In this document: piece by piece, positions 1 to 64,000 of the stretch
Layout of the letters: every line of letters starts with the position of its first letter
Numbering within the stretch: position 1 is the first letter of the stretch
From: an uncultured Eubacteriales bacterium
GTDB lineage: Bacteria > Bacillota > Clostridia > Oscillospirales > Acutalibacteraceae
Assembly (NCBI GenBank): GCA_934436505.1
Contig: CAKSAP010000001.1
Location: forward strand, 147,347 to 211,346
Length of the DNA stretch: 64,000 bases
Direction: 5' to 3'
Notes under the pieces: model-generated
Database searches by the model: none
Seen by the model: only the letters and a program-made list of their open reading frames with translations
What the model was told of the DNA's origin: nothing
Position numbers and translations under genes: made by a program

Positions 1-849
1 TTGTTGCCTGTCTGCGTGCCCACATTGAATTGAGCTCTACGCCGTCAACCTTGAGCTCGTGCGGAACAACCGTATAGCCGCAACGTACACCCGTAAAGCC
101 TGCTGTCTTTGAGAAGGATTTGAACTCGATTGCACAGGTCTTTGCACCCTCGATTTCATAAATGGTGTGCGGTACGTTGTCCTCTGTGATAAACGCTTCA
201 TAAGCTGCGTCGTAAAGGATTACAGAGCCGTTCTCGTTTGCATAATCGACCCATTTTTTAAGCTCGTCCTTTGTAATTGCCATACCCGTAGGATTGTTCG
301 GGAAGCAAAGGTAAATCAAATCAACCTTTTCCTTAGGAAGCTCGGGCAGGAAATTATTTTCTGCAAGGCAGGTCATATAATAAATGTTCGACCATTTACC
401 GTCTGCGTCCTTTTCGCCCGAACGGCCCGACATAACGTTTGTGTCAACATATACGGGATAAACGGGGTCGCAAATAGCAACCTTATTGTCAAGCGAGAAA
501 ATATCGCCGATGTTGCCCGTATCGCTCTTTGCGCCGTCCGATACGAAAATTTCAGAATTGTCAAGCTCTACGCCGTGAGCCTTATAGTCATTTTCGTTGA
601 TTGCGTCCAAAAGGAAATCATAGCCGAATGCAGGCGGATATCCTCTGAAGGTCTCGGCTTTTGACATTTCGTCAACAGCCTTGTGCATAGCGTCAATGCA
701 AGCAGGTGCCAACGGACGTGTAACGTCGCCGATACCGAGCCTTATAATCTCTTTGTCGGGATTTGCCTTTGAATAAGCCTCAACCTTTTTTGCAATGTTC
801 AAAAAAAGATAGCTGCTTTCGATTTTCAAAAAATTTTCGTTGAATTTCA
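1..849 (-). CDS. dapL: LL-diaminopimelate aminotransferase, 5' part only; the gene continues past the window start
   Basis: Reverse-strand translation from the ATG at 849 gives [16 protein letters not shown]...[10 protein letters not shown]...CFPNNPTG, typical of class I/II aminotransferase DapL. There is no stop before the window edge. It lies downstream of dapF on the same strand. Confidence 0.8.
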
Positions 850-868
850 TTTTTGTATTTCCTTTCGT

Positions 869-1720
869 TTATTCTTCAATTTCGCCGGTGCATACCGTTG
901 CGGCAGGACCCGTCATATAAACATCTCCGCCGTCAGTCCAAATATCAGTAAGCGTACCGCCTAAAAGATTTATTTTTATCTCCGTGTTCCTCTTACAGTA
1001 GCCGCAAAGCACAGAAGCCACCGTTACCGCACAAGAGCCTGTGCCGCAGGCGAGAGTTTCGCCCGAGCCTCTTTCCCAAACCCTCATATCAAGCTCGGTA
1101 TCGCTCACAACGTGTACAAATTCCGTGTTTATTCTTTCGGGGAACATTTCGTTGTTTTCAAATTTCGGACCTATTTTTTCAAGGTCAATGCTTTTAACGT
1201 CGTCAACATAGACAATGCAGTGGGGATTTCCCATAGAAACACAGGTAACCTCGTACTCTTTTCCGTCGATAGTTAATTTTTGTCTAACCACGCTTTCGCC
1301 GTCAAATTTTGTCGGTATTTTATCCGCTTGCAAAATCGGCTCGCCCATATTGACTCTTGCGCTGACAACCTTTCCGTTCTCAACGTTCATTTTAATAAGC
1401 TTGATTCCGCTTCTTGTTTCAACCGATATTTCATCCTTATCGGTCATACCGTTATCGTAAACATATTTTGAAACGCATCTTATGCCGTTTCCGCACATCA
1501 TACCCTCAGAGCCGTCGGCGTTGTAAATGTTCATCTTGAAATCCGCCTTATCGCTCGGGGAAATGAGAATAAGTCCGTCCGAGCCGATGCCAAAGTGCCT
1601 GTCGCTGACCTTTATCGCAAGCTTTTCCGGATCTTTGACCGTTTCCTCAAAGCAGTTGATATATATGTAGTCGTTTCCTGCTCCGTGCATTTTAGTAAAT
1701 TTCAATCTATCCATCTCCAA
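869..1720 (-). CDS. dapF: diaminopimelate epimerase
   Basis: 283 aa. HGAGNDY, GNGIRC and CGTGSCA motifs are characteristic of DapF. Confidence 0.9.
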   Translation of the reverse strand: MEMDRLKFTKMHGAGNDYIYINCFEETVKDPEKLAIKVSDRHFGIGSDGLILISPSDKADFKMNIYNADGSEGMMCGNGIRCVSKYVYDNGMTDKDEISVETRSGIKLIKMNVENGKVVSARVNMGEPILQADKIPTKFDGESVVRQKLTIDGKEYEVTCVSMGNPHCIVYVDDVKSIDLEKIGPKFENNEMFPERINTEFVHVVSDTELDMRVWERGSGETLACGTGSCAVTVASVLCGYCKRNTEIKINLLGGTLTDIWTDGGDVYMTGPAATVCTGEIEE

Positions 1721-2228
1721 TCATTCGTGCAAGCTCCAAAAGCTTCATTCCGCTTTCCATGCTTCTGCGCTGTAATATCTTATGCGCCTCACGCTCGGAA
1801 ACGTGGTGCCTGCTCATTATTATACGCTTAGCCCTGTCAAGTATTTCCTCTGTCTCGCCGCTTTTCTTGTGTCTTGAAAGAACCTCGTTTTCTGTTGCCG
1901 CCATTACCTTAACGGTTCTCAAAAACTCAATTCTGTCAATCGGCATATTTATTTCTACCATATTGCTCACAAACACAGCCTGCGACTCTCCCGAGGGCAA
2001 AAGATGTATAACATCACAGCCCTGCGGAAGCATATTAGCAAGAGTGAGAGCCGTCATATCGCCAAGCCTTCCGCACACCACCAATGCCCGTGGATAAACG
2101 CCCGTAAAAGCGAGCACCTCGTTTCCCGAGCATAAAAGAGAGCGAACGAATACCCCACCGCTTTGCAAAATCGTTTTAATATGCTCAGCGGAGTGATTAT
2201 TAGCACTTGCGATAATAACGTCTCTCAT
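1707..2228 (-). CDS. ANTAR-domain RNA-binding antiterminator with a pseudo-receiver N-terminus
   Basis: C-terminal ANTAR-like helices (EEILDRAKRIIMSRHHVSEREAHKILQRRSMESGMKLLELARMI). The N-terminus lacks the acidic receiver pocket. It overlaps the dapF start by 14 nt. Confidence 0.6.
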   Translation of the reverse strand: MRDVIIASANNHSAEHIKTILQSGGVFVRSLLCSGNEVLAFTGVYPRALVVCGRLGDMTALTLANMLPQGCDVIHLLPSGESQAVFVSNMVEINMPIDRIEFLRTVKVMAATENEVLSRHKKSGETEEILDRAKRIIMSRHHVSEREAHKILQRRSMESGMKLLELARMIGDG

Positions 2229-2246
2229 AAATTACGCCTTTTTCAA

Positions 2247-3500
2247 TTACTTATAAAGCGGATGTCTGTTGCAAATTTCATTAACACCGTTGCGGATGTA
2301 ATCCTTGCTGTTTTCAAAGTCATTTACCGCAAGAGCAATGTACTCTGCAATCTTATCCATATCCTCAGCGTCAAAGCCTCTTGTTGTAACAGCAGGAGTG
2401 CCGAGACGCAAGCCGCTTGTGATAAACGGACTGCGAGGCTCGTTGGGAACAGTGTTCTTGTTAGCCGTGATATAAACCTCGTCAAGTCTGTGCTCAAGTT
2501 CCTTACCCGTAACCTCGCTGCCACGAAGGTCAACAAGGCAAAGGTGGTTGTCGCTTCCGCCCGATACAAGCTTGATATCTCTTGCAAGCAAGCCCTTAAC
2601 AAGTGCCTGACAGTTGTCGATAACATTCTTTTGATATTCCTTGAATTCGGGTTTGAGAGCCTCGCCGAAGCAAACAGCCTTGCCTGCGATAACGTGCATA
2701 AGCGGACCGCCCTGTGTTCCGGGGAAGATTGCCTTATTAAACGCCTTACCGAGCTCCTCGTCGTTGCAAAGGATAAGACCGCCTCTCGGTCCTCTCAAGG
2801 TCTTATGTGTTGTTGATGTTACAACGTCTGCATACGGAACGGGCGAGGGGTGGAGACCTGCCGCAATAAGTCCCGCAATATGAGCCATATCGACCATAAA
2901 GTATGCGCCGACTTCTTTTGCGATTTGAGAAATTCTCTCAAAATCAATAATTCTCGGATATGCCGAAGCGCCTGCAACGATAAGCTTCGGCTTGCACTCC
3001 TTAGCCTTTTTTTCAAACTCGTCATAATCGATAAAGCCGTCAGCGTTTACGCCGTAAGGCACGAAGTTGAAGTATTTACCCGACATATTAACGGGTGAGC
3101 CGTGTGTGAGGTGTCCGCCCTCTGCAAGGTTCATTCCCATAACTGTATCGCCGGGATTGAGAAGTGCAAAGTAAACAGCCATATTAGCCTGTGCGCCCGA
3201 ATGAGGCTGAACGTTTGCATAGCTTGCGCCGAAAAGCTCCTTAACTCTGTCTCTTGCAATATCCTCAACAATATCAACGCACTCACAGCCGCCGTAATAT
3301 CTCTTACCCGGATAGCCCTCTGCGTATTTGTTTGTCAGGATGCTTCCCATAGCAGCCATAACCGCAGGAGAAACTATGTTCTCACTTGCGATAAGCTCAA
3401 TGTTTCTCTGCTGACGTTCAAGCTCTTTTTTCATTGCCGAGCCAACCTGCTCGTCATACTTTGAAACAAGACCGATTGAATCCAAAAGATCGTTATACAT
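2247..3500 (-). CDS. glyA: serine hydroxymethyltransferase
   Basis: 417 aa with SHMT signature regions (ELIASEN, the [15 protein letters not shown]-lysine region). Confidence 0.95.
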
Positions 3501-3525
3501 ATCCTTACCTCAATTTCAAATCAAA

Positions 3526-5031
<1,506 letters not shown>

Positions 5032-5063
5032 TTACTGACGATTTAATTCAATAGATAAATAAG

Positions 5064-5095
5064 AAAAAACACCCGTGGTTTTACAGGTGTTTTTG
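5064..5095 (-). terminator. rho-independent terminator downstream of apbC
   Basis: AAAAACACC-loop-GGTGTTTTT hairpin, followed on the minus strand by a T-run. Confidence 0.5.
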
Positions 5096-5106
5096 TGCCT
5101 TTTGAC

Positions 5107-5925
5107 TTATTCGGCAATACGCTCTATAACCTCGGTCATTGCCGAAGCGTCTGAAAGCTCTATTGTGCCGTTATCTACATATGCCGCAGCGGCAGGATTT
5201 ATCGGGAGCTTAGCGAGAACAGGTATCTCAAGCTCCTTTGCAACCTCGTCTATTTTGCTTTCGCCGAAAATGTAATGCTTTTTATGGCAATCGGGACATT
5301 CAAAATAGCTCATATTTTCAACTATACCGAGAATCGGGACATTCATCATCTTAGCCATATTGTAAGCCTTTTTAACAATCATGGTTACAAGGTCCTGCGG
5401 CGTTGTAACGATAATAATTCCGTCAACGGGCATACTCTGGAACACGGTAAGCGGAACATCGCCCGTTCCGGGAGGCATATCGACAAACATGTAGTCAACA
5501 TCGCCCCATTGAACCTCCTGCCAGAACTGATTTATAACGCCCGAAATCACGGGACCTCTCCAAATAACGGGAGCGTCCTCTTTTTCAAGCAAAAGGTTAA
5601 TGCTCATTATTTTAATGCCGAGCTTTGTTTCGGCAGGCAAAATTCCCTCGTCGTTTCCGAGTGCTCTGCCGTGAATTCCGAAGCCTTTGGGGATTGACGG
5701 GCCTGTAATATCGGCGTCAAGTATAGCCGTTTTATAGCCGTGAAGCTGTGAAGCGAGCGCAAGTGTAGACGTAACAAAGCTTTTGCCTACGCCGCCCTTA
5801 CCGCTGACAACTCCGATAACTTTTTTTACATTGCTGTTTGCGTTCTGCGGTAAACGGAAATCCTTCTTTTCGTTTTCACACTTAGAAGCACAGTTTGAGC
5901 AATCGTGATTGCAATTTTCACTCAT
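5107..5925 (-). CDS. apbC: Mrp/ApbC/NBP35-family Fe-S cluster carrier ATPase
   Basis: GKGGVGKS P-loop, CxxC pairs, and an N-terminal Cys-rich extension. Confidence 0.85.
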   Translation of the reverse strand: MSENCNHDCSNCASKCENEKKDFRLPQNANSNVKKVIGVVSGKGGVGKSFVTSTLALASQLHGYKTAILDADITGPSIPKGFGIHGRALGNDEGILPAETKLGIKIMSINLLLEKEDAPVIWRGPVISGVINQFWQEVQWGDVDYMFVDMPPGTGDVPLTVFQSMPVDGIIIVTTPQDLVTMIVKKAYNMAKMMNVPILGIVENMSYFECPDCHKKHYIFGESKIDEVAKELEIPVLAKLPINPAAAAYVDNGTIELSDASAMTEVIERIAE

Positions 5926-5951
5926 AATATCACCTGAAAAAATTTTAATAC

Positions 5952-6416
5952 TTATTTATTATTTGTTCTTTGCTCACGTAAATTCTTAAAAAATTCTGAG
6001 AGCATATTTGAACATTCTTCGCCCAAAACGCCGCTTTCCGTTTCCGGCTTATGCGTAAAGGGGAGAGAAAACATTTCCGTTACCGATTCAACAGCGCCGT
6101 TTTTATAATCCTTTGCGCCGTAGGTAACTTTTTTTAGTCTTGAATTTATAATCGCACCTGCGCACATCGGACACGGCTCAAGGGTTACATACATTTCGCA
6201 CTCCCAAAGCCGCCAACCGCCGAGTGCTTTACAAGCGCCGTCAATCGCCTCTATTTCAGCATGGCAAAGAGCGTTTTTCTCCTTTTCTCTGCGATTTCTG
6301 CCGTAGGAAACAACCTCGCCGTTTCTTACGACCACCGCACCGACGGGAACTTCACCCTCGTCCGCCGAAAGCCTTGCCTGTTCAAGCGCAAGACGCATAA
6401 AATCATATTTATCCAT
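5952..6416 (-). CDS. tadA: tRNA adenosine(34) deaminase
   Basis: CMP/dCMP deaminase zinc motif HAE...PCPMC. Start placed at internal MDKYD, 1 nt after the stop of the upstream CPBP gene (translational coupling). Confidence 0.85.
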   Translation of the reverse strand: MDKYDFMRLALEQARLSADEGEVPVGAVVVRNGEVVSYGRNRREKEKNALCHAEIEAIDGACKALGGWRLWECEMYVTLEPCPMCAGAIINSRLKKVTYGAKDYKNGAVESVTEMFSLPFTHKPETESGVLGEECSNMLSEFFKNLREQRTNNK

Positions 6417-6417
6417 A

Positions 6418-7485
6418 TCAGTTAATATAAAGGCTTGTTTCGACAATAAGCAAAACCTCTGCAATAATCATCGGCGCACTGAAGATAAAGCTGATTGCCT
6501 TTTCTCCGCTTGTAAGAGCAGACGTGCAACCCCTTGAAAGAGTGTTTTTTGAAAAAGCTCCGCCGAGAGCCTTTTGCTTTCTGTCGTTTGCATAAAGTGC
6601 AAAGCAAATAATTCCTACGGCAAAAACGACCGTGTAAAGAATCATTGCAAACATATTGGTAATTTCATCCGAGCAATTCTGTGAAACGGTCATTGAAATT
6701 ACCGCAATAGCGTTGTTTATAAAGTGAATTATAATGCCCGTCCACATAGTGCCTGTTTTAATAACCGCATATCCGATACCGATACCGGCAATAAACGCAA
6801 AGGGTATCTGTATCATATTTCCGTGCATAAGAGCAAACACAAACGAGGACATAATTATAGCAAAGCCGTCTCCGTATTTACGAAGCGACTGCATAACAAC
6901 GCCCCTGATTGCAAATTCCTCAACAAAAGCAGGGATGACGGCGGTTACAAAAAACGACATTGCAACCGTTGAAAAGGTGCTGTAGGTCGAGCCGTCGTCG
7001 GGCTGCGAAAACTCAATTCCGAACACTGCCTCGCAAAAAGTCGAAAACATACCCGTAGCAATGCTTCCGAGAATGCAAATCATTACGGTAATCGGAATTA
7101 AAAGCGCAAATTCCTTGTTGTCATAGGGCTTTCCAAGCGGCAAATCGTTGATATAATTTCTCTTTTTTAACGATTTATACGCAATTAAAAACGGAAGTCC
7201 CAACGTGAAAAGCGACATCAACGCCGTCAGCGCAGAAACAAAATACTCGTTGTTCTTATAAAGCTCCTCAAAGCCGTCAACCTGAGAAAGAACAAGTCCT
7301 AAAATTGTTCCGAGCACGATAAATGCCGTAACCGCAGCACCGCATACCTTGCTGACGGTTGAAATGCTCGCCTTATGCTTGTTTTTGAGAAGATAATAAT
7401 CTCCGTTATAGTTGTTATTGAAATTGTTGTTAAAATTGTATTGATTGTTCTGTCCGTAAGGAGAGAAAGGCTGTTGATAATTCAT
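6418..7485 (-). CDS. CPBP-family (CAAX/Abi) intramembrane metalloprotease
   Basis: Polytopic membrane protein with EEFAIRG...FALMH...HFINN motifs. The N-terminus is low-complexity and N/Q/Y-rich. Confidence 0.75.
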   Translation of the reverse strand: MNYQQPFSPYGQNNQYNFNNNFNNNYNGDYYLLKNKHKASISTVSKVCGAAVTAFIVLGTILGLVLSQVDGFEELYKNNEYFVSALTALMSLFTLGLPFLIAYKSLKKRNYINDLPLGKPYDNKEFALLIPITVMICILGSIATGMFSTFCEAVFGIEFSQPDDGSTYSTFSTVAMSFFVTAVIPAFVEEFAIRGVVMQSLRKYGDGFAIIMSSFVFALMHGNMIQIPFAFIAGIGIGYAVIKTGTMWTGIIIHFINNAIAVISMTVSQNCSDEITNMFAMILYTVVFAVGIICFALYANDRKQKALGGAFSKNTLSRGCTSALTSGEKAISFIFSAPMIIAEVLLIVETSLYIN

Positions 7486-7568
7486 ATACTACCACCATTA
7501 CTGTATTTTCTTTAATTGTAGCATCTAAAAATTAACAGATTGTTACGCAAAATATGCGTATTTATAAA

Positions 7569-10142
7569 TTATTCTTCCGTTTCGGACACTTCCGCTTCGT
7601 TACCCTCGGCATCATCTTCGCTTGCTTCAAGCTCATCGGTCTTTTCCTCTGCGTCATGTGCGGTAATCGAGAAAGCCGAAACCTTTTCGCCCTCTGATAC
7701 CTTCATAACACGAACGCCCTTTGACGTTCTTGAGAAGGTGCTTATGTCGGACGCCTTGATTCTTATGATAATTCCGTCCGAAGAAATTATGATAATATCC
7801 TCGTCGTCATCAATCATTGAAACCGCCGCAACGTCTCCGTAAAGCTCGGTCTTATAGTTGGTAAGACCCTTACCGCCTCTCGACTGAATACGGTAATTGT
7901 CAATTTCGGAGCGTCTGCCGAAGCCTGTTTCGGAAATTGTAAGAACTTTTTTGCCTTCTTCGAGGATACACATACCCGTAACCTCGTCGCCGTCACGAAG
8001 CGAGATAGCCTTAACGCCACGGGCAGTTCTGCCGATTACCCTCGCATCGTTTTCCTCAAAGGTAATTGCAAAGCCCTTCTTGGTAGCTACCATTATCTTC
8101 TTCGTTCCGTCCGTGAGAGCAACCCAATCAAGTTCGTCGCCCTCGTCAAGATTTATTGCAAGAATACCCGACTTACGAATATTCCTATACGCATTAAGCG
8201 GAGTACGCTTGATAATGCCCTGTTTTGTAAGCATACAGAGATAGAAATTATCCTCATCGCTGAAATTCGGAACTCTGATCATTGACGTAATTTTCTCGTC
8301 CGAGGTTATGGGAAGAATATTAACTACATTCATACCCTTACTTGAACGGCTGCCCTCGGGAATTTCATAGCCCTTGAGCCTGTAAGCCTTACCGAGTGAG
8401 GTAAAGAACATAATATAATCGTGTGAGGAGCAGGTAAACATTGTCTTTGCGTAATCCTCTTCACGTCTTGTCATACCCTTGATACCCTTGCCGCCTCTGC
8501 GCTGGCTCTGATAGGTGTCAACGGGCTGACGTTTGATATAGCCCATATTTGTAAGCGTATAAACGCAGTCCTCTTCGGGAATAAGGTCCTCAATATCAAC
8601 TTCGCCCGCAACGTTGGAAATCTCTGTTCTTCTCTCGTCGCTGAATTTTTCGGCAATAACCTGAAGTTCTGTTTTAACGGTATTTTTGATATTTGTTTCA
8701 GAAGACAAAAGTTCAAGCAATGACTTAATCTTTTCCTGAAGTTCTTTACGCTCGGAAATAATCTTCTGAATTTCAAGACCTGCCAGCTGACCGAGTCTGA
8801 ATGCAACTATCGCATCTGCCTGCGGCTCGTCAAAGTCAAACTTGTCCATAATAGCCTGCTTTGCCTCCGGCTGACCGCCCTTACAAGCACGAATTGTCGC
8901 AATAATATCATCAACAATATCAACTGCTCTTTCAAGACCTGCAAGAATATGCTCTCTGTCCTGTGCTTTTTTAAGGTCAAATTCCGTTCTTCTTGTGATT
9001 ATTTCACATTGGAATTTTATATACTGCTCGATTATTTCTTTAAGTGTGAGTATCTTCGGAACGCCGTCAACAAGGGCGAGCTGAATTATACCGTAGGAAA
9101 TCTGAAGCTGCGTCATCTGATACAACTGATTTAAGATAACCTGCGGGTTTGCGTCTCTCTTTAAGTCGATAACAATTCTGATACCGCCGCCACGCTTTGA
9201 AGAATAGTCGTTAATGCCCGACATTCCCTCGATTTTTTTATCCTTATGAAGCTCTGCGATTGACTCGATAAGTCTTGCCTTATTAACCTGATAGGGAAGC
9301 TCGGTAATTACGATTTGAAATTTGCCGTTCTTTTCGTTTTCAATAATTTCGGCACGGCCACGAAGTGTAATTTTACCTCTGCCCGTTGCATAAGCCGCAC
9401 GAATACCGGCTCTGCCCATAATAATTCCCTCTGTCGGGAAATCCGGTCCCTTGATATGCTCCATAATCTCCTCAAGCGAAGCGTCGGGATTATCAATTAC
9501 ACAGCAAACGCCGTCAATAACCTCGCCGAGATTGTGAGGGGGAATATTTGTTGCCATACCTACGGCAATACCTGTTGATCCGTTTACGAGCAGGTTCGGG
9601 TATCTTGACGGAAGAACTGTAGGCTCTTTAAGTCTGTCGTCGTAGTTTGGAACATAGTCTACGGTCTTTTTGTCAATATCAGTCAAAAGCTCGAGAGCGA
9701 TTTTGCTCATTCTCGACTCTGTATAACGGTATGCAGCAGGTGGGTCGCCGTCGATTGAACCGAAGTTACCGTGACCGTCAACAAGAGTGTATCTCATTGA
9801 GAAATCCTGCGCAAGTCTAACCATTGCATCGTAAACCGAAGCGTCGCCGTGGGGATGGTAAGAGCCCAATACGGCACCGACTGTATCGGCGCACTTACGG
9901 TATGCAACATTCGGATACAAATGCTTTTCGTACATTGTGTAAAGAATTCTTCTGTGAACGGGCTTTAAGCCGTCTCTTACGTCGGGAAGTGCACGGGAAG
10001 TGATAACCGACATAGAGTAATCAAGGAATGAATTTCTCATTTCCTGATTTATTTCCTTGTTTATAATGTTCTGTTGCTCAAGCGGAACATAATCTCCTAA
10101 ATTGTGATTATGACTTGCACTTGAAGTTTTGTTTTTAGCCAT
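7569..10142 (-). CDS. gyrA: DNA gyrase subunit A
   Basis: 857 aa, active-site region AAMRYTE-like, C-terminal beta-pinwheel and acidic tail. Confidence 0.97.
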
Positions 10143-10159
10143 CGTCTTACCTCTTTATC

Positions 10160-12157
<1,998 letters not shown>

Positions 12158-12403
12158 TTAATCTATTCTCTTAAATAACGTGTTAGTTGAATACGGCGAT
12201 ATATACACCGTTCTTTTTCCTTTTTCTTCGGTTACAATAAAGGACTTCGGCAAATCATATGAAACCGTTTTTGACAGCCCTTGCTTTTCCGCAAAATTAA
12301 GATAATCCCTTGACGCCTTTGAAACCGTAGTGTTATCAAGGTCAAATATTCCGATTATATCCTCGGTTTTTATAAAATCCTCTGTTCCTATTTGCAGATA
12401 CAT
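12158..12403 (-). CDS. remB: DUF370 protein (RemB/YaaB-like) between recF and gyrB
   Basis: 81 aa (MYLQIGTEDFIKTEDIIGIFDL...). Sits at the conserved position of B. subtilis yaaB. Its start overlaps the recF stop. Confidence 0.7.
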   Translation of the reverse strand: MYLQIGTEDFIKTEDIIGIFDLDNTTVSKASRDYLNFAEKQGLSKTVSYDLPKSFIVTEEKGKRTVYISPYSTNTLFKRID

Positions 12404-13494
12404 TAAATCAACCTGCCTTTTTCAATATGAAAAGTTTTGCCCTCGCACATTCTCAAAACGGTGGCAGGGTCGCAGCAGGTTATAAATACCTGTCTTGAAT
12501 TAAGATGATTTAATATATAATCCTGCCTGTTAACATCAAGCTCGCTCATTACATCATCAAGAAGTATAACAGGCTCTTCGCCCGTAACGTCCTTGATTAT
12601 ATTAGCCTCACTCAATTTCATTGCAAGCGCACAGGAACGCTGCTGACCTTGCGAGCCGAATTTTCTTGCCGAAAGAGAATTTATTTTAATGTCAATATCA
12701 TCTCTTTGCGGTCCTATGCTTGTTATTTTATTAAAAATATCCTCACGCCTGTTTTGTCTGAGCCTTTCAAAAAGAAAATCTTTTATTTCGTAAATATCGT
12801 CATTATAAAGCCCTGTGTTATTTACATATTGAATTTCAAGTTTTTCTCTACCGTCGGAAAGTCCCGTGTATATTTCATCGCAGCTTTCGCTTAAAAGCCT
12901 TGTATATTTAATTCTCTCCGAAACTATTGCCGAGGCATAGGACGAAAGCCTGTCATCCCAAACATCGAGCGTATCATAAAGTTCCGAATGAAATTGAATA
13001 TCTTTTAACAAAGCATTTCTCTGCTCAAGCGCCCTGTTATATTTCGCAAGCACTCTCGCATAGCTCGGCTTTAGCTGACAAAGAGCCGTGTCTAAAAATT
13101 TTCTTCTGTTTACGGGTCCCTCCTGGATGAGAGATAAATGAGAGGGAGAAAAAATAACTGCGTTAAATTCTCCTATCATTTCGGCAGGACTTTTCAAATC
13201 AACTCCGTTTTTGGTAATTGAACGCTTTTTTTCAATTATCATTGTAGCGGTTTGCTCTCTTCCCTTTGCAAAAAAATCAATCTCATTCTTTGCAAAATCC
13301 TTACCGAAGCCTAAAAGCTCGTTATCTCTTTTTGAACGAAAGCTTTTGCAGCCCGTAAAAAGCCAGATACTCTCAAGTAAATTGGTTTTTCCCTGTGCGT
13401 TCTCACCGAAAATAACATTTACATTCTCGGACGGAACAATTTCTATATAATCAATATTTCTGTAATCAATTACCGAGAGTCTGTTTACTTTCAT
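12403..13494 (-). CDS. recF: DNA replication and repair protein RecF
   Basis: Walker A GENAQGKTNLLE, SMC-like signature, conserved dnaN-recF-gyrB synteny. Confidence 0.95.
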   Translation of the reverse strand: MKVNRLSVIDYRNIDYIEIVPSENVNVIFGENAQGKTNLLESIWLFTGCKSFRSKRDNELLGFGKDFAKNEIDFFAKGREQTATMIIEKKRSITKNGVDLKSPAEMIGEFNAVIFSPSHLSLIQEGPVNRRKFLDTALCQLKPSYARVLAKYNRALEQRNALLKDIQFHSELYDTLDVWDDRLSSYASAIVSERIKYTRLLSESCDEIYTGLSDGREKLEIQYVNNTGLYNDDIYEIKDFLFERLRQNRREDIFNKITSIGPQRDDIDIKINSLSARKFGSQGQQRSCALAMKLSEANIIKDVTGEEPVILLDDVMSELDVNRQDYILNHLNSRQVFITCCDPATVLRMCEGKTFHIEKGRLI

Positions 13495-13502
13495 AATTTT
13501 AC

Positions 13503-13751
13503 CTATATAATTTCGTAAATTTTTCTGTCAAATTCAAAACTGTCTCCGCTTCTGAGCTTTTTACCTCTCATTGTGCAGACCTCGCCGTCAATTTTAATTT
13601 GACCGTCTCCGATTATCATTTTTGCCTGACCGCCCGTAACCACAATGTTTGCAAGCTTCAACGCCGCATCAAGCCTTATAAAATCGGTGTCTATTTTTAA
13701 TTGTACCTTTTCTTTTTCGGCAACCTTTGCCTTAACTGTTATTTTTTTCAT
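13503..13751 (-). CDS. yaaA: S4-domain RNA-binding protein YaaA
   Basis: 82 aa S4-like fold at the conserved position between dnaN and recF. Confidence 0.75.
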   Translation of the reverse strand: MKKITVKAKVAEKEKVQLKIDTDFIRLDAALKLANIVVTGGQAKMIIGDGQIKIDGEVCTMRGKKLRSGDSFEFDRKIYEII

Positions 13752-13752
13752 A

Positions 13753-14853
13753 TTATTTTAATTTTACGGGGAGAACAAGGAATAAGAAACTGTCTCCCTC
13801 TTTCGGAACAATAATTATGGGCTGAATGGGACTGCTGAGCTTAATAACAACCTCGTCTGTATCGCAAACCTTTAATGCGTCAAGCAAAAATCTGTTATTA
13901 AAGCCGATTTCAATTTTTTCTCCCTCAATTTTTGCGGGAATTTTATCGTTTGCAGTACCCAAAGAAGTAATTGACGAGGTCTTGATCATATCCTCATCAA
14001 AGATACATCTGATAGGGCTCTTTGCTCTGTCGGTAATCATAAGAGAAGTTCTTTCAATACAGCTGATAAGCATTCTTGTATTGACTTCAACCTTTGTATT
14101 TTCATTTATTGCAATAGCTGATTTATAATTCAAAAATTCGCCGTCAAGAAGTCTTGAAACAATAAGATAGCTTCCGATTTCAAAAACAATATGTCTTTTT
14201 CCGATATTCAATGAAATTGCCACATCATCATTTACGATAAGCTTCATAATTTCATTAAGAGTCTTTTTCGGAACAACAAAAATCTGCTCGTCGCCCTGGT
14301 AATCGATAGCTTCATTTCTGATAGCCAGTCTAAAGCCGTCAACTGCAACAAGACGAATAAGAGAATTTCCTATTTCAAATCTTACGCCCGTATGAACTAC
14401 CTTTGTGTCATTTTCCGCAGTCGCAAAAATTGTTTTTCTTATCATATCCTTGAGAATACCGCCCTTTACAACAATCGGGAAGCTGCTGTTTACAGACGGA
14501 AGCTCCGGATATTCCTGTGCGTTAATTCCTATAAGTGAAAACTCGGAATCTCCGCTTTTTATTTTTGTTGTCATTCTTTCATCAGATTCAATTCTAACAG
14601 TCTGTGAGGGAAGATTTCTTAAAATGTCGCAGAGAATTTTAGCATTCAGAATAATGCTTCCCTGCTCTTCAACCTTTGCCTCAACAGAGGTTATTACGCC
14701 AACCTCCAAATCATAGCCGGTAACGGTAACCGAATTGTCAGCCGTTGTAAGCAAAATACCCTCAATTGCGGGTATCGTTGATTTGCTTGAAACAGAGCGC
14801 TGAATATTTGAACATATTTCTGAGAATTTTTGAGTGTCGCAAACGAATTTCAT
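13753..14853 (-). CDS. dnaN: DNA polymerase III beta sliding clamp
   Basis: About 366 aa clamp. Start set at MKFVCDTQ, which has a GGAAAGGA RBS, not the upstream in-frame Met at 14874. Confidence 0.95.
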   Translation of the reverse strand: MKFVCDTQKFSEICSNIQRSVSSKSTIPAIEGILLTTADNSVTVTGYDLEVGVITSVEAKVEEQGSIILNAKILCDILRNLPSQTVRIESDERMTTKIKSGDSEFSLIGINAQEYPELPSVNSSFPIVVKGGILKDMIRKTIFATAENDTKVVHTGVRFEIGNSLIRLVAVDGFRLAIRNEAIDYQGDEQIFVVPKKTLNEIMKLIVNDDVAISLNIGKRHIVFEIGSYLIVSRLLDGEFLNYKSAIAINENTKVEVNTRMLISCIERTSLMITDRAKSPIRCIFDEDMIKTSSITSLGTANDKIPAKIEGEKIEIGFNNRFLLDALKVCDTDEVVIKLSSPIQPIIIVPKEGDSFLFLVLPVKLK

Positions 14854-14874
14854 ATTTTTTTCCTTTCCAAACAT

Positions 14875-15081
14875 AAGATATATTTTAATAAAAGAGTATT
14901 ATCAGTAGGGGGTGTCGAAATTTAACAAAACCGATAAATTTATTGATTTTTCAATAAATTTTTTCTGTTTTTCAATGTTGAAAAATTTTCTAAAAAAAAA
15001 AAGAATTGAACATAAAATCTAAGATAATTTTTAACTGTTCAAAAACGAGGTGTTCAAAACTAAAACTTGTCGAAAACTTTA
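14875..15081. promoter_or_regulatory. dnaA-dnaN intergenic region, candidate second half of a bipartite oriC (DUE/incC-like)
   Basis: 207-bp AT-rich spacer. Degenerate DnaA-box-like 9-mers (rc TTTTCAACA at 14976-84; rc TTTTGAACA at 15037-45 and 15051-59) plus TTATCAGTA. Two perfect TGTCGAA Spo0A-box motifs at 14913-19 and 15068-74. Confidence 0.4.
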
Positions 15082-16401
15082 TCAATAATCCTTGACGTTT
15101 TTAATTATATCCTCGACGGTCTTTTTGAATTGAAAATCATCATCCATCATAGTTCTGACTTTATCAATAGAATGTTTAACCGTTGAATGAGTTTTTCCGC
15201 CGAAGTATTTGCCTATATCCTCAAGAGACATTCCCGTAATTTCTCTTATGATATACATTGAAATCTGCCTTGCGTCCTTAATGTTTTTATCACGCTTGTC
15301 CGACATAATGTTTTCAACGGATATTCCGTATGTATTGCCGACGGTTTCGGTAATTTTTGAATTTATAACCGAAATAGGCTGATTATATGTGGTAAGCTCC
15401 TTTATAGCTTCCTTTGCAATATCAAGCGTCGGCTTCACATTTGACAAAAGACAAAGCGATTTGATTTTCTTAACCGCACTTTCAAGCTGTCGAACGTTAT
15501 TTTTTACCTCTTGCGCAAAAAATTCGACTATTTCATCGGGAATTGAAAAATCATACTGTTCAGCCTTATTTTTTATAATTGCCATTCTCGTTTCAAAATC
15601 CGGCGGCTGAATATCAACCATAAGACCCCATTCAAATCTTGTTTTAAGCCTTTCCTGCAAAATTTGAATTTCATTCGGAGACCTATCTGAAGTCATAACG
15701 ATTTGTTTTCCGTATTCCGTTAATTCGTTAAAGGTGTGGAAAAATTCCTCTTCCGTCTGTTCCTTTTGAGCGATAAACTGAATGTCATCCATCAAAAGAG
15801 CGTCGCAGTTACGGTATTTTTCACGGAATTCATACATTGTCTTGTTTCTCAAATGATAAACAAGGTCGTTTGTAAAATTCTCACTTGTGATATAAATTAT
15901 TTTAGCCTCGGGATTTCTTGATTTCATTTCATTCTCAATAGCCTTGAGAAGGTGAGTTTTACCGAGTCCCGATTTTCCGTAAATATAAAGCGGATTATAA
16001 GATTTACCCGGTTCCTCCGCAACTTTTTTCGCCGCCGCATAGGCATAGTTATTTGATTTACCTACAACAAAGTTATCAAAGTTATCTCCGAGAGTTCTCA
16101 AGGAAGCTCCGCTGTCGTTTGCCTTTTGCTCAACCTTTTCGTCCGTAAGCTGCTCAAGCGTAAATTCAATTTCAACATTGAAGCCGATTACCTCATTAAA
16201 GGCGTTATTGATAAGCTCCGAATATTTTTTTTCGATTATCGGAAATAAAAAATTATTGTTAATACTCAATACAGCCTTTTGTCCGTCGAATGATTTAAGC
16301 GTTATCGGAGTAAACCAAAGCTTGAAGGCTTCCGAATTGACATTATATTTTTCTTTCGCACATTCGCAGACGGCATTCCACATATCGTTTAACGAATCCA
16401 T
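15082..16401 (-). CDS. dnaA: chromosomal replication initiator protein DnaA
   Basis: 439 aa, AAA+ Walker A GKSGLGKTHLL, C-terminal DnaA-box-binding HTH. Confidence 0.97.
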   Translation of the reverse strand: MDSLNDMWNAVCECAKEKYNVNSEAFKLWFTPITLKSFDGQKAVLSINNNFLFPIIEKKYSELINNAFNEVIGFNVEIEFTLEQLTDEKVEQKANDSGASLRTLGDNFDNFVVGKSNNYAYAAAKKVAEEPGKSYNPLYIYGKSGLGKTHLLKAIENEMKSRNPEAKIIYITSENFTNDLVYHLRNKTMYEFREKYRNCDALLMDDIQFIAQKEQTEEEFFHTFNELTEYGKQIVMTSDRSPNEIQILQERLKTRFEWGLMVDIQPPDFETRMAIIKNKAEQYDFSIPDEIVEFFAQEVKNNVRQLESAVKKIKSLCLLSNVKPTLDIAKEAIKELTTYNQPISVINSKITETVGNTYGISVENIMSDKRDKNIKDARQISMYIIREITGMSLEDIGKYFGGKTHSTVKHSIDKVRTMMDDDFQFKKTVEDIIKNVKDY

Positions 16402-16765
16402 AAATATTGTCTCCCGTAATAATAATTCAATTAAAACACGTTATTTTATGTTTTATAGGTTTTTAATAAAAAAGTCCTAAAAATATATAAAACGTAAATA
16501 TAAGCCTAAAATGACCATAATATAGCAAATATCATTTTAACACACCTATTAAATTTTTTCAATAGCTTATATAATAGTTTTAATTTATATATTATTATAA
16601 ATATATATATAAAAGACAAAAATAAAAATTTTTTTATTTTTTTTCGCAGATTTTTTTGTTTTTTACGCATTTTTGATTTCTTTGACACAACATTTTGTCT
16701 TGAAAATTATTTTTTACACAACAAATAGTTGAAAATAAGAAAAAACTCTAATATTTGCTTAAATC
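16402..16765. promoter_or_regulatory. rpmH-dnaA intergenic oriC region (AT-rich, DnaA-box-like motifs)
   Basis: About 75% AT. TTTTACACA at 16712-20 fits the relaxed DnaA box TTWTNCACA. Near-boxes TTTGACACA (16681-89) and TTTAACACA (16547-55). A long poly-A/T run at 16590-16650 could be a DUE. This is the canonical Firmicute oriC position. Confidence 0.5.
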
Positions 16766-16794
16766 TTGACTTTTTTATGTCATTTAGTTATAAT
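16766..16794 (+). promoter_or_regulatory. consensus sigma-A promoter for rpmH-rnpA
   Basis: TTGACT at 16766-71, a 17-nt spacer, TATAAT at 16789-94, and a GGAGG RBS before the ATG at 16838. Confidence 0.65.
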
Positions 16795-16837
16795 ATCTTT
16801 CCGCAGATTATTTTTGTAATGAAACGGAGGTATAACG

Positions 16838-16972
16838 ATGAAAAGAACATATCAGCCGAAAAAGCGTCATCGTCAGATGGAACACGGTTTCCGTAAGAGA
16901 ATGTCAACAAGAAACGGCAGAAAAGTACTTGCTCGCCGCAGAGCAAAGGGCAGAAAGCAGTTGTCCTACTAA
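16838..16972 (+). CDS. rpmH: 50S ribosomal protein L34
   Basis: Hand-translated to [44 protein letters not shown], 44 aa. Too short for the supplied ORF track. Confidence 0.92.
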
Positions 16973-16984
16973 TAGGTAAATAAT

Positions 16985-17317
16985 TTGAGTACGGTAACCT
17001 TAAATCGTAATTGTGATTTCAGACGCCTCTATTACAGGGGCAGATCCTATACAAATCCTGCACTGGTTGTTTATTTTAAAAAAAGCGGTGCGGGAATTTG
17101 TCGTATAGGAATAACCGTAAGTAAAAAAATCGGATGTGCGGTTGAAAGAAACCGCTGTAAAAGGATTATCAGAGCTGCTTGGCGCAGTGTTGAGCCTGAA
17201 ATTAAAGGCTCGTATGATATTGTTTTTGTTGCAAGAACTAAAACCAAATATCTCAAAAGTACGGATATTCAAGAAATTATGCTTGATATGTTTAACCAAG
17301 CGGGTATACTTAAATGA
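16985..17317 (+). CDS. rnpA: ribonuclease P protein component
   Basis: 110 aa basic protein immediately after rpmH. TTG start as given by the ORF track; the exact start is uncertain. Confidence 0.88.
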
Positions 17318-17541
17318 AAAAGGCCATTATTAAAATAATAAGGTTTTATCAGAAAAAAATTTCTCCGCTTTTTCCGCCGAGATGCAGGTATTATCCTACT
17401 TGCTCACAATATGCGGTCACGGCAATCGAAAGATTTGGTATTATCAAGGGCGGTTTGTTGACAGTAGGTCGTCTTATGAGGTGCAATCCTCTTTTCCCGG
17501 GCGGAATTGACCCCGTTCCGGAAAAGAAAAACAAAAAATAA
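17314..17541 (+). CDS. yidD: membrane protein insertion efficiency factor YidD
   Basis: 75 aa with a YPTCSQY motif. Overlaps rnpA by 4 nt. Confidence 0.85.
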
Positions 17542-17580
17542 GAAAATAAAATGCCCGGCATTTTGTTCGGAGGAACATAA

Positions 17581-18540
17581 ATGAGTAACTTTTTGAACGG
17601 ATTATATGAAATATTGGGAGTCCCCTTCGGATTCGTTATTTCAATATTTTATGCATTAAGCGGAAACTATCTTGTTTCTATATTTTGGTTGATGGTTATT
17701 GTTAAGCTTTGCCTGCTTCCCTCTTCAATTAAGCAGCAGAAGAGTATTGCTATGCAGCAGCGTCTTCAGCCGAAGCTCAGAAGATTGAGAGAAAAATACG
17801 GCAACGACCAACAGCGTCTCCAAAAGGAAACACAGGAGCTTTATCAGCGTGAGGGCTTTAACGCTATGGGCGGCGGATGTCTCCCGATGCTTATTCAGTT
17901 CCCTGTTATGATTGGTCTTTACCAGGTTAACTATCATCCTTTCTCAATGGTTTTGAGAATACCCTCGGCAGTTGTTGCTTCACTTAAGGAAGCGGTTATG
18001 CCGTTTTTGACAGAAACAGAAGCTAAATCAGCTTTCAGAATTGAACTCTATGCTTTACAGCATTGGGATAAAATTGACAAGAGTGCAATAAACGGTCTTA
18101 CACCCGAGCTTATAAACAAAATCCAATTGTTTATGTCAAAATTCAGCTTTATGGGACTTGACCTTGCACACACTCCGGATTTCAAAACCTTTGACGCATA
18201 TTGGGCAATCCCGATAATCACAGGTATCATTGCTCTTGCTATGAGCATTTATTCGCTTATCCGTCAGAGAAAGACTAATCCCGAAATGGCAAAAAATCCT
18301 CAAATGGGCTGTATGATGCTCTTCACACCCGCAATGCAGATTTATTTTGCCTTCCTTTTCCCGACAAGCGTCGGCATCTATATCATTATGTCTTCGGCAA
18401 TTTCGTTCTTGCAGATGATTGTTCTTAACCATTTGTACGAACCGAAAAAGGTACTTGCAAGGGCTATGGTTGATGAGACGATTTACCGTCGCTCCAAGGA
18501 AAACAACACTAAAAAAATCAAAGAAGCAGAAGATAAATAA
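17581..18540 (+). CDS. yidC: YidC/Oxa1-family membrane insertase
   Basis: 319 aa, polytopic, 60-kDa inner-membrane-protein family at the conserved position. Confidence 0.9.
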   Translation: MSNFLNGLYEILGVPFGFVISIFYALSGNYLVSIFWLMVIVKLCLLPSSIKQQKSIAMQQRLQPKLRRLREKYGNDQQRLQKETQELYQREGFNAMGGGCLPMLIQFPVMIGLYQVNYHPFSMVLRIPSAVVASLKEAVMPFLTETEAKSAFRIELYALQHWDKIDKSAINGLTPELINKIQLFMSKFSFMGLDLAHTPDFKTFDAYWAIPIITGIIALAMSIYSLIRQRKTNPEMAKNPQMGCMMLFTPAMQIYFAFLFPTSVGIYIIMSSAISFLQMIVLNHLYEPKKVLARAMVDETIYRRSKENNTKKIKEAEDK

Positions 18541-18562
18541 TTAAAATATAAGGTGTTCAGTT

Positions 18563-19528
18563 ATGATTAAAGAATGTATTAAAAAAGCTCCCACCGTTGA
18601 AGAAGCAAAGAATTTGGCTTTGCTTGAATTGGGACTTTCTGAATTCGACGAGTATAAAATCGAAGTTCTTAAAATGCCCGAAAAAAAGAAATTGTTCGGA
18701 CTTCTCGGCGGTGCGCCCGCAGAGGTAAAAATTACTGTTGAAGTACCGGATGAAATTAAAAAAGAAAAGCCGACTAATAAAAAAGAAACAGCTAAAAAGG
18801 AAGCAAGTTCAAAGCCTGCTCCCGAAAAAAAGACTGTTGCAAAGGTTGAAAAGAGAGAGTCTGTCGCTGAAATTCTCGCAGAGAAGAAAGCAACTCTCAA
18901 GCCTACACACGAGTATGATTCAACAGCGGAATATCTTAAATCGATTATTCTCGGTCTCGGTATGGAAAAATGCGAGATTGAGGTTTATGCAGACGACGAA
19001 GAAATTTCCTTCGAGCTTGATTGCGGCGACGATTACGGTATAGTTATCGGCAGAAGAGGCGAAACTCTTGACGCAATTCAGTACCTTGTAAGAATGGTTG
19101 CTAACAAGGGAATTTCAGGTTATAAGAGAGTATCTGTAAACGTCGGCAATTACCGTGAAAAGAGAGCTGATGTTCTTGTTTCTCTTGCAAAGAGAACGGC
19201 TGCCCGTGCAGTAAAGAGTGGCAGAAACATAACTCTTGAGCCGATGAATCCTTATGAGAGAAGAATTATTCATACCGCTGTTCAAGAGGTAAAGGGTGCA
19301 ACTTCTTTCTCAACGGGAACAGACCTTGACAGAAGAGTTGTAATTGCTCCCGAAAACGGCGGCAGAGGAAATTACGGTTACAGAGACAGAAACGACAGAG
19401 GTCGTTCAAGACGTCCCAAGAAGGAACCCTATGTTCCCGAGATTTCCGAAAACCGTGAAAAGAAAAACGATTGCTCGGGTGCATCTGTTTACGGAAAAAT
19501 CGAAGTTAAGAAAAACGACGAAGAATAA
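18563..19528 (+). CDS. jag: Jag/KhpB RNA-binding protein (KH plus R3H domains)
   Basis: 321 aa with an N-terminal Jag_N region, a K/E-rich linker, KH and a C-terminal R3H domain. Confidence 0.85.
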   Translation: MIKECIKKAPTVEEAKNLALLELGLSEFDEYKIEVLKMPEKKKLFGLLGGAPAEVKITVEVPDEIKKEKPTNKKETAKKEASSKPAPEKKTVAKVEKRESVAEILAEKKATLKPTHEYDSTAEYLKSIILGLGMEKCEIEVYADDEEISFELDCGDDYGIVIGRRGETLDAIQYLVRMVANKGISGYKRVSVNVGNYREKRADVLVSLAKRTAARAVKSGRNITLEPMNPYERRIIHTAVQEVKGATSFSTGTDLDRRVVIAPENGGRGNYGYRDRNDRGRSRRPKKEPYVPEISENREKKNDCSGASVYGKIEVKKNDEE

Positions 19529-19544
19529 GAGGGTTTTCCCTCGT

Positions 19545-19592
19545 GTGAAAATCGGGCGAGGACTTCCTCTCCCGATTTTATTATTTTAGAAG
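19545..19592 (+). terminator. terminator-like hairpin after jag
   Basis: AATCGGGCGAGGA...TCCTCTCCCGATT stem followed by TTATTATTTT. Confidence 0.4.
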
Positions 19593-19606
19593 AAAAGGGT
19601 GAAAAT

Positions 19607-20968
19607 ATGAGCACTATTGCCGCTATATCAACAGGACAAGCCGCAGGCGGTATCGGAGTGGTAAGAATTTCCGGCGAAAATGCCCTGTCTGTAGCCGATA
19701 GAATTTTCAAAACCGTATCAGGTATCAAATTAGAAAAACTGAGTGGCTACAAAGCGGCGTTTGGCAAGGTGTTTTTTGAAGAAAAATGCGTTGATGAGGC
19801 GGTAGCGCTCGTATTCAAAGCACCTAAAAGCTATACGGGCGAGGACGTTGTGGAAATTTCCTGTCACGGCGGCTTGCTTGTAACAAAACAGGTTTTAAGA
19901 GCTGCACTTGCGAACGGAGCTGTTCCGGCAGAGGCAGGAGAGTTTACGAAAAGAGCTTTCTTAAACGGCAAGATGGATTTGACAAGGGCAGAGTCTGTTA
20001 TGAACATCATCTCTGCAAAATCTGAACAGGCAAAATCCGCTGCACTGAACACACTTGACGGTGCTCTTTATAAAAAAATATCGGAGATTTCACTTTCATT
20101 AAAGAAAATAGCGGCTCAGATGGCAGCTTGGGTAGATTATCCCGACGAAGAAATTGACGATTTGTCAGATGAAAAATTAAAGACAACTCTTTTGACGGCA
20201 AAGGCGGAACTTGAAAAGCTTATTAAGAGCTTTGATGTAGGACAAATTATAATTGAGGGGGTTGAAACGGCAATAGTCGGAAAGCCGAACGTCGGAAAAT
20301 CAACCCTTATGAATCTTCTCTCAGGTTGCGAAAAATCGATTGTAACATCTGTCGCAGGCACAACAAGGGATATTGTCGAGGAAACTGTTACTTTAGGTAA
20401 CAACGTACTGAGGCTTGCCGATACCGCAGGACTTCACGATACAGAAGACACAGTTGAAAAAATCGGTGTTGACCGAACGAGGCAGAAGCTTGACAGAGCG
20501 TCGCTTGTACTTGCCGTTTTTGACTCTTCAACCGAGATTGACGACGAGGATATGGAAATTATTAAAATGTGCAACGGTAAAAATGCTGTTGCGATTATCA
20601 ATAAAACCGATCTTAATACGAATTTCAACGCTGAAAAAATCAACAAAAGCTTTGAAAGTGTCGTTTATTTATCTGCAAAAGACAGAAACGGAATTCAAGA
20701 GCTTGAAAAAGCAATCGAAAAAACTCTCGGAACTGCTGATTTTGACACGTCGGCGGCAACGTTGATGAACGAAAGACAGCTTGCTTGCTGCAAGGCTGCA
20801 TTGCAAAGCATTGACGAAGCAATTTCCGCACTTGAAATCGGAATGACAAGAGACGCTTTGAACGTGAATATTGATGTTGCGGTTGAAAGTCTTGACACTT
20901 TGACGGGAGAAAAAGCAACTGAAAGCGTAGTAAATGAAATTTTCTCGCAATTTTGCGTGGGAAAATAA
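19607..20968 (+). CDS. mnmE: tRNA uridine-5-carboxymethylaminomethyl modification GTPase MnmE
   Basis: 453 aa, G domain GKPNVGKST, C-terminal CVGK-like tail. Confidence 0.95.
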   Translation: MSTIAAISTGQAAGGIGVVRISGENALSVADRIFKTVSGIKLEKLSGYKAAFGKVFFEEKCVDEAVALVFKAPKSYTGEDVVEISCHGGLLVTKQVLRAALANGAVPAEAGEFTKRAFLNGKMDLTRAESVMNIISAKSEQAKSAALNTLDGALYKKISEISLSLKKIAAQMAAWVDYPDEEIDDLSDEKLKTTLLTAKAELEKLIKSFDVGQIIIEGVETAIVGKPNVGKSTLMNLLSGCEKSIVTSVAGTTRDIVEETVTLGNNVLRLADTAGLHDTEDTVEKIGVDRTRQKLDRASLVLAVFDSSTEIDDEDMEIIKMCNGKNAVAIINKTDLNTNFNAEKINKSFESVVYLSAKDRNGIQELEKAIEKTLGTADFDTSAATLMNERQLACCKAALQSIDEAISALEIGMTRDALNVNIDVAVESLDTLTGEKATESVVNEIFSQFCVGK

Positions 20969-20984
20969 TGTTTCACGTGAAACA
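20969..20984. promoter_or_regulatory. parS centromere-like site 1
   Basis: Perfect TGTTTCACGTGAAACA palindrome immediately after the mnmE stop. Confidence 0.8.
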
Positions 20985-21010
20985 AAACTGACTCAAACGG
21001 AGTTTTTTAT

Positions 21011-22882
21011 ATGGAATATTTTGCAAAAGAATATGATGTGGCGGTTATCGGCGCAGGTCACGCAGGAATTGAGGCTGCTCTTGCTTCGGCAAGACTCGGT
21101 GCGAAAACTGTAATTTTTGCCATAAATCTCGACTCGGTCGGAAATATGCCGTGCAATCCCTCTATCGGCGGCACCTCTAAGGGACACCTTGTGCGTGAAA
21201 TCGACGCTCTCGGCGGAGAAATGGGTAAGGCTGCCGACAAGACACAAATTCAAACGAGAATGTTAAACCGAGGAAAAGGTCCGGCGGTTCATTCTCTGCG
21301 TGCTCAAATAGACAGACGCGAATACTCAAAATATATGAAGCACGTTGTCGAGCTTCAGGAAAACCTTGACCTGAAGCAGGCAGAAATCATTGATTTGAAA
21401 CAGACTGACGACGGCTTATGGCAATTAAAAACCAAGCTCGAAGCAATTTACACGGCAAAAAGCGTTGTCCTTGCGACAGGAACATTTTTAGGCGGTAAAA
21501 TTTATATCGGCGAGGTTTCATATGAAAGCGGACCTGACGGAATGTTCCCGGCAACCGAACTGTCAAATTCGCTTAAAAAGCTCGGAATACCGTTGCGCAG
21601 ATTCAAAACAGGAACACCGTCAAGAGTAAACAGACGAAGCATTGACTTTTCCGTGCTTGAAAAGCAAGAGGGGGACGAAACCGAAACGCCGTTTTCTTTT
21701 GAAACAGAAAAGGCTGACGGAAACAAATCTTTTTGCTATATCGCATACACAAACGACGATACAAAGCAGGTAATTCTTGACAATTTGCACCGTTCTCCGT
21801 TATACAGCGGAAAAATCGAGGGCGTAGGACCGAGATATTGCCCGAGCTTCGAGGATAAAATTGTACGCTTTCCCGACAAGCTCCGCCACCAGTTCTTTAT
21901 TGAGCCGTGCGGTCTTGATACGGAAGAGCTTTATTTGCAGGGAATGTCCTCCTCCTTACCCGAGGATGTTCAGCTGAAGTTTTTGAGAACAATAAAAGGT
22001 CTTGAAAATGTCGAGGTTATGAGGACTGCATATGCGATCGAGTATGATTGTGTTGACCCGTTAGCGTTAAAGCCGAGCCTTGAATTCCTTGATTTATCGG
22101 GACTTTACGGAGCAGGACAGTTCAACGGCTCGTCGGGCTATGAGGAAGCGGCGGCGCAGGGCTTGATAGCAGGCATTAACGCTGCACGCAGGGCACAAGG
22201 CAAAGATGCGTTTATTCTTGACCGTGCATCCTCTTACATCGGCACGCTTATTGACGATCTTGTTACAAAGGGCTGTATGGACCCGTACAGAATGATGACC
22301 TCAAGGAGCGAATACCGACTTTTACTTCGTCAGGACAACGCAGATATAAGGCTCACACCCTACGGACACGAAATCGGACTGATAAGCGACGAGCGTTACC
22401 AAAAATTCCTTAATAAAATGCAGCTTATCAAGGATGAAATGAACAGAGCTGCTCAAACCACGATACACGTGTCGGAGGATTTGCAAAAGCTGCTTGTTTC
22501 ACGTGAAACAGCACCTATGAACAAAGGTATGAAGCTTATAGAGCTTATAAAACGTCCGCAGATAAGCTATGACGACCTTGCACCGTTCGATACCGAGCGT
22601 CCCGATTTGCCGCCTGAAATATTCGAGCAGGTGGAAATCGAGCTTAAATACGAGGGCTACATAAAGCGACAGCAGGCACAAATCAATGAAATGAGACGTC
22701 TTGAGGTTAAACTTTTACCGAAGGATATAGATTATAACGCAATCGACGGCTTGCGGCTTGAGGCAAGGGAAAAGCTGTCAAAAATCAGACCTCATTCCGT
22801 CGGACAGGCGTCGAGAATATCGGGAGTTTCGCCGTCGGATATATCGGTTTTACTTATCTATTTGGCAAAAATGGGGATTTAA
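21011..22882 (+). CDS. mnmG: tRNA uridine 5-carboxymethylaminomethyl modification enzyme MnmG
   Basis: 623 aa, FAD-binding GAGHAG N-terminus, GidA family. Confidence 0.95.
   Translation: MEYFAKEYDVAVIGAGHAGIEAALASARLGAKTVIFAINLDSVGNMPCNPSIGGTSKGHLVREIDALGGEMGKAADKTQIQTRMLNRGKGPAVHSLRAQIDRREYSKYMKHVVELQENLDLKQAEIIDLKQTDDGLWQLKTKLEAIYTAKSVVLATGTFLGGKIYIGEVSYESGPDGMFPATELSNSLKKLGIPLRRFKTGTPSRVNRRSIDFSVLEKQEGDETETPFSFETEKADGNKSFCYIAYTNDDTKQVILDNLHRSPLYSGKIEGVGPRYCPSFEDKIVRFPDKLRHQFFIEPCGLDTEELYLQGMSSSLPEDVQLKFLRTIKGLENVEVMRTAYAIEYDCVDPLALKPSLEFLDLSGLYGAGQFNGSSGYEEAAAQGLIAGINAARRAQGKDAFILDRASSYIGTLIDDLVTKGCMDPYRMMTSRSEYRLLLRQDNADIRLTPYGHEIGLISDERYQKFLNKMQLIKDEMNRAAQTTIHVSEDLQKLLVSRETAPMNKGMKLIELIKRPQISYDDLAPFDTERPDLPPEIFEQVEIELKYEGYIKRQQAQINEMRRLEVKLLPKDIDYNAIDGLRLEAREKLSKIRPHSVGQASRISGVSPSDISVLLIYLAKMGI
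22495..22510. promoter_or_regulatory. parS site 2, inside the mnmG coding sequence
   Basis: Perfect TGTTTCACGTGAAACA, encoding ...LVSRETA... within mnmG. Confidence 0.75.
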
Positions 22883-22884
22883 TT

Positions 22885-23598
22885 ATGTTGAACAAGGAAT
22901 TGCTATACGCTACAATTCAAAAATTTGGAGTTGAAATTGACGACAACGCATTTGAAAGGCTTGATAAGTATGCCGAAATGCTTGTTGAAACCAACAAAAG
23001 CTTTAACCTTACGGCAATAACCGAGCCTGACGATGTAACGGTCAAGCACTTTGCAGATTGCCTTGCGCTCTTCGGAAAGGTGGATATTCCCGAAAATTCG
23101 AAGCTTATCGACGTCGGAACGGGAGCAGGCTTCCCGGGTTTAGTGCTTTTGCTTACAAGACCCGATATAAAAATGACTTTTCTTGACTCTACAAAGAAAA
23201 AGCTGGGCTTTATTCAAAATGTGCTTGATGAAACAGGTGTAAAAGCGGAAATTGTTCACGCAAGGGCGGAGGAAGCAGGGCAAAATACGCAGTACCGTGA
23301 AAAATATGATTTCGCAACCGCAAGAGCTGTGGCAAATCTCATAAATCTTTCAGAATATTGCTTGCCATTTGTAAAGGTTGGCGGAGAATTTATCTCAATG
23401 AAGGCTGCGGCGTCCGACGATGAAATAAAATCGGCCAAAAATGCGATAGGAATACTCGGCGGAAAAATTAAAAACGATACAGTATTTGATTTGACCGAAG
23501 AAATGCCGAGGCGAATTATAGAAATTAAAAAGATTTCGCAAACTCCGACAAAGTATCCGAGACCTTCGGCAAAAATCGCAAAAAATCCAATAAAATAA
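22885..23598 (+). CDS. rsmG: 16S rRNA (guanine527-N7)-methyltransferase RsmG
   Basis: 237 aa SAM-dependent methyltransferase, GidB family, conserved position. Confidence 0.9.
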   Translation: MLNKELLYATIQKFGVEIDDNAFERLDKYAEMLVETNKSFNLTAITEPDDVTVKHFADCLALFGKVDIPENSKLIDVGTGAGFPGLVLLLTRPDIKMTFLDSTKKKLGFIQNVLDETGVKAEIVHARAEEAGQNTQYREKYDFATARAVANLINLSEYCLPFVKVGGEFISMKAAASDDEIKSAKNAIGILGGKIKNDTVFDLTEEMPRRIIEIKKISQTPTKYPRPSAKIAKNPIK

Positions 23599-23707
23599 TG
23601 GCGAAAGCCTTGAAACAGCGTTGATTTTTGACGAACGCTTTTTCTTTACAAACAGCCTCTGCGGTGCTATCCTTTAGACAAGGACAAGCGTTGCGGAGGT
23701 CTTTTTT

Positions 23708-24544
23708 ATGAAACAGCAGAGAGTGAAAAGCACGGCGGAAATATACAACATTCCACAGTCTATGATAGTTCCGAATCCAAATCAACCGAGAAAGAGGTTT
23801 GATTATGACGAGCTGGAAAATCTTGCACAGAGCATAAGGGAAAACGGAATTCTCCAGCCGATAACCGTAAGAAAACGAGAGGACAAGAAATACGAGCTTG
23901 TTTCGGGAGAAAGGCGGCTTCGTGCGGCAAGGCTTGTCGGAATGGTCAAAATACCGTCAATCGTTATAAACATAGATGATAAAAGCTCCGCAATGTTTTC
24001 AATTATCGAGAATTTGCAAAGACAGAGCTTGAATTTCTTTGAAGAGGCGGAGGCGATTGAAAAGCTTGTCGGAGAATATGCAATGAGCCGTGAGGAAGTG
24101 GCTCAAAAGCTCGGACTTGCACCGTCAACGGTATCAAACAAATTGAGAATTTTACGCTTGCCCGAGGAAATGCGATTTGAGCTTGCAAGGTCGGGACTGA
24201 CGGAGAGCCACGCAAGAGCGTTGCTGATGTTAGAGGACGATAATCAGCGGGCAAGAGCGCTGTCGATTATAGTTGACAGGCACTTAAACGTCGCCGAAAG
24301 CGAACGAATGATAAATCAGATGATAAACAGAAACAACCGTTCTCGCAATCCGCTAAGAGGCATAAGAGACGTCAGACTGTTTATAAATACATTAAATCAT
24401 GCGGTTGACACCATACGCCGAGCAGGTGTTGAAGCGGATGCCGCAAGGAGTGAGACCGAGGAATACATAGAATATGTTGTCCGTATTCCGAAATCTGAAC
24501 AGCTCCGCATAGCTTTGCCGGGAGAGACCGACGAAGCTATATAA
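23708..24544 (+). CDS. noc: ParB-family protein (Noc-like first ParB paralog)
   Basis: 278 aa, ParB N-terminal GERRxRA box, HTH, at the position of noc/parB1 after rsmG. Confidence 0.75.
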   Translation: MKQQRVKSTAEIYNIPQSMIVPNPNQPRKRFDYDELENLAQSIRENGILQPITVRKREDKKYELVSGERRLRAARLVGMVKIPSIVINIDDKSSAMFSIIENLQRQSLNFFEEAEAIEKLVGEYAMSREEVAQKLGLAPSTVSNKLRILRLPEEMRFELARSGLTESHARALLMLEDDNQRARALSIIVDRHLNVAESERMINQMINRNNRSRNPLRGIRDVRLFINTLNHAVDTIRRAGVEADAARSETEEYIEYVVRIPKSEQLRIALPGETDEAI

Positions 24545-24671
24545 CCGATAAAACGGGCGTTTGTGATAATACCCCTGTTGCACTCGCCGTTTTATATACC
24601 CATATCCTTCTCTTTCACACCCCACATCCACAAGCAAACGGCGAATTCCTTTCGGAGTTCGCCGTTTGCTG

Positions 24672-24687
24672 TGTTTCACGTGAAACA
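24672..24687. promoter_or_regulatory. parS site 3
   Basis: Perfect TGTTTCACGTGAAACA in the noc-soj intergenic region. An 11-bp-stem hairpin (CAAACGGCGAA...TTCGCCGTTTG) at 24636-24669 sits just before it. Confidence 0.8.
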
Positions 24688-24723
24688 ATATTTATAAAAA
24701 TCTCTTGTTTTTAACAAAAAGTG

Positions 24724-24752
24724 TTTAATTTTGCGTATTGTTATGTTATAAT
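24724..24752 (+). promoter_or_regulatory. candidate promoter for soj
   Basis: Extended -10 TGTTATAAT at 24744-52 with a weak -35 (TTTAAT/TTAATT) 16-17 bp upstream. Confidence 0.4.
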
Positions 24753-24832
24753 ATTACGGCACGATAAATTCAGCAGCGAAACGGATGAAAACTACTCGTT
24801 TCGGGGTTTAAGATATATGGAGTGAAAAGCGA

Positions 24833-25594
24833 ATGTCTAAAATCATTTCGATTATTAACCAAAAGGGCGGAGTGGGCAAAACCACAACTGCCGTCAATCT
24901 TTCCGCAGCTATCGGCGCATTGGGAAAGAAGGTTTTGCTTGTTGATATTGACCCACAGGGAAATTCCACAAGCGGATACGGTATAAATAAAAGAGAAATC
25001 AAAAGTTCAACCTACGATATGCTTATAAACTCTGTCAAGGCTTCCGATGTAGTAATCAACACAAAATTCAAAAATGTTGATTTACTCCCCTCGGATATGA
25101 ACCTTGCAGGAGCAGAGGTTGAAATGATCGGAATTGAAAAGCGTGAAAGCCTTGTTAAAATGGCTCTTGCGGAGATCTGGGATAATTACGATTATATTTT
25201 CCTTGACTGTCCGCCCTCGCTCGGACTTATTACAATCAACGCACTTTGCGCAAGCGACACCTTCCTTGTGCCGATACAGTGCGAATACTATGCACTTGAG
25301 GGTCTTGCACAGCTTATGGCGACGGTCAGGCAGATTAAAAGGCTTTATAATCCGCATATTGAAATTGAGGGCGTGCTGCTTACAATGTATGACGGCAGAC
25401 TTAATCTTACAAATCAGGTTGTAGACGAGGTTAAGAGATTTTTTCCGCAAAAGGTGTATTCCTCGACCATTCCGAGAAACGTCAGACTTTCGGAAGCACC
25501 GAGCTTTGGCGAGCCGATTATGTATTACGACAGAAGCTCTAAAGGCTCGCTTGCCTATGCGGCTCTTGCCGATGAATTTTTGAAAAAGCAGTAA
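24833..25594 (+). CDS. soj: chromosome partitioning ATPase ParA/Soj
   Basis: 253 aa with the deviant Walker A KGGVGKTT. Confidence 0.92.
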
Positions 25595-25608
25595 TGGAGG
25601 TAGGTTAT

Positions 25609-26199
25609 ATGAAAAATATAACACCGATTGCAATTTTATTGGTTTTGACTTCCGTATTACTTACCTCATGCGGAAAGCCGGAGGAGTTTGTGCCTGTGCC
25701 GGTAATTACAACAGGAGAGGCAACAACGGAAGCTGTTACATACAAATACAGCAATTTGGATGTTTTAGGTGCAAAAATGGGTATGAGCATTGAGGAAACT
25801 CAGAACGCTTTAGGTGTTAAGACTGATATTCAGGTAAACGACAGCGCAGTTCCGTTTTTTGCGATAAAAAAGAGTGGCTTGCCGTTTGTCTCCGAGGGCG
25901 TCGAGAGTGTGGTGTATTTTATATTTGACTACAATATGCGCCTTTGCGAGGTACAGTACGCAACCTCTGAAAAAACAGGCTTTGTGCTCAAGGACGCAAT
26001 TTCGACTTATGATAAAAATTTCGGAAAGCACGCAGAAGTGAAATATGAAGAGAATAAGACGAATTACGTTTGGTATCAAGGCGGAGTATATATTATAGTA
26101 ACCACCACAAAAAACAGTCAAAGTGCAGTATCATTCTTTGACGAGAATTATTTTGCAAAATCCAATCCGGAAGAAGTTAAGGCATACGCTCAGGCGTAG
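25609..26199 (+). CDS. predicted lipoprotein of unknown function, inserted between soj and spo0J
   Basis: Signal peptide with an LLTSC lipobox. GGAGG RBS before the ATG at 25609. No recognisable domain. Spacers are 14 nt after soj and 13 nt before spo0J. Confidence 0.6.
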   Translation: MKNITPIAILLVLTSVLLTSCGKPEEFVPVPVITTGEATTEAVTYKYSNLDVLGAKMGMSIEETQNALGVKTDIQVNDSAVPFFAIKKSGLPFVSEGVESVVYFIFDYNMRLCEVQYATSEKTGFVLKDAISTYDKNFGKHAEVKYEENKTNYVWYQGGVYIIVTTTKNSQSAVSFFDENYFAKSNPEEVKAYAQA

Positions 26200-26212
26200 G
26201 GAGGAGAAATAT

Positions 26213-27076
26213 ATGGCAGCTAAAAAAGGCGGCTTGGGTAAGGGCATGAGTGCTCTTATTTATGATAACGCTATGGAACCGGCTTCGGGCGAAAGCGTCA
26301 GGCTTTCAATTAACGAAATAGAGCCTAACCGAGATCAGCCGAGAAAAATTTTTGAGGAACAGGCTTTGGCAGAGCTTTCCGCTTCGATAAAAGAGCACGG
26401 AGTTTTGCAGCCGTTGCTTGTAAGACCTATGGCGGACGGCAGCTACCGTCTTGTTGCAGGCGAGAGAAGATACCGTGCGGCAAGGATGGCGGGAGTTACA
26501 GAGGTTCCCGTTACAATCCGTGAGATGACGGATGAAGAGGAGAGCATCTTTGCTCTTATCGAAAACTTGCACAGAGAGGATCTCAATGCTATCGAGGAAG
26601 CGCAGGGAATAAAAACTCTTATCGACACATTTGGATTCACGCAAGAGGAAGCGGCTCAAAAGGTCGGCAAATCGAGAACTGCGGTTACAAACAGTTTGAG
26701 ATTGCTCAATCTTCCCGAGGATATTTCGGCTCTTGTAAGAGACGGCAAAATTTCAATGGGACACGCAAGGGCGTTGCTTTCGTTTGAGGATACGGCAGAG
26801 GCTTCGAGAGTGGCACAGCTTGTTGTTAAGGACGGAATTTCCGTTCGTGATGTAGAGCGACTTGCAAAGAGTGCACAGAAAACTAAAAGATCACCTGAAA
26901 AGCGTGAAAAGAAGCGTGATATTTTTTATGATGAGGTCGAAATCGCACTTTCAAAAATGCTTGGCAGAAAAGTAAAGGTTTTCGTTTCAAAGGGCGGAAG
27001 CGGAACTCTCGAGGTTGAGTTTTTCTCAAAATCAGACCTTGAAAAGCTTTCAAAACAGTTTGAAAATCTTGAATAA
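26213..27076 (+). CDS. spo0J: chromosome partitioning protein ParB/Spo0J
   Basis: About 287 aa, ParB box GERRYRA, HTH, GGGAGGAG RBS. Start set at the internal Met, not the ORF-track start. Confidence 0.9.
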   Translation: MAAKKGGLGKGMSALIYDNAMEPASGESVRLSINEIEPNRDQPRKIFEEQALAELSASIKEHGVLQPLLVRPMADGSYRLVAGERRYRAARMAGVTEVPVTIREMTDEEESIFALIENLHREDLNAIEEAQGIKTLIDTFGFTQEEAAQKVGKSRTAVTNSLRLLNLPEDISALVRDGKISMGHARALLSFEDTAEASRVAQLVVKDGISVRDVERLAKSAQKTKRSPEKREKKRDIFYDEVEIALSKMLGRKVKVFVSKGGSGTLEVEFFSKSDLEKLSKQFENLE

Positions 27077-27107
27077 TAAATGATTAAGAATATCGGAGGA
27101 TATAAAA

Positions 27108-28397
27108 ATGCTTGATATTAAATTTTTAAGGGAAAATCCCGACGCAGTAAAGGAAAATATTAAAAAGAAGTTTCAGGATGAAAAGCTTCCTTTGGTTGAC
27201 GAGGTAATTAAGCTTGACCTTGAATACAGAGAGTCTAAAACAAAGGGCGACGCATTGAGAGGCGACCGTAACCGTATCAGCAAGGAAATCGGTATGTTTA
27301 TGGGCAAGGGTCTCAAGGATGAGGCTGAAAGCGCAAAGTCAAAGGTTAAGGAAATCAACGGGGAGCTTGAAGCACTTGAGGTTAAGGAGCAGGAGCTTGC
27401 CGCCGAAATCAAAAAGAGAATGATGGTCATTCCGAATATTATCGGCAAGGATGTGCCGATAGGCAAGGACGACAGCGAAAACGTTGAGCTTGAAAAATTC
27501 GGCGAGCCTGTTGTGCCCAGCTATGAAATTCCTTATCACGTTGATATTATGGAATCGTTTGACGGTATCGACCTTGATTCCGCAAGAAGGACAAGCGGTA
27601 ACGGCTTCTATTATCTTTCGGGCGATATTGCAAGACTTCATTCCGCAATTCTCTCTTACGCAAGAGATTTTATGATTGACAGAGGCTTTACCTACTATGT
27701 TCCGCCGTTTATGATAAGAAGCGACGTTGTAACGGGCGTTATGAGCTTCGCAGAGATGGAAAATATGATGTATAAAATCGAGGGCGAGGATCTCTATCTT
27801 ATCGGTACGAGCGAGCACTCGATGATAGGCAAATTTATCGATACTATCATTCCCGAAGCAGAGCTTCCGAAGGCACTTACTTCTTATTCTCCGTGCTTCC
27901 GTAAGGAGGTCGGCGCACACGGTATCGAGGAGAGAGGCGTTTACAGAATACACCAATTCGAAAAGCAGGAAATGGTTGTTGTATGTAAGCCCGAGGAGAG
28001 CGACGAGTGGTACGATAAGCTTTGGAACAACACAGTTGATTTCTTCCGCAGCCTTGATATTCCCGTAAGAACTCTTGAATGTTGCTCGGGCGACCTTGCA
28101 GACCTCAAGGTTAAGAGCCTTGACGTTGAGGCTTGGAGTCCCAGACAGAAAAAGTATTTTGAGGTTGGCTCATGCTCAAACCTCGGAGATGCACAGGCAA
28201 GGCGTCTCGGAATCAGAATTAAGGGTAAGGACGGCAACTATTTTGCACACACACTTAACAACACGGTTGTTGCGCCTCCGAGAATGTTGATTGCTTATCT
28301 TGAAAACAATCTTAACGAGGACGGAACAGTCAGAATTCCCGAGCCGCTTAGAATGTATATGGGCGGCAAGAGCCTTATCGAAAAGAAAAGCAAATAA
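27108..28397 (+). CDS. serS: serine--tRNA ligase
   Basis: 429 aa with an N-terminal coiled-coil arm and class II core motifs. Only 31 nt separate it from spo0J, so there is no room for a T-box leader. Confidence 0.95.
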   Translation: MLDIKFLRENPDAVKENIKKKFQDEKLPLVDEVIKLDLEYRESKTKGDALRGDRNRISKEIGMFMGKGLKDEAESAKSKVKEINGELEALEVKEQELAAEIKKRMMVIPNIIGKDVPIGKDDSENVELEKFGEPVVPSYEIPYHVDIMESFDGIDLDSARRTSGNGFYYLSGDIARLHSAILSYARDFMIDRGFTYYVPPFMIRSDVVTGVMSFAEMENMMYKIEGEDLYLIGTSEHSMIGKFIDTIIPEAELPKALTSYSPCFRKEVGAHGIEERGVYRIHQFEKQEMVVVCKPEESDEWYDKLWNNTVDFFRSLDIPVRTLECCSGDLADLKVKSLDVEAWSPRQKKYFEVGSCSNLGDAQARRLGIRIKGKDGNYFAHTLNNTVVAPPRMLIAYLENNLNEDGTVRIPEPLRMYMGGKSLIEKKSK

Positions 28398-28410
28398 GAG
28401 CAAATAAAAA

Positions 28411-28445
28411 ATTAAACGCTGTGCAAAGCACAGCGTTTTTTGTTG
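28411..28445. terminator. bidirectional rho-independent terminator (serS / LMW-PTP)
   Basis: AACGCTGTGC-AAA-GCACAGCGTT hairpin flanked by an A-run and a T-run. Confidence 0.7.
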
Positions 28446-28450
28446 CAGTT

Positions 28451-28915
28451 TTATTCTGTTAATGCTTTTAGCAATGCCTCACAGCCCTTGTAAATATCGT
28501 TGTAGCAACGCTCGAAATCCCTTGTGTACCACGGGTCGGACACATCTGCATTACTTCCCGTATATTCCATAAGCTTGCGAATTTTATTGTCGCTGTCGCC
28601 ACGGAGAATACGCTTCATATTTCTTATATTTGCGCTGTCCATACCGATAAACAAATCGTATTTATCATAATCGCTCGAAGTCAGCTGAACGGCACGCTTG
28701 CCGTCGGGATTTATCGAGTGAGCTTCAAGCACGGCTCTCGCAGGCGGATACACGGGATTTCCCACGCCGTTCCAAATCTCCTCGGTGCTTGTTGCACTTG
28801 ATGAAATAAGAAACTCGCTTTCAAGTCCCTTGCGTTTAACCATATCTTTAAGTATAAATTCCGCCATCGGCGAACGGCATATATTGCCGTGGCAGACAAA
28901 CATTATTTTTTTCAT
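28451..28915 (-). CDS. low-molecular-weight protein-tyrosine phosphatase
   Basis: 154 aa with the CHGNICRS P-loop (CX5R) and a DPWY Asp loop. Confidence 0.8.
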   Translation of the reverse strand: MKKIMFVCHGNICRSPMAEFILKDMVKRKGLESEFLISSSATSTEEIWNGVGNPVYPPARAVLEAHSINPDGKRAVQLTSSDYDKYDLFIGMDSANIRNMKRILRGDSDNKIRKLMEYTGSNADVSDPWYTRDFERCYNDIYKGCEALLKALTE

Positions 28916-29069
28916 TGCTACACTTCTTTTGCTTTATATTAAAAGGTTTTTATTAACAGTTACTAACCATAATGCTGATGATTTCGTCGTTTGTTTCTTT
29001 CATACCGTCTTTTCCGAGACGACCGACATTACGAATTGTGGCGTCCGCACCCTTTTGTGTTATATTAAA

Positions 29070-30110
29070 TTATTTTTGGCAGTCAACCGCAACCTTGATA
29101 ACGTTTTCTTTTTTGTTCTCGAAAATGTCATAGGCTTCTTCGATTTTTGAAAGCGGATAGGTGTGTGTAATTAACGGCTCTGTGTTGATTTTTCCCTGTG
29201 CGATAAGCTCTAAGGTTTCGTCGCAGTCGCAGCCGTCAACGCCGCCTGTTTTGAAAATCAGGTTTTTGCCGTACATATCGGGAAGCGGCAAGGTTTGAGC
29301 TTCATCATAAAGAGCCACGACCGTTACAATCGCATTCGGTCTTGCACATTCCCACGCCAAACGGAAGGTTGAGCTTGCGCCTGCAACCTCAAGCACTCTG
29401 TCTGCGCCGCCGTGATCGCTGTTTTTCAGCACAAAATCAGCACAGCTCTCGGGTGTAACCGTAAGAACCTCGGGGTAATGCTCATTTATGAATTTGATAC
29501 GGCTTTCATCCTTTTCACACACGATTATACGCTTCGGATTTTTAAGCATAACGCAAAGCAGGGTGCAAATTCCCGTTGGACCAGCGCCGATAATAAGCAC
29601 GGTGTCATCCTCGGTTATTTCGGAAATGCGAGCAGCCCAAAAGCCTGTCGCAAGCACATCTCCGACAAATAAAGCCTGTCTGTCGCTAACGGTATCGGGA
29701 ATTTTATTTAATCCACGGTCGGCAAAGGGGACACGCACATATTCAGCCTGACCGCCGTCAATTCGGCAGCCGAGAGCCCAACCGCCGTTTTTGTATGTGC
29801 AGTTGTTGACGTAGCCGTGCTTGCAGAAAAAGCACTCTCCGCAAAAGGTTTCGACGTTTACCGTTACTCTGTCGCCGACCTTAACATTAGTTACGGCGCT
29901 TCCGATTTCTTCGACAATTCCGACCATCTCGTGTCCTACCGTAATTCCGGGGACGGCACGGGGAACGCTTCCGTGCTTAATGTGCAAATCGCTTGAGCAA
30001 ATACTTGCAAGCGTAACCCTGACAATTGCATCACGCTCATTTAGAAGCACAGGCTTCGGTTTTTCTCTTAGTTCAAAATTACCCTTTGATACATATGTAT
30101 ATGTAAGCAT
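29070..30110 (-). CDS. zinc-dependent alcohol dehydrogenase (MDR family)
   Basis: GHEMVG and CGECFFC structural-zinc motifs, GxGxxG Rossmann fold. Start set at MLTYTYVSKGNFEL. Confidence 0.8.
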   Translation of the reverse strand: MLTYTYVSKGNFELREKPKPVLLNERDAIVRVTLASICSSDLHIKHGSVPRAVPGITVGHEMVGIVEEIGSAVTNVKVGDRVTVNVETFCGECFFCKHGYVNNCTYKNGGWALGCRIDGGQAEYVRVPFADRGLNKIPDTVSDRQALFVGDVLATGFWAARISEITEDDTVLIIGAGPTGICTLLCVMLKNPKRIIVCEKDESRIKFINEHYPEVLTVTPESCADFVLKNSDHGGADRVLEVAGASSTFRLAWECARPNAIVTVVALYDEAQTLPLPDMYGKNLIFKTGGVDGCDCDETLELIAQGKINTEPLITHTYPLSKIEEAYDIFENKKENVIKVAVDCQK

Positions 30111-30194
30111 TTTATCAATCTCTTTCTTGAAAAGTTTATCTCGCTGATAATTATAGAGCATTAGGAGAAATATTTCAATACGGCGGTCAAAGCA

Positions 30195-30227
30195 AAAAGA
30201 AAAAGCACCGTGTTTCTACAGTGCTTT
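30195..30227 (-). terminator. rho-independent terminator after ybjQ
   Basis: On the minus strand, AGCACUG...CGGUGCU stem followed by TTTTTCTTTTT. Confidence 0.5.
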
Positions 30228-30243
30228 AGTCTTAATACAAAGC

Positions 30244-30570
30244 TTATTGCTTTTCGAGTATTACTGCTGTTCCGCTGACGGATACCATAAGCATATTTCC
30301 GCCCTGTCCGAGCACCTCATAGTCAATATCAACGCCGACAACCGCATTTGCGCCCATAGTTAAAGCACGCTGCTCAAGCTCGTGAAGCGCCTGCTCTCTT
30401 GCGTCGATAAGCTCTCCCTCATATGAGCCCGAGCGACCGCCGAAGAAGTTGGTAAGCCCTGCCGCAAAATCCTTTACGAAGTTTACGCCCGAGATTACCT
30501 CTCCGCATACAACGCCGAGATATTTTTCGATTTTTCTTCCGTCAACAGACGGTGTGGTTGTGATGATCAT
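30244..30570 (-). CDS. ybjQ: YbjQ/UPF0145 (DUF74) family protein
   Basis: 108 aa, typical YbjQ-family length and glycine-rich pattern. Confidence 0.8.
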
Positions 30571-30581
30571 AAAAATCCTCC

Positions 30582-31151
30582 TTATTCAAAAAGCTTTGAA
30601 AATTCTGCTTCTGCCTCTTTTTTAATTTCTGCCGAGAAAAAGCCGAGCACCATACAAAAAACCGCACTTTCAAGCTTTTGCTTTGAGTCCTCGTTCGGAC
30701 CGACATAGTCCGTTAATTCATTTTCGATAATTTCCTTTATGATTGCTTTGTCGGTGGTCTGCTTTTTGTCAACCTGCGAAATTACCGAGCATATCACGCT
30801 GAAAAGTCTGCGGTCGGGGATAATATCGTCGCTTCGGTCATCAACCTCGCCGTTTATGTAGCGCATAAGAGCAATTATTTTTTCAAGCTGCATAGAGCTT
30901 CTGAGCATATTTATAAGTATAATTCTGACTATTTGCTGTTCGCCGTAACGCTTTCCGCTCGGACGTTCGACCCAGCCACGCTTTACCCAATTTTGAATTG
31001 TAGAGCCCTCAAGCCCCGTCAATTCCTTTAATTGAGACAGCGTCAGTCCCTTTGTAACCGAAAGAACAGGCGATAAAACCGCAAAGGCGTTTTGACTTAA
31101 AGCGTCGTTCCATTCAAGGACTGTTCCGGGGATGTTCTTTAACATATTCAT
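30582..31151 (-). CDS. hypothetical protein with a MerR-like HTH segment (possibly DUF1836-like)
   Basis: [25 protein letters not shown] resembles an HTH. Start chosen at internal MNML. The family assignment is from memory only. Confidence 0.4.
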
Positions 31152-31389
31152 CAATCCTTTTGCTGTTGTAATATGATAATAACACAGGTTCGTGTGAACT
31201 TCAAGTGCTGTTTTAAGACGATTTTGCCTGATTGATTGCAATTTCAAGCGATTTTTATGCAAAATAAGGCTTTTTTGGAAGCTTTCTTCTGCTGAAAATA
31301 TTTTAATTCGGTTTATTTATCTAAATGTATGTGATATAATTTATAAGAATGTGATTAAAAATAGGACACGTCGGATAGGTGCAGTGCAG

Positions 31390-33270
31390 ATGGGAATAAC
31401 GGCTTTTAATTCGGAAGATAAATATTATAAAAGTAAAAAAGGCGCAGTCGAGACGGGCGAAACCGTGAAATTCAGGATTATCGTTCCACGCTCGTTCGGC
31501 GCAAATTCCGCATGCCTTTCTTTAAGAGGCGACTCGCAGGAGGACTACGAGTCAAAGGGTATGTATTGGGCAGGAATGTACGGCGACTCGCACGAGGTTT
31601 GGGACATAGAAGCTCAAATTTACACCGCAGGACTTTATTGGTATCATTTTGACATTTCCTCTCCGTGGGGAGAAACCAAGCTTTGCAAGTCGTCGGATTT
31701 TACAGGCGTGTTTTCGTCGCTTACGTCAGAGACCTCCGATTGGCAGCTGACCGTTTGCAGCTCGGATTTCAAAACTCCCGATTGGCTGAAGGGCGGAATT
31801 ATTTATCAAATTTTCCCCGACCGCTTTTATAATTCAGGCGAAAAAAAGAAAAATATACCGTCCGACAGAATTTTGCGAGACGACACGGAAAATCAACCCT
31901 ATTGGCGACCGAATAAAAACGGCAAGGTGCTAAACAACGATTATTTCGGCGGCGACCTCAAGGGAATTGAAGAAAAATTACCGTATCTTTCGGAGCTCGG
32001 CGTTACCTGTATTTATCTCAACCCCATATTTGAGGCGCACTCGAATCATCGCTACAACACAGCAGATTACACGAAAATCGACCCGTTGCTCGGCACGGAA
32101 AAGGATTTCGCTTCGCTTTGTCAGGCGGCACATAAAAGGGATATAAAAATTATACTTGACGGCGTTTTTTCGCACACGGGCGACGACAGCGTTTATTTTA
32201 ACAAGCACCGTCGTTACGGAGACGGCGGAGCGTATAACTCAAAGCAGTCGCCGTATTTCAAGTGGTATAAATTCGAACACTATCCCGATAAGTACGCTTC
32301 GTGGTGGGGCTTTGACACGCTTCCCGAGGTTACGGAGGAGTGCGAGGATTACCTTGAATTTATCACGGGGGAAAACGGAATTATAGCAAAATGGCTCAAA
32401 TTAGGAGCAGACGGTTGGCGGCTTGATGTTGCCGACGAATTGCCCGATGTCTTTCTTGACAAGGTAAGGCTTGCGGTTAAAAAGGCTAAGCCCGAGGCTC
32501 TTTTGCTCGGCGAGGTTTGGGAGGATGCCACAAATAAATTTTCCTACGGTCAAAGAAGAAAGTTTTTGCTCGGCGAGCAGTTTGACAGCGTTATGAACTA
32601 TCCGTTTGCCAACGCTGTGCTTGATTTTGCGAGATACGGCGTTGCCGAAGACTTTATGAAAAGCGTGATGTCGATAATCGGCAATTATCCTAAGCAGGCG
32701 CTTGATGTTATGATGAACCACATAGGTACTCACGACACCGAGCGAGCTATAACCCGTATTGTCGGGGAAAGCTGCGAATACAGGAACAGACAATGGCAGA
32801 GCGAGCATTTCTTGTCGCCCGAGCAGAAGGAAAAGGGCATACGCCTTATGAAAATGGCTTCTGCGCTTCAGTTTATGCTTCCGGGTGTACCGAGCGTTTA
32901 CTACGGCGACGAGATTTCAATGCAAGGCTATAAGGACCCGTTCAACAGAGCTTACTTTGAGTGGGATAATACGCAGTGTGAGCTGCACGCTCATTATGTA
33001 CGTCTCGGAAAATTGAGAAAAGAGAACGAGTGCTTAAAGGACGGAGAGTTCAACCCCGTGTCGGCGGCTCTCGGCTGCGTTGCGTTTGAGCGACGGGGCA
33101 AAAAAGAAAGCCTGCTCATTATAGCCAACAGGAATGAAAACGGCATTACCTATAATTTGCCGCAGAGCTGGCACAACAGCGAACGTCTTTTCTGCGGATA
33201 TAATTGCGGAGAGTCCGTGTTCATTGACGGTACTTCTGCGGTTATTCTCAAAAGGGCGGAATTATCTTAA
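31390..33270 (+). CDS. GH13 alpha-amylase-family enzyme (neopullulanase/cyclomaltodextrinase-like)
   Basis: N-terminal domain then a GH13 core: DGVFSHTG, GWRLDVADE, EVWED, HDTER conserved regions. Start at MGITAFN (31390). Confidence 0.85.
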   Translation: MGITAFNSEDKYYKSKKGAVETGETVKFRIIVPRSFGANSACLSLRGDSQEDYESKGMYWAGMYGDSHEVWDIEAQIYTAGLYWYHFDISSPWGETKLCKSSDFTGVFSSLTSETSDWQLTVCSSDFKTPDWLKGGIIYQIFPDRFYNSGEKKKNIPSDRILRDDTENQPYWRPNKNGKVLNNDYFGGDLKGIEEKLPYLSELGVTCIYLNPIFEAHSNHRYNTADYTKIDPLLGTEKDFASLCQAAHKRDIKIILDGVFSHTGDDSVYFNKHRRYGDGGAYNSKQSPYFKWYKFEHYPDKYASWWGFDTLPEVTEECEDYLEFITGENGIIAKWLKLGADGWRLDVADELPDVFLDKVRLAVKKAKPEALLLGEVWEDATNKFSYGQRRKFLLGEQFDSVMNYPFANAVLDFARYGVAEDFMKSVMSIIGNYPKQALDVMMNHIGTHDTERAITRIVGESCEYRNRQWQSEHFLSPEQKEKGIRLMKMASALQFMLPGVPSVYYGDEISMQGYKDPFNRAYFEWDNTQCELHAHYVRLGKLRKENECLKDGEFNPVSAALGCVAFERRGKKESLLIIANRNENGITYNLPQSWHNSERLFCGYNCGESVFIDGTSAVILKRAELS

Positions 33271-33522
33271 AAGCAGGGTTACACCTGCGCCGGTCATGGC
33301 GGACAGTAACAGGCAGACTATTTTCAACACAACATTTTTTATCTTTGCACGGCGTGTAACGGGAACTTTATCATTGCCCGAAAGAGCTTGCAGGGCTTTT
33401 TCGTTGAGCCGCCTTTCGCTGAGAGTGGAATACTCCGGTTTTACAAAGAACAATGCCTTTTCAAAGTATTTTGTACCTGTTTCGTGTACCTCAAGAACCT
33501 GTCTGTTTACACCTTTAATCAT
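33262..33522 (-). CDS. small hypothetical protein with a C-terminal TM helix
   Basis: 86 aa, AAGGA RBS, hydrophobic C-terminus. No recognisable family. Confidence 0.4.
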   Translation of the reverse strand: MIKGVNRQVLEVHETGTKYFEKALFFVKPEYSTLSERRLNEKALQALSGNDKVPVTRRAKIKNVVLKIVCLLLSAMTGAGVTLLLR

Positions 33523-33936
33523 ATTGCTGTGTCCTTTACGATTTGTTGATTTTAGTATGGTATATTTTGGCTGAAATATACGAGAGATTGCAGCCGAATT
33601 TATGTCAATATGGGATTTTATACAAAATTATTTTCACGGAAAATATTACAGAATGTATATTTTTGTTTTGTTCAAAAATGTTCAAAACACCGTTCAAAAT
33701 GTTGATAAGTAGACGTAAAAACTGTGTAAAACTCGGTTTTTACCGCACTTTTCGCCAATTGTTTATAACTTTTCGATATTCACAGGTAAATACTGTAAGT
33801 TATTATAGCTTTACTAAATATTACGTTTGGTAGTTATTTTTTGAGTAAGCCCCGCAAAACTTTTTGTGCAAATTCACATTGTGGGTTTTTAATATAATTT
33901 TCTGTGATTTTTGTGTATTTTTTTAGGAGTGATGAT

Positions 33937-34758
33937 ATGGACGGCTTTCAGTTTGAGATTAAGACGCCGGAAATGTTTAATTTGGATTTGATGCTCGACT
34001 GCGGTCAGGCTTTCCGTTGGGAAAAGGACGAAAACGGGAATATGCGTGGCGTGGTGTCGGGAAAGCAATACACGTTAAGGCAGGACGGCGATACTCTGTA
34101 TTGCAGCTGCACCGAAGCGGATTTCAACAAAACGCTCCGCAGATACCTTGACTTTGACAGAGATTATAAGACGATAACGGATAATTTCAGAACGGATGAA
34201 AACCTGAAAATGGCTTGCGAGGAATACGCAGGCATCAGAATTTTAAGGCAGGAGCCGTGGGAGACGCTTTGCTCGTTTATAATTTCGCAAAACAACAACA
34301 TTCCGAGAATTAAGGGCATAATTTCCCGACTTTGCGAGAGCTTCGGCGAAAGGATAGAAGAAAACGCTTATTCTTTTCCGAGTGCGGAGAGGTTAAGCAC
34401 GCTCACGGTTGAAGATTTGTCTCCGCTTCGTGCCGGTTTTCGAGCAAAATACATTCTTGACGCTGCTCAAAGGGTCAGCAAGGGGGAAGTGGATTTTGCA
34501 AAGATAGACAGTCAGCCCACGCAGTTCGGACGAGATGAGCTTATTAAAATCAAGGGCGTTGGCAAAAAGGTTGCGGAGTGCACGCTTTTGTACGGCTTCG
34601 GAAAGTTAGATGCGTTCCCCGTTGACGTTTGGGTCAAAAGAATTACCGAGGAAATGTACCCGAACGGGCTTCCCGAATGTATGAAAAATTACGAGGGAAT
34701 TGCTCAACAGTACCTTTTTCATTGGCGCAGGAGCTCCGAACGGTTCAAAAACATATAA
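33937..34758 (+). CDS. HhH-GPD superfamily DNA glycosylase (Ogg/AlkA-like)
   Basis: HhH motif LIKIKGVGKKVAECTLLYG followed by a catalytic Asp region (FPVDVWVKR). AGGAGTG RBS before the ATG at 33937. Confidence 0.75.
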   Translation: MDGFQFEIKTPEMFNLDLMLDCGQAFRWEKDENGNMRGVVSGKQYTLRQDGDTLYCSCTEADFNKTLRRYLDFDRDYKTITDNFRTDENLKMACEEYAGIRILRQEPWETLCSFIISQNNNIPRIKGIISRLCESFGERIEENAYSFPSAERLSTLTVEDLSPLRAGFRAKYILDAAQRVSKGEVDFAKIDSQPTQFGRDELIKIKGVGKKVAECTLLYGFGKLDAFPVDVWVKRITEEMYPNGLPECMKNYEGIAQQYLFHWRRSSERFKNI

Positions 34759-34882
34759 ATTCACAAAATTTTAATAAGTTTTTGCGTTATAAAGGTTGAG
34801 AATTTTACATTTTGCGGTTATAATGTTAATTGATAAAATGGGTGTAATACAGATTGAAGAAAATGAAAGGAAGTAGAAAGAT

Positions 34883-35893
34883 ATGTTGTTTTCACAGGAT
34901 ATCGGAATCGATCTCGGCACAGCCAACACATTGGTATACGTTAAGGGCAAAGGAATTGTAATAAGAGAGCCTTCGGTTGTTGCCGTAAACGTCAGCGCTT
35001 ATCCGCAGAAGGTTGAGGCTGTCGGCGACAAGGCAAAGCAGATGATAGGCAGAACTCCGGGTTCAATCACAGCGGTAAGACCTCTTAAGGACGGCGTTAT
35101 CGCAGACTTTGATATAACCTCGGATATGCTTAAAGAATTTATAAAGATGGCAATAAGCTCATCTCCGTTTTCAAGGGCAAGAGTGCTCATTTGTATCCCG
35201 TCGGGCGTTACAGAGGTTGAGAGAAAAGCTGTTCATGATGCAGCTCGTTCGGCAGGCGCAAAGCTTGTAAACCTTATCGACGAGCCTATGGCGGCGGCAA
35301 TCGGCGCAGGTCTTCCTGTTTCGGATGCGGTCGGAAGCATGGTTGTTGACATCGGCGGCGGTACGTCTGAGGTTGCCGTTATTTCTTACGGCGATATTGT
35401 TACGGCGCAGTCGGCAAGAGTTGCGGGCGATAATTTCGACGAGGCAATTATCGCTTACATCAGAAAGAAGCACAATCTTCTTATCGGCGAAAGAACGGCA
35501 GAGGACATTAAGATTAAAATCGGCTCGGCGTATCCCTATGACGGCGAGGGCGCAATGGACGTTAAGGGCAGAAACCTGCTTGACGGACTTCCCAAGAACA
35601 TTGAAATCACATCCGAAGAGGTCAGAGAGGCTCTTTCCGATCCGGTAAATCAGATACTTGATACAATTCACTCGACTCTTGAGAAAACTCCCCCCGAGCT
35701 TTCGGCGGATATTATCGACAGAGGTATAATGCTTACAGGCGGCGGCGCATTGCTCAGAGGTCTTGATAAGCTTATTTCAATTGAAACAAAAATTCCCGTT
35801 CACATTGCTGAAAATCCGCTTGACTGCGTTGTTGACGGAACAGGTATGTGCTTGGAAAATCCCAAGTTTATGGAAAAGGGATATTACGATTGA
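34883..35893 (+). CDS. mreB: rod shape-determining protein MreB
   Basis: 336 aa actin-like ATPase ([14 protein letters not shown], phosphate motifs). Confidence 0.95.
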
Positions 35894-35960
35894 TAATTAT
35901 TTTCACGGCGGGTGTTATGCCCGCCTTGTTGCACTTTTATACGAACGGTAGGTGATACAG

Positions 35961-36806
35961 TTGAAGAATTTTGTCAGAAGCAATACGTTCAGAGCGTTGC
36001 TTTTGCTTGTTATTATACTTCTTGCGGGAATTATCGCAGGGGTATCCTCCGGCAATGCGGCTTCTCCGTTGACCTCCGCTGTCAGCACCGTATTTTCTCC
36101 GCTGTCTCGCCTTTCAACGGCTATTTCGGAAAAGCTTGATTTTGTAAAGGGCGGATTTGTTTCCTCGGCTTCGTATATGGACAGGGTTGCCGAGCTCGAA
36201 GAGCAGGTAGCGGATTATCAGAAAAAGCTTGTTGATTACGAAAAAATGAAAAAGCAAATCGAGGCTTACGAAAACTTCCTCGGTGTTAAGGAAAAAAATC
36301 CCGATTTCAAATTTACCGCAGGAACGGTTATCGGCAGAAATTCGGCAGATGCCTTCGATTCTTTTGAACTCAACTGCGGAAGCAATGATGGCGTGAGCGT
36401 AAATGACCCCGTTATAAGCGGAGAATATCTTATCGGAATTGTCAGCGAGGTTACTCCGACAACCTGTATTGTGCTTTCTGTTTACGATCCGCAGGTCAAT
36501 GCCGCAGCGTACGAGATAAGAACGGGCGAAATAGGTTATACCGACACGACGGTTAAAATGAGCCTTACCGCAACCGTTAAATTTGCAGGACTTACAAAGG
36601 ATACCGCAGTAGCCGAGGGTGGAATTGTCTGTACCTCGGGCGTCGGCGGAATATTCCCGAGAGGGCTTATTATCGGTACGGTCAAGTCCGTAAAGCAGGA
36701 GGAGGGCGATGTCTCCTACTATGCCGAGGTCGCTCCGCAGATTGATTTGGGCGAGGTTCAGGACGCATTTGTAATTACTGACTTTGAGGGTAAGGGCAAT
36801 GCGTAA
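35961..36806 (+). CDS. mreC: rod shape-determining protein MreC
   Basis: N-terminal TM segment, coiled coil, beta-rich C-terminal domains. TTG start with an AGGTGA RBS. Confidence 0.85.
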   Translation: MKNFVRSNTFRALLLLVIILLAGIIAGVSSGNAASPLTSAVSTVFSPLSRLSTAISEKLDFVKGGFVSSASYMDRVAELEEQVADYQKKLVDYEKMKKQIEAYENFLGVKEKNPDFKFTAGTVIGRNSADAFDSFELNCGSNDGVSVNDPVISGEYLIGIVSEVTPTTCIVLSVYDPQVNAAAYEIRTGEIGYTDTTVKMSLTATVKFAGLTKDTAVAEGGIVCTSGVGGIFPRGLIIGTVKSVKQEEGDVSYYAEVAPQIDLGEVQDAFVITDFEGKGNA

Positions 36807-37323
36807 TAATACAAAGCTGATAATATTCAGAAGAACTGTTTTTGTTATTTTAATATTGATTACTAACATTTTTCAGAACACAAGGGGCTGGTTTCCGGAA
36901 ATTTTCTCCGCAAGGGCATTTTTGCTCATACCGCTTGTTGTGTGCCTCGGAATGTTTGAGCGTGAGGTGGTCGGTGCGCTGCTCGGAGCTCTTGCAGGAG
37001 CGTTGTGGGACGGCGTATTCGGTCTTGCGGACGGATATAACGCATTGTTCCTTATGATAATCGGCGGCGGATGCGGCTTGCTCATAAATATTCTTATGAG
37101 AAACCATCTTTTGACGGCGCTGATTCTTTCGGGCTCTGCGACCTTGCTTTATACGGTGTTCTATGTGCTGTTTTTTGTTACGGCGCAGGGTATGGACTCC
37201 TCCGTCTGGCTGTTTTTGAGATTTTATTTGCCGTCGGCGATTTATACCGTTTTGTTTACGCCGATATATTATGTGATAGTCAGGTATCTTATGAGGCTTA
37301 CAAAGACTGCACACGAATTTTGA
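36799..37323 (+). CDS. mreD: rod shape-determining protein MreD
   Basis: About 175 aa polytopic membrane protein overlapping the mreC end. GAGGG RBS. Confidence 0.75.
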   Translation: MRNNTKLIIFRRTVFVILILITNIFQNTRGWFPEIFSARAFLLIPLVVCLGMFEREVVGALLGALAGALWDGVFGLADGYNALFLMIIGGGCGLLINILMRNHLLTALILSGSATLLYTVFYVLFFVTAQGMDSSVWLFLRFYLPSAIYTVLFTPIYYVIVRYLMRLTKTAHEF

Positions 37324-37344
37324 CATATGAAAGGAGAGCTGTAA

Positions 37345-39447
37345 ATGAACGATAAAACCAAAAGCACTAAATTTCGGACTGTTGCGTTTACCGTAGCGGT
37401 GCTTTTTGTTTTCTCATTATTTATTGCCGACCTTTTCAGAATACAGATTGCGAATGCCGACGAGGCGACGGTTGAGAGGGTTGCGCTCAAGCAGACCGAT
37501 ACGACCATCAAGGCGGCAAGGGGAGAAATTCTCGACTGCAACGGAAAGCCGCTTGTTACAAATAAGCAAATAAACTCCGTTATCTTCAACGGTTCTTACT
37601 TTCCGAGAACGGACGAGCAGGAGCAGAGGAACGAGATTATAATTTCGCTCATACACTTGCTTGAAAGCTACGGCACGGAGTGGAATAATGACATTCCGCT
37701 TTATTTCGACCAAAACGGAAACGTGCAATTTATGGCTGACAGGGACGCAGATATAAAATATCTAAAGTCCAAAAACGTGCTTTATCTCAACGAGTATGCG
37801 ACGGCGCAAAACTGCTTTGACGAGCTGAAAACCAAGTTTAAGCTTGAACAGTATTCGGACTCCGACGCATTGAAAATCGCATCTGTTTGCTATTCGCTTA
37901 AAAAGAATGCGTTTGCCACCTCCAATCCGTACACTTTTGCGGACAATGTTTCTGTTGAGCTCGCTTCGAAAATTAAGGAGAACAGCGGTTTTTATGCAGG
38001 GGTTGAAATTCAGGTAACTACCGAGAGAGAATATCTCAACGGTACGCTTGCACCGCATATAATCGGAACAATAGGACCGCTTAATGCAGAAGAATACAAC
38101 AAGAGGACGGAAGAATATAACACGGCGGTCAAGAATGAAAATCTTACCACCGAGGAAAAGAAAAATCTGAAGCTTCGTGCTTACGCAATGGACGATACCA
38201 TCGGCAAGTTCGGACTTGAAAGCGCAATGGAGCAGTATTTACGAGGCACGAACGGCGTTGAAAGTACGATTACCGATTCGAGCGGAAGCAAGACGACCGA
38301 GATTACGACAGAGCCTGTTCAGGGCGATACCGTAATTTTGACAATCGACTCCGATTTGCAGCTTGCGGTGCAGGAGGCTCTTGCGAACTTCATTGCACAG
38401 TATAAGGATAAAGCGAGCTTGCCTGCGGTCGGCTCGGCGGTTGTGATGGATGTTAACAGCGGTGCGGTGCTTGCTTGCGCCACCTATCCGAGCTATGACC
38501 TCACGACGTATTACGATAACTATTCCGCACTTTCTGCGGACAAGTCGTCTCCGCTTTGGAACAGAGCTCTTCAAAGTACGTATGAGCCGGGTTCTACCTT
38601 TAAGGCGGCGATTGCGCTTGCAGGACTTGAAGAGGGAGTTATCACAAAGGACACAAGAGTAACCTGTAACAGAATTTACACCTACTTCCAGGATACGCAG
38701 TTCAAATGCCTTCACGCACACGGGGCGATTACGGTCGCCGAAGCGTTAAATCAGTCGTGCAACATTTTCTTCTATGAGACGGGCAGACAGCTCGGAATTG
38801 AAAAAATGAACGACTATTGCACAAGGCTCGGACTCGGACAGAAAACAGGCGTTGAAATAAACGAATCAAAGGGTGTGCTTGCGAGCATAGAGTACCGTGA
38901 AGCTCACGGCGGAACGTGGTATCCCGGCGATACCGTTCAGGCGGCTATCGGTCAGTCGGATAACCTGTTCACACCCATTCAGCTTTGCAATTATGTTGCG
39001 ACGATTGCAAACGGCGGAACAAGATACAAGGCGCATTTTGTAAAAAGCGTAAAAACTGCGGATTACTCGCAGACAATTATAGACAGCACACCCGTTGTTC
39101 TCAATGAAACGGGGATTTCACAGAGCAGCATAAACGTTGTAAAGGACGGTATGATGCGTCTCGGCGGCAGACTTTCGGCGTTTAAGGGCTTGCCTGTTTC
39201 GGTTGCGGCGAAAACGGGTACTGCGGAGTCAAAGGCGAAGGTCGGCGGTAAAATCGAGTCGGGTCTTAACGGCTTTATGATTTCCTTTGCACCTGCCGAC
39301 AATCCGCAAATTGCCGTAAGCGTGGCTATTGAAAACTTGAACAGCGGTTCTGCAACGGCGATGCTTGTTGCTGATATTTATAAGGCGTATTTCGGAACTG
39401 CAAGCGAGATTGATGCGATAGACAGTCAGAATACGGCGCTTAATTGA
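37345..39447 (+). CDS. mrdA: penicillin-binding protein 2 (peptidoglycan D,D-transpeptidase)
   Basis: 700 aa with an N-terminal TM segment, dimerisation domain, transpeptidase motifs STFK, SCN, KTGT. Confidence 0.9.
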   Translation: MNDKTKSTKFRTVAFTVAVLFVFSLFIADLFRIQIANADEATVERVALKQTDTTIKAARGEILDCNGKPLVTNKQINSVIFNGSYFPRTDEQEQRNEIIISLIHLLESYGTEWNNDIPLYFDQNGNVQFMADRDADIKYLKSKNVLYLNEYATAQNCFDELKTKFKLEQYSDSDALKIASVCYSLKKNAFATSNPYTFADNVSVELASKIKENSGFYAGVEIQVTTEREYLNGTLAPHIIGTIGPLNAEEYNKRTEEYNTAVKNENLTTEEKKNLKLRAYAMDDTIGKFGLESAMEQYLRGTNGVESTITDSSGSKTTEITTEPVQGDTVILTIDSDLQLAVQEALANFIAQYKDKASLPAVGSAVVMDVNSGAVLACATYPSYDLTTYYDNYSALSADKSSPLWNRALQSTYEPGSTFKAAIALAGLEEGVITKDTRVTCNRIYTYFQDTQFKCLHAHGAITVAEALNQSCNIFFYETGRQLGIEKMNDYCTRLGLGQKTGVEINESKGVLASIEYREAHGGTWYPGDTVQAAIGQSDNLFTPIQLCNYVATIANGGTRYKAHFVKSVKTADYSQTIIDSTPVVLNETGISQSSINVVKDGMMRLGGRLSAFKGLPVSVAAKTGTAESKAKVGGKIESGLNGFMISFAPADNPQIAVSVAIENLNSGSATAMLVADIYKAYFGTASEIDAIDSQNTALN

Positions 39448-39461
39448 TTGGAGTGAGGGAA

Positions 39462-40193
39462 ATGGCTCAGAAAATTCTTGTCTTATCGGGGAAGGGCGGC
39501 GTCGGAAAGTCGTCTGTTTCGGTAGGACTTGCAAACGCCCTGTGCTCAATGGGGAAAAGCGTGCTTCTTGTTGATGCCGATGTCGGCTTTCGCAGCCTTG
39601 ACCTTATTATGAATATCGGCGATAAGGTCGTGTATAATTGGCTTGATGTTATCGAGGGACGCTGCTCCTTTTTACAGGCAGTTGTCAGCGGAGAGGGTAT
39701 GCCCGATTTGCTTTCCGCACCGTCGGACTTTTCGGACAGCATAACAGAGGCGGCGTTTTCGGATTTGCTTTCGCACACGGACACGGATTATGATTTTGTT
39801 TTTGTTGACTCTGCGGCAGGCTCGGATGATTTTCACGGAATTTTGGCAAAGGTCTGCGACAGGGCAATAATAGTTGTAACGGGCGATCCCGTTTGCGTAA
39901 GGAGTGCTGATGCGGCTGTCGGCAGGGTGCTGAAGGTCGATAAGGATATTGATATCAGAATGATTATCAACCGATTTGACAGATACGAGGTTGAGTCGGG
40001 AAAGCAGATGAAGCTTGATGACGTCATTGACTCGGCAAGGGTGCAGCTTATCGGAGTTATACCCGAGGATGACAGCGTGAGGCTGCTTTCAAACGGAAGC
40101 AAAATCTCAAAATATGCTTTTAACGCATTTTTAAGAACGGCAAAACGCATTTTGGGCGAAAACGTTTTGTTCAAACAAAAGGATTTTTATTGA
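39462..40193 (+). CDS. minD: MinD-like septum-site-determining ATPase (orphan: no minC or minE adjacent)
   Basis: GKGGVGKS deviant Walker A, DADVGFRSLD, IPEDDSV. Clear MinD homology but the C-terminus lacks the usual amphipathic membrane-targeting helix. Confidence 0.8.
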   Translation: MAQKILVLSGKGGVGKSSVSVGLANALCSMGKSVLLVDADVGFRSLDLIMNIGDKVVYNWLDVIEGRCSFLQAVVSGEGMPDLLSAPSDFSDSITEAAFSDLLSHTDTDYDFVFVDSAAGSDDFHGILAKVCDRAIIVVTGDPVCVRSADAAVGRVLKVDKDIDIRMIINRFDRYEVESGKQMKLDDVIDSARVQLIGVIPEDDSVRLLSNGSKISKYAFNAFLRTAKRILGENVLFKQKDFY

Positions 40194-40208
40194 TAAACAG
40201 TTGAAAAA

Positions 40209-40238
40209 TGAAAGAAAATTTGATATTATACTATACGA
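40209..40238 (+). promoter_or_regulatory. candidate promoter for mgsA
   Basis: TTGAAA, a 17-nt spacer, then TATTAT, upstream of a GGGAGGAAG RBS. Confidence 0.4.
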
Positions 40239-40269
40239 GAGACTTTAATAGGGAGGAAGTTGAAGATAT

Positions 40270-40686
40270 ATGAACATAGCTCTTATAGCACACGATGAGA
40301 AAAAAGAACTTATGACGCAGTTTTGCATTGCATATTGCGGAATACTCTCAAAGCACAATCTTTGCGCTACGGGAACTACGGGTAAGCTTGTCTCTGAGGC
40401 AACAGGTCTTAAAATTACACAGTTTTTAAGCGGCTCTCAAGGCGGCGATCAGCAAATCGGTTCGAGGATTGCTTGCAACGAAATTGACCTTTTGCTTATG
40501 TTCAGAGATCCCCTTAATCCTAAGCCACATGAGCCGAATGAAGCTAATCTTTTAAGGCTCTGCGACGTTCACAATATACCCGTCGCTACTAATATCGCTA
40601 CTGCGGAGGCGCTTATACACAGCCTTGCAAGGGGCGACCTTGACTGGAGAGATATTGTTAACCCGAAGAATGGCGAACACCACTAA
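40270..40686 (+). CDS. mgsA: methylglyoxal synthase
   Basis: 138 aa with the IALIAHD(E/N)KK N-terminus and catalytic-region conservation. Confidence 0.9.
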
Positions 40687-40746
40687 ATAAAATCGCCCCT
40701 TCCGATTCGGAGGGGGTAATTCTGTATAAATGAGGGAATGAAATCT

Positions 40747-42090
40747 ATGGCGCTTATTACCAACGCAATCAAAGGTACACTTGACACATTGCCGTCGAGC
40801 AGTTATAAAATCCAATATATCGAAGCGGCTATGCGTGAAATTGCCGAAAATTACGGCTTTTACGAAATGCGTACCCCCGTTTTTGAACACACCGAGCTTT
40901 TTCAGCGCTCTGTCGGCGAAACAACGGATGTTGTTCAGAAGGAAATGTACACCTTTAAGGACAAGGGCGACAGGTCAATAACATTGAAGCCCGAGGGCAC
41001 GGCAGGTGCGGTGCGAGCTTTCCTTGAGCACGGGCTTTTCAACGAGGCTATGCCGCAGAAAATTTACTATGTTACGCCCTGCTATCGCTATGAAAAGCCG
41101 CAGGCAGGCAGACTTCGTGAATTCCACCAGTTCGGAGTTGAGTGCTTCGGCGCAGGAAGTGCGGCGCAGGATGCTGAAATTATTTTGCTTGCAAATGAAG
41201 TGTTTAATTATCTCGGCGTAAACAATATATCGCTTGAAATAAATTCAATCGGCTGCCCCGAATGCCGTAAAAAATATCAGGAGGCACTCAAGGAATATTT
41301 CAAAGCCAATTATGACGCTTTGTGCGATACCTGCAAGGGTAGACTTGAGAAAAACCCGATGAGAATACTTGACTGCAAGAGTCCCGTATGCTCAAAAATC
41401 GCAGAAAATGCACCTAAAATTCTCGACTATTTATGCGAGGATTGTAATGAACATTTTGAGTTAGTTAAAAAATATCTAACGGCAAATAATATTGATTTCA
41501 AGGTTAATCCGACAATCGTAAGAGGTCTTGATTACTATACAAGAACGGTCTTTGAATTCGTGTCAAACGAAATCGGAGCGCAGGGCACTGTTTGCGGCGG
41601 CGGTCGCTATGACGGACTTGTTGAGGAGTTGGGCGGTAAGCCTACACCGGCTTGCGGCTTCGCTCTCGGACTTGAAAGGCTTATGCTCTTGATGGATACG
41701 CAGAAAACCGAGTTCCCCGAAAGAAAAAAATGCGACCTTTATATCGCTTCTATGGGCGAGCAGGCTAATATAAAAGCCTCGGCTCTTGCTACGGATTTGA
41801 GAAATGAGGGGCTTTCGGCGCAGTTTGATACGGTCGGAAGGTCCGTTAAGGCTCAGATGAAATATGCAGACAAAATCGGCGCTCTTTATACCGTCGTACT
41901 CGGCGACAGCGAGCTTGAAAGCGGCAGGGCTGTGCTTAAAAATATGTCGGACGGCACTCAGGCGGAGATTGAGCTTGCGGATTTCACGGATAATTTTCAG
42001 TCGATCGTAATAAAGCAGGCGATGGACTCGCTTGACGGCTACGGCATTGAGGGACTTGAAATTACAGATATACTTGGAGGACAAAATTGA
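40747..42090 (+). CDS. hisS: histidine--tRNA ligase
   Basis: Class IIa synthetase. N-terminus MALITNAIKGTLD matches the HisS pattern. Confidence 0.95.
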   Translation: MALITNAIKGTLDTLPSSSYKIQYIEAAMREIAENYGFYEMRTPVFEHTELFQRSVGETTDVVQKEMYTFKDKGDRSITLKPEGTAGAVRAFLEHGLFNEAMPQKIYYVTPCYRYEKPQAGRLREFHQFGVECFGAGSAAQDAEIILLANEVFNYLGVNNISLEINSIGCPECRKKYQEALKEYFKANYDALCDTCKGRLEKNPMRILDCKSPVCSKIAENAPKILDYLCEDCNEHFELVKKYLTANNIDFKVNPTIVRGLDYYTRTVFEFVSNEIGAQGTVCGGGRYDGLVEELGGKPTPACGFALGLERLMLLMDTQKTEFPERKKCDLYIASMGEQANIKASALATDLRNEGLSAQFDTVGRSVKAQMKYADKIGALYTVVLGDSELESGRAVLKNMSDGTQAEIELADFTDNFQSIVIKQAMDSLDGYGIEGLEITDILGGQN

Positions 42091-43880
42091 TGGAAACAAT
42101 GCAGGGAATTAAGAGAACGGACTATTGCGGCACGCTTACCGCAAAGGATATTGGCAGAGAGGTTACTCTTTGCGGTTGGGTTCAGCGTCAGCGAGACCTC
42201 GGCGCATTGATTTTCGTCGATTTGAGAGACAGAACGGGCGTTGTTCAGCTTGCTTTTACGGAAAGCACCGACAAAGAAGTTTTTGACAAGGCTTTTTCCG
42301 TTAGAAGTGAGTATGTTCTTGCTGCAACAGGTACGGTCAGGGAGAGAAGTGCCAAAAACCCCGATATTCCCACCGGCGAGATTGAAATTGAGGTTAAGGA
42401 ATTGAGAGTTCTTGCAAAGAGCGAGACAACTCCGTTTGAAATTCAGGAAAATTCGCAGACAGGTGAGCTGACAAGACTTAAATACCGTTATCTTGACCTT
42501 CGCCGTCCTGATTTGCAGAAAAATATTATTTTCAGACATAAGGTAGCGAAAATTACAAGAGATTATTTTGACGAGAACGGCTTTATCGAGATTGAAACGC
42601 CTATGCTTATCCGTTCCACTCCCGAGGGCGCAAGAGATTTCCTTGTTCCGTCGAGAATTCACAACGGCAGCTTCTATGCGCTTCCGCAGTCTCCGCAGCT
42701 TTATAAGCAGCTTTCAATGGTTGCAGGCTTTGACAGATATATGCAGATTGCCCGTTGCTTCAGAGACGAGGACTTGAGAGCAGACCGTCAGCCCGAATTT
42801 ACGCAGATAGACCTTGAAATGTCCTTTGTTGAGATGGAGGATGTTCTCGAAATGGGCGAGGGATATATCAAGCGTGTGTTCAAGGATGCACTCGGTGTTG
42901 ATATTCCCACTCCGCTACCTCGCATTACCTTTAAGGAAGCTATGGAGAGATACGGCTCGGACAAGCCCGATACAAGATACGGAATGGAGCTTATCGACCT
43001 TACCGATATTGTTAAGGGCTCTGAATTTATTGTGTTCAAGAGCGCTATTGAGGCAGGCGGCAGCGTAAGGGCGATAAAGGCTGAAAATGCGGCTTCCGTG
43101 CTTACAAGAAAAGAGATAGACAAGCTTACCGAGCAGGCAAAGGGTAGCGGCGCAAAGGGTATGGCTTGGATAAGAATGACACCCAACGGTATGGCTTCCT
43201 CGTTTGCTAAATTTATGACAGAAGAAGAGCTTAGTCAAATTTCGTCTAAAACTGATTTGAAGCAGGGCGATGTGCTTCTTGTTATCGCAGACGCTAATAA
43301 TAATCACGTTCTTTCGATACTCGGTGCACTCAGACAGACAGTTGCAAAGAAGCTTGATATAATCCCCGAGGGCGTGTTCAATCTTCTTTGGATTACGGAA
43401 TTCCCGTTCTTTGAGTATGACGAGGAAAGCGGCGAGTGGCTTGCAATGCACCACCCCTTTACTGCACCTATGGACGATTGTCTTGATTACCTTGAAACCG
43501 ATAAGGGCAAGGTCAGGGCAAAGTGCTACGACCTTGTACTTAACGGAATTGAATTGTCCTCGGGCTCGATAAGAATTACCGATCCGCAGCTTCAGTCGAG
43601 GATTTTCGACCTTCTCGGTCTTACAAAGGAAGAAGCTTACGAGAAATTCGGCTACCTGCTTGACGCATTCCGCTTCGGCGCTCCGCCTCACGGTGGAATG
43701 GGTATCGGTCTTGACAGACTTTGTATGCAGATGCTCGGCTGTGAGAGCTTGAGAGATGTTGTGGCATATCCTAAGGTTCAGAACGCTTCCGAGCCTATGA
43801 CCGAATGTCCTGCACCCGTTGACGAGCTTCAGCTCAATGACCTCGGCATTGCGGTTACAAGAACAGAAGAAAAAGAGTAA
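42090..43880 (+). CDS. aspS: aspartate--tRNA ligase
   Basis: About 596 aa with an OB-fold anticodon-binding N-terminus, GAD insertion and class II motifs. The ATG overlaps the hisS stop (ATGA). Confidence 0.95.
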   Translation: METMQGIKRTDYCGTLTAKDIGREVTLCGWVQRQRDLGALIFVDLRDRTGVVQLAFTESTDKEVFDKAFSVRSEYVLAATGTVRERSAKNPDIPTGEIEIEVKELRVLAKSETTPFEIQENSQTGELTRLKYRYLDLRRPDLQKNIIFRHKVAKITRDYFDENGFIEIETPMLIRSTPEGARDFLVPSRIHNGSFYALPQSPQLYKQLSMVAGFDRYMQIARCFRDEDLRADRQPEFTQIDLEMSFVEMEDVLEMGEGYIKRVFKDALGVDIPTPLPRITFKEAMERYGSDKPDTRYGMELIDLTDIVKGSEFIVFKSAIEAGGSVRAIKAENAASVLTRKEIDKLTEQAKGSGAKGMAWIRMTPNGMASSFAKFMTEEELSQISSKTDLKQGDVLLVIADANNNHVLSILGALRQTVAKKLDIIPEGVFNLLWITEFPFFEYDEESGEWLAMHHPFTAPMDDCLDYLETDKGKVRAKCYDLVLNGIELSSGSIRITDPQLQSRIFDLLGLTKEEAYEKFGYLLDAFRFGAPPHGGMGIGLDRLCMQMLGCESLRDVVAYPKVQNASEPMTECPAPVDELQLNDLGIAVTRTEEKE

Positions 43881-43892
43881 CAGATATAATTA

Positions 43893-43925
43893 AACCCCGT
43901 TCATAGAACGGGGTTTGTTTTTTTC
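43893..43925 (+). terminator. rho-independent terminator after aspS
   Basis: AACCCCGTTC-ATA-GAACGGGGTT (10-bp stem) followed by TGTTTTTTT. Confidence 0.8.
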
Positions 43926-43990
43926 ACTTTTCTTTGGAAGGCAAAGTGCAAAAATTGCACTTTTGATAATTCGAGGTGCAAATTTTTACT

Positions 43991-44572
43991 TTATTTCAGT
44001 TTATCAAGCGGTAATTCATAAGCAGGGAGATATTCCTTTACGAAAATATCGGCTTCCTCACAGTCAAGGGAGTCAATCAACGCCTTTGTTGATTTTTCGG
44101 CGTCGGAGAACTCGGAGTTTCCTGCTTTTCGCTCTTCGATACATTTGATATATGCGCTTAATTTGTCCGCTGCCTTTACAAGCCGCCAAAGCTCCGTATC
44201 CTTTTCATCCTTGAAAAATAATGAGGTGTACTCGCCTTTTATATCGTCGTCGAGCATATCGAGCAGAGAGGAGCAAGCGTTATTTTCGATTTTTTCAAAG
44301 GTGTTACGCATGTCCCTGCTGTAATATTTCACGGGTGTCGGCATATCGCCTGTGATAATCTCCGGCACGTCGTGGTAAAGACCTAACAGGGCGGCTCTTT
44401 CGGTGTTATAGCTCTTGCCAAGCTTTTTATTGCCGATTACGGCGAGAGCGTGAGCCAAAACAGCTACCTCATGTGAGTGCTGACTCAAGGTTTCATAGGT
44501 CGTGTTGCGCATAAGTGCCCAACGGTTAATGTATTTTATTCTGCCTGTGAATGCGAAAAATCCGTTTTTCAT
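43991..44572 (-). CDS. HD-domain 5'-deoxynucleotidase (YfbR-like)
   Basis: 193 aa with an HD motif (HSHEVA...YHD), YfbR-family length. Confidence 0.75.
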   Translation of the reverse strand: MKNGFFAFTGRIKYINRWALMRNTTYETLSQHSHEVAVLAHALAVIGNKKLGKSYNTERAALLGLYHDVPEIITGDMPTPVKYYSRDMRNTFEKIENNACSSLLDMLDDDIKGEYTSLFFKDEKDTELWRLVKAADKLSAYIKCIEERKAGNSEFSDAEKSTKALIDSLDCEEADIFVKEYLPAYELPLDKLK

Positions 44573-44586
44573 AATAGTCTCATAAT

Positions 44587-44613
44587 CTCCTACTATAAAA
44601 GCCCACCGTTTAG
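44587..44613. terminator. bidirectional terminator hairpin
   Basis: AAAAGCCCAC-loop-GTGGGCTTTT flanked by A- and T-runs, between two minus-strand genes. Confidence 0.6.
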
Positions 44614-44624
44614 TGGGCTTTTGT

Positions 44625-45587
44625 TTAGTTCTTCTTTTGTACGTAGTTCAGCTCGCCGACTTCATCCCAAAGGATATAAATGTCATTGAGGCTTCTGCAA
44701 TAGGTGTCATAGGTCATATCTTTTTGACTTTTAACCGCTGTAAAGCCTGCTTGTTCAAGAGCCGCAGCAAACTGTGTTGCCATTTTAGATGACATACAGC
44801 GAATACGCATTGACATAATCAGCGAAGCGGGGTTTACAACGCCCGGCTTAAAGCCTGTAAGCCACCAATGAGCCTGCCATTCTCTTGTAAAGTAAACCTT
44901 GTTGTTTTGATAATCCTCTTTATTGAGATAAAGTGCGGACTCCATATAGAGAAGATGATCGTCGTCGGCACAGTGATAAAGCATAGCATTCTGCTTCGGG
45001 TCTTTCGTATATACACCGATTTCGCTTCCGCCAAAGGCACCGTACTGACCCTTCCAAAGCTGAATTCTCCAGTCAAGACCGTCGATAGGACCGAAGTCAA
45101 TTCTTGCCGTGCGGTAGTTCATATTGAAATAGTGAGCCGCCGTGTCATAGTGAGCAACGAAGTTTGCCTGCCTCTGCCAGTTGTCAAGGCTTGTGTAGAA
45201 AATACCCTGAACGGGGTCGTAATCATAGCCCATTATCTGTATAAACTCGGCAATTTGCTCGGGGCTCATACCGCTTTGCTTTGCGGCGTCCTTGATAGCG
45301 TCGTCAACCTTCGGGTCGCTGCTGTATGTAGTGCCTTCCGTCGTTGCGCTGTCGGACGCTTTTGCTGTAGTGTTCCTTGCGTCCTCCATTGTAGCGGCAG
45401 GATCTGTTGTAGCCTCGCCCTCGGGTTGAGATTCCTCCTCATAGGTGGGTCTTTCGATTTGAGCGTTGCCACGTGTAATTTCCTCTTCTTCATTATTCTT
45501 TTTACAAGAGGTAAAAATACAAGCTGTGAGTGTTAAAGCGAGAACAACACAGATTATTCTTCTAATGATGTTATTACTCTTTTCCAT
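44625..45587 (-). CDS. predicted lipoprotein with a conserved C-terminal domain (possibly DUF4474-like)
   Basis: Signal peptide with an LTAC lipobox, acidic T/E-rich linker, W/Y-rich C-terminal domain (WRIQLWKGQYG...). Family name is from memory only. Confidence 0.5.
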   Translation of the reverse strand: MEKSNNIIRRIICVVLALTLTACIFTSCKKNNEEEEITRGNAQIERPTYEEESQPEGEATTDPAATMEDARNTTAKASDSATTEGTTYSSDPKVDDAIKDAAKQSGMSPEQIAEFIQIMGYDYDPVQGIFYTSLDNWQRQANFVAHYDTAAHYFNMNYRTARIDFGPIDGLDWRIQLWKGQYGAFGGSEIGVYTKDPKQNAMLYHCADDDHLLYMESALYLNKEDYQNNKVYFTREWQAHWWLTGFKPGVVNPASLIMSMRIRCMSSKMATQFAAALEQAGFTAVKSQKDMTYDTYCRSLNDIYILWDEVGELNYVQKKN

Positions 45588-45726
45588 AAGAAATGTGTGC
45601 CTCCTAAGACTACCTTTAGTAAATTTAATTATCGCATAATTATTGACTTATGTCAATATTTATTGCTTTTTGGCAGGTAATATGTTATTTTATTATGGAG
45701 TAAAAAATATCGGAAGGAAGTACGAA

Positions 45727-46971
45727 ATGAGCGATATAAGAAATTTGGCTCTCTATGAATCGGGAGAGAGAAAAATACAGTGGGTCAAGGCGAATATGCC
45801 GATTTTGTCCTCACTTGAAAAGGAGTTTGCACAGGAAAAGCCGTTTGAAGGCTTGAGGGTTGCGCTTTCGGTTCATCTTGAGGCGAAAACAGCATATCTT
45901 TGCAGAGTTCTTGCGGCAGGCGGTGCCGAAATGTATGTTACGGGCAGCAATCCGCTTTCGACGCAGGATGATGTTGCGGCGGCTCTCGTTAAGGGCGGAA
46001 TGAACGTTTTTGCCTATCACGGAGCTACCGCAGAGGAATACAATGAGCATTTGCGCAGGGTAATTGAAATTGCTCCTAACATTATTATTGATGACGGCGG
46101 CGACCTCGTAAATCTCATTCACAATGAATATCCGCAGCTGATTGAAAACGTTATCGGCGGTTGTGAGGAAACAACCACGGGTATAATAAGGCTTAAGGCT
46201 ATGGAAAAGGACGGCAAGCTTCTTTTCCCGATGATGGCTGTAAACAACGCACAGTGCAAGTATCTTTTCGACAACCGCTACGGCACGGGACAGAGCGTTT
46301 GGGACGGAATTAACAGAACGACAAACCTTGTTGTTGCAGGCAAAAAGGTTGTTGTCGCAGGCTACGGCTGGTGCGGTAAGGGCGTTGCAATGAGAGCAAA
46401 GGGCTTGGGCGCAGACGTTATCGTTACCGAGATTGACCCGATAAAGGCTATGGAGGCTAAGATGGAGGGCTTTACCGTTCTTCCTATGGTCGAAGCGGCT
46501 AAAATCGGAGATTTCTTTATTACCGTTACAGGCTGTAAGGACGTTATTACAGAGAAAGCAATGCTCAATATGAAGGACGGTGCAATCGTGTGCAATGCAG
46601 GTCATTTCAACGTTGAGATAAACGTCGGCGACCTCGAAAAGAATGCGGTTGAAATTACCGAAAAGAGAAATAATATTATGGGCTACAGGCTTGCAAACGG
46701 TCATTGGATAAATCTTATTGCCGAGGGCAGACTTGTAAACCTTGCGGCAGGCGACGGACACCCTGCCGAGATTATGGATATGAGCTTTGCCATTCAGGCT
46801 CTTTCCGCCGAGTATATGGCGAAAAACCGTGATAAGGTCAAGGTCGGCGTAAACTTCGTTCCACAGGAGATTGACCGCAACGTTGCAATGAGAAAGCTTG
46901 CGGCTTGGGGTATTTCGATTGACAGCCTTTCGCCCGAGCAGGAAAAGTATATAAACAGCTGGAATGTTTAA
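45727..46971 (+). CDS. ahcY: adenosylhomocysteinase
   Basis: NAD-binding GYGWCGKG. Start at MSDIRN, which has a GGAAGGAAG RBS. Confidence 0.9.
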   Translation: MSDIRNLALYESGERKIQWVKANMPILSSLEKEFAQEKPFEGLRVALSVHLEAKTAYLCRVLAAGGAEMYVTGSNPLSTQDDVAAALVKGGMNVFAYHGATAEEYNEHLRRVIEIAPNIIIDDGGDLVNLIHNEYPQLIENVIGGCEETTTGIIRLKAMEKDGKLLFPMMAVNNAQCKYLFDNRYGTGQSVWDGINRTTNLVVAGKKVVVAGYGWCGKGVAMRAKGLGADVIVTEIDPIKAMEAKMEGFTVLPMVEAAKIGDFFITVTGCKDVITEKAMLNMKDGAIVCNAGHFNVEINVGDLEKNAVEITEKRNNIMGYRLANGHWINLIAEGRLVNLAAGDGHPAEIMDMSFAIQALSAEYMAKNRDKVKVGVNFVPQEIDRNVAMRKLAAWGISIDSLSPEQEKYINSWNV

Positions 46972-47088
46972 TTTGTGAAAATTCAATAAAAATTCATAAA
47001 ATATCTTTATTTTATTATAAACTTGTGCTATACTGTAGATGTAAACAAAAGCTACGGCTTTTGAATATATAAGTAAGGGGATGTCATA

Positions 47089-47619
47089 ATGAACATTACC
47101 ATCATCGGCAGAAAATGCACACCGAGAGAATCCTTCAAAGAAAGGGCTGAGTTAAAGCTTAGCAAGGTTGAGAAATTTTTCGGACCTGACGCAAACGCTA
47201 AGGTAACGGCAACGGTTGAAAAAAACATCAAAATTGTTGAGATTACGCTGACTAAAGGCGGATATATATTCAGAGCACAGGAACGTTCACAGGATCTTGA
47301 GGATGCGCTTGACACTTGCGTAGAGTCGCTTATCAGACAGATCAGAAAAAATAAGACGAAGCTCGAAAAGAAGATTCATGAGACATCATTTGACGAGGTT
47401 TTCAACAACGCAGACGACGAGGAAACGGAATTTGACATTGTAAGAACAAAGAATGTTATCCTCAAACCCGAAACGGTTGACGAAGCTGTTTTGCAGATGA
47501 ATATGCTCGGACATCAGTTCTATATGTTCCGCAACTCCGAAAGCGACGACATAAACGTCGTTTACAAGAGAAAGGACGGCGGCTACGGACTTATCGAGCC
47601 GACGGAGGAATGGGCATAA
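47089..47619 (+). CDS. hpf: ribosome hibernation promoting factor (long form)
   Basis: 176 aa with an S30AE/YfiA N-domain, acidic linker and C-terminal dimerisation domain. Confidence 0.9.
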   Translation: MNITIIGRKCTPRESFKERAELKLSKVEKFFGPDANAKVTATVEKNIKIVEITLTKGGYIFRAQERSQDLEDALDTCVESLIRQIRKNKTKLEKKIHETSFDEVFNNADDEETEFDIVRTKNVILKPETVDEAVLQMNMLGHQFYMFRNSESDDINVVYKRKDGGYGLIEPTEEWA

Positions 47620-47701
47620 GGCTTTAATAAAACAATAAAGGCATAATAACAGCGGTGGCAGAGAAATCTGTCACCGCTTCTTGCTGTGTAAATTTAATTG
47701 T

Positions 47702-48859
47702 TTAAGCGTAAATTGCCTTGTCGATATAGAACATATCGAACGCATCTACGGTCGAGTCCTCGTTTATATCCGCACAAGCCGCCTGAGCAGAGGTCAGCTC
47801 GCCCTTGCCCGAAAGGTAAATCGAAACAAGCGTGAGGTCGGATATGCCGACGTTTCCGTCGCCGTCCGTGTCGCCGATAAGAAGCGAGGTAAACGGGATA
47901 TTGTTGGCTTTAGCGTAGCTCTCCGTCGGAGTGCCGGCTTTCGCATAAATCGTGAGCGCCGTGCTGCCTAAATCTCCGAATTCCAATTTGGCTTCGCTCA
48001 ACACCACAAGCTCTTCGAGCGAGGTGCAGCTGTTAAAGGAGCTTATTGTTACCGAGGTCACAGAGGACGGAACGGTAACCTTTTTAAGTCCGGAGCATTT
48101 GTAAAACGCAAACTCGTCAACAATTTCAACGCCCTTGGGTATTGTAATCTCGGTCAAAGCGGTACATTCCATAAATGCGGCTCTGTCAATGCTTTTAATG
48201 CTGCTCGGAAGTGAAATGCTTGTAAGATTTTTACAGCCTACAAAAGCGCCGATTCCGATTTCGGTAACGCCCAGAGGGATTTTCAACGTCTCAATCGGAG
48301 CCATGTAAAAGGCGTAGTTGGAGATTTTCTTAACGCTGCTCGGAATTTCAACGTTTTTAAGCGGCTTTCCGTTCAAATAGAATTCGCTTGCAAAGCAAAA
48401 CGGGTTTGCATCTTGGTCGCCGAATTTGATTTCACACCAAACGGCAAGATTTTCAATATTTATCCTTTTAAGGCTCGGACACTCCGAAAAAGCACCCTCG
48501 CCGATTTCCTTAACGCTCTGCGGAATGGTAACGGTTTCGAGTGACGGATTTTTTTTGAAGCATTGTGCGCCGATAGAGGTTATTGTGTCGGGAATGACGA
48601 CGTTTGTAAGATTGTCGCACAAGCCGCAGGAATATACGCCCAGCACCGTTACGGGTAAGCCACGGAACTCCGAGGGGATAATCAAATCTGTGTCTGTTCC
48701 GTCGTAGCTCAAAAGCTCATAGGTGCCGTCGTCAAGCAGGCGGTACGAATAGTCGCCGTCGATTATAGTTTCATTTTCAGCAAAGGCTGTTATTCCGCCG
48801 AGATTGATAACGGAAAAAATCAAAACAAGCGAAAGAATAACAGAAAGTGTTTTTTTCAT
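47702..48859 (-). CDS. secreted leucine-rich-repeat (BspA/TpLRR-type) protein with a C-terminal type I dockerin
   Basis: Signal peptide, multiple approximately 23-aa LRR units (IPxxVxxIGxxAFxxCxxL), and a C-terminus with two Ca-binding dockerin repeats (DTDGDGNVGISD, DINEDSTVDAFD). Confidence 0.8.
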   Translation of the reverse strand: MKKTLSVILSLVLIFSVINLGGITAFAENETIIDGDYSYRLLDDGTYELLSYDGTDTDLIIPSEFRGLPVTVLGVYSCGLCDNLTNVVIPDTITSIGAQCFKKNPSLETVTIPQSVKEIGEGAFSECPSLKRINIENLAVWCEIKFGDQDANPFCFASEFYLNGKPLKNVEIPSSVKKISNYAFYMAPIETLKIPLGVTEIGIGAFVGCKNLTSISLPSSIKSIDRAAFMECTALTEITIPKGVEIVDEFAFYKCSGLKKVTVPSSVTSVTISSFNSCTSLEELVVLSEAKLEFGDLGSTALTIYAKAGTPTESYAKANNIPFTSLLIGDTDGDGNVGISDLTLVSIYLSGKGELTSAQAACADINEDSTVDAFDMFYIDKAIYA

Positions 48860-48979
48860 ATTTACCTCTTTTCAAAATCAGATAATCAACATTTCGTTAT
48901 AAATAGTATACTATTTCGAAAAATTTTCGTCAATGTATAAATTGTTAATTTTAACCATATACAAGGCTTGAAAATTGTA

Positions 48980-49013
48980 AAAAAATACCACGATAGAATT
49001 TCTACCGTGGTAC
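48980..49013 (-). terminator. rho-independent terminator after pnp
   Basis: On the minus strand, ACCACGG...CGTGGT hairpin followed by TTTTTTTAC. Confidence 0.6.
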
Positions 49014-49025
49014 TTGCATTAAAGA

Positions 49026-51212
49026 TTATTTTCTGCGGAAGTTAGCTCTTCTGCCTTCTCTTCTCTGCGGTCTTTCATTGAGGTCGTTTTCGGGGGTAAG
49101 TCCCTCAACCTCGATAAGAGCCTCACGGCGTGAGAAGTTAAGTCTGCCCTGCTCGTCCTTCGGAAGAACCTTTACGATGATTTCGTCGCCTACATTGACT
49201 ACGTCCTCAACCTTTTCTGTTCTCTTAACGTCAAGGTGGCTGATGTGTACCATACCCTCAACACCGGGAACGATTTCAACAAATGCGCCGAAGCTCATAA
49301 GACGAGTAACAACGCCCTTGTAGATTGCGCCTACCTCGGGACCGTTTGCGATTGTCTCAACAATGAAGATAGCCTTCTTTGCATTGTCAAGGTCAATAGC
49401 GGAAACAAATACCTGTCCTTCTTCGTTAACGTCAACCTTACAGTCGCACTCTGCGCAGATTTTCTGAATAACCTTGCCCTGCTTACCGATAACCTCGCCA
49501 ATCTTTTCGGGGTCAATCTTTGTTGTAAGCATCTTCGGAGCCCACTTTGAAAGCTCTGCTCTCGGCTCTGAAATAACGGGAAGCATAATATCGTCAAGTA
49601 TATAATCTCTTGCCTTGTGAGTCTTTGCGAAAGCCTCTTTGATGATTTCGGGAGTAAGACCGTGAACCTTGAGGTCCATCTGAATAGCTGTGATACCCTT
49701 CTTAGTACCTGCAACCTTGAAGTCCATATCGCCGTAGAAATCTTCAAGTCCCTGAATGTCAACCATTGTCATAAAGTCGCCGTAAACGCCCTCGTCGCCT
49801 GTGATAAGACCGCAGGAAATACCTGCAACGGGTGCTTTAATCGGAACGCCTGCTGCCATAAGTGCAAGAGTCGAGCCGCAGATTGAGCCCTGTGAGGTCG
49901 AGCCGTTTGAAGAAAGAACTTCTGAAACAACACGGATAGCATAGGGGAACTCCTCAACTGACGGAAGAACGGGAACAAGAGCCTTTTCAGCAAGAGCACC
50001 GTGTCCGATTTCTCTTCTGCCCGGACCTCTTGACGGCTTTGTTTCGCCAACCGAGTATGAGGGGAAGTTGTAGTGGTGGATATATCTCTTTTCCTTCTGC
50101 TCGTCAAGTCCGTCAAGCTGCTGAGCGTCGCTTATCGGGCCGAGCGTCGCAACTGAAAGCACCTGAGTTTGACCTCTTGTGAACATACCTGAGCCGTGAG
50201 CTCTTGCAAGGAGGTCGATTTCAGCGTTAAGCGGACGAATTTCGTCAATGCCTCTGCCGTCAACTCTCTTGTGCTCATCCTTGAGCCATGAACGAACAAC
50301 GTGCTTCTGAACAAGATACATAATCTCGTCAAGCTTAGCTTCGTTGCCCTCAAACTTCTCGTCGAACTTCTCATGAACAGCTGCGTAAATCGGAAGAAGA
50401 GCCTCATCACGAACAAGCTTGTCGTCTGTATCAAGAGCCTTCTTGACATCTTCAATGCAGAAGTCCTCGATTTCCTTGAAAATAACGGGATCGGGGTCTG
50501 AAGATTCATAAGCGAACTTGGGCTTACCTACCTCGTCAACGATACCCTGAATGAATTTAACGATTTTTTTGTTTTCCTCGTGACCTGCCATAATGCAATC
50601 GAACATAAGGTCGTCGGAAATTTCGTTACCGCCTGCCTCGATCATAGCAACAAGGTCAGCTGTTGAAGCAACGGTAAGGTTGAGGTCAGTCTTTGCTCTC
50701 TGCTCGAGAGTGGGGTTGATAACGATTTCGCCGTCAACAAGACCGACATTTACGCCTGAAATGGGACCGTCCCACGGAATATCAGAAATTGCGATAGCTG
50801 CCGAAACGCCGATCATAGCTGCGATTTCGGGGCTGCAATCGGGGTCAACCGACATAACGGTTGCAACAACTGTGCAGTCATTGCGGAGATCCTTCGGGAA
50901 AAGGGGGCGGATAGGTCTGTCGATACATCTTGAAGTAAGAACAGCCTTTTCGCTTGCCTTACCCTCTCTTCTCTGGAAAGAGCCGGGGATTCTGCCTACC
51001 GAGTACATCTTCTCCTCGTAGTCAACTGAAAGCGGGAAGAAGTCAACGCCCTCACGGGGCTTAGCTGAAGCGGTAACTGTGCAAAGTACGTTTGTGTCGC
51101 CGTAACGAACCATAACAGCCGCATTTGCAAGTCCTGCCATTTTGCCGGTTTCGATTGAAAGCTTTCTGCCGGCAAGTTCGGTTTCCCAAACCTTAAAGTT
51201 TTTGAAAAACAT
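49026..51212 (-). CDS. pnp: polynucleotide phosphorylase
   Basis: 728 aa with two RNase PH domains, KH and S1 domains, and a basic C-terminal tail. Confidence 0.95.
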   Translation of the reverse strand: MFFKNFKVWETELAGRKLSIETGKMAGLANAAVMVRYGDTNVLCTVTASAKPREGVDFFPLSVDYEEKMYSVGRIPGSFQRREGKASEKAVLTSRCIDRPIRPLFPKDLRNDCTVVATVMSVDPDCSPEIAAMIGVSAAIAISDIPWDGPISGVNVGLVDGEIVINPTLEQRAKTDLNLTVASTADLVAMIEAGGNEISDDLMFDCIMAGHEENKKIVKFIQGIVDEVGKPKFAYESSDPDPVIFKEIEDFCIEDVKKALDTDDKLVRDEALLPIYAAVHEKFDEKFEGNEAKLDEIMYLVQKHVVRSWLKDEHKRVDGRGIDEIRPLNAEIDLLARAHGSGMFTRGQTQVLSVATLGPISDAQQLDGLDEQKEKRYIHHYNFPSYSVGETKPSRGPGRREIGHGALAEKALVPVLPSVEEFPYAIRVVSEVLSSNGSTSQGSICGSTLALMAAGVPIKAPVAGISCGLITGDEGVYGDFMTMVDIQGLEDFYGDMDFKVAGTKKGITAIQMDLKVHGLTPEIIKEAFAKTHKARDYILDDIMLPVISEPRAELSKWAPKMLTTKIDPEKIGEVIGKQGKVIQKICAECDCKVDVNEEGQVFVSAIDLDNAKKAIFIVETIANGPEVGAIYKGVVTRLMSFGAFVEIVPGVEGMVHISHLDVKRTEKVEDVVNVGDEIIVKVLPKDEQGRLNFSRREALIEVEGLTPENDLNERPQRREGRRANFRRK

Positions 51213-51351
51213 GATTTTTAACCTCTCTTTTTATTTTTTTCAAGGCTTAAATCTGTTTAGCAATAAACACAACATTTGGTATCAAATGCTCTGTTTACCG
51301 CTAAATGCAAGGATTTAGCCTTGATAATTCACTTCTCTTAAAAGCAATTCA

Positions 51352-51380
51352 AGGCAAGCAGAAAGCCTGCTTGCCTCAAA
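51352..51380 (-). terminator. rpsO-pnp intergenic hairpin (partial terminator / pnp leader processing site)
   Basis: GGCAAGCAG-loop-CTGCTTGCC 9-bp stem immediately 3' of rpsO, followed by a U-rich tract. It sits at the position of the E. coli rpsO terminator and pnp leader hairpin. Confidence 0.5.
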
Positions 51381-51386
51381 AGTGTC

Positions 51387-51650
51387 TTATTTACGAAGAC
51401 CAAGCTTCTTAACGATAGCACGGTATCTTTCGATATCGACTTTCTGAAGGTAAGCAAGAAGGTTTCTTCTGTGACCTACCATTTTGTGAAGGCCTCTTCT
51501 TGAGTGATGGTCCTTCTGGTTTGTTCTGAGATGCTCTGTAAGATCCTGAATTCTCTTTGTAAGAACAGCGATCTGAACCTCGGGAGAACCTGTGTCGCCC
51601 TCATGGATAGCATACTCAGCCATAATAGCCTGCTTCTCTGCCTGTGTCAT
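51387..51650 (-). CDS. rpsO: 30S ribosomal protein S15
   Basis: 87 aa starting [19 protein letters not shown]. The ORF-track start is 12 codons upstream. Confidence 0.9.
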
Positions 51651-51806
51651 TTGTTTCACCTCATTAAAATTTATTTTGCCCCGCACACCACAGGATAAGG
51701 TCAGGTGAACACTTGAAAAACAAGTTTACGCCATATTCCGTGATGCCGAAATGCTTGAATATTATATACCCCTTTTATATTTTTGTCAAGGAAATTTCGC
51801 TTGATA

Positions 51807-52232
51807 TTACGGAGTGGGCGCAGTATCGCCGTCGGTTGAAGCGTTTGTGCTTTCTGCATTGCTGTCAACGGGAGCCGAGCCATAATAACGTGGGCCGTTG
51901 TCCGAAGAAGCATTGCTTAGCGTGACGGCGGACGGAGTAACAGATTTCTTTTTAGGTTTAGAAGTGTTGGCAAGCTGTAAAAGGAAATAGGAAAACGCCA
52001 ACAATCCGATTATGATTAAAAGAAAACTAAACATATCTTGTATTGTGTAGCTTAAAACGCTAATATTATTGGCTGCCGATGCGGTTGCGTTTTGTATATC
52101 GGTGTATGCGTCTCCACCGTACGTCTTAAAGTCAACACAGTCTCCTCCGTAAAAACCGTCGTAACAATAAATTCCGAGCAAAAAGGATATAACGCTTGAA
52201 ATCATGCCTAAAATTGATGCTGCTTTTTTCAT
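51807..52232 (-). CDS. hypothetical small membrane protein
   Basis: Two predicted TM helices and an S/T/D-rich C-terminal tail. AGGAGGA RBS at the internal Met. No recognisable family. Confidence 0.4.
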   Translation of the reverse strand: MKKAASILGMISSVISFLLGIYCYDGFYGGDCVDFKTYGGDAYTDIQNATASAANNISVLSYTIQDMFSFLLIIIGLLAFSYFLLQLANTSKPKKKSVTPSAVTLSNASSDNGPRYYGSAPVDSNAESTNASTDGDTAPTP

Positions 52233-52486
52233 AAAAATCCTCCTAAAACAAAAAAACAACAATAAATGCGTTTGCAAATATTGTAGTTTTATTATATATT
52301 AATAAATTTTCCGAGTCAACCGAGAATTCTCCGCCGACAAGTTAAAGACAAATTGTTTAATATGGCTTTTATTTTTAGTTAAATAGCCGAAATTTATTAT
52401 TTTGCCGAACGCACGGTTGAATTTGCATTAAAAATAGTATAATATATAGGCGTTAAATTTTGTTTATTAACTTTTGGAGGCATATA

Positions 52487-55003
52487 ATGAACTATTCGCT
52501 TACTAAAAAGAAGGCAAAAGAGCTTGTTGAGGCAAAGCTCTCGCACTTCATGGGAGTTTCTCCCGAGGAAGCAACGGACGAACAATACTACAAGGCTATC
52601 GCTCTTATCGTTCGTGATATGATGAGCGCAGGCAGAGCCGACTTTACGGCGGATGCGGAGAAAAAGGGCACAAAAAGAGTTTATTATCTCTGCATGGAGT
52701 TCCTCATGGGTCGTTCGCTTAAAAACAATCTTTACAACCTCAATCTTACGGAGGTTTTTGAAAGCGTTTTGAGCGATTACGGCGTAAAGCTCGACAATAT
52801 ATATGAATGTGAGCCCGACGCAGGTCTCGGCAACGGCGGACTCGGCAGACTTGCCGCTTGCTATCTTGACGGTCTTGCAACGCAGGGATATCCGGCAAGA
52901 GGCTACTCAATCCTCTATGAAGCAGGCATTTTCAAGCAGAAGCTTGTTGACGGCTGGCAGACGGAGCTTCCCGATTTCTGGCTTCCCGGCGGAGAGGTTT
53001 GGCTTGTTCCCCACGAGGAGAGCGCACTTGAGGTTCGCTTTGACGGCGAGGTTGTCGATTCCTGGGAAAATCAGTTCCACCACGTTGAAATTGTAAACTA
53101 CAACCCCGTTAAGGCTGTGCCTTATGATATGTATGTTTCGGGTAAGGACGGCAAGGGTATTTCCGTGCTTCGTCTTTGGGCTGCCAAAGCACCTGCTCTT
53201 GATATGACGCTTTTCAATCAGGGCGATTACATGAGAGCTATGGAAAGAAATGCTATGGCAGAGGTTATTTCAAAGGTTCTCTATCCCGCAGACAATCATC
53301 CCGAGGGCAAGTCATTGAGACTTCGTCAGCAGTATTTCTTGGTATCCGCTTCAATTCAGGATATTGTTCACAAGCATCTTCGCACCTACGGAACACTTGA
53401 CAATCTTCCCGAAAAGGTTGCTATTCATATCAACGATACTCATCCGACGCTTGCAATCCCCGAGCTTATGAGAATTATGCTTGACGAATGCGGCTACGGC
53501 TGGGATGACGCTTGGAATATTGTTACAAAGACGGTTGCATACACAAACCATACCGTTATGAAAGAGGCTCTTGAGTGCTGGCCCGAGGACCTTTATAAAC
53601 GCCTTATGCCGAGAATTTGGCAGATTACAAAGGAAATTGACAACCGTTTCAGAAACTTTGTATGGCAGGCAACAAACAACGCAGATCAGGTTGAGAGAAT
53701 GGCAATTATGTCAAACGGCGTAGTCAGAATGGCTAACCTTTGCGTTGTCGGCTCTCATTCGGTAAACGGTGTTTCGGCACTTCACTCCGAAATTCTTAAA
53801 GAAACCGTGTTCAGCGATTTCTATGCGCTCACACCGAGCAAGTTTAAGAATGTTACAAACGGTATTGCTCACAGACGTTGGCTCTGTCAGTCAAATCCGA
53901 GACTTACCGAATATGCACAGTCGCTTATCGGAGACGGCTTTGTTAAAAATGCCGAAGAGCTTAGCAATTTGCGTAAGTTCACAGACGATAAAAAGGTGCT
54001 TGCGAAAATCGGCGAGATAAAGCACGATAACAAACAGCAGTTTGCGGCTTACGTTAAGAAAACGACAGGCGTTGAGCTTGACCCCGATTCGATTTTTGAC
54101 GTTCAGGTTAAGCGTTTGCATGAGTATAAGAGGCAGAATCTCAATGCGTTGAATATACTTGCGGATTATCTTGAAATCAAGGATAATCCCGACGGCGAGT
54201 TCACACCGCACACCTATATCTTCGGCGCAAAGGCGGCTTCGGGCTACTTTATGGCGAAGAAGATAATTTCCTTTATCTGCGCTCTCGGCGACCTTATCAA
54301 TAACGACCCCGATGTCAAGGGCAGATTAAAGGTTATATATCTTGAAGATTACAATGTAACAATGGCTGAAAAGCTTATGCCTGCGGCTGATGTTTCCGAG
54401 CAGATTTCTCTTGCAGGAACAGAGGCAAGCGGTACGGGCAATATGAAGCTTATGATTAACGGTGCTGTTACACTCGGCACAATGGACGGTGCAAACGTTG
54501 AAATTCACGACGCTGTCGGCGAGGATAATATTATTATCTTCGGTATGAGCACACCTGAGGTTGACGAGCTTAAACGCCGTGGCTATAATCCGATGAGCTA
54601 TTATAACAACAATGCGGAAATTAAGCGTGTTGTAGATTATATTTCACAGAACGGAATTGCAGGCAAGCAGTTCCCTGAAATCGCAAACATTATAAATTGT
54701 GATCCCTATATGGTTCTTGCTGATTTTGCCGATTACAGAAGAGCGCAGAAGCATATGATTGAGCTTTATAAGGACAGGGAAAAGTGGAACAGAATGTCGC
54801 TTATGAATATCTCCGGTGCAGGCAGATTTGCCGCTGACCGTGCGATTAACGAATACGCAAGAGATATTTGGCACACAAAATCGGCTTTTGAAAAGGAAGA
54901 AAATCCCGAAAAGCCCGTAGCGGAAAAAGCTCCTGCTAAAAAGACTGCTGAAAAGAAAACGGCGGAAAAGAAAGCACCCGCTAAAAAATCAGCGAAGAAA
55001 TAA
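52487..55003 (+). CDS. glgP: glycogen/maltodextrin phosphorylase (GT35)
   Basis: PLP site EASGTGNMK and GT35 conservation. Unusual 35-aa K/A/E-rich C-terminal extension (PAKKTAEKKTAEKKAPAKKSAKK). GGAGG RBS. Confidence 0.9.
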   Translation: MNYSLTKKKAKELVEAKLSHFMGVSPEEATDEQYYKAIALIVRDMMSAGRADFTADAEKKGTKRVYYLCMEFLMGRSLKNNLYNLNLTEVFESVLSDYGVKLDNIYECEPDAGLGNGGLGRLAACYLDGLATQGYPARGYSILYEAGIFKQKLVDGWQTELPDFWLPGGEVWLVPHEESALEVRFDGEVVDSWENQFHHVEIVNYNPVKAVPYDMYVSGKDGKGISVLRLWAAKAPALDMTLFNQGDYMRAMERNAMAEVISKVLYPADNHPEGKSLRLRQQYFLVSASIQDIVHKHLRTYGTLDNLPEKVAIHINDTHPTLAIPELMRIMLDECGYGWDDAWNIVTKTVAYTNHTVMKEALECWPEDLYKRLMPRIWQITKEIDNRFRNFVWQATNNADQVERMAIMSNGVVRMANLCVVGSHSVNGVSALHSEILKETVFSDFYALTPSKFKNVTNGIAHRRWLCQSNPRLTEYAQSLIGDGFVKNAEELSNLRKFTDDKKVLAKIGEIKHDNKQQFAAYVKKTTGVELDPDSIFDVQVKRLHEYKRQNLNALNILADYLEIKDNPDGEFTPHTYIFGAKAASGYFMAKKIISFICALGDLINNDPDVKGRLKVIYLEDYNVTMAEKLMPAADVSEQISLAGTEASGTGNMKLMINGAVTLGTMDGANVEIHDAVGEDNIIIFGMSTPEVDELKRRGYNPMSYYNNNAEIKRVVDYISQNGIAGKQFPEIANIINCDPYMVLADFADYRRAQKHMIELYKDREKWNRMSLMNISGAGRFAADRAINEYARDIWHTKSAFEKEENPEKPVAEKAPAKKTAEKKTAEKKAPAKKSAKK

Positions 55004-55018
55004 TTGAGCTTCAAAACA

Positions 55019-55056
55019 AAAGGCACACTCGGTCGAGTGTGCCTTGATTTTATTTG
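55019..55056. terminator. bidirectional rho-independent terminator (glgP / PAP2)
   Basis: AGGCACACTC-GGTC-GAGTGTGCCT followed by TGATTTTATTT. Confidence 0.75.
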
Positions 55057-55075
55057 TTCGATTGTTATATCTGTT

Positions 55076-56047
55076 TTACACTCTCTCGTAATCTTTTCTT
55101 ATAAAGATTTTGATAGCGAGCATAACGCCGATAAACATTGAAGTACCGCCGACAAGAACGTCGGAGAAGAAGTGCGCACCGCATACAATTCGGCTGATTG
55201 CGACCGTTCCCGTAAAGATTACAGAAACGAAATAGAAAAGCACCTTGTATTTAACCGTGTTGTACTTCTTGAAGAGGTGCGGAAGTGCAAGCAATGCATA
55301 TGTAGTACCTGCGGCGCAGGTGTGTCCCGACGGGAATGAACGGTATGCGTCCTTACCGACCTTGTGACCGTTTACCGAGGGGATATAAAGCGGAGACTTC
55401 TCTGTGGGCATTGTGTATTTCTGATACCAGCGATGAAAATTGGTGTGCTGTGTATCGCCGAGGAAGTTCATTGTTCTGTATCTCGGACGGCACATAATAT
55501 TTTTGATTATGTTTACAATTAAGTTTGCAAACGCTGCCGCAAAAATGATTATAAACGAATATTTAAGAAGAGCCCTTGCGGTTTTGTCGTCAACCCTTGA
55601 AAACGCATTACAAATAAGCTCGCCGAACGCTATCGCAATGAAAACGAAGATAACCTTTGCAAATACGGTAGATGTAAAGCCCTCAATATCGGCGTGCCTT
55701 TCGGCGTAGCCCACGGTGTCGGTTACCAATATGTACATACAAACGACCGATGCGATATTTGATGCTATTGAGCCTAAAATGCGAAGCGGTTTGATTTTAC
55801 TGCGCTTAGTGTTCGTGTAAATGCAGGCGAACGCAATACTTAAAAACAGATAGACGGGACAGGAGCCGATACATTCAAAAACAGCGGCAAAAACGCTGTT
55901 TGTGAAATATGCGCCCGTGTCAAGTTTGACGAGAATTTCGCTCACACGCAGGTCATAAACCGTAGCGAGTGCAAGCAATGCGCCGAAAACAACAGCAAAA
56001 AGGCATACGCCGATGACTGTGTTTCGTTTTGTGTTTGTCTTTTCCAT
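55076..56047 (-). CDS. PAP2-superfamily membrane phosphatase
   Basis: KxxxxxxRP (IMCRPRYR), PSGH, and SRxxxxxHxxxD (SRIVCGAHFFSD) motifs. Multiple TM helices. Confidence 0.8.
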   Translation of the reverse strand: MEKTNTKRNTVIGVCLFAVVFGALLALATVYDLRVSEILVKLDTGAYFTNSVFAAVFECIGSCPVYLFLSIAFACIYTNTKRSKIKPLRILGSIASNIASVVCMYILVTDTVGYAERHADIEGFTSTVFAKVIFVFIAIAFGELICNAFSRVDDKTARALLKYSFIIIFAAAFANLIVNIIKNIMCRPRYRTMNFLGDTQHTNFHRWYQKYTMPTEKSPLYIPSVNGHKVGKDAYRSFPSGHTCAAGTTYALLALPHLFKKYNTVKYKVLFYFVSVIFTGTVAISRIVCGAHFFSDVLVGGTSMFIGVMLAIKIFIRKDYERV

Positions 56048-56198
56048 TAACCTCACCCTTTATTGAAATATTTGTGTCTTGATTTTAACACATAAATATA
56101 AATAAAACAATACCGTCTTTGATTGACAAACCTGCGTATATTTGGTACAATTATCACGCTCGTTTGAGAGAAAGAGCAACAATTTAATAAGAATATAC

Positions 56199-56273
56199 GC
56201 CTCCTTAGTTAAATGGATATAATAAACCCCTCCTAAGGGTTAGTTGTGAGTTCGATTCTCGCAGGGGGTGCCA
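56199..56273 (+). tRNA. tRNA-Arg (anticodon CCT), CCA encoded
   Basis: Hand-folded cloverleaf. Acceptor GCCTCCT/AGGGGGT (two GU pairs), U8 A9, D-arm GTTA-AATGGATA-TAAT, anticodon stem AACCC/GGGTT with loop CUCCUAA (U33, CCU, A37), 4-nt variable loop, T-arm GTGAG-TTCGATT-CTCGC, discriminator G, CCA. Confidence 0.72.
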
Positions 56274-56281
56274 AAACTTTG

Positions 56282-56309
56282 AAAAGAGCCGAGCAACGGC
56301 TCTTTTGTT
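56282..56309 (+). terminator. hairpin terminator after tRNA-Arg
   Basis: AAGAGCCG-AGCAA-CGGCTCTT followed by TTGTT. The 3' half overlaps the 5' end of the disrupted second tRNA copy. Confidence 0.5.
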
Positions 56310-56478
56310 AAATGGATATAAGAACCTGAACGCAGAAGCGTTCAGAACCTTGTTACTCGCAAAACTCATAATAAGAACCTGAATTCTGACGAATCCAGAA
56401 CCTTGTTACTCGCTTTGCTCGTAATAATAAACCCCTCCTAAGGGTTAGTTGTGAGTTCGATTCTCGCAGGGGGTGCCA
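56298..56478 (+). pseudogene. second, disrupted copy of tRNA-Arg(CCT), interrupted by a 106-bp insert in the D-stem
   Basis: 5' 24 nt (GGCTCTTTTGTTAAATGGATATAA) match copy 1 at 19/24. The 3' 51 nt (TAAACCCCTCCTAAGGG...GGGGGTGCCA) are identical to copy 1. The 5' acceptor-strand mutations would weaken the acceptor stem. Confidence 0.55.
56322..56427 (+). repeat. two tandem 53-nt hairpin-forming units inserted in the tRNA pseudogene
   Basis: Unit 1 (56322-56374) and unit 2 (56375-56427) both read GAACCTGA[hairpin]CAGAACCTTGTTACTCGCnnnnCTCnTAATAA. The hairpin stems differ by co-varying changes (CTGAACGC/GCGTTCAG vs CTGAATTC/GAATCCAG). Confidence 0.6.
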
Positions 56479-56487
56479 AAAGCACAA

Positions 56488-56577
56488 CCGAAAAGCCTAG
56501 TAAAATCAAGGCTTTTCGGCTTTTTTTATTTTTGCGAGAAAACAACAAAAACGAGAAAATCACAAATTTTCATTAGC
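56488..56577 (+). repeat. direct repeat A (approximately 90 nt; terminator hairpin plus conserved tail), partner of repeat B
   Basis: CCGAAAAGCCT-loop-AGGCTTTTCGG (11-bp stem) followed by CTTTTTTTATTTTTGCGAGAAAACAACAAAAACGAGAAAATCACAAATTTTCAT. About 85% identical to 58131-58220. Confidence 0.6.
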
Positions 56578-56720
56578 AAATTTTCCGTCAGCTAATGGAA
56601 ATTAGAACTAACGTCGCCCGCCTTTCAGGTGTACGGGTTGCTAATAAAAATTAGCAGGATTTTCGCTATTTTGTTAATGAAAATGCCCTCTCTGCTAATG
56701 AGAGAAAAAACGAGCAAAAT
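56571..56720. promoter_or_regulatory. array of GCTAATG/CATTAGC inverted-repeat operator-like sites
   Basis: CATTAGC-n13-GCTAATG (56571-97), TGCTAAT-AAAA-ATTAGCA (56639-56), CTCTGCTAATGAGAG and CTTGCTAATGGACAAG palindromes, within 150 bp upstream of a small RHH-like ORF. Confidence 0.4.
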
Positions 56721-56846
56721 TCTTGCTAATGGACAAGGCGGTTGTTACCCTGTTAATTCGTTCATTTAGGGGTGGTCAAGAGACAATCGCACACTACCTA
56801 TATGCCCTTTCTTATTATATAATTGCGGTAACAGGAGGTGGTTGTT

Positions 56847-57026
56847 TTGAAAGAACAGAAATATCACCTATATCTTTCCAAGGACGAATACAGCGAAGTG
56901 TTGCAATCACTTATCCGTTTGAAGAACAGCCTGATAGCACAAGGCAGATACACGGACGCAGTAGATGATATTCTTTGCAAGGTGCTTTCAGCCAAGAAAA
57001 GACAGTTCAAAATCAAATATATCTGA
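56847..57026 (+). CDS. small hypothetical protein, possibly a ribbon-helix-helix (CopG/Arc-like) DNA-binding protein
   Basis: 59 aa from a TTG start with an AGGAGG RBS 8 nt upstream. The N-terminal alternating pattern KYHLYLSKDEY followed by two predicted helices resembles the RHH fold. Assigned by pattern only. Confidence 0.35.
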   Translation: MKEQKYHLYLSKDEYSEVLQSLIRLKNSLIAQGRYTDAVDDILCKVLSAKKRQFKIKYI

Positions 57027-57107
57027 ACACGAATAAAGACCGCCTACACTTTTGTAAGCGGTCTTTGCTAATTTAGAGTAAGTTCGACAAACTGGAATTT
57101 GACTTGC

Positions 57108-57455
57108 CTATTTTCTTAAAATCTCATGTGGAGCTTCTATTTCATTTGCCAAGGTATGCTCTGTTAATTCTGACATCAATTTCAATTTTTTATTAATCAA
57201 TGGTCGCATACAATTAGGAACATGTTCCTGATGCGCTCTGTGGATTGCTACACATTCCTTACAGTTTCCGTGATAACGACAGGCTTTCAGGCAAGGACAG
57301 TGATCTTTGTCTTTATACTCCTTACGAAATTCCGCTGCAAATTCTTCTTGCAGTCTCAGTCCCTCGACACGGTTTCCCTTATGAAATTCTACCATTGCAT
57401 CCAGTTCTTTCTGGTTCCCTTCAATCTTCATGTTATTATAGCGCCTCCATTTCAA
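57108..57455 (-). CDS. hypothetical cysteine/histidine-rich protein (putative metal-binding)
   Basis: 115 aa from a TTG start (the internal Met at 57431 is an alternative). HCPCLKACRYHGNCKECVAIHRAHQEHVPNC cluster. AT-rich gene. Confidence 0.45.
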   Translation of the reverse strand: MKWRRYNNMKIEGNQKELDAMVEFHKGNRVEGLRLQEEFAAEFRKEYKDKDHCPCLKACRYHGNCKECVAIHRAHQEHVPNCMRPLINKKLKLMSELTEHTLANEIEAPHEILRK

Positions 57456-57513
57456 CTATTCCTCATTTTCTGATAAATTCCTATTTTCTCAATTCTCCAA
57501 ACTGGAATTTAGA

Positions 57514-57882
57514 TCATGATTCATATGGATAGTAGTGTTCTGCCTTCGACTGAAATTCACATAATTTTAATATTTTCATATCCTTATCAAAATCTGCTAT
57601 TGTAACACCATCAAAGCCATCTATCTTACCATCATAATTACATCTGAAGTACCATTCAACAATTAACGTTTGGTTTTGCTCGAATATTCTTTTGATTGTC
57701 CATTCCAATACTTGTCCCTTATTATTCCAATTTTCAAACCATGTTACAATTTGTGATAAGCCATGATATTCAGGTCCATAGCATTCACTATACAAAGCAT
57801 TTTCAGAAAAAGTCTGTTTTACAATCTCAACATCGTTATCTAACCAAGACTGAAAATATTTCTTAATGACATCTACTTTCAT
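57514..57882 (-). CDS. NTF2-like / SnoaL-like fold protein
   Basis: 122 aa starting MKVDVIKKYFQSWLDNDVE with W/Y-rich cone-fold signatures. GGAGGA RBS. AT-rich composition. Confidence 0.55.
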   Translation of the reverse strand: MKVDVIKKYFQSWLDNDVEIVKQTFSENALYSECYGPEYHGLSQIVTWFENWNNKGQVLEWTIKRIFEQNQTLIVEWYFRCNYDGKIDGFDGVTIADFDKDMKILKLCEFQSKAEHYYPYES

Positions 57883-58130
57883 ATTATCCTCCACAAATTC
57901 AAATTTGTCTTTCTCTTAATTTCCTATTATACACCAAAATTATGAATATTTCTACCCGCCGTCTATTGACCTTAGTTTCGAGGAAAATAGGCGGCTTTTT
58001 GTTATTTTCAAAAATTTTTTTCAAGATTTTTTGAAAAAACACCCCCCAAAAACGCTCTCCCATTTCAAACAAGTGAAAAAACCACGAAAAATTAGCAGGT
58101 TTTGGACGAGAATTTACTAACAGTGAAATC

Positions 58131-58220
58131 CCAGAAAAGCCTTGATTGTTCTTGGTTTTTCGGCTTTTTTTATTTTTGCGAAGAAACAGCAAAAACGAAA
58201 AATCGCAAACTTTCATAATC
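58131..58220 (+). repeat. direct repeat B (degenerate copy of repeat A)
   Basis: CCAGAAAAGCC...TTTCGGCTTTTTTTATTTTTGCGAAGAAACAGCAAAAACGAAAAATCGCAAACTTTCAT. About 85% identical to repeat A over the 3' 65 nt. The hairpin portion is degenerate. Confidence 0.6.
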
Positions 58221-58244
58221 GGTCAACAAATTTATTTGTAATTA

Positions 58245-58272
58245 TTGACAACAAAAACGAGCGATGTATAAT
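58245..58272 (+). promoter_or_regulatory. near-consensus sigma-A promoter for the GPH transporter
   Basis: TTGACA at 58245-50, a 16-nt spacer, TATAAT at 58267-72, then a GGGGG RBS before the ATG at 58314. Confidence 0.55.
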
Positions 58273-58313
58273 ATTATTGTTCAATTTCGACAATTTGGTT
58301 AAGGGGGCTGTTT

Positions 58314-59714
58314 ATGGAAACGCATGGAATTAAATTTAAGGATAAGCTCGGTTATGCTCTGGGCGATATGGGCGGAATACTCTCGTTTAGTCTTGTTTCT
58401 TCGTATTTAACAATGTTTTATACCGATATTTTGGGCATTTCAGCCGCAAGCATAACAATCTTAATGCTTATTGCCAGAATTTGGGACGCTGTAAATGACC
58501 CTATGTGGGGTTCGTTTATAGACTCGAGAAAGCCGACAAAGCACGGCAGATTCAGACCCTATATTTTAGGTGCTTCTTTTCCGCTTGCCGTGGGTGCGTT
58601 TTTAATGTTTTATAAAATTCCCGGATTGTCAAACAGTCAATATTTAATCTATGCTTACATAACATATATTTTCTACGGTATGATGTATACCGGCGTCAAT
58701 ATCCCTTACGGATCTTTGGCAAGTGCCGTTACAGATGACGAGGTTGAACGTTCATCTCTTTCAATGTGGCGCTCTGTCGGTGCGGGAATCGGCGGCTTGC
58801 CGGCGCAAATTCTCATGCCGCTTGTTGTTTTCACGACTGTAATCAATGCCGACGGCAGTTCGTCAAAGGTTCTTGACGGGAACAAGCTTTCATTGTGCGT
58901 AGGCGCAATTTCGGTTTTAACGATTGTTCTTTTTATTATCCACTTTAGATTGACAAAGGAGCGAATTCAGCTTCCGCCGACTCAAAAAACAAGCGATTAT
59001 AATTTGCTGAAAACCGTCAAAGTCCTTGCTAAAAACAAGCCGTTTGTTGTGCTTTGCTTCATATCTATGTTTCTTATCTGTTTTCAAATGTACACACAAA
59101 CGTTTTATAATTATCTTTTCAAAAATTACTTTGAGAAGCCGGGTCTTTACAGCATTGTTACCATATGCACCTATTTGCCTATGGCGTTGTTTTTGCCGTT
59201 TATGGGTAAGCTTATCAGAAAATTCGGCAAAAAGGAAATTTGCGGCGCAGGCTTGGGCTTTGCCTTTGTTATCAGCGCTCTGATGTTCCTTTTACGTTTT
59301 ACCCCGTTTGCCCACAATCCTTATGTTTTCCTCGGACTCGTGTTCCTTTCGGGTGCAGGTCAAACCTTCCTTGTGCTTGAGGTTTGGGCACTTGTTATGG
59401 ACGTTACGGATTATCAGGAGCTTTTGTCGGGCAGACGTGAAGAGGGCACGACCTACAGTATATATTCTTTTGTACGCAAGCTGGGTCAAACGGCCGCAGG
59501 CGCAGGTGTTCCGGCAGTGCTTGGAGCTATCGGCTACAAAGGCACGCAAGCCGTACAATCACAGCAGGTTTTAACGAAAATGTTTGATGCGGCAACAATA
59601 GTGCCGTCGGTCATTCTTTTGCTTATGTTTATTTTGACGACCTTTTGCTATAAGCTGGGCAAATCGGAAATCGAGGATTTGCACAAGCAGCTTTACGGCA
59701 ATAAAAACGATTGA
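58314..59714 (+). CDS. glycoside-pentoside-hexuronide (GPH):cation symporter family sugar transporter
   Basis: 466 aa, 12 TM helices, GPH signature LGYALGD...DAVNDP. Confidence 0.85.
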   Translation: METHGIKFKDKLGYALGDMGGILSFSLVSSYLTMFYTDILGISAASITILMLIARIWDAVNDPMWGSFIDSRKPTKHGRFRPYILGASFPLAVGAFLMFYKIPGLSNSQYLIYAYITYIFYGMMYTGVNIPYGSLASAVTDDEVERSSLSMWRSVGAGIGGLPAQILMPLVVFTTVINADGSSSKVLDGNKLSLCVGAISVLTIVLFIIHFRLTKERIQLPPTQKTSDYNLLKTVKVLAKNKPFVVLCFISMFLICFQMYTQTFYNYLFKNYFEKPGLYSIVTICTYLPMALFLPFMGKLIRKFGKKEICGAGLGFAFVISALMFLLRFTPFAHNPYVFLGLVFLSGAGQTFLVLEVWALVMDVTDYQELLSGRREEGTTYSIYSFVRKLGQTAAGAGVPAVLGAIGYKGTQAVQSQQVLTKMFDAATIVPSVILLLMFILTTFCYKLGKSEIEDLHKQLYGNKND

Positions 59715-59735
59715 TATACTTAGGGGCATAATTTT

Positions 59736-61064
59736 ATGAAAACAGTTGAATTGCAAACAAAATGCGGAAAAATTCAAGGCATTGACGGCGAAAACTGCCT
59801 TGAATTCAGGGGCATAAAATACGCAAATGCCAAGCGTTGGGAATATCCTCAGGTGATTGAAAAATGGGAGGGTGTTTTTGATGCAACTTGCTTTAAGGAG
59901 TGCTCATATCAGCACCGTGGGTTTGATGATGACGCAACGGTTAACCCCTTTTATCATTATGAATTCAGAGACGGTTTGGCGTTTACATACAGCGAGGATT
60001 GCCAATTTTTGAATATATATGCGCCTAAAGAAGCGAAAAATTGTCCCGTTTTAATTTTTATTCACGGCGGCAGCTTTACGGGCGGAAGCTCAAACGAGGC
60101 GCATATCAACGGTGAAAACTTTGCAAAAAACGGCATAATTTTTGTCACGATGAATTACAGGCTTAATGCCTTCGGCTTTTGCTCACACCCTGATTTAACC
60201 GATGAAAACGGAGTTTGCGGTAATTTCGGACTTTTTGACCAATATGCCGCAATTAAATGGGTTAAGGAAAATATTGAAGCTTTCGGCGGTAATCCGAATA
60301 ATATTGTGCTTTCAGGTCAAAGCGCAGGGGCGATGAGCGTTGACATTCATCTTTCAAATCCGCTTTGCAAAGGTTGGTTTTCAGGAGCGATAATGATGAG
60401 TGGCGGCGGTTTACAGCGTTTTCTCGCAAAACCCCTGACTCCCGAAAAAACAAGAGCTTTTTGGGATAAGATTATTGAAAATGCAGGAGTTAAAAGTATA
60501 GCCGAATTGAAAAAAGCGGATAAAGAGGTGCTCTATCGTGCTTGGGATAAGGCGTGCAAGGAGGAAAAGCTCAAAAGTATGCTTTACACCATGCCGGTCT
60601 GTGACGGAAAAATAATTACGCAGTCGAATTTTAACAACAGGACAATTCCTCAAATGCCTAAAATTATAGGCGTTACAAAAAATGATATGGTGCCTGCCGT
60701 TTTGCGGGCAGTCGATAAAAAGTGGATTTCCTGTGATAAAAACAGCGATTGCTATATTTATTATTTTGCACGCAGCTTGCCGGGCGATGAAAAGGGTGCT
60801 TGGCATTCAAGCGATTTGCTTTATGCTTTTTCAACTCTTGATAAAAATTGGCGGCCTTTTGAGGCTGTTGATTATGAAATTTCAAATCAGCTTGCGAAAT
60901 CCTTTATTGCTTTTGCAAAAAACGGAAATCCCAATTGCAATGAAATACCGATGTGGAAGCCAGGCACGGCTAAGGTTATGACCTTTTGTGAAAACACAAG
61001 GCCGGCACATTGGAACATCCCACAGCTTTTGAAAAATACATTTATTGGCGGAGCATCAATATAA
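59736..61064 (+). CDS. type B carboxylesterase/lipase (COesterase family)
   Basis: Oxyanion-hole region FIHGGSFTGGS and GxSxG nucleophile elbow GQSAG. Confidence 0.85.
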   Translation: MKTVELQTKCGKIQGIDGENCLEFRGIKYANAKRWEYPQVIEKWEGVFDATCFKECSYQHRGFDDDATVNPFYHYEFRDGLAFTYSEDCQFLNIYAPKEAKNCPVLIFIHGGSFTGGSSNEAHINGENFAKNGIIFVTMNYRLNAFGFCSHPDLTDENGVCGNFGLFDQYAAIKWVKENIEAFGGNPNNIVLSGQSAGAMSVDIHLSNPLCKGWFSGAIMMSGGGLQRFLAKPLTPEKTRAFWDKIIENAGVKSIAELKKADKEVLYRAWDKACKEEKLKSMLYTMPVCDGKIITQSNFNNRTIPQMPKIIGVTKNDMVPAVLRAVDKKWISCDKNSDCYIYYFARSLPGDEKGAWHSSDLLYAFSTLDKNWRPFEAVDYEISNQLAKSFIAFAKNGNPNCNEIPMWKPGTAKVMTFCENTRPAHWNIPQLLKNTFIGGASI

Positions 61065-63367
61065 TGAGATTTAATCATATTTTTAAGCTTACAAACGAAA
61101 ACGAAACGCACCGTGAATACAAGTGCGATAACGTTAATATCAACATTGATTTCATAAGCGGCAGTGCTTTGCGTGTGGCGGTTTTTAACGATAACGCCGA
61201 AATGCTGCCGACCTTTACCGTAAATCCAAACAATAACCTGTCCTCTCTCGGCAGAAGCAGATTATCCGTGGACGGGTTTGACTGTGTTGCGCCTGTTGTA
61301 GAGAAATTTGAAAATAAAGAGAAATTTGTCCTTGATTGCGGCGTTACCGTTGACCTTGATTTGAATAATTTTATTTTGACTTACAGTAAAGAATCAAAGC
61401 TTTTGTTCGGGGACAGGGCACCGCTTGCCTATAATTTTGAAGGCGAATTCGGAAACGGGTCTTACCATTATATTACAAGGGAAGATGACGAGCACATTTT
61501 CGGACTTGGCGACAAAAGCGGTCTGATAAATAAAGCAGGTCAGGTTTACCGCATTGAAACGGCGGACAGTATGGGCTTTGACGCAGAAAAAACAGATCCC
61601 CTGTACAAACACGTTCCGTTTTACATTTGCGAAAATTCTGTTGGTGCTTACGGCATTTATTACGATACAGCAGACACCTCTTTTGTTGATTTAGGCAGAG
61701 AAATCAATAATTATTACTGCCATTTCAAGTATTTTAAGACGGATGACGATTGCTTGGTTTATTATGTCTTTTTCGGAAGCAAGCTTTCTGTTTTACAGCA
61801 ATATGCTCGCTTGTGCGGTAAGCAGGCTTTTCCGCCTAAGTGGAGCTTCGATTATTGCGGCAGCACAATGGCATATACCGATGCGCCCGACGCACAAAAT
61901 CAGATGCAGGGCTTTTTGGATAAAATTAAAGACCTTGATTTGAGTTGCGGCGGATTTTATCTTTCATCGGGATATACTTCAATAGGCAATTTGCGCTGCG
62001 TTTTTAATTGGAATTATGATAAGTTTCCCGATCCTCAAAAATTCGTTGCCGATTACAATAATGCAGGAATACATTTAATTCCGAATATCAAGCCTGCTTT
62101 TTTGACCTCGCATCCAATGTATAATGAGCTGGCGGAAAAAGGATTTTTCGTTAAAAATGCAGACGGAACGCCCTATGTAACGCAGTTTTGGGACGGTGTG
62201 GGCAGTTATTTGGACTTTACAAATTCCGACGCCTTCGATTTTTGGGGCAGTCAGGTAACCGAAAAGCTGCTTGATTTCGGAATTGACGCTACATGGAATG
62301 ATAATAACGAGTTTGATATTAAGGCAACCGACGCTGTTGCCGCAGGCTTTGGCAAAAAAGTGTCTGCGTGCAGAATTCGTCCGATTTTAACTTATTTAAT
62401 GGTGTTATCTTCATACAAGGCGCAAATGAAAAAATACCCCGAGAAGCGTCCGTTTTTATCTACGAGAAGCGGAAACAGCGGTGTCAGACGCTTGGCGCAA
62501 ACCTGGTCCGGCGATAATTTCACTTCGTTTCACGATTTGCGTTTTTGTCATTATGTAGGAATGACAATGTCACTTTCAGGCTTTTATTTTTACGGTCACG
62601 ATTTAGGAGGCTTTTCAGGCAAAATGCCTTCCGAAGAATTGCTTTTAAGATGGATGCAGCACGGCGTATTTGAGCCACGCTTTACAATTCATTCTTGGAA
62701 CGGCGACGGCTCTGCCACTATGCCGTGGAGCTATGAAAGCGGCTTGTGCGGCGCAAAGGCGATTTTAAGACAACGCAAAAGCCTGATACCTTATTTATAT
62801 AATTGCGCTTATAACAGCGTGGAAAATGATGTTCCCGTGCAAGCTCCGCCTTATATTTATTACGATGATGAAAATATTGACGTAAATACCGATGCGTTTA
62901 TGCTTGGCAGAGATGTTTTGACAGCCTGCGTGCTTGATGAGGGTGTAGCTCATGTGTCTGTTTACCTACCAAAGGGCGACGGTTGGTATCTGAATGAAAC
63001 CGGAAAGCTCTATTGTGGCGGAAGCACGGTAAAGGTCGATTTGCCGCCGGATAAGCCTGTGCCTTATTTTATTCGTTCCGGCTCTGTTTTTCCCGTCGAT
63101 GAGGGCGAGTGCTCATACAAATCCGCAGAAAAAGTCGTTTTTACCGTTTATCCTGTTAAAAACGGCAAATTTACAGCCCGTTATTTTAATGATGACGGCG
63201 AGTCCTTTGAATACTTAAAAAACAACTGCGTAAAATTAGAGTTTGATGTAAATTGCGATAACGGAAATGTGAATGTTGTTGTAAATAATAAGGGTAATGT
63301 AAAATTAACACCTGAAATCAAGCTTGTTTCTACGGATGTGCGTAAGTTGAATGTTACGGTAAAATAA
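61064..63367 (+). CDS. GH31 alpha-glucosidase/alpha-xylosidase family enzyme
   Basis: About 767 aa with GH31 regions (ATWNDNNEF nucleophile region, YGHDLGGF acid/base region). The ATG overlaps the esterase stop (TAATG). The ORF-track start lies upstream inside the esterase gene. Confidence 0.85.
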   Translation: MRFNHIFKLTNENETHREYKCDNVNINIDFISGSALRVAVFNDNAEMLPTFTVNPNNNLSSLGRSRLSVDGFDCVAPVVEKFENKEKFVLDCGVTVDLDLNNFILTYSKESKLLFGDRAPLAYNFEGEFGNGSYHYITREDDEHIFGLGDKSGLINKAGQVYRIETADSMGFDAEKTDPLYKHVPFYICENSVGAYGIYYDTADTSFVDLGREINNYYCHFKYFKTDDDCLVYYVFFGSKLSVLQQYARLCGKQAFPPKWSFDYCGSTMAYTDAPDAQNQMQGFLDKIKDLDLSCGGFYLSSGYTSIGNLRCVFNWNYDKFPDPQKFVADYNNAGIHLIPNIKPAFLTSHPMYNELAEKGFFVKNADGTPYVTQFWDGVGSYLDFTNSDAFDFWGSQVTEKLLDFGIDATWNDNNEFDIKATDAVAAGFGKKVSACRIRPILTYLMVLSSYKAQMKKYPEKRPFLSTRSGNSGVRRLAQTWSGDNFTSFHDLRFCHYVGMTMSLSGFYFYGHDLGGFSGKMPSEELLLRWMQHGVFEPRFTIHSWNGDGSATMPWSYESGLCGAKAILRQRKSLIPYLYNCAYNSVENDVPVQAPPYIYYDDENIDVNTDAFMLGRDVLTACVLDEGVAHVSVYLPKGDGWYLNETGKLYCGGSTVKVDLPPDKPVPYFIRSGSVFPVDEGECSYKSAEKVVFTVYPVKNGKFTARYFNDDGESFEYLKNNCVKLEFDVNCDNGNVNVVVNNKGNVKLTPEIKLVSTDVRKLNVTVK

Positions 63368-63588
63368 AAATTTTATCTTTTGAGCTGTTACGGATAGTGC
63401 AGACGGAACAAAAAGCTTGCTTGATACAGTGAATTTAATTCAAAACAACAAACCGATTTCGTTTTTAGCGGAGTCGGTTCGTTTTTTGATTTGAAATATA
63501 GCTTTAACTGTTGACAATAAAAGTGGGGCTGTGCTAACATTATACAATAATAAGAAAGCAAAATTTATAAGGTTTCGGGGGAATGAAA

Positions 63589-63813
63589 ATGACTCTTGAT
63601 ATGCTTAAAAACGGAGAAACGGCGGTTATAAAAACCGTGGGCGGAGAGGGTGCGCTCAGACTGCGCTTTCTTGATATGGGACTTATTCCGCACACAGCCG
63701 TAACTCTTCAAAAAACCGCACCTATGGGCGACCCGATAGAAATAAGGGTGCGGGGCTATGAGCTGACGCTTCGAAAAGCGGACGCAAGACTTATAGAAGT
63801 TGAAAAGATATAA
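63589..63813 (+). CDS. feoA: ferrous iron transport protein A
   Basis: About 74 aa SH3-like FeoA. GGGGG RBS. Confidence 0.8.
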   Translation: MTLDMLKNGETAVIKTVGGEGALRLRFLDMGLIPHTAVTLQKTAPMGDPIEIRVRGYELTLRKADARLIEVEKI

Positions 63814-63841
63814 TATTTTATATGAAAGGTACAGACTATAA

Positions 63842-64000
63842 ATGATATTTGCACTTGCAGGTAACCAAAACTGTGGCAAAACGACACTTTTTAATGCGCT
63901 GACAGGCTCAAACCAGCATGTCGGCAATTTCCCGGGTGTTACGGTTGATCAGAAAATGGGCGACATTAAGGGCACGAAAAATTGCTCTGTTGTCGATCTT
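63842..64000 (+). CDS. feoB: ferrous iron transporter FeoB, N-terminal G-domain fragment; continues past the window end
   Basis: MIFALAGNQNCGKTTLFNALTG G1 motif, truncated by the window end. Confidence 0.8.
   Translation, partial: MIFALAGNQNCGKTTLFNALTGSNQHVGNFPGVTVDQKMGDIKGTKNCSVVDL

Follow-up and report, generated by a model that had tools for sequence, protein, structure and literature searches.

A tRNA-Arg(CCU) pseudogene probably split by two tandem copies of a very small non-autonomous mobile DNA element

The window, by which we mean the whole 64-kb stretch of DNA that was analysed, contains two copies of a tRNA-Arg(CCU) gene. The first copy is intact, and the second is split by a 106-nt block and followed by the remnant of an ICE. 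The features of this locus are as follows.

56123..56151, + strand: sigma-70-like promoter (TTGACA-17-TACAAT, with TG) upstream of tRNA copy 1; consensus scan 11/12, a pattern match only
56199..56273, + strand: tRNA copy 1, intact tRNA-Arg(CCU) with CCA encoded; ARAGORN and Rfam RF00005, 55.9 bits
56282..56306, + strand: terminator hairpin T1 (AAAAGAGCCG-AGCAA-CGGCTCTTTT); 10-bp perfect inverted repeat
56299..56321, + strand: 5' part of copy 2, comprising a degenerate acceptor strand GCTCTTT, the D-stem 5' strand and the D-loop up to GGATATAA; 86% identity to copy 1 and ARAGORN after removal of the insert
56322..56374, + strand: mini-element unit 1 (GAACC...CTCATAATAA), 53 nt; covariance model R1 51.4 bits, E = 1.9e-12, and fold
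56375..56427, + strand: mini-element unit 2 (GAACC...GCTCGTAATAA), 53 nt; covariance model R1 64.4 bits, E = 1.4e-12, and fold
56428..56478, + strand: 3' part of copy 2, from the last base of the D-stem 3' strand through CCA; inside an exact 58-nt repeat
56488..56527, + strand: terminator T2, 11-bp stem and T-run; inverted repeat and comparison with L002
56434..58216, no strand assigned: ICE left-end remnant of ~1.7 kb behind copy 2; blastn and ICE annotation

Copy 1 is called as tRNA-Arg(cct) by ARAGORN and its Rfam tRNA score is well above the gathering score of 29, in agreement with the original prediction that this copy is complete. Copy 2 as it stands receives no ARAGORN call, and its Rfam tRNA score of 25.2 bits on 56408-56475 is below the gathering score and arises only with the tail of unit 2 serving as the acceptor strand. 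When 56322-56427 is removed in silico, ARAGORN calls copy 2 as a 74-nt tRNA-Arg(cct) that starts at 56299, with the acceptor strand GCTCTTT and four G.U pairs. The 3' 51 nt of the two copies, already described as identical, lie within an exact 58-nt direct repeat (56219-56276 and 56424-56481) that additionally includes 4 nt upstream and 3 nt past the CCA, and the 5' part of copy 2 is 86% identical to copy 1 (56296-56324 compared with 56197-56225). Copy 2 is degenerate and probably now a pseudogene; it may have originated by tandem duplication or as an ICE-borne copy. An assembly artefact is excluded for this locus because three conspecific metagenome assemblies (L134-L136), independent of one another, show it in identical form. 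The 3' arm of T1 and its T-tract are at the same time the degenerate 5' acceptor strand of copy 2, and equivalent terminators with different sequences occupy the same place in L027, L076, L077, L088 and L121. Sequence comparison with L002 shows that T2 is homologous to the terminator behind the ICE-borne tRNA-Arg of Monoglobus pectinilyticus.

The block that splits copy 2 lies in its D-arm, directly after the TAA of GGATATAA, and consists, as had been proposed, of two tandem 53-nt units; their mutual identity is 77%. The 8-bp tetraloop stems with compensatory differences were also recovered: the first hairpin (P2) of unit 1 is a perfect 8-bp stem with a tetraloop (z = -3.7), and in unit 2 this stem is retained, two of its pairs having changed in a compensatory way (CG to TT / CG to AA) and a single position being an A.C mismatch. 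The second hairpin (P3) is degenerate in unit 1 and canonical in unit 2. Overall the 106-nt block folds at -31 kcal/mol (z = -6.65). A long-range helix between unit 1 and unit 2 that appears in this fold finds its simplest explanation in the self-complementarity of the two P3 hairpins, and pairing by hand in L018 gave just 8 of its 11 pairs. The repeat that flanks the block is the 4-nt ATAA, rather than the ATAATAA that had been suggested as the target, and across the family described below it is TAA, ATAA or AATAA.

Both units belong by covariance model R1 to a family of mini-elements of 42-80 bp that is carried by more than 100 gut and rumen Clostridia genomes plus their phages. The layout of the element is TAA, GAACC, the P2 hairpin, the core AGAACCTTGTTAC, the small hairpin P3 and GTAATAA. 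P2 can be of any sequence and is 13-43 nt long, and P3 is TTAC-TC-GC-loop-GC-TC-GTAA or merely TTAC-NNN-GTAA, with the element ending in TAATAA. The 12-nt core between the two hairpins is near-invariant, a property that is partly built in by the large scans, which used a pattern with the conserved core fixed. An exact-core scan of viral contigs yielded 8 loci, all of them true homologues, while a gapped pattern recovered 9 loci in viral contigs and at least 120 in genomes, and of the latter about 115 are real. Covariance model R1 covers 116 copies at 98 loci, where members other than the window units score 27-85 bits. The carriers include several bacterial families, phages and a few non-Firmicutes metagenome-assembled genomes, and tandem arrays of 2 to 4 or more units occur. 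The rest of the 64-kb window has no further copy, and 0.69 Mb of unselected gut Clostridia contigs gave no extra copy. The element is low-copy and site-selective, with two recurrent hot spots at the D-arm of tRNA-Arg(CCU) and at the stop codon of the GGGtGRT-family gene. Further sites that involve neither a tRNA nor an ICE are gene stop codons and phage replication modules, and many copies begin exactly at the TAA stop of a gene that precedes them in the same orientation (GGGtGRT, RNase Y, an aldo-keto reductase or a phage gene).

Searches of existing collections did not return the element. Rfam 15 at gathering score gave only tRNA in the whole window, Rfam at E <= 10 gave nothing relevant on 56150-56560, and five viral loci gave no Rfam match; weak Rfam candidates (ohsC, SQ1002 and others) had scores far under threshold. 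Annotated phage and plasmid collections returned only tRNA matches and the Monoglobus ICE, with chance matches only when a long-type unit was the query. A literature search with the core as text returned irrelevant papers, and one with keywords returned general reviews, neither containing a description of the element. When the 1153 ORFs within 3 kb of copies were clustered, no transposase, integrase or other family was tied to the element, and it is therefore non-autonomous.

Both hairpins are conserved and strongly covarying. Specifically, 97.9% of the predicted stem cells pair, compared with 20-55% in slid controls, and two-sided changes are present in 10 of 17 pairs, including 6 of 7 in P2 and 4 of 6 in P3. 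None of 500 shuffles reached the observed covariation values. This supports the part of the original prediction that called for selection on structure, though not its specification of RNA, given the scarcity of G.U pairs (13/1085 in predicted stems on the sense strand and 22/1105 on the antisense strand) and the occurrence of the element in both orientations. Relative to the coding strand, 54 copies have the same orientation and 37 the opposite one, which is only a weak bias (p = 0.09), and for nine copies the genes on either side both run on the opposite strand. The stems, being almost without G.U and found in both orientations relative to genes, suggest DNA hairpins, and we infer that they act in single-stranded DNA. 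At 42 bp the unit would also seem too short to close into a duplex circle or to be held in a paired-end complex. Folding of the variable stems is equally good on the two strands, and for whole units the antisense strand is the better RNA fold in 111 of 114 cases. On the antisense strand GUU/GUU and tandem G.A take the place of the conserved internal loops AAC/AAC and UC/UC, and only the strand as written has the conserved basal G.U pairs of P1 and P3. The hairpins may also have an RNA role on either strand. In favour of DNA, one variant (L180) has its 3' AGAACC replaced by GGTTC, the complement of the 5' arm.

Near-identical bacterial genomes, and likewise near-identical phage genomes, exhibit an exact presence/absence polymorphism of the element after a TAA. 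The filled L149 and the empty L159 are identical at 393 of 400 upstream positions and differ by exactly 42 nt, GAACC...GCGTAATAA, after TAA. The same is seen in phage contigs, where L008, L010 and L011 are filled (71 nt), L261 and L262 are empty, and both sides of the same TAA match. Since these near-identical genomes differ by exactly one unit after TAA, the element is a discrete mobile insertion. GGGtGRT gene ends that were found independently of the motif were filled in only 6 of 121 cases and empty in the other 115. When the element boundaries are set by the filled and empty alleles, terminal inverted repeats are absent, as the ends GAACCTG... and ...GCGTAATAA are non-complementary in all four possible registers. 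The TAA, ATAA or AATAA repeat of 3-5 nt on both sides of the element fits equally well with a small target duplication or with an element that itself ends in TAA; variants of the 5' and 3' flanks do not consistently match in what is a noisy comparison. Homologous recombination, in place of repeated transposition, could account for part of the recurrence of the element at the two hot spots.

At the tRNA-Arg(CCU) hot spot, there are 29 independent loci with 1-4 units, all at the same point in the D-arm of a tRNA-Arg(CCU) copy or fragment, and their P2 sequences are unrelated. With the units removed, ARAGORN calls a tRNA in the window, L049, L088 and L121, and none in L027, L076 or the 5'-only fragments. 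L049 has full-length split copies, L076 has a 1-nt deletion in the T-arm, L088 has a broken T-stem, and most tRNA-Arg loci with units retain just a 5' fragment. In tRNA-Arg loci the element is found only in non-functional copies or fragments, which accumulate there. The locus is also an ICE integration hot spot: ICE families that break tRNA-Arg(CCU) at CCTCCTAA(G) and carry their own tRNA-Arg are present in L002, L044, L070, L075, L117 and L122, and the 5' fragments, at least, seem to have been left behind by ICEs that integrated in the anticodon loop and brought their own tRNA-Arg. In the window, 56434-57100 and 57888-58077 match the left end of the Monoglobus pectinilyticus ICE at 89.9% and 90.7% identity, respectively (blastn), and 58157-58216 is a repeat of 56513-56573. 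The annotation of the Monoglobus ICE lists ParA/B, a relaxase, VirD4/VirB4 and tet genes.

From these results 56322-56427 is probably a mobile DNA element, very small and non-autonomous, that is present as a head-to-tail pair in a tRNA-Arg(CCU) pseudogene. As we envision its insertion, a target TAA would come first and the element, starting with GAACC, would insert directly behind it. The 3' end of each copy regenerates the A-rich ...TAATAA| site, such that a new copy can insert straight behind an older one, and tandem arrays of 2 to 4 or more units would be explained by each copy recreating its own target site. The mover would act in trans and may be a hairpin-recognising HUH-type enzyme (IS200/IS605-, IS91- or Rep-like) encoded elsewhere or on a phage or ICE. 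The units in the window are presumably without function and would have been kept because the host copy already was, or thereby became, dispensable.

This mini-element can be compared with several known systems. PATEs (derived from IS200/IS605) and REP/RAYT lack terminal inverted repeats, have conserved hairpins and little or no target duplication, and insert beside a short specific sequence. The mini-element is like them in its conserved hairpins and lack of terminal inverted repeats and in fitting a single-strand DNA mechanism; of the PATE-type features it has two covarying subterminal hairpins, no terminal inverted repeats and a position that is always 3' of TAA. It differs in that the ORFs within 3 kb include no Y1 transposase or RAYT. 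In addition, the element consensus contains no GTAG or CGTC tag, its copy number is far lower than that of REPs (in the 0.69 Mb of contigs and the 64-kb window), and the arrangement of cleavage site and hairpin differs from that in IS608. Group I introns in the anticodon loop of bacterial tRNA genes and archaeal bulge-helix-bulge (BHB) introns are likewise structured inserts in tRNA genes; the window block differs from them by its D-arm site, its 53 nt per unit, the absence of an Rfam intron match, the presence of the element at non-tRNA sites and its decaying copies. With the classical MITEs (Correia/NEMIS, RUP and Nezha) the mini-element shares a short non-autonomous insertion, filled and empty sites, an A/T-rich flanking repeat and a stable predicted fold, and it differs by lacking the terminal inverted repeats that define them. 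The suggestion that the units are a miniature insertion element is supported by the many relatives, the covarying hairpins and the alleles that differ by exactly one unit as far as a non-autonomous insertion is concerned, though not in the sense of a classical MITE. No parent IS is known, no transposase is found in the 3-kb surroundings of any copy, and at 42 bp the element is much smaller than any of the MITEs tabulated in PMC3184786. The closest analogue is bcr1, an interspersed repeat of the Bacillus cereus group of about 155 bp that is limited to one species group, is non-autonomous and patchy among related genomes, has short A/T-rich flanking direct repeats of 5 bp, and contains two independent stem-loops kept by compensatory changes (PMC3184786). 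The mini-element resembles bcr1 in being small, non-autonomous and patchily distributed with two compensated stem-loops and A/T-rich flank repeats. It differs in its size of 42-80 bp, its 12-nt near-invariant core, the lack of any detectable sequence relation, a hairpin that is free in sequence and length, and a low-copy, site-selective presence in several families and phages. BOX of Streptococcus pneumoniae is modular and intergenic, with a stable fold and a tandem subunit in variable number (PMC3184786). BOX however is built from distinct boxA, boxB and boxC, whereas the mini-element forms head-to-tail arrays of complete units, apparently since the target site is restored with every unit.

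An alternative, which we regard as unlikely, is that the unit is primarily a structured RNA module, such as a 3'-UTR stabiliser, an RNase processing site or a small RNA, for which mobility is a mere means of spread. This would account for the many copies that start at the TAA stop of a same-strand upstream gene, for a covariation that equals that of curated RNA families in strength, and for the antisense strand, on which the loops turn into RNA-typical motifs (tandem G.A, G.U/U.U) and the fold is better for 111 of 114 units; bcr1 of Bacillus is moreover transcribed (PMC3184786). However, with the unit at only 6 of 121 orthologous GGGtGRT gene ends it is not a conserved regulatory part of that gene, G.U makes up 1-2% of stem pairs, and both orientations occur even between opposite-strand genes. 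Units are also located within dead tRNA fragments and, in the window, behind a terminator, and no Rfam family is matched at gathering thresholds and nothing relevant at E <= 10. Less probable still is that the units represent a new minimal class of mobile DNA in which the core AGAACCTTGTTAC between the hairpins is the complete recognition and cleavage site of a widespread host or phage single-strand nuclease/ligase; if so, 42 nt would hold all of the cis information for insertion after TAA across phyla and phages. A still more exotic variant is that the antisense transcript, with GUAACAAGGU and a hairpin, mimics the 3' end of 16S rRNA (h44/h45 junction) and has a ribosome-related role.

It is very improbable that copy 2 is functional, with the block either accommodated in an enlarged D-loop or excised in the manner of an intron or intervening sequence to give a working tRNA-Arg or a tRNA-like RNA. 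The preserved 3' 51 nt, the cloverleaf called after in silico removal, in which all acceptor-strand changes preserve G.U pairing, and the full-length split copies in L049 would be congruent with function, as would a position at the D-loop/D-stem border where the D-stem 3' strand TAAT is remade by the element end and the next base. There is nevertheless no promoter between T1 and copy 2, T1 sequesters the acceptor strand, equivalent copies are decayed in L076, L088 and L027 and mostly reduced to 5' fragments elsewhere, and the element also occupies non-tRNA sites. We know of no splicing system in bacteria for inserts of this type. The least probable reading, which had been raised together with the original prediction and is already largely refuted, is that the units are scars or arm-type sites from repeated site-specific recombination of integrative elements at a tRNA-Arg attB. 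This fits the neighbourhood well, since the locus is a proven ICE target at which several ICE families break tRNA-Arg(CCU), and an ICE left-end remnant lies behind copy 2, but it does not fit the units themselves: they occur at stop codons and in phage replication modules without tRNA or ICE, ICEs recombine in the anticodon loop instead of the D-arm, no unit is present at the end of the Monoglobus ICE, and the unit alone distinguishes filled from empty alleles. A weak likeness of the units to the tRNA 3' region had also been pointed out. Neither this likeness nor that of the unit tail to an acceptor strand, which underlies the 25-bit Rfam match, is seen in family members at other sites; it is not a family feature and not meaningful. 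Among other candidates, a CRISPR-like array, an integron attC, a dif/Xer site, a group I/II intron remnant, a hairpin ribozyme, a T-box and type III antitoxin repeats were rejected on their spacing, conserved boxes or size, and on the lack of a match to the Rfam models. The outcomes that the original prediction had named as contrary to it (no tRNA-Arg call for copy 1, a unit with no other copies and no covariation, or a single uninterrupted tRNA with unrelated flanks in related genomes) were not found.

Small non-autonomous repeats are known in many bacteria, but we are aware of no report of one from uncultured Oscillospirales of gut and rumen, the dominant group in these metagenomes. With a minimum of 42 bp, the element is among the smallest discrete mobile insertions seen, and it is distinctive in combining the absence of inverted ends, a conserved 12-nt core, a free main hairpin, carriage by phages and two precise, repeatedly used targets. 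The family constitutes a natural set of filled and empty alleles for testing models of single-strand transposition, and the mobilising enzyme, once found, would yield a compact, sequence-defined insertion system. Hairpins that are added directly behind stop codons may alter mRNA ends. Finally, the element splits tRNA-Arg copies, which are then missed by tRNA finders, and it breaks assemblies at the tRNA-Arg locus; 4 of 7 conspecific contigs end inside the tRNA repeat.

The only tRNA that ARAGORN calls in the 64 kb of the window is copy 1 (56199-56273), a tRNA-Arg(cct), and Rfam makes the same assignment at 55.9 bits, in agreement with the original prediction of a complete tRNA-Arg(CCU). Downstream lies a degenerate copy 2. 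Specifically, a repeat search of the window returned a 58-nt exact direct repeat (56219-56276 and 56424-56481) that contains the 3' 51 nt of the tRNA, the 4 nt upstream of these and 3 nt beyond the CCA, and so covers the 3' stretch predicted to be identical in both copies. The tRNA 5' part is duplicated at 56296-56324 (29 nt, 86% identity), and between the two tRNA parts of copy 2 lies a 106-nt block that had been described as two tandem 53-nt units, a division with which the repeat search agrees (77% identical). The hairpin of unit 1 has a perfect stem of 8 bp capped by a tetraloop; in unit 2 two pairs of this stem are changed in a compensated way and one position is an A.C mismatch, which bears out the compensatory stems proposed earlier. 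The block folds much more stably than shuffled sequences do (z = -6.65), and its deletion in silico (56322-56427) leads ARAGORN to call copy 2 as a 74-nt tRNA-Arg(cct). Three independent conspecific metagenome assemblies have the identical locus, indicating that it is real and fixed in the species; four more conspecific contigs terminate within the tRNA repeat.

Relative to copy 1, the acceptor strand of copy 2 (GCTCTTT) has C-to-T changes that keep G.U pairing, and the same bases serve as 3' arm and T-tract in a strong terminator hairpin (56282-56306). This copy 1 terminator shares 56299-56305 with copy 2, where they form the acceptor 5' strand, and the changes that create the T-tract still G.U-pair with the G-rich 3' strand. 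In five other genomes, the terminator position after copy 1 is occupied by different terminator sequences. The two window units are most likely inert passengers of a pseudogene, and copy 2 may have originated by tandem duplication or arrived with an integrative conjugative element (ICE). Note that a tRNA-Arg(CCU) sequence identical to copy 1, with unrelated flanks and an ABC-transporter-like gene upstream, is found in L001 (MT835598.1, a 'Bacteriophage sp.' scaffold; L-numbers denote other genome, metagenome and viral loci), which is probably a bacterial contig and not phage.

Neither unit occurs elsewhere in the 64-kb window. A shared core (AGAACCTTGTTACTCGC) matched 8 viral contigs, all with a common architecture, and a gapped pattern (AAGAACCT-N10-40-GAACCTTGTTAC) matched 9, one of which (L013) was set aside as a likely chance match. 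In species-representative genomes, the gapped pattern gave at least 120 listed matches, ~115 of them genuine loci, so the proposed search for the 53-nt unit in other genomes did find relatives. The genuine loci among the matches listed belong mostly to Acutalibacteraceae, Oscillospiraceae and unclassified Clostridia from gut and rumen, with a few binned as Saccharibacteria, Desantisbacteria or Holdemania. Rfam has no family matching the element, no copy turned up in the annotated phage and plasmid collections, and its core sequence is absent from any relevant paper in the searchable literature. Overall the element is rare, as 0.69 Mb of contigs selected by gene rather than by motif held no added copy. 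Judged from these matches, the family is large, cross-genome and phage-borne, with no description found; the 53-nt unit is one member of these minimal hairpin elements that insert after TAA, a finding more general than a reading of the sequence alone could show.

The consensus is an (A/T)TAA followed by the element itself, GAACC-P2-AGAACCTTGTTAC-P3-GTAATAA. The first hairpin, P2, is free in sequence, with a short form (stem 5-9 bp, loop 3-5 nt) and several long forms that have a conserved apical AAUCAAAGAUU hairpin and fixed bulges. The second, P3, reads TTAC-TC-GC-NNN-GC-TC-GTAA and has longer and shorter variants. A covariance model (R1) based on 17 units of the short type gives window unit 1 a score of 51.4 bits and window unit 2 one of 64.4 bits, and it found 116 copies in 98 loci. 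In its alignment 97.9% of cells are paired, with changes on both sides in 6/7 pairs of P2 and 4/6 pairs of P3; 0/500 shuffles came up to these figures, and pairing in slid controls was 20-55%, so the covariation sought in homologues is present. Copies outside Oscillospirales, where contig mis-binning is possible, score 29-41 bits with R1: L020 (Saccharibacteria MAG), L054 (Desantisbacteria MAG), and L078 and L090 (Holdemania). L054 and L078 have an expanded P3 in common, and the L054 copy adjoins a putative tRNA-Lys.

The element is a discrete mobile insertion. At 13 genome loci with at least 8 unrelated P2 types, it lies directly 3' of the stop codon of a 332-aa protein that we call GGGtGRT from its sequence motif alone. 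When ends of this gene were collected from metagenomes independently of the element motif, 6 of the 121 were filled and 115 were empty. The filled L149 and the empty L159 are identical at 393/400 upstream positions, have downstream sequence in common, and differ by exactly 42 nt (GAACCTGACGCAAGCGTCAGAACCTTGTTACTTGCGTAATAA) located after TAA; a second lineage shows the same contrast (L164 vs L151 and L172). In phage contigs L008, L010 and L011, a 71-nt unit lies between the TAA of a replication-module gene and the ribosome-binding site of the next gene; L261 and L262, which lack the unit, match these contigs both before and after this TAA. The ends fixed by filled and empty alleles have no terminal inverted repeats, and the flanks show only a 3-5 nt repeat (TAA/ATAA/AATAA). 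The predicted mini-insertion element is borne out as a discrete insertion; in the window, the flanking repeat is the 4-nt ATAA on each side of the block. The feature is real and its earlier interpretation essentially correct. The element also sits exactly on the TAA stop of unrelated genes in L111, L085, L090 and L008 (RNase Y, aldo-keto reductase, ABM-like protein and the phage replication-module gene), in each case leaving intact both the stop codon and the ribosome-binding site of the gene that follows.

The D-arm of spare tRNA-Arg(CCU) copies is the element's favourite landing site. The window's exact insertion position, after GGATATAA, is used at 29 independent loci with 1-4 units each and mutually unrelated P2 sequences; this site and the GGGtGRT stop codon make up roughly 40% of all occurrences. 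At tRNA-Arg loci, the copy called by ARAGORN never carries the element. In the commonest layout (i), a promoter is followed by a 5' fragment (nt 1 to ~34) with units, a short spacer and a complete tRNA. The window exemplifies layout (ii), also seen in L027, L076, L077, L088 and L121, with a complete tRNA, a terminator (T-tract into GTTAAATGGATAT), units, the tRNA remainder and a second terminator; layout (iii) has split copies of full length (L049). After removal of the units in silico, only part of the element-bearing copies are callable, indicating that these are pseudogenes, some more decayed than others.

The element inserts selectively where an A-rich context ends in TAA. Its 3' end (GTAATAA) re-forms this target, which offers a simple explanation for the head-to-tail arrays (2 units in the window, 4 in L105, at least 3 in L110). 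We infer that the hairpins act in single-stranded DNA, since the variable stems are almost purely Watson-Crick (predicted G.U pairs, 13/1085 on one strand and 22/1105 on the other), copies run in either direction with respect to genes (54 in the same and 37 in the opposite orientation, including 9 between genes both on the other strand), the 3' flank of L180 is rewritten as the complement of its 5' flank, and 42 bp leave too little length for a double-stranded circle or a paired-end complex. In the L180 variant (1194-1240), the 3' AGAACC has become GGTTC, the complement of the 5' GAACC, which closes the AAC/AAC internal loop so that the stem runs for 11 bp without a break, the pattern that would be expected of hairpin-templated repair. 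Substrates of HUH enzymes (IS200/IS605, IS91, rolling-circle Rep) combine hairpins and conserved single-stranded flanks with a lack of inverted ends and little if any target duplication, hallmarks that the element appears to match. Its core CTTGTTA also resembles the CTTGATA nick sites of this superfamily, which makes such an enzyme a candidate. Among ORFs within 3 kb of copies, no HUH enzyme was found for the element and no protein family is tied to it.

Alternatively, the element may act as RNA. Many copies begin at a same-strand stop codon, the antisense strand folds better in 111 of 114 units, and on that strand the conserved loops AAC/AAC and UC/UC change into motifs of G.U/U.U and of tandem G.A pairs. 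The conserved core ACCTTGTTAC (56348-56357 and 56401-56410) is exactly complementary to a universal 16S rRNA segment, GUAACAAGGU, the primer 1492R site; the antisense strand thus reads GUAACAAGGU and then a hairpin, like the h44/h45 junction. By a rough estimate, the probability that 10 nt would match 16S somewhere by chance is ~0.01.

Functionally, the element is similar to bcr1 of Bacillus, BOX, REP/RAYT elements and the IS200/IS605-derived PATEs (review PMC3184786), and it is a candidate member of the IS200/IS605 group. It is excluded from MITEs because it is without terminal inverted repeats, and from REP elements because it is low-copy and without a GTAG/CGTC tag; we place it among the small non-autonomous interspersed elements. 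Many copies have beside them either runs of degenerate 7-8-mers similar to the element 3' end (GTAATAAG) or other heptamer repeats; the runs are GTAAGAAG/GTGAATAAG in L016, L021, L033, L035, L069, L100 and L130, and GATAGCA in L023, L084, L112 and L133. They could be traces left by repeated insertion and excision, or by slippage.

The tRNA-Arg(CCU) locus is also an ICE target. In Monoglobus pectinilyticus (L002), L044, L070, L075, L117 and L122 the host tRNA is broken in the anticodon loop at CCTCCTAA(G). After the break come ~85 nt with a promoter, then the tRNA-Arg(CCU) borne by the element, its terminator and a GCTAAT-repeat-rich region. Such integrations are a plausible source of the dead 5' tRNA-Arg fragments seen in layout (i), which tolerate insertions. 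Several ICE families use this site, with their own, sometimes very different, tRNA-Arg(CCU) ~85 nt inside the left end, and serial or nested integrations are visible in L075, L117 and L122. Window positions 56434-57100 and 57888-58077 have ~90% identity to the Monoglobus ICE left end, indicating a 1.7-kb remnant after copy 2:

56434-58216, ICE left-end remnant, ~90% identical to the Monoglobus pectinilyticus ICE

The region past this remnant is polymorphic within the species, and the genes of the conspecific contig L135 differ beyond ~57460. The Monoglobus pectinilyticus ICE carries tet(O/32/O) and tet(40), and the cargo slot of the remnant is swapped (two minus-strand genes, one SnoaL-like, vs DUF3784). 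Positions 58157-58216 repeat 56513-56573 at 90%. Finally, GCTAAT/ATTAGC repeats, both inverted and direct, are clustered at 56565-56730 (I1, I6-I9, D6, D12), after the copy 2 terminator (T2) and before the first gene of the ICE. The cluster is also kept in the Monoglobus ICE, L027, L031 and L121 and looks like a putative operator-site array.

Follow-up and report, generated by a model that had tools for sequence, protein, structure and literature searches.

An islet behind a tRNA-Arg(CCT) gene that is very probably a decayed, integrase-less miniature of a gut-Clostridia ICE

Introduction

CIMEs are defined as decayed ICEs or IMEs that keep attL and attR, and accretion is likewise defined in the same source (PMC5704250). 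Passages of that paper, with reference to Pavlovic 2004 and Bellanger 2011, describe CIMEs of Streptococcus thermophilus that stem from ICESt1 and ICESt3. Tyrosine integrases target tRNA genes, and the split gene is restored by the island (PMC4383910).

Here we describe an islet at positions 56488-58220 of a 64-kb stretch of DNA (the window, the whole 64,000 nucleotides that were analysed). It was noticed in a preliminary description of this DNA; our data confirm the observation and partly support its interpretation. Like a CIME, the islet is derived from an ICE and does not contain integration and transfer genes, and mobilisation would likewise be expected only with the help of a functional relative. 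A tandem arrangement with a related element at the same site is seen in sister copies, but not in the window. Both attL and attR are kept by sister copies (L012, L014, L017, L039 and most of 45 metagenome contigs), while the window copy has lost its right attachment site and therefore falls outside the CIME definition. The CIMEs of ICESt1 and ICESt3 target the 3′ end of fda, whereas the islet family targets the anticodon loop of tRNA-Arg(CCT); also unlike those CIMEs, a single deletion derivative is found over many species-level contexts. We consider it very probable that the islet is a decayed, integrase-less miniature of a gut-Clostridia ICE family that arose by deletion, spread, and underwent a later fusion in the lineage of the window. 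As a decayed ICE of the same type as cis-mobilizable elements, it represents a known sort of decay product and is a real but fairly ordinary case.

Results

Two direct repeats enclose an AT-rich islet

The tRNA locus, the two repeats (A and B) and the gene downstream are arranged as follows:

56199..56273, + strand: tRNA-Arg(CCT), 75 nt, AT-rich "U" type (ARAGORN; Rfam tRNA 55.9 bits)
56277..56481, + strand: second, partial tRNA-like copy (repeat search; Rfam tRNA 25.2 bits, below threshold)
56488..56577, + strand: repeat A, with post-tRNA terminator hairpin (56488-56519), T-run and about 55 nt
58131..58220, + strand: repeat B, a hybrid with the 5′ stem from the element's right-hand hairpin
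58245..58272, + strand: transporter promoter TTGACA-16-TATAAT
58314-59714: MFS_2/GPH transporter gene, with its promoter at 58245..58272

A repeat search of the 64-kb window found the direct pair 56490-56558 / 58134-58202, so that A and B have the same orientation, as had been described. Global alignment of 56488-56577 with 58131-58220 gave 73 identical positions out of 91 (80%), including a 25-nt exact core. The mismatches are concentrated in the hairpin loop, and the loop of B is inverted relative to A (the reverse complement of hairpin A matches hairpin B at 27 of 32 positions). The identity of about 85% given earlier is reached once the flipped loop is allowed for, but not in a straight alignment. 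The 25-mer core is present exactly twice in the 64-kb window and in none of 100 shuffles, so that the repeat does not represent a common intergenic element here. With only these two copies in 64 kb, the view of A and B as a dispersed intergenic repeat was rejected.

Both repeats open with a stable hairpin followed by a T-run (−17.8 kcal/mol and z −5.8 for A, −12.5 kcal/mol and z −3.3 for B), in agreement with the terminator-like structures proposed for them. The promoter-like segments said to end both repeats were not recovered, as a promoter scan found no promoter within A or B; the transporter promoter, a perfect TTGACA-16-TATAAT that had been placed in B, is part of resident sequence 25 nt past it. 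Rfam analysis of positions 55900-58400 returned the tRNA plus chance-level matches only, so that A, B and two 53-nt units described below are not explained by known RNA. A MITE or IS derivative would have terminal inverted repeats and a short target-site duplication, whereas the ends of the islet are direct. Inversion is confined to the self-complementary hairpin, and intact copies terminate with an 8-bp direct core within a tRNA gene.

The impression by eye that the islet is AT-richer was correct: its GC content is 35.8% compared to 43.2% for the window (7 points lower), and GC3 of the SnoaL gene is 27% versus 43-51% in the genes on either side. The composition of the islet is foreign.

The islet is missing from most conspecific contigs

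Comparison with 24 conspecific contigs revealed presence or absence of the islet at this locus. About 21 of them have an empty site with a single repeat copy, one has the islet, and two have other cargo (LysR/ChrA) behind the same kind of hairpin. In L003 the LysR/ChrA cargo is flanked by two hairpin copies. The full left end of an ICE (59-aa gene, DUF3784, ParA, ParB) is present at the same junction in the conspecific L022. An assembly artefact at 56478/79, where L002 has a 100-N gap, was rejected since the region is contiguous in the independent assemblies L018, L019, L022 and L023. Flank divergence was also rejected as a sign of import of the whole locus, as the strains differ by 3-4% everywhere.

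These data leave practically no room for a native, vertically inherited locus, in which ordinary accessory ORFs would lie between A and B as a local duplication of the tRNA terminator. It is true that the post-tRNA terminator segment is resident in all strains and that the hairpins are plausible as terminators. The segment between them, however, is missing from most conspecific contigs, has a GC content 7 points lower than that of the window, is 92-98% identical to DNA beside tRNA-Arg genes in other contexts, apparently in other species, and is collinear with both ends of a 49.6-kb ICE.

The islet matches both ends of an ICE from Monoglobus

A complete parent ICE of about 49.6 kb was found in Monoglobus pectinilyticus (NZ_OY725736.1, 419.0-468.9 kb). 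A 487-aa tyrosine integrase is encoded just inside its right end, with an HTH_17 protein beside it, the cargo comprises tet(O/32/O) and tet(40), and its conjugation genes are annotated as CD1110/CD1115 family. The cargo hints at a possible relationship of this ICE with TnK10 from Clostridium saccharolyticum K10 (PMC10696588). The left end of the ICE matches window positions 56434-57100 and 57888-58077, and its right end matches 58076-58141 at 100% identity. The segments of the islet that adjoin the point where both parts meet are:

57895..58076, − strand: conserved ICE-left intergenic region (slot promoter and 5′ UTR, TATAAT at 57926-57931)
58076..58077, no strand: deletion junction (CAAACAAGTGAA/AAAACCACG) at which the ICE left part meets the right arm, some 48 kb with the integrase gene being gone
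58077..58141, + strand: ICE right arm, last ~65 bp (AAAATTAGCAGG..TTTACTAACAG..CCCAGAAAAGCC; identity to L034 and L038)

The ICE and the islet are collinear at 90-100% identity over the left arm, the 59-aa gene, the region of the slot promoter and the terminal right arm. In contrast, about 48 kb with the genes for partition, adhesin, relaxase, type IV secretion, tetracycline resistance, regulators and integrase are absent from the islet. To judge from this alignment, the islet is the two ends of the ~49.6-kb ICE fused together. The right arm (58077..58141) is also 100% identical in L034 and L038, where it is located about 220 bp downstream of the 487-aa integrase gene; L034 represents a second right end bearing an integrase. 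A scan of viral contigs with the right arm yielded two loci (L034 and L035), and scans with the P arm and with the left arm gave 0 matches in these contigs. Pfam search of the ORFs of the islet (56488-58220) revealed no integrase, relaxase or type IV secretion gene, and tblastn of both related integrases against the 64-kb window gave no match, in line with the absence of an integrase noted before.

The host tRNA-Arg(CCT) of the Monoglobus ICE is split at CTCCTAAG with the halves 49.6 kb apart, and within its anticodon loop the ends of the ICE form an 8-bp direct repeat. In intact copies of the family the crossover core CTCCTAAG likewise lies in the anticodon loop and a host-specific tRNA 3′ half follows the right end; the same core is present in the anticodon loop of tRNA-Arg(CCT) of the window. 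The attachment core is therefore this short sequence, and not the 90-nt repeats that had been taken as boundaries of integration.

The islet family shares the tRNA target with the Islander model, and a displaced tRNA fragment is present at the far end of intact sister copies. The integrase is located beside one end in the parent ICE, as in the model, while the window copy has neither an integrase nor a displaced tRNA fragment near B. The Monoglobus ICE has its own complete tRNA-Arg gene with promoter. In some family members the place of the split host tRNA-Arg gene is taken by a complete tRNA gene that the element brings along, whereas the model has the split gene rebuilt by fusion.

One deletion junction is shared by copies at many tRNA-Arg genes

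The junction at 58076/77 is common to L012, L014, L017, L039 and 45 metagenome contigs, and was found in only 1 of 185,579 species-representative genomes. Apart from a few (L045, L048), these copies of the mini-element continue from the junction through hairpin and P arm to the core, behind which lies a host-specific tRNA 3′ half. Their downstream flanks represent at least eight different tRNA-Arg contexts. The left junction of L064 is classical and consists of the host 5′ part, the core, the element 3′ half and A. L041, L044 and L067 are tandem arrays, in which a tRNA 3′ half and then another left end come after the right end of a mini-element. The identical junction, the intact right ends and the at least eight tRNA-Arg contexts indicate that the mini-element spread after the deletion had occurred.

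The same distribution could in principle result from decay in situ, if a full ICE shrank in place and the deleted allele replaced resident full ICEs elsewhere by homologous recombination, for instance following transformation or co-transfer by conjugation. This course of events fits the full ICE left end at the same locus in L022, the long conserved arms flanking the deletion would allow allelic replacement, and the resident-like repeat A points to homologous recombination in the window. Furthermore, copies with the same junction differ in their slot ORFs, which implies recombination among copies. This explanation requires, however, that a full ICE was present earlier at each of at least eight distinct tRNA-Arg loci and was then replaced, and tandem arrays as in L041, L044 and L067 are the expected product of site-specific integration into an occupied site. 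We consider decay in situ unlikely, though still to be taken seriously, and favour spread of a mini-element that had formed by one deletion. The earlier alternatives of a remnant or a cassette mobilised in trans come close to this: the segment is confirmed as foreign DNA that stems from site-specific integration of an element at tRNA-Arg, but it is a deletion derivative of a ~50-kb ICE that is present in many tRNA-Arg genes.

Repeat A resembles resident sequence and repeat B is a hybrid

The islet is located downstream of tRNA-Arg as reported, with the partial tRNA-like copy directly before it. This second copy opens with a terminator hairpin, continues with the D-arm-like GTTAAATGGATAT, and contains two 53-nt tandem units (56318-56370 and 56371-56423). 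In its last 58 nt (56424-56481), which the islet directly follows, the 3′ part of the tRNA is repeated exactly. Repeats derived from the tRNA were found only at 56219-56276 and 56424-56481, both left of the islet. The second copy is missing from L021, which belongs to the same species. In L012, L058 and L064 the mini-element is located in the anticodon loop of the equivalent tRNA-like copy; in some hosts this duplicate may take insertions instead of the tRNA-Arg gene. At the conspecific empty sites the tRNA is a different, canonical 77-nt tRNA-Arg(CCT), and the alleles of islet-bearing and empty strains diverge from a point about 12 nt before the start of the tRNA gene. This difference between the U and the canonical allele is not accounted for by integration.

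Repeat A is homologous to the left-arm segment behind the tRNA in the ICE and the mini-element. It is about 95% like the empty-site sequence of L001 from the same species; its similarity to the A segments of L039 and the Monoglobus ICE is about 75%. Unambiguous element sequence begins at about 56573 (TTTTCAT/TAGCAA) and not at 56488. We read repeat A as a copy of the post-tRNA terminator region that precedes element-derived DNA. Plain integrase-mediated integration generates a left junction composed of the host 5′ half and the element 3′ half. In the window and in L008-type copies a complete host-type tRNA is instead directly followed by A. Since the tRNA before A is complete and A is nearest to the sequence of the species itself, either homologous recombination at entry or a later gene conversion has to be assumed.

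In repeat B the window matches the intact element as far as CCCAGAAAAGCC and resident hairpin sequence from there on: the flipped loop, the 3′ stem and the T region correspond to the post-tRNA segment of the resident DNA. At the right end one would expect a P arm, the CTCCTAAG core and an orphan tRNA half, all of which are absent. By this comparison, repeat B is a resident copy fused to the right-hand hairpin of the element. The right attachment site was lost in this fusion, and the window copy is therefore probably immobile. A similar hairpin fusion is present in L048.

The structure of the repeats also bears on a literal reading of the earlier interpretation, in which a small site-specific cassette inserts directly behind the tRNA gene and has A and B as its attL and attR or as a long duplication of its target. 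The recombinase moving it would recognise either the hairpin or the 3′ end of the tRNA. A and B are indeed direct repeats enclosing a foreign segment, empty sites have one repeat copy, the unrelated LysR/ChrA cargo of L003 also lies between two hairpin copies, and hairpin-to-hairpin fusions recur (L048). About 45 other copies, however, run about 50 bp past the right hairpin to the CTCCTAAG core and host-specific tRNA 3′ halves, and the parent ICE ends in the same way, its 8-bp direct repeat lying in the anticodon loop. Moreover, A in the window is of the resident type and forms no hybrid site, and B is devoid of the sequence found right of the hairpin in intact copies. Such a cassette is therefore very improbable, and we retain the decayed ICE miniature as explanation.

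The islet contains a one-gene cargo slot

The remaining features of the islet, from left to right, are:

56571..56760, + strand: GCTAAT(G/A) repeat cluster, in a region conserved in the ICE left end
56847..57026, + strand: 59-aa ORF, first gene of the ICE left end (homologue WP_102364675.1 at the Monoglobus ICE left end)
57035..57066, no strand: terminator-like hairpin with 14-bp stem, between the 59-aa ORF and the cassette slot
57087..57102, + strand: motif ACAAACTGGAATTTGA, boundary of the cassette slot (sequence comparison with L019 and L021)
57103..57496, − strand: Cys/His-rich single-gene unit (ORF 57108-57431, 107 aa, 6 C and 8 H)
57497..57511, + strand: second direct motif copy CCAAACTGGAATTTAGA (repeat comparison)
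57514..57882, − strand: SnoaL_2 (NTF2-like) cargo gene in the slot, 122 aa (PF12680, E=6e-10; GC 31%)

TGCTAATR has six matches in the 64-kb window, four of them within 56571-56731, and the GCTAAT array is also present in L008, L012, L037 and L039. These repeats are candidates for arm-type sites of the integrase or for an operator of the 59-aa protein. The 59-aa protein has no match in Pfam, NCBIfam or PHROG. Its AF2 single-sequence model (pLDDT 76.6) has a beta-alpha-alpha-beta arrangement, and Foldseek of this model against PDB gave no match with E<0.4, so that the RHH-like label is not confirmed. The Cys/His-rich and the NTF2-like ORF had been named correctly.

The slot spans ACAAACTGGAATTT to its inverted copy, and an imperfect inverted motif copy is present at 57903-57918. 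The boundary motif of the slot units is a 13-14-nt sequence (AAACTGGAATTT) that was also found at single-gene units of many unrelated ICE/IME accessory regions. In the conspecific L019 and L021 a 6,033-bp tyrosine-integrase IME is inserted exactly at ACAAACTGGAATTTGA, which also forms its direct repeat; the attachment site of the L019 IME integrase may be AAACTGGAATTTGA. The conserved region 57895..58076 on the other side of the slot contains a hairpin with a T-run at about 57960-58003 and is 90.7% identical to L037 1228-1418, which lies between DUF3784 and ParA.

The slot of other copies holds different ORFs: DUF3784 in the Monoglobus ICE compared to the SnoaL and Cys/His genes in the islet. 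Mini-elements of other species do not contain the Cys/His unit. Elsewhere this unit of about 400 bp occurs with about 99% identity in many unrelated mobile-element contexts. By these comparisons the islet is composite, the Cys/His gene being a separately inserted 0.4-kb unit. The Cys/His protein was found identical in 57,765 index blocks of public assemblies, and the SnoaL_2 protein in 15,271. The Cys/His protein has no match in Pfam, NCBIfam or PHROG; its NCBI name is "LPS biosynthesis protein", and a large protein search with the 59-aa and the Cys/His protein returned only this label or "hypothetical". In a phage collection, one phage record contained the Cys/His unit and no other part of the islet.

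Similar to an integron, single-ORF units are swapped at one position under a fixed promoter, with a short motif at their boundaries. In contrast to an integron, the islet has neither attI nor an IntI-type integrase, imperfect palindromes of the attC type (57-141 bp) are absent, and the slot units have their own RBS, some also their own promoter, unlike promoterless cassettes. Homologous recombination between the conserved flanks explains the slot exchanges more simply than an integron-like exchange.

Discussion

The full ICE uses the 8-bp core CTCCTAAG to integrate into the tRNA-Arg(CCT) anticodon loop. One illegitimate deletion at a 2-nt microhomology would have removed about 48 kb and left a mini-element of 1.2-1.9 kb. 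Its left arm would have kept the tRNA 3′ part, the terminator hairpin of A, the GCTAAT repeats and the 59-aa gene, followed by the one-gene cargo slot with its promoter, and its right arm the last ~170 bp with the second hairpin copy, the P arm and the core. The circular junction of this mini-element after excision would read GGGGATTTGTAGGGA..GCCCCTCGGGGGGCTT-CTCCTAAG-CGGTAGGTCGGGTG..GCCA-AAAACTCCGCCGG. We infer that it reached many tRNA-Arg genes by use of the integrase of full-length relatives, probably in tandem with them as a CIME does, or acted on in trans. In the lineage of the window, the right-hand hairpin presumably recombined with the resident terminator hairpin downstream of the tRNA, which would have created repeat B at the cost of P arm, core and orphan tRNA half. 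The 0.4-kb Cys/His unit would have entered the cargo slot at the motif AAACTGGAATTT. Lacking both the right attachment site and an integrase, the window copy would be a fixed passenger, removable only by homologous recombination between A and B.

A bolder proposal, which we hold to be rather doubtful, sees the mini-element as a successful non-autonomous parasite, reintegrated time and again by the helper integrase of a tRNA-Arg-specific ICE family, and the slot motif as the attachment site of the 6-kb IME family. If true, the slot would make up a platform for site-specific cassette exchange that is new for gut Clostridia and has no earlier description.

The islet itself has little weight for the window, being a probably immobile leftover with at most three small cargo genes; its repeats are accounted for. 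Our data document an integration hotspot at tRNA-Arg(CCT) in human-gut Clostridia that is used by a tetracycline-resistance ICE family, one internal-deletion derivative of a tet-carrying ICE that spread to many hosts, and a cargo slot with swaps of single genes, two of which encode proteins found identical in 15,000 to 58,000 index blocks of public assemblies. This is of use for the annotation of gut metagenomes and for tracing the decay of resistance ICEs and their attachment-site scars. The named hosts of relatives are Monoglobus pectinilyticus and an uncultured Ruminococcaceae bacterium.

Two direct repeats enclose three small genes beside tRNA-Arg

The islet at 56488-58220 is bounded by two direct repeats, which a repeat search recovered where the preliminary description had placed them (56490-56558 pairs with 58134-58202). 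In a global alignment, A and B are identical at 73 of 91 positions and share an exact 25-nt core, of which the 64-kb window holds two exact copies and 100 shuffles none. Mismatches are mostly found in the loop of the hairpin that opens each repeat, and the loops of A and B are reverse complements of each other. Both hairpins are stable (−17.8 and −12.5 kcal/mol for A and B), each with a T-run behind it.

56199-56273, tRNA-Arg(CCT)
56488-56577, repeat A
between A and B, plus strand, 59-aa ORF (ORF call)
between A and B, minus strand, 107-aa ORF with 6 Cys and 8 His (ORF call)
between A and B, minus strand, 122-aa SnoaL_2 ORF (ORF call and family search)
58131-58220, repeat B

The three small ORFs noted before were thus found between the repeats, and the islet is indeed AT-richer, with a computed GC content of 35.8% versus 43.2% for the window. 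GC3 is 27% in the SnoaL gene and 43-51% in the adjoining genes. Family and fold searches gave no support for the label "RHH-like" of the 59-aa protein. Promoter-like segments had been assigned to both repeats, and the transporter promoter to B; a promoter scan found none inside A or B and placed a perfect promoter at 58245-58272, past B. Two more GC dips (about 32%) occur in the window at 52000-52600, upstream of the glycogen phosphorylase gene, and at 63200-63600.

The locus is variable within the species

Contigs of the same species were found by the identical transporter protein, and 24 of them were read. They represent three alleles and diverge from the window by 3-4% overall. The preliminary description had proposed looking for related strains that lack the A-to-B segment and keep a single repeat copy, and this is the state of about 21 of the 24 contigs: there is no insert, and canonical 77-nt tRNA-Arg(CCT), a single hairpin-plus-T segment and the transporter promoter follow each other. 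One contig (L002) has the window allele. Two have an L003-type allele with other cargo at the islet position, flanked by hairpin copies at both ends and with a left arm that is a diverged version of the islet left arm. Window-type islets were seen at the same locus in the further conspecific contigs L018, L019 and L023 and partly in L021, while L022 shows the left end of a full integrative conjugative element (ICE) in place of the islet.

The 3.2-kb insert of L003 (2560-5815) encodes a LysR regulator, two chromate transporter genes and a 176-aa ORF, and both its hairpins have the flipped loop of repeat B. L002 is otherwise 100% identical to the window and has a 100-N gap (4066-4165) exactly at the join of tRNA copy and repeat A (window 56478/79), which shows that these repeats interrupt short-read assemblies; independent assemblies run through the position without a gap. 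Empty-site strains have an extra gene for a 285-aa Bro-N-domain protein between glycogen phosphorylase and PAP2 (L001 3719-4614), which the window (55058-55075) lacks.

Copies in other genomes end in the tRNA anticodon loop

The identical SnoaL protein was present in 15,271 index blocks. Islet copies of 89-98% identity, missing the Cys/His gene, lie directly 3′ of tRNA-Arg(CCT) in contigs with unlike flanks (FeoB..LexA, AsnB..PGK and others). At the right end of three such copies (L012, L014, L017) a second hairpin copy is followed by about 40 bp (ATTTGTAGGGA..GCCCCTCGGGGGGCTT), by CTCCTAAG and by a tRNA-Arg 3′ half with a sequence peculiar to each host. On the left, the host tRNA 5′ half of L017 and L012 stops at CCTCCTAAG and element sequence comes next; L064 has the classical form of this junction, with host 5′ part, core (the short crossover sequence), element-type 3′ half and hairpin A. 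These junctions place the crossover site in the anticodon loop, a well-known sublocation for tRNA-targeting tyrosine integrases (PMC4383910 gives the general model).

The islet resembles an ICE without its middle

The right-arm sequence, scanned against viral contigs, led to L034, in which window 58076-58141 (100% identical), hairpin, P arm (the stretch between hairpin and core), core and tRNA 3′ half occur in series, about 220 bp downstream of a gene for a 487-aa tyrosine integrase. Genes for an HTH_17 protein, a PemK toxin and a Y-family polymerase lie ahead of the integrase. A search of a plasmid collection matched the left part of the islet in Monoglobus pectinilyticus NZ_OY725736.1, and a complete ICE of about 49.6 kb was read there, in this order:

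1, host tRNA 5′ half, last bases CCTCCTAAG
2, AATATGTTATAACG.., promoter, complete tRNA-Arg gene
3, hairpin A and GCTAAT repeats
4, 59-aa gene, DUF3784, ParA/ParB, SpaA-type adhesin
5, SNF2, MobC/relaxase, VirD4-like (CD1115 family), VirB4-like (CD1110 family)
6, TnpV, tet(O/32/O), tet(40)
7, regulators, PemK, 487-aa integrase
8, right arm, CTCCTAAG, host tRNA 3′ half

This integrase belongs to the tyrosine recombinases and is distantly similar to the structure of the Tn1549 integrase. The ICE family may include TnK10 (PMC10696588), a conjugative transposon with tet(O/32/O) from a human gut Clostridium.

Window 56434-57100 and 57888-58077 match the left part of the ICE up to a point between slot gene and ParA, and window 58076-58141 matches its right end. 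Judged from these alignments, the islet is probably the ICE minus its middle. The deletion junction, CAAACAAGTGAA/AAAACCACG, has a microhomology of two bases, and the same junction was found in L012, L014 and L017, in one GTDB species representative (L039, uncultured Ruminococcaceae bacterium) and in 45 metagenome contigs. In nearly all junction copies hairpin, P arm, core and tRNA 3′ half come next, and 3′ half and downstream flank combine in at least 8 different ways. Since identical recurrence of a deletion at 2-nt microhomology is unlikely, a single deletion appears to have given rise to a mini-element of 1.2-1.9 kb, later present in many tRNA-Arg genes. Three contigs show a tandem array of mini-element, tRNA 3′ half and second left end, an arrangement known from cis-mobilizable elements and accretion (PMC5704250). 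Spread of the mini-element by means of a helper integrase, acting in trans or in tandem, is moderately favoured over homologous replacement of resident ICEs.

Repeat B is a hybrid and the window copy has lost its right end

An eight-way alignment was used to trace A and B. Repeat A resembles the single-copy segment of the empty site (L001) at about 95%, but the A segment of the Monoglobus ICE or L039 at only about 75%, and changes to element sequence at TTTTCAT/TAGCAA (~56573). Repeat B matches the intact element through CCCAGAAAAGCC, the 5′ stem of the right-hand hairpin, and is then resident hairpin plus T segment, as in L003 and L001. B is thus probably the product of recombination between the right hairpin of the element and the homologous resident terminator hairpin, which would have removed about 95 bp comprising P arm, core and orphan tRNA half. 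L048 has a similar hairpin-to-hairpin fusion with another right partner. Five contigs of this species extend to the B junction; all share it, and so it arose once. The earlier reading as a remnant of a site-specific element at tRNA-Arg is retained; the 90-nt repeats as its insertion boundaries are not, as A is resident-like to ~56573, B is a hybrid, and intact copies end at the anticodon-loop core.

The window copy lacks both a right attachment site and an integrase; tblastn with either related integrase gave no match in the 64-kb window. Since the ~95 bp are gone and an integrase is lacking, this copy should be immobile, save for loss by homologous recombination between A and B. On its left side A directly adjoins an entire tRNA (or tRNA-like copy) of host type, instead of the element-type tRNA 3′ half that simple integration would leave. 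Gene conversion would produce this arrangement, as would an entry via the A-like resident segment by homologous recombination.

The islet works like a cis-mobilizable element and shares that kind of descent. Sister copies fall under the definition, but the window copy does not, because attR is lost. Membership tests led to rejection of MITE, integron and self-sufficient tRNA island. The islet is solidly explained and rather ordinary; the cargo slot with its motif, the element-borne tRNA replacement and the tRNA-like duplicate with 53-nt units are possibly worth separate study.

A one-gene cargo slot

The islet is composite. The Cys/His gene unit is missing from the mini-element elsewhere, and the unit of about 400 bp occurs with ~99% identity in many unrelated mobile-element contexts.

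57103-57496, Cys/His gene unit, edges ACAAACTGGAATTTGA and CCAAACTGGAATTTAGA

It was also seen in the phage record PV036429.1 (30769-31168; human-faeces phage genome), 99.3% identical over 400 bp. Exactly at 57102, the conspecific contigs L019 (1252-7318) and L021 have a 6,033-bp integrative mobilizable element (IME), at whose two ends the motif AAACTGGAATTT(G)A is directly repeated over 14-20 bp. The IME encodes TnpV, PadR, DUF2812, a MobA/MobL relaxase, an excisionase-family protein, an HTH protein and a 432-aa tyrosine integrase. In the window the motif is at 57087-57102 and 57497-57511, flanking the 0.4-kb Cys/His unit. It also edges single-gene units in many unrelated ICE/IME regions (L010, L011, L024, L026, L030, L032, L033).

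The position after the motif is a one-gene cargo slot (window 57087-57918), with the motif on one side and an imperfect inverted copy of it on the other. Equivalent slots were found in L017, L049, L063, L084 and the Monoglobus ICE (L037), and at least 5 different ORFs occupy the slot behind one conserved promoter and 5′UTR.

same-junction copies, SnoaL
same-junction copies, 180-aa protein
same-junction copies, 326-aa oxidoreductase-like protein
same-junction copies, 176-aa protein
full ICE, DUF3784

Homologous recombination between the conserved flanks is the simpler explanation for these exchanges; a site-specific mechanism is a possible alternative.

tRNA alleles and tRNA-like copies

Two tRNA-Arg(CCT) alleles exist at one locus in one species (~96% ANI; window 56188-56273 versus L001 5728-5808). 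Occupied strains have an AT-rich 75-nt U type and empty strains the canonical 77-nt type. The alleles diverge from about 12 nt upstream of the gene, and integration does not account for the difference. Inserted DNA was seen downstream in every contig of the 75-nt type readable there.

Some members of the ICE family leave both host tRNA-Arg halves orphaned, with no rebuilding by fusion, and bring an entire tRNA-Arg(CCT) gene of their own, promoter included, which lies 83 bp in from the left end (Monoglobus ICE, L037 200-380 and L038 1880-1960; L017 7250-6990). The host may rely on the tRNA-Arg of such an element while it stays integrated.

A second tRNA-like copy, not called by ARAGORN, is at window 56277-56481. 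Its components are a terminator 3′ strand and D-arm sequence, a tandem pair of 53-nt units (compensatory changes distinguish their hairpins) and 58 nt that repeat the tRNA 3′ part exactly. It is absent from the conspecific L021. One-unit versions occur in other hosts (L012, L058, L064), where the mini-element lies in the anticodon loop of the tRNA-like copy and the upstream tRNA is intact.
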